Notes: a model not told the origin generated them from the sequence alone. Shown: positions 1-7,924, numbered from the stretch's first letter. The stretch is DNA of 7,924 bases from an archaeon (GCA_037147375.1 JBAWVI010000043.1:1-7924); one strand, 5' to 3'. A program made the numbers and translations.

Positions 1-27
1 CTCATATTTATTCCTTATTAAATATAA

Positions 28-2268
28 TTACCATTGTTTGAATATTGGTGTAAACGGAAATCCAAATGAAGTTCCTTCAATTTTTCCTTCTATATAATAT
101 TGCTGTCCTGTACAATATGGTTTTGATTCTTTATCTAATGATTTATTAAGTATATATTCTGGATTATCATACCAAAATAAATTTTCTGGTTTAATTACAT
201 ATTGATATAATCCTGTCTTCGAATCAAATACTCCATTTATTTTTGCTTTGTTTCTATAAAGTGGGTACCCAGAATAGATTGGATTAACTAAGCCAAGCTT
301 ATTACCAGTTGTACTTGCATAATAATAAATATTAAGATCATTTGCATTAATGTTTCCATCAATTGTAGAGTATATTGAATAGCTTCCAGCTATCTTTGAA
401 GATGGTTCATCTAAATCACAATAATTACAAGTTAAGTTTGTAGGTGCTTCATAATTAAAATCCTGAATTCCATAAAAATTAATACTATTAACAACATCAG
501 AACTCATGTTTAATACATTAAGATTTAGATTATGTGCATAAAAATCATATTGATTAAGACCTTTTGCTCCAATAAAACATCCATTAATATTTATTTTACT
601 ATCTTCTATATTTTCTTTACGTAATAAATGTATTGTAGAAGGAAGAAAACTATTTGGTCTTAAATAATTTACAATAAAATCATTTGATGTTATTGAGTTT
701 TTAGAATTAAAACTATTAATACTTATGCTATCTTCTTTTTTATTATCAAGGTAATCAATAATTATTTTATTAACGTTTCCATCCTTTCCATCAACTGGGT
801 TCTCAAGGCATCCAGTTTTAAAACCTTTATTTCCACTTGTTAAAGTTAGATTCATATCATCTGAATTATTATAAATAAAATTTACATTTAAATCATAAAC
901 ATTTCCACCATTACCTCCAGAACCATCTTTACCAGATGCACAATCAGGAAAATCATCACATCCACACCCATGATTATACTTTGTTCCTCCATTACCACCT
1001 TTTCCAGGAGTTACATTAAAATTAAGGATACCTTTATTATAAATCAAATCTAAATTACTGTAATTAATATCTGGCCAATTTAATAATAGTCCAAAATAAA
1101 CATTTCCACCATCACGTCCACTTCCAGCAGCTGCATAATCTTTTGTAAAATTGTGTCCACCATGATCAAAACCAGTAAGTCCTCCATTCCCCCCATTACC
1201 AGTAATTAGATTAACATTTAAATTTCCATCAACATTGTTTTTTAAATTATTTAATTTATAAAATACATGCCCACCTGTTCCACCCCAACCTCCATCTCCA
1301 ACTGGTGCTTGCTTACAGGAATCCTTGTCACAAGATTCTTGACCAACACCTCCATTCCCTCCAAAACCACTTTTTATTTCTAAATTTAGGTTCCCATTAT
1401 TTTCTAAATAATTTAAGATTAAAGTTGAAGAACCACCACTATTTGGAGTCCCAGCATCTAATACATCATCTTTAGTTCCATTCCCAGTAGGAGAATAACC
1501 ATCAGCAGAATCTCCACCAATTATTGAAAGATTAAAATCATTACTATTATTTACTATACTTTGTCCAACTAAAATTGCAGGATAACCTCTTGTTAAATAC
1601 AAACAATATGAATCATTACTTACACCTTGATAGGTTTTTGCAGACTTTACTTGTATAAAACTATTTGAATCAACTGCAATCTCAATATTATTAAAATTTA
1701 ATTGAACACCATAGTATATTGTCCAATCGTTTTGTGCAACACATTTTGACTTCGTGTCTTCATTTACATCAATAGATAAAGTTCTAGTCAATCTAATTAG
1801 ATTAATATCACTTATATCTAAAATTCCAGGAGATGCATTTGAGGTTGATGTTGAATTAAATGTAATTTTTTTTTCAATTAGGGTTAATGAATCAATTTTA
1901 TTTTCTGGATTTGCATTTTTTATATAAAGTGTATTTCCAATAGTAGAGCTACTTAATTTAAAGTCAATATACACTAAAACATTTACATTAACTTTTTTTA
2001 AACCACATTTGTCATTTGTTTTAAAAACTAAATCTTTATCCTGTAAAAATAATGTATTTGATGTTGTGCTTATTAAATTGAAATCACAATCAATTAAACA
2101 ATCTGACATGAATATCTCTGTATTTGGTATTGGAGTATTATATTCATCTGATGATACACATACATCACATTCTGTAGTTGACATGTTTGAACAACTAGTT
2201 GAAGCAAATATAAATGAACTAAACATTAACATAAAACAGATTATAATTAATTTTTTTATTAAATTCAT
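28..2268 (-). CDS. Secreted Gly/Asn-rich beta-solenoid-like surface protein (746 aa); family not recognised
   Basis: Uninterrupted 746-codon ORF with ATG at 2266-2268 and TAA at 28-30. The N-terminus is a Sec-type signal peptide, MNLIKKLIIICFMLMFSSFIFA|STS. An AGGA motif (RC of tcct, 2280-2283) lies 11 nt upstream of the ATG and directly after the stop of the preceding gene, which suggests co-transcription. There are 18 Cys after the signal peptide. Five degenerate Gly-rich coils span aa 244-505. NLxLxI-type strand motifs recur through the rest of the protein. The product call is a fold-level inference only. Confidence 0.88.
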   Translation of the reverse strand: MNLIKKLIIICFMLMFSSFIFASTSCSNMSTTECDVCVSSDEYNTPIPNTEIFMSDCLIDCDFNLISTTSNTLFLQDKDLVFKTNDKCGLKKVNVNVLVYIDFKLSSSTIGNTLYIKNANPENKIDSLTLIEKKITFNSTSTSNASPGILDISDINLIRLTRTLSIDVNEDTKSKCVAQNDWTIYYGVQLNFNNIEIAVDSNSFIQVKSAKTYQGVSNDSYCLYLTRGYPAILVGQSIVNNSNDFNLSIIGGDSADGYSPTGNGTKDDVLDAGTPNSGGSSTLILNYLENNGNLNLEIKSGFGGNGGVGQESCDKDSCKQAPVGDGGWGGTGGHVFYKLNNLKNNVDGNLNVNLITGNGGNGGLTGFDHGGHNFTKDYAAAGSGRDGGNVYFGLLLNWPDINYSNLDLIYNKGILNFNVTPGKGGNGGTKYNHGCGCDDFPDCASGKDGSGGNGGNVYDLNVNFIYNNSDDMNLTLTSGNKGFKTGCLENPVDGKDGNVNKIIIDYLDNKKEDSISINSFNSKNSITSNDFIVNYLRPNSFLPSTIHLLRKENIEDSKININGCFIGAKGLNQYDFYAHNLNLNVLNMSSDVVNSINFYGIQDFNYEAPTNLTCNYCDLDEPSSKIAGSYSIYSTIDGNINANDLNIYYYASTTGNKLGLVNPIYSGYPLYRNKAKINGVFDSKTGLYQYVIKPENLFWYDNPEYILNKSLDKESKPYCTGQQYYIEGKIEGTSFGFPFTPIFKQW
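754..1539 (-). repeat. Protein-level degenerate repeat array, about 5 coils of roughly 50-65 aa, each with two Gly-rich turns
   Basis: Coil starts are DFNLSIIGG (aa 244), NLNLEIKSGFGGNGG (293), NLNVNLITGNGGNGG (349), ILNFNVTPGKGGNGG (414) and MNLTLTSGNKG (472). Each coil has a second motif: GGSSTLILNYL, GGTGGHVFYKLNNL, GRDGGNVYFGLLLN, GGNGGNVYDLNVNF and GKDGNVNKIIIDYL. The pentapeptide GGNGG occurs four times; one copy was checked against the DNA at 1348-1362 (acctccattccctcc). Confidence 0.7.
2203..2268 (-). other. Signal peptide coding segment of the 746-aa protein (aa 1-22)
   Basis: A KK-containing n-region is followed by the hydrophobic core LIIICFMLMFSSFIF and a small residue at -1 (IFA|S). 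The cleavage site is predicted by eye. Confidence 0.6.
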
Positions 2269-2286
2269 ATTAATTTCATTCCTAAC

Positions 2287-2988
2287 TTACTTAAATAACC
2301 TAAATGGTAATGATATATTTTTATCTTCATTTAAACCAGAACCATATACTAAATTAAAGAAAAACTTATATGCTTCTAAATAATTTTCAGTAATAGCTGG
2401 ATTTAAATATATAGCAAATGAATTTTTATCACTATCACTACTAATAATATTAAATATATCTAAAGAAGAAGATACAATTGTATCATCCCATTTTCTAATT
2501 GAAAGGTTAGTTGTATTTGTGGTTTCATTAAGCTCAACATAAGCTCCACCAACAACCTTAATATTTCCAAATACAACTGGATTAACTAACAGATCTTTAT
2601 CTGTAATTTGATATGGTGCTGAATTATTATATGGAATACATTCACCATTATACTTATATTCATTTAAAGAACAACTACGATAATAAGAAGCATTACAATC
2701 CCCAAAACAGCTACTATATGTTTCTCTTGGAGGAGTACAGATACCATCTCCACAATTCCAACAATCTTCTGGACAACTTGCTAATGTTTCTCCAAATCCA
2801 CAATCTGCATTACCGCATTCCCAAACTCCACAAGGTGGACTACAAACTAGATGACAATTATAAAAGATACCATGTGTTTCTATACATTGATTAACACAAT
2901 CAGTACAAGATTCTGCAGAAATAGTTCTAAAAAATAAGGTAAATATAATTAAAGTTAAGATAGTTATAATTAATTTAAAATATTTCAT
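2287..2988 (-). CDS. Secreted protein (233 aa) with an extremely Cys-rich N-terminal domain and a Cys-free C-terminal domain; family not recognised
   Basis: 233-codon ORF with ATG at 2986-2988 and TAA at 2287-2289. Signal peptide is MKYFKLIITILTLIIFTLFFRTISA|ES. There are 16 Cys between aa 28 and 117, including two tandem 4-Cys modules. No Cys occurs from aa 118 to 233. Only a weak purine-rich motif (GAGAT) precedes the ATG. Confidence 0.85.
   Translation of the reverse strand: MKYFKLIITILTLIIFTLFFRTISAESCTDCVNQCIETHGIFYNCHLVCSPPCGVWECGNADCGFGETLASCPEDCWNCGDGICTPPRETYSSCFGDCNASYYRSCSLNEYKYNGECIPYNNSAPYQITDKDLLVNPVVFGNIKVVGGAYVELNETTNTTNLSIRKWDDTIVSSSLDIFNIISSDSDKNSFAIYLNPAITENYLEAYKFFFNLVYGSGLNEDKNISLPFRLFK
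2914..2988 (-). other. Signal peptide coding segment of the 233-aa protein (aa 1-25)
   Basis: A K-containing n-region is followed by a long hydrophobic core and an ISA|E site, predicted by eye. Confidence 0.6.
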
Positions 2989-3061
2989 ATTATCTCAGTG
3001 TATATGTATATTATATCTATATTATTCGATAATATATAATATCAATATATTTATTAACCTT
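2989..3061 (-). promoter_or_regulatory. AT-rich intergenic region, probable promoter for the 233-aa and 746-aa gene pair
   Basis: This is the only sizeable non-coding gap in the window. It lies between a hairpin and the ATG at 2988. On the minus strand it contains a TATAAT hexamer (RC of 3010-3015) 21 nt upstream of the ATG, plus several TATA-like runs. I found no convincing -35 element at 17-nt spacing, and I cannot tell bacterial from archaeal promoter architecture. Confidence 0.3.
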
Positions 3062-3091
3062 TTGAAATGCAGAAAATAACCTGCATTTCAA
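3062..3091 (-). terminator. Perfect 11-bp stem and 8-nt loop hairpin downstream of the 80-aa gene; terminator-like, without a classic U-tract
   Basis: ttgaaatgcag (3062-3072) is the exact reverse complement of ctgcatttcaa (3081-3091). The loop is aaaataac. The hairpin starts 19 nt after the TAA at 3111-3113. On the minus-strand transcript the loop reads GUUAUUUU and the stem is followed by AAGGUUAAUAAAU, so there is no trailing U-run. Confidence 0.4.
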
Positions 3092-3110
3092 GAAGAATTA
3101 GTTAAGAAAC

Positions 3111-3353
3111 TTATCTTATGCTTGAAGGGCATTCTCTTGCAATACATATGCTTCCTGCTCCACAATCAGCTTGTGAAAAGCAAGATCCATTACATGTTTG
3201 TTTTAATGAATTCCAACAAATACTGTTAGATGTTTGTTTTGGTTTAGCAAAACTATCTGTGTTTGTTGTATTCCAAAACACTTGATATCCAACTAAGATT
3301 CCAAGTATAATTAGTGTGGTTGTAACTAAAAGTAACTTACTGTTTGTTTTCAT
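3111..3353 (-). CDS. Small membrane-anchored or secreted 6-Cys protein (80 aa)
   Basis: ATG at 3351-3353 and TAA at 3111-3113. A strong SD lies 7 nt upstream. The start is 27 nt after the giant ORF stop. Hydrophobic segment LLLVTTTLIILGILVGYQVFW spans aa 7-27. A polar linker follows, then C46-x7-C54-x3-C58-x5-C64-x5-C70-x4-C75. Confidence 0.75.
   Translation of the reverse strand: MKTNSKLLLVTTTLIILGILVGYQVFWNTTNTDSFAKPKQTSNSICWNSLKQTCNGSCFSQADCGAGSICIARECPSSIR
3273..3335 (-). other. N-terminal hydrophobic anchor or signal segment of the 80-aa protein (aa 7-27)
   Basis: LLLVTTTLIILGILVGYQVFW follows MKTNSK. There is no obvious AxA cleavage site, so it may be an uncleaved signal anchor. Confidence 0.55.
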
Positions 3354-3360
3354 CTAATAA

Positions 3361-3367
3361 CTCCCCC
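3361..3367 (-). promoter_or_regulatory. Shine-Dalgarno site (GGGGGAG) for the 80-aa gene
   Basis: The plus-strand ctccccc at 3361-3367 reads GGGGGAG on the minus strand, within AGAGGGGGAGTTATTAGATG. It sits 7 nt from the ATG. This G-run is conspicuous against the AT-rich background. Confidence 0.7.
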
Positions 3368-3380
3368 TCTTCTATTAAGT

Positions 3381-6300
3381 TTATTTCAATCTATCTTCTG
3401 GTCCAATTGTATAATTAACGTTATTATTATATATTGCAACTGGATTCCAAAAGAACTCTGAATATGTTCCATCTGGTGAATTTGTAACACAGATATTATT
3501 GTTTTCTATGTTATCAAATACATCCTTAATTGAATTTAAGTTAATTGCACTATTTCCTGGTAAACCAATTGATGAACTGAAGTTATCTCCAGCAATACTT
3601 AATCTTCCTTCAGTTGATTTTGAATTAAGTGAATAGTTATTACTTGATGGTGTATAGAAAGTTGATCTTAAGTATATATTTCCTTTTGAGTTAACAACAG
3701 GCCATTCAAGCTTATAGCTTGATGTTACTCTTTCATCAGGATCTGCTGCTACATCATAAGTATTATTAAATACTGAGTAGATATAATCTCCTGAATAATC
3801 AGAACCATCTCCAACTCCATTCCACTTAGTTAAGCTAACAGCACCAAACATTGGTTCAGAACTACTACTATCAACTAATTGATAATAGATAGAGAATGGT
3901 TTAAGGCTTTCATTAACTACTTTCATAAGAACTGGTGTTGGTATGCTTGGAGAAAAGATTAATCTAGTTTGATCTCCTGATTCAGAAACAACCTTAAGAA
4001 CTGATCCTCTAGATTCAACTTCTGAGTTAAGCTTAAAGAAATCTTGTTCGTTTTCAACTGTAAGATATTTTACTGGGTTAGAACCTGAATCTCCATTAGT
4101 TCTTAGATCATTATCCTTAATTTTAGTTATTAATACATTATCTCCTAAATAAGATAAGCCATAACCTTGTCTATTGTATCCATTTTCTTCATAACCTACA
4201 AATCCATCGAATGGTAGTCTATAAAATACACTATTGTCTTGTGGACCTTTAAGATATGTTAAGGTAACAAATACATTTACATCAACCTTATCTCCTGCAG
4301 TTACAAACTTCCAATCATTGTTATTAAACATTAAATCTATTCTTACATTATATAATCCAGGAGTTTTAACTTGGACTCCATTATTACTTGAAGAATATCT
4401 TAAATCAAATGTAGTATTATCTTTAAATAATGGAGATAAATAACCACGACTATAAGTTTCTGGTGAAGACATAAATGAATATGACCCAAGTCCTTGGTCA
4501 ATTGATGCTTTTCCTCCATATGCTTTATCAAATGCATCTTGGAAATTAGTATTGTAGTTGTCTGTAATTAAGTATGCATTGAATGATAATGTAGTTTTTA
4601 ATAAATTAATATCCTCTTGTGACCATTCAGATTTAACGTTGTTTGGATATTGTTCTTTATTAAACCACATATCTATGTAATCAGTTCCATTAAATTGAAC
4701 TGTTGTTGCAGGAACTTGACAACCTGTTGCTGCTGCTGGATATAATCCTAAAGTTACATTTGTATTAAATGTAACATATTCTGCAGCTCCACCAGTATAT
4801 GTAATCTTTAATGGTAAAGAATCACCAAGTATTCCTTCTGGATAAGTAAATATAATTTCACTTGTGTTATCATTTCCTATTGGTATATTTATATCTTTAT
4901 TATATGTATGATTTCCTGTTGCTACAACAGTTTCAGAAACAAACTCTCCAGTTGTTAGATCTCTTGTTTCAATTGATGCAACATCTTTATCTCCAAGACT
5001 TATTGAAACTGATCCAGGAATTTCTGCATTTGTTCTATTTTCAATAATAACTTTAATTCTTAATTTATTTACATCAGTTTGTAAATTTACATTTGATATC
5101 CCAATCTTTCCTGCTGGAATTGTATTATTTACGCTTGATGGACTTGCTGATACTTTATATGTTCCTTCAAAAATCTTATCACTTACTTGTTGATAGCTAA
5201 GTGGGCAAGAAATATTTGAACGTTGACTATCCAATAACTTCTGTGTTGAATCAATTCTATTAACAACCATTTGTGATAATTGTACAGCATCACAATATGT
5301 TTCTGTACATTTATTTGTATTACTAAAATCTTGCCAATCCCAATCAAATGAAACATTTGGAACTGCACCTGGACCAGTCTTTCCAATCTTATCAGTGTCT
5401 GTTGAACAAGAATACACATTTAAGTCAACATTTGCAATTTCTTGTGTAGGTGCTTCATGGAATTGGAATCTAAATTTACCATTTGTACCTATTGGTTTTG
5501 CATCTATAAATGCAGGATCAACATTATCAATAGTATCATCAAGTGTTGGATAGAAAATCATTGTCTTGTATATCCCAAGAGTTGATGAATTAGATAATAA
5601 TTCTTTTACAGAATCATTTAATTTAAATTTAAGAGATTTCATACCTGCCTGATCTGGCCAAATTACATTATCATATTTACATATTACATATGTATTATAT
5701 ATTAAATCTAATTTTTGTCTATTCCCTTTTGTACCTGGACACTTTGTTTTAAATAAAAAAGATGATTCTTTATTCTCAACTTCTAAACCACTACAAGTAC
5801 TTTCTCCAGTATTATACATTTGTGTCTGATACGAAGCTCCATTTAAAATAAATAATTCTTGATGAGATTTACCAGTACACTTAGCCATTTCATTACTTAT
5901 TTCTTCTTCTTTTGCTAATTTACCATATGCATACATATGTTGTGAATAATATACAAAATATCTTGAACCTGTTATATCAAAAACATTAATTAACTCATCA
6001 GAAGTTTCTTCAATTTCAGATATATTAATTTCCTTTACTACTTCTAACCCTGGATTTTTATAAACGTCTGAAACATCTAAACTATAACTCGTTAATTCTG
6101 GAGTAAAAGCAGAATATTGACTAGGTAAAATGATAGCAACAACTGCTGCAGCAACAACTGCAACACCAGCTATTATCCACCCCAACACAGGTACGGCTGC
6201 AGCTAATATTGCTCCTCCAAGTAATTCTAGAGTAATTAGAGTAATAAGTGCACCAGCAGCTGCACCAGCAAGTGTACCACCAATCATCATTCCTGCACTA

Positions 6301-7924
6301 ACACCATCAGAACCACCATTTACTAAACTTCCATCTTTATTAAATAACATTTTATCAAATGTATTCCCAGAATCACTAGCCATAAATTTACTAAATCCAC
6401 TATTATCATTTTCAGCTTTATTAGTTGCATAATCCCAAGGAGTCTTGCTTATATCCTTATTATATAACTTTACAGGCATTGTTGTTGAATCTCCTGCTAT
6501 CTCAATAAATGGATCTTCCATGTAAAGAATATCTTTAACATTTACTTTTAATGGTCTAGGTACAGTTGCAACAGCTTTATCATTGTTATTTAATGATTCT
6601 ATCTTTACTTCAATTGTGTAAGCTCCAGGTACTTCTGGCTTTCTTACTGGAATAATCTTTTCTGAATCGCTTGCATTAAATCTATACTCATAATCTCCTT
6701 CTGGTCTATCATCATAGTTTTCATATGATAATCCACTTGAACTGTCTTTCATTCCACCTGAAAACGTTACTCTAAATCTTCCTTTGTCTGCACAGGTGTT
6801 CTTAATTGTTAGATCTTTTGTTTGTCCAACTATGATTGAAGAATCAATAACAAACATTCCTGCATCTCCAATTTCTTTAGTTCCATCATAGAACTTAAAG
6901 CAATCTGAAATCTCCATAATATTTATTTCTGTATTAAGAAGGATTTCTCCATCTCCATTATTTACATAAGCAAGACCAGATTCAGTTTCAACTTGTCCAT
7001 TTAAATAAATCTTTGTTTTAACAAGTCCAAACTTTATTCCACCAGAACTATAATTTAATATACCACCATATAATCTATCTGCTTCTACTCCTTCTATTAC
7101 TGTTTTATATACCCCTTCAGCAAGTCTTATTGTGCTAGCATCTATTGTTAAATCATAATAACCATATTTATCTCCTTCTGATAAGATCTTTGCTCTAATG
7201 TTCTTTAATTTTAATGGAGTTTCTGGACTATCAAATGCTCTACAATTATTTATTATTGTAAATGAAATAGATTGAGATCCACCTGAGTTAATTGTAGTTA
7301 CCCATGGCTTAACATATCCTTGTGCTACAAGACAATTGTCTGTTGCAACACCTTTACCAACAGAGATTGTAGTTTTAATTGGAATATTAAATGGATATTT
7401 TGTTCCTCCATCTTTTGTAACGTGTCCTGTAATACTACCAAGAACAACTTGATTTTCAACAAGATTCTTTGAATCTTCTCCAGGACTCATTTTAATTTCT
7501 AAAGTTTTCTTTCCTCCTACAGGAATAATAAATGCTCCACCAGTAGTAACTTGTGAATTAAGGTATGTGTGTGTTTGAGCTACGTTTATGAAACTTGCAT
7601 AATCAAATGAGAAGTCTGTATCTCCAAATTCATTTAAAGTTAAATCATAATTAGTTAAGTTTAATATTTCAATACTTTCAGTATCTCCTGTTAAACTATT
7701 CTTGTTTATGTTTATTGCAACAGGATTATCAGTTGTTACTGGTGATGAACTAAAAAGAACTGAAACTATATTTGCATCAATTGTAATTTCTTTTCTCTCT
7801 GCAAAATATCCGCTTTTTAAAGCTTCAATAATTATAGTTTCTCCAACTACAAGTGGAGGCATGCTTAAGTTTAGTTTACCACTTGAGTCTGTGTGCTTTT
7901 CTAAAACGATTGCATTTTCATATC
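3381..7924 (-). CDS. Giant surface or membrane protein, 5'-partial (more than 1513 codons visible); multi-beta-sandwich ectodomains flank an internal Gly/Ala-rich hydrophobic hairpin
   Basis: TAA at 3381-3383. The track starts the ORF at the ATG at 7860-7862. I translated 7863-7924 on the minus strand in the same frame as YENAIVLEKHTDSSGKLNLS with no stop. No SD precedes that ATG, so the gene probably begins beyond the window. TDSSGKLNLSMPPLVVGETIIIEALKSGYFAERKEITID resembles the second half of a PEGA / carboxypeptidase-regulatory-like beta-sandwich. CARDB-like strand patterns occur at GDTESIEILNLTNYDLTL, GGSQSISFTIINNC, GQTKDLTIKNTC and LRIKVIIENRTNAEIPGSVSISLG (the last within aa 915-1040, nt 4743-5120). 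There are 14 Cys in the visible part. No catalytic motif was recognised. Confidence 0.9.
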   Translation of the reverse strand, partial: YENAIVLEKHTDSSGKLNLSMPPLVVGETIIIEALKSGYFAERKEITIDANIVSVLFSSSPVTTDNPVAININKNSLTGDTESIEILNLTNYDLTLNEFGDTDFSFDYASFINVAQTHTYLNSQVTTGGAFIIPVGGKKTLEIKMSPGEDSKNLVENQVVLGSITGHVTKDGGTKYPFNIPIKTTISVGKGVATDNCLVAQGYVKPWVTTINSGGSQSISFTIINNCRAFDSPETPLKLKNIRAKILSEGDKYGYYDLTIDASTIRLAEGVYKTVIEGVEADRLYGGILNYSSGGIKFGLVKTKIYLNGQVETESGLAYVNNGDGEILLNTEINIMEISDCFKFYDGTKEIGDAGMFVIDSSIIVGQTKDLTIKNTCADKGRFRVTFSGGMKDSSSGLSYENYDDRPEGDYEYRFNASDSEKIIPVRKPEVPGAYTIEVKIESLNNNDKAVATVPRPLKVNVKDILYMEDPFIEIAGDSTTMPVKLYNKDISKTPWDYATNKAENDNSGFSKFMASDSGNTFDKMLFNKDGSLVNGGSDGVSAGMMIGGTLAGAAAGALITLITLELLGGAILAAAVPVLGWIIAGVAVVAAAVVAIILPSQYSAFTPELTSYSLDVSDVYKNPGLEVVKEINISEIEETSDELINVFDITGSRYFVYYSQHMYAYGKLAKEEEISNEMAKCTGKSHQELFILNGASYQTQMYNTGESTCSGLEVENKESSFLFKTKCPGTKGNRQKLDLIYNTYVICKYDNVIWPDQAGMKSLKFKLNDSVKELLSNSSTLGIYKTMIFYPTLDDTIDNVDPAFIDAKPIGTNGKFRFQFHEAPTQEIANVDLNVYSCSTDTDKIGKTGPGAVPNVSFDWDWQDFSNTNKCTETYCDAVQLSQMVVNRIDSTQKLLDSQRSNISCPLSYQQVSDKIFEGTYKVSASPSSVNNTIPAGKIGISNVNLQTDVNKLRIKVIIENRTNAEIPGSVSISLGDKDVASIETRDLTTGEFVSETVVATGNHTYNKDINIPIGNDNTSEIIFTYPEGILGDSLPLKITYTGGAAEYVTFNTNVTLGLYPAAATGCQVPATTVQFNGTDYIDMWFNKEQYPNNVKSEWSQEDINLLKTTLSFNAYLITDNYNTNFQDAFDKAYGGKASIDQGLGSYSFMSSPETYSRGYLSPLFKDNTTFDLRYSSSNNGVQVKTPGLYNVRIDLMFNNNDWKFVTAGDKVDVNVFVTLTYLKGPQDNSVFYRLPFDGFVGYEENGYNRQGYGLSYLGDNVLITKIKDNDLRTNGDSGSNPVKYLTVENEQDFFKLNSEVESRGSVLKVVSESGDQTRLIFSPSIPTPVLMKVVNESLKPFSIYYQLVDSSSSEPMFGAVSLTKWNGVGDGSDYSGDYIYSVFNNTYDVAADPDERVTSSYKLEWPVVNSKGNIYLRSTFYTPSSNNYSLNSKSTEGRLSIAGDNFSSSIGLPGNSAINLNSIKDVFDNIENNNICVTNSPDGTYSEFFWNPVAIYNNNVNYTIGPEDRLK
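6123..6299 (-). other. Internal 59-residue hydrophobic Gly/Ala-rich segment (aa 522-580), predicted transmembrane helical hairpin
   Basis: The segment is SAGMMIGGTLAGAAAGALITLITLELLGGAILAAAVPVLGWIIAGVAVVAAAVVAIILP. Codon positions were verified against the DNA: AGT for S522 at 6297-6299 and CCT for P580 at 6123-6125. The only charged residue is E545. GxxxG spacings occur at G524/G528 and at G529/G533/G537. Confidence 0.7.

Follow-up and report, generated by a model that had tools for sequence, protein, structure and literature searches.

A candidate membrane hairpin inside a giant surface protein of Iainarchaeota/Diapherotrites

Introduction

In a 42-kb region, Ca. Forterrea multitransposorum encodes five large membrane-anchored proteins, each exceeding 1,800 aa, and the giant proteins together with their cluster neighbours account for about 5% of its ~0.84 Mb genome (Probst & Banfield 2018, PMC5905446). 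That paper gives them no more than a sentence and a cartoon, which present them as putative cell-cell interaction proteins anchored at the N-terminus, and within the literature on DPANN surface proteins, nanotubes, and attachment organelles that sentence is the only description of the family we found. Giant proteins of this kind are obvious candidates for the means by which Diapherotrites/Iainarchaeota attach to and exploit other cells.

Several kinds of hydrophobic segment are relevant to the protein described here. Subunit c of ATP synthase is a natural Gly/Ala-rich hairpin with a polar loop, RQP, and the TH8-9 hairpin of diphtheria toxin bears a lone acidic residue at its tip. PGF-CTERM/archaeosortase and LPXTG/sortase signals occupy the extreme C-terminus and combine a TM helix with a basic tail. 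Transmembrane glycine zippers (GxxxGxxxG) were reportedly described by Kim and co-workers in 2005 in channel and pore formers. A transmembrane helical hairpin can arise from a hydrophobic run of ~40 or more residues whose centre holds turn-propensity residues, tight hairpins require just turn-forming residues, and insertion of such hairpins by the translocon is known from the model poly-Leu hairpins of Monne/von Heijne and Bano-Polo/Mingarro (reviewed in PMC8657811).

Results and Discussion

Gene, orthologues, and neighbourhood

The window, meaning the whole stretch of DNA analysed, is an entire contig of 7,924 bp. Its giant ORF spans 3381..7862 on the minus strand when read from the first ATG, and the reading frame remains unbroken up to the window end at 7922; residues are numbered here from the ATG at 7862. 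The product is a 100% match to NCBI 'hypothetical protein WCF78_03360, partial [archaeon]'. Full-length orthologues come from Iainarchaeota/Diapherotrites MAGs, including Ca. Forterrea. Those designated P0002-P0021 are 2,438-2,518 aa long, except for two shorter ones of 2,392 aa and, as a partial sequence, 2,092 aa. About 970 N-terminal residues are absent from the window copy. Judged by its orthologues, the window copy covers the C-terminal 60% of a surface protein of ~2,480 aa from the Iainarchaeota/Diapherotrites (DPANN).

All full-length orthologues carry an N-terminal anchor with a TM segment at about aa 30-60. Its flanks are K/R-rich upstream (K/R 295 vs D/E 231) and D/E-rich downstream (K/R 118 vs D/E 221), and the anchor is therefore oriented N-in. 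None of the four window proteins matched a Pfam or NCBIfam family above threshold, and a profile built from an 18-sequence alignment gave no match to PDB sequences at E <= 1.

The complete genome of Ca. Forterrea (CP045477.1, about 255-269 kb; L014) contains an orthologue with 36-41% identity over a 1,153-aa query and the same hairpin. The orthologues in loci L001 and L002 lie within co-directional clusters of giant anchored or secreted proteins, and two of the genes downstream of the window copy are syntenic with those of L001 (Table 1). Like the published Forterrea giants, the orthologues exceed 1,800 aa and have a membrane anchor; the window copy is truncated. The 42-kb Forterrea region is presumably the cluster of window-protein orthologues, although the text of PMC5905446 gives no coordinates.

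Table 1 Features of the 7,924-bp window and the evidence for each.
Feature	Coordinates	Strand	Evidence and remarks
746-aa secreted protein, Gly-rich GNGG repeats	28..2268	-	Downstream of giant gene; syntenic with L001 724-aa gene, 39% identity, E = 1e-106
233-aa secreted Cys-rich protein	2287..2988	-	Downstream of giant gene; syntenic with a 155-aa gene located after the L001 orthologue (41% identity over 125 aa, E = 3e-21)
80-aa ORF, N-terminal TM/signal sequence, Cys-rich tail	3111..3353	-	Downstream of and co-directional with giant gene; sub-threshold family matches only
Giant surface protein, partial CDS	3381..7922	-	C-terminal 1,513 codons plus stop; frame open at contig end
Conserved C-terminal module, aa 581-1493, beta-rich, ten invariant Cys	3384..6122	-	Alignment, AlphaFold
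Gly/Ala-rich hydrophobic element, aa 522-580	6123..6299	-	Composition, hydropathy
Proposed second arm TM-B, ~V557-L579	6126..6194	-	Most hydrophobic part of element
Proposed turn, E546-A556	6195..6227	-	Turn formers E546, G549, G550
Proposed first arm TM-A, ~G524-L545	6228..6293	-	Inferred boundaries; holds G524/G528 and G529/G533/G537
Weak 12-nt (4-codon) tandem repeat, 3.2 copies, 76% match	6246..6283	-	Coincides with G529/G533/G537 register
Membrane-distal tandem Ig-like beta-sandwich domains, C177/C207 and C321/C357	6453..7922	-	AlphaFold, Foldseek, Cys invariance

Composition of the hydrophobic element

Residues 522-580, encoded from 6299 down to 6123, read SAGMMIGGTLAGAAAGALITLITLELLGGAILAAAVPVLGWIIAGVAVVAAAVVAIILP. 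Their composition (A16 G9 L9 I8 V7) gives 49 of 59 residues as G/A/I/L/V, compared with 33% in the remaining protein (binomial P about 3e-15), so the nearly pure G/A/I/L/V segment reported in the preliminary description is real and far above chance. Only within this element does a 19-residue Kyte-Doolittle average exceed 1.6; the best value elsewhere in the protein is 1.08. Between G520 and S581, a span of 62 residues, the sole charge is E546, previously misnumbered E545. As had been observed, Lys and Arg are missing from the segment and its immediate surroundings, with none between K509 and K602, and the nearest charges outside the element are D519 and E589.

Two non-overlapping 19-mers have Hessa-scale sums of +0.2 (aa 539-557) and -2.1 (aa 560-578; -2.06); these sums are crude and position-independent, with hand-coded hydrophobicity scales, and such values would predict membrane insertion of both. 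At 59 residues, with E546, G549, G550, and P558 in central positions, the element has the length and turn residues of a possible helical hairpin. TM-A is the variable arm among homologues. The turn columns at A554/A555 hold G in 12/18 and P in 14/18 aligned sequences, a semi-conserved 'GP' turn, and the window protein has AA in these columns plus its own P558. Its own turn carries no positive charge. In TM-B the sole recurrent motif is G561-W562-x3-G566 (G561 in 10/18 sequences, W562 in 8/18, G566 in 9/18).

The element is also the most GC-rich stretch of the window (0.452 vs 0.294 for the whole window, with 0.401 as the next best), in agreement with the GC-rich island noted earlier. GC1 and GC2 are raised (0.68/0.54, compared with 0.41/0.37 for the remaining CDS) and GC3 is unchanged (0.136 vs 0.124), and the island is thus due to amino-acid content, namely Ala/Gly codons. 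Horizontal transfer as its cause was rejected on the strength of the unchanged GC3. A plus-strand ORF at 6130-6432 was also discarded, being no more than the Ala/Gly codon run read in antisense.

Flanking regions

Cysteines occur upstream of the element at residues 177, 207, 321, and 357, and downstream at 662, 690, 708, 728, 819, 852, 857, 886, 1048, and 1458, matching exactly the two pairs named and the count of ten given in the preliminary description. All 14 are invariant among 18 orthologues, with similarly spaced pairs on either side of the element. The upstream flank is modelled by AlphaFold with pLDDT 80-92 across residues 50-470 (model m3a22f90de630), and its Foldseek matches include PrgB Ig-like domains, CFA/I pilins, protocadherins, SbsB, and integrins. 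The last ~450-700 aa of the C-terminal module are common to at least 602 cluster representatives. Both flanks model as strings of Ig-like beta-sandwich domains resembling adhesins, cadherins, integrins, and S-layer proteins.

Around the element itself, charges summed over 62 proteins give K/R 57 and D/E 86 upstream, and K/R 41 and D/E 184 downstream. As a marker of extracellular location, N-glycosylation sequon density showed neither domain enriched over composition (z -1.2 to +3.1, mostly <2) and is uninformative in this Asn/Ser/Thr-rich proteome. Two overlapping AlphaFold constructs gave the element pLDDT values of 23-35, at which the hairpin, its packing, and its helix limits are not confident. 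Both models place a helix in the second arm only (aa 563-578 in one, 568-576 in the other) and leave the first arm non-helical, and in neither is the segment packed in a domain core or against the adjacent domains.

Variation of the element across the family

In full-length orthologues the element lies at aa ~1,500-1,580 of ~2,480, i.e., about 61% along the protein. The earlier placement one third of the way in is wrong, an artefact of the ORF being truncated at the contig end. We surveyed 105 representatives of at least 2,200 aa (up to 3,100 aa) for TM-like stretches, defined by a Hessa sum < 3, and found them at the N-terminus and the element site only. At this threshold, 43/105 relatives (41%) have none at the element site and 35/105 have only one. 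The best element stretch has a family median of +2.2 on the crude Hessa sum, against -4.9 for the N-terminal anchors. Distance from element to C-terminus is nevertheless steady (median ~850 aa, IQR 835-926) irrespective of protein length (1,818-2,767 aa), and the closing helix of the element keeps a consistent TM length and leads into an acidic, juxtamembrane-like flank.

Element length ranges from absent to about 100 aa, and the element of L015 includes the A/G/T/S run ATTTTTIVATAAATATTTVATT. Three relatives (P0019, P0009, and L008) have lost it and keep both flanks along with remnants of the border motifs. The residue at the hairpin tip is E, K, or none. A distant relative, P0032, has a lone 22-residue helix after KKKRK that resembles a single N-in/C-out anchor and runs against the logic of a hairpin. 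One 991-aa protein that begins at the hairpin (P0027) was considered as a case of gene fission and rejected as a contig-edge fragment; other short matches are probably fragments too.

A probable second anchor in the cytoplasmic membrane

Taking composition, flanks, and family variation together, it is reasonably probable that the segment forms a helical hairpin within the protein, sits in the cytoplasmic membrane of the archaeon itself, and acts as an ordinary second anchor. Of the interpretation first proposed, a membrane hairpin with both flanking regions outside finds support, and a functional glycine zipper or viral-type fusion peptide does not. That both flanks lie outside the cell, as originally suggested for the two large domains, is supported indirectly by their invariant Cys, the Ig-like folds, the N-in anchor, the acidic flanks, and the orthologues that have no element. 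Because these element-less relatives keep both domains, the number of membrane passes should be even. The preliminary description had seen a misfit in a turn devoid of positive charge. This is no anomaly, since many members, P0002, P0005, and the Ca. Forterrea orthologue among them, have a Lys within the turn or ahead of it.

We infer membrane insertion, use of the Sec pathway, and a tethering role along the following lines. The conserved N-in signal anchor would start Sec-dependent export of ~1,450 aa of Ig-like domains until the first arm (~aa 524-545) served as a stop-transfer sequence. Beyond a brief turn that lacks a polar loop, the second and more hydrophobic arm (~aa 557-579) would re-initiate export and carry the conserved ~900-aa C-terminal module outside. 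The ~1,450-aa Ig-like region would then form a loop fixed to the membrane at each end, with the C-terminal module tethered at its N-terminal boundary. Where the arms measure only 15-16 residues, as in some orthologues, a re-entrant dip may apply instead of a span. Since a hairpin leaves the sidedness of its flanks unchanged, this topological neutrality would explain why length, sequence, and presence of the element vary so freely. Its Gly/Ala richness is most simply explained by tight packing of two antiparallel helices across a very short turn.

Alternative readings of the element

The same variation could mean that the segment is not embedded in a membrane at all, and is instead a translocated low-complexity linker that sits in a homo-oligomeric core or against a partner protein from the cluster, or is tolerated as an indel-prone spacer. 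The swing from absence to ~100 aa, the A/G/T/S runs of L015, cryptic codon-level repeats, the marginal hydrophobicity of most relatives, and the 41% without a TM-like stretch are all consistent with this, and a lone helix like that of P0032 is topologically intelligible only as a non-spanning one. However, exposing G520-S581 to water, with one charge in 62 residues, would be costly, and this is the sole site that tolerates such hydrophobicity in proteins of 2,200-3,100 aa. The TM-length last helix with its juxtamembrane-like flank, and the failure of AlphaFold to pack the segment against adjacent domains, also argue for a membrane location, and we consider a soluble linker unlikely.

A membrane location need not mean the cell's own membrane. 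The segment might be exported in a shielded state and later enter the membrane of a host cell, as part of the cell-cell contact machinery of DPANN archaea and in the manner of a fusion peptide, a T3SS translocator hairpin, or diphtheria toxin TH8-9; the organism cited in this connection does not make its own lipids or nucleotides. The family median of +2.2 lies within the range of the HIV gp41 and SV5 F fusion peptides (+2.1 to +2.2), the Gly/Ala-rich element is positioned at the distal end of a ~1,450-aa Ig-like stalk, and the lone acidic residue at the hairpin tip recalls diphtheria toxin TH8-9. The second arm, at -2.1, is more hydrophobic than those fusion peptides, however, and should therefore integrate during export. 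No K/R is found within 12 residues upstream of the segment (NKDGSLVNGGSDGV), nor any other recognisable cleavage site. No heptad-repeat coiled coil follows it; the region is beta-rich in the AlphaFold models and the nearest long helix is ~280 residues on. A TM-like stretch C-terminal to the element was found in 0/105 relatives, and a search of the viral structure library BFVD returned only generic tail-fibre and beta-sandwich matches with TM-scores <= 0.1, none to a named viral fusion protein. The unconserved tip residue and the missing or degenerate element of many relatives weigh against this reading as well, which we rate as rather unlikely. For want of a basic cleavage site, a heptad-repeat helix, a C-terminal TM segment, and a fold match, the viral-type fusion peptide raised in the preliminary description is not supported, and a likewise unsupported fusion-peptide or pore-forming role keeps a low probability.

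A more specific version casts the hairpin as the membrane-active tip of a DPANN host-contact device that inserts into the host membrane together with the 850-aa C-terminal module. We give this a low probability. Were it true, the N-terminal anchor would sit in the symbiont, ~1,450 aa of Ig-like domains would span the intercellular gap, and the hairpin would tether, perforate, or fuse the two cells; the cytoplasmic bridges seen where DPANN archaea join their hosts would then have a molecular candidate.

It is very improbable that the segment crosses the membrane once or three times and leaves the C-terminal 900-aa module in the cytoplasm. Fifty-nine residues could be accommodated as one tilted helix or three short ones, and some relatives have just one TM-like stretch. 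Yet where relatives have no element, an N-in signal anchor still precedes the same C-terminal module, and that module has ten invariant Cys, paired as in the N-side ectodomain, together with adhesin-like Ig folds. The downstream flank is strongly acidic (the D/E 184 vs K/R 41 given above), and three loopless helices of ~19 residues are implausible.

Is there a glycine zipper?

The preliminary description emphasised GxxxG spacings and small-xxx-small runs. The GxxxG pairs exist, at 524/528, 529/533, and 533/537, whereas the small-xxx-small runs are at chance (11 observed vs 10.45 expected). On this basis the hairpins might assemble through a conserved GxxxGxxxG face into a VacA-like oligomeric pore or channel. 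G529-x3-G533-x3-G537 fits the published pattern with G524/G528 as a further pair, and over 62 residues there is a weak GxxxG excess (4 vs 1.39, P = 0.026). Within the 59-residue element, though, the excess is not significant in a shuffle test (3 vs 1.17 expected, P = 0.08). Conservation of the register, which had been proposed as a check, does not extend across the 18 aligned sequences: Gly is present at positions 528, 529, 533, and 537 in only 2, 4, 7, and 1 of them. GxxxG is at chance level in 17 homologues, none of which has a significant excess and six of which have no GxxxG, and the sole recurrent Gly pair, G561/G566, is spaced i,i+5. The register moreover matches the 12-nt micro-repeat, and on the favoured reading it is a lineage-specific by-product of a 4-codon micro-duplication. 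As a feature of the family the motif is largely refuted by these alignments; a zipper-built pore has very little probability and the glycine zipper should not serve as a functional lead.

Equally little credence is due to a processing or sorting site, where archaeosortase-, rhomboid-, or signal-peptidase-like cleavage at or within the hairpin would split off an N-terminal fragment from a C-terminal module with its own anchor. The second arm, which has the semi-conserved GP before it, resembles an internal signal anchor, KKKRK precedes the helix of P0032, and the element sits on a boundary between modules whose distance from the C-terminus is fixed, but it is followed by ~900 residues (913) and an acidic flank, unlike PGF-CTERM or LPXTG signals, no cleavage motif is conserved in 18 aligned sequences, and the one apparent stand-alone C-terminal protein checked was the contig-edge fragment P0027.

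The architecture we offer is thus an N-in anchor, a ~1,450-aa Ig-like stalk, an internal hairpin that is most probably an ordinary accessory anchor, and a conserved module of ~850-930 aa at the C-terminus that contains the ten invariant Cys. Cryo-ET, proteomics, and heterologous expression can build on this domain map and put its topology to the test.

Comparison with known systems

Like transmembrane glycine zippers, the window protein has a G529-x3-G533-x3-G537 pattern inside a predicted membrane helix. Unlike them, its pattern is unconserved in 17 homologues, is not significantly above composition, and lies on a 4-codon micro-repeat. With Class I fusion peptides (HIV gp41, paramyxovirus F) the element shares Gly/Ala richness and marginal to moderate hydrophobicity, and the family median equals the value for gp41 and SV5 F. 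Class I peptides are ~20-25 residues long, however, and the window element comprises 59 residues in two arms and does not come with their cleavage site, heptad repeat, C-terminal TM segment, or fold.

The T3SS translocators (PMC9993115) and diphtheria toxin TH8-TH9 offer another parallel, since they too place a hydrophobic hairpin of two helices midway along an exported cell-contact protein; the window orthologue also has a lone acidic residue at the tip. Those are alpha-helical proteins whose export bypasses Sec integration or whose hairpin stays buried, whereas the window element lies in a beta-sandwich context behind a Sec-type signal anchor and its acidic tip is unconserved.

The resemblance to translocon-inserted hairpins covers at least 40 hydrophobic residues, E/G/G/P turn residues, a short turn, small residues, and flanks on the same side. 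In crude hydrophobicity the two arms (+0.2 and -2.1) bracket TM1 of the ATP synthase c subunit (-0.5). Subunit c is a small polytopic protein, while the window hairpin lies mid-way in a ~2,480-aa beta-rich surface protein; it lacks a conserved counterpart of the polar RQP loop of subunit c, relatives differ in its length and presence, and its sequence is similar to no Pfam family.

A further comparison is with the giant-protein cluster of Ca. Forterrea. Orthologues of the window protein lie in co-directional clusters of the same type, and the window itself keeps the downstream synteny. To the published description (PMC5905446) the present analysis adds the internal hydrophobic element, a proposed three-anchor topology, and the conserved C-terminal module.

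Architecture of the giant protein and its hydrophobic element

The window is an entire 7,924-bp contig. The giant ORF meets no stop codon before its first ATG and stays open to the window's last base; NCBI annotates the product as 'partial'. We found 20 homologues, the full-length ones being 2,438–2,518 aa and aligning across the entire window protein at 32–63% identity. Because the frame is open at the contig end and full-length homologues are this long, ~970 N-terminal residues are missing, including a signal anchor and CarboxypepD_reg/SpaA-type domains. The preliminary description placed the hydrophobic element about one third of the way into the protein, but this reflects truncation of the ORF; in the full-length protein it lies at ~aa 1,500–1,580 of ~2,480, or ~61% along its length. 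Orthologues start with a conserved ~30-residue tail (MSF..KYQ.FLDKIN.R.PIK.LT.PLDK) and then a strongly hydrophobic anchor; precomputed Pfam matches within their first 1,000 residues are to CarboxypepD_reg, SpaA, Big_1, and SdrD_B, all beta-sandwich families of surface proteins. A short conserved cytoplasmic motif just before the anchor (..YY..LDKI..R.PIK.. / IDPIDK.VPSF) is common to all giant paralogues and could be a targeting or docking signal shared by the cluster's products.

The element, aa 522–580 counted from the first ATG, reads SAGMMIGGTLAGAAAGALITLITLELLGGAILAAAVPVLGWIIAGVAVVAAAVVAIILP. Gly, Ala, Ile, Leu, and Val make up 49 of its 59 residues versus 33% of the remaining protein (binomial P ~3e-15), and the 19-residue Kyte-Doolittle value exceeds 1.6 nowhere else in the window protein (best window elsewhere 1.08). 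No Lys or Arg occurs between K509 and K602. The Gly and Cys positions and the lack of positive charge described previously are all correct; the Glu given as E545 is E546.

As also reported earlier, the element is the GC maximum of this AT-rich window (0.452 vs 0.294; window GC 29%). GC1/GC2 are raised (0.68/0.54 vs 0.41/0.37) while GC3 is unchanged (0.136 vs 0.124), so the island reflects its Ala (GCN) and Gly (GGN) codons, and the unchanged GC3 rules out foreign DNA as its source. A 100-aa ORF antisense to this stretch was rejected as a gene, being a shadow ORF from the GC-rich codon run.

Features of the window and related loci
Feature	Sequence	Position	Strand	Remarks
746-aa secreted protein	window	28–2268	minus	Cys-rich ends, central Gly-rich GNGG/GGNGG repeats
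Second GC-rich patch	window	1101–1300		~0.37 GC; GNGG-repeat region of the 746-aa protein
233-aa secreted protein	window	2287–2988	minus	extra N-terminal ~85-residue module, extremely Cys-rich (CTDCVNQC...CGDGIC...)
80-aa ORF	window	3111–3353	minus	N-terminal hydrophobic helix, Cys-rich tail
Giant ORF, from first ATG	window	3381–7862	minus	
Hydrophobic element	window	6299 down to 6123	minus	
27-nt cryptic direct repeats	window	6127–6315		a family
Antisense ORF	window	6130–6432	plus	100 aa
12-nt tandem repeat	window	6246–6283		3.2 copies, 76% match, 4-codon unit
LYMEDPFIEI motif	window	~6480–6510	minus	aa 446–455
Stop-free frame before ATG	window	7863–7922	minus	
Giant-gene run	L001	1–27431		long contig
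Ca. Forterrea locus (L014)	CP045477.1	259811–269239		
Pre-anchor motif	L001	genes at 1504 and 20198		also N-termini of homologues P0002–P0021, P0032, P0057, P0063, P0095

Conservation of the element and its flanks

In an 18-sequence alignment the element site is bounded by the same motifs throughout; its position is conserved and its sequence is not. Polar-free length is zero in homologue P0019, a degenerate 14 residues in P0009 and locus L008, ~40 residues in P0013, P0014, and P0016 (two 15–16-residue arms around LLLLPGPW), 59–62 in the window protein, and 76 to ~100 in P0004, P0008, P0010, P0011, and L015. A 'GP' recurs at the turn (G in 12/18, P in 14/18), where the window protein has AA plus its own P558. 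The second arm opens with a recurrent G-W-x3-G/A (G561 in 10, W562 in 8, and G566 in 9 of 18; spacing i,i+5), is recurrently of transmembrane length, and is followed by aromatic and acidic residues (e.g., SDYDID).

The G529/G533/G537 register coincides with a weak 12-nt tandem repeat, and a family of 27-nt cryptic direct repeats also runs across the tract. Such repetition at the codon level underlies the Gly register and agrees with a low-complexity tract that is prone to indels in orthologues.

About 70 residues upstream of the element, LYMEDPFIEI matches a family motif, 'LYMEDPFIEV', in which Pro-Phe is invariant and Asp-Pro near-invariant. In some surface proteins, Asp-Pro bonds can break in acid or by autocleavage.

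None of the window protein's 14 Cys varies among the 18 orthologues; on both sides of the element they form pairs spaced 20–36 residues apart. AlphaFold models built from the 18-sequence alignments show an N-side string of beta-sandwich domains (pLDDT 80–92), with best PDB matches to tandem Ig-like, ASH or PapD-like arrays, CFA/I pilins, PrgB Ig-like domains, protocadherins, the SbsB S-layer protein, and integrins. The C-side is beta-rich and of moderate confidence (mean pLDDT 69), with domain-level matches to PrgB, FnBPA, integrin, antigen I/II, and Cna-type adhesin domains. AlphaFold is uninformative on the element itself, which has pLDDT 23–35 in both models, is helical in its second arm only, and is modelled in neither as a buried core.

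Encoding genomes and gene cluster

Scanning species-representative genomes yielded 13 loci. All come from archaeal MAGs that carry the names Ca. Iainarchaeum, Ca. Diapherotrites, or 'archaeon', and from the complete Ca. Forterrea multitransposorum genome. Two long contigs place the gene in a co-directional run of giant genes: L001 encodes 2,386, 1,759, 1,007, 2,476, 155, 724, and 2,113 aa, of which the 2,476-aa product is the orthologue, and L002/L003 shows the same pattern. The products of these runs are all rich in Cys and start with either a signal anchor or a signal peptide. Two small polytopic membrane proteins (128 and 113 aa) lie at the cluster end.

Downstream synteny is kept in the window, where the 233-aa ORF is a homologue of the 155-aa L001 gene and the 746-aa ORF of the 724-aa one. 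The 746-aa protein is 39% identical to its counterpart and has no family assignment. The 233-aa protein aligns over its C-terminal 125 residues only, its Cys-rich module being absent from the L001 orthologue. The 80-aa ORF had sub-threshold matches only (DX module, conotoxin-like, Myxo Cys repeat) and no obvious counterpart at the equivalent L001 position.

The conserved cluster also takes in the Ca. Forterrea locus L014. Ca. Forterrea has a 42-kb region with five large membrane-anchored proteins (PMC5905446), which we infer is probably the same giant-gene cluster. We found no other description of this giant-protein family in the literature.

The wider family

A profile spanning 180 residues before the element through the C-terminus, searched against 1.84 billion cluster representatives, matched 602 proteins at E <= 1e-3, of which 322 also pass E <= 1e-30. 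Lengths are mostly 2,300–2,600 aa, and distant ones match over their last 450–700 residues only. The few named matches are 'hypothetical' or 'carboxypeptidase-like regulatory domain-containing' proteins from archaeal MAGs. Among the matches listed, 105 representatives reach 2,200 aa or more; 104 of these carry an anchor at the N-terminus, and other TM-like 19-residue windows are confined to region 1,300–1,850 (none in 43, one in 35, two in 25, three in 2). The distance from element end to C-terminus is a median 850 residues (IQR 835–926) in proteins of 1,818–2,767 aa, so that the element marks where a conserved C-terminal module begins.

Acidic residues strongly predominate in the 12 positions after the element (D/E 184 vs K/R 41). 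They also outnumber basic ones before it (K/R 57, D/E 86), where a lone Lys often directly precedes the last helix. N-terminal anchors show the classical opposite bias (K/R 295 vs D/E 231 before, 118 vs 221 after). An acidic-Cys juxtamembrane motif ('EDPC', 'DDPC', 'DEDCHD') follows the element in 32 of 62 distant homologues (P0033–P0139); in the close family, to which the window protein belongs, SDYDID or QYSAF takes its place.

Probable membrane topology

We consider it probable, with moderate confidence, that the element is an internal helical hairpin in the cell's own membrane between two ectodomains, possibly re-entrant rather than fully spanning in short-armed orthologues. In this model, the simplest to fit the findings, an N-in signal anchor would start the protein, a ~1,450-aa stalk would be exported, the hairpin would sit in the membrane, and the ~900-aa C-terminal module would then be exported. 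Crude position-independent Hessa sums, on hand-coded scales, are +0.2 and -2.1 for the two window arms. Relatives without the element retain both domains after the same N-in anchor, so the number of passes must be even. An even number leaves flank location unchanged, so a hairpin is topologically neutral, which neatly accounts for the free drift of its length, sequence, and presence. Hairpins require a long enough stretch with central turn formers (PMC8657811); the element has sufficient length, with E546, G549, G550, and P558 mid-stretch. The lack of positive charge in this turn had been considered anomalous, but it is no real anomaly, as other members, including Forterrea, have Lys there. 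Gly/Ala richness is as expected of two tightly packed, almost loop-free antiparallel helices. The preliminary description is partly supported: as to a hairpin between two ectodomains, but not as to a functional glycine zipper or fusion peptide.

Several results hold confidence in the hairpin down. On the same hand-coded scales, best-window family medians are +2.2 for the element, equal to the values computed for the HIV gp41 and SV5 F fusion peptides, -4.9 for N-terminal anchors, and +7.9 for the best window elsewhere; the element is only marginally hydrophobic across the family. AlphaFold is no guide here, and distant homologue P0032 (aa 1490–1535) fits no hairpin model, having a lone, very hydrophobic 22-residue helix after KKKRK and no Gly/Ala-rich first arm. 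This helix looks like an internal N-in/C-out signal anchor, topologically at odds with the rest of the family.

Given these limits, three alternatives are retained. The element is unlikely to be a hydrophobic linker that is translocated, or an oligomer core. Slightly less likely still is insertion into a host membrane, biologically attractive for a symbiont's cell-contact proteins. Against it, there is no cleavage site, no coiled coil after the element, no C-terminal TM, and no fold match to any named viral fusion protein. A processing site at the element is very improbable. Equally improbable and largely refuted are a topology of one pass that leaves the C-terminal module in the cytoplasm, and a conserved glycine-zipper pore: G528, G529, G533, and G537 are Gly in 2, 4, 7, and 1 of 18 sequences, GxxxG (3 observed vs 1.17 expected in the shuffled segment, P = 0.08) is in significant excess in no homologue and absent from six, and small-xxx-small pairs are at chance level.

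As a probable internal hairpin anchor, the window element would be of a known kind, in a large uncharacterised DPANN surface-protein family whose architecture it helps to define.
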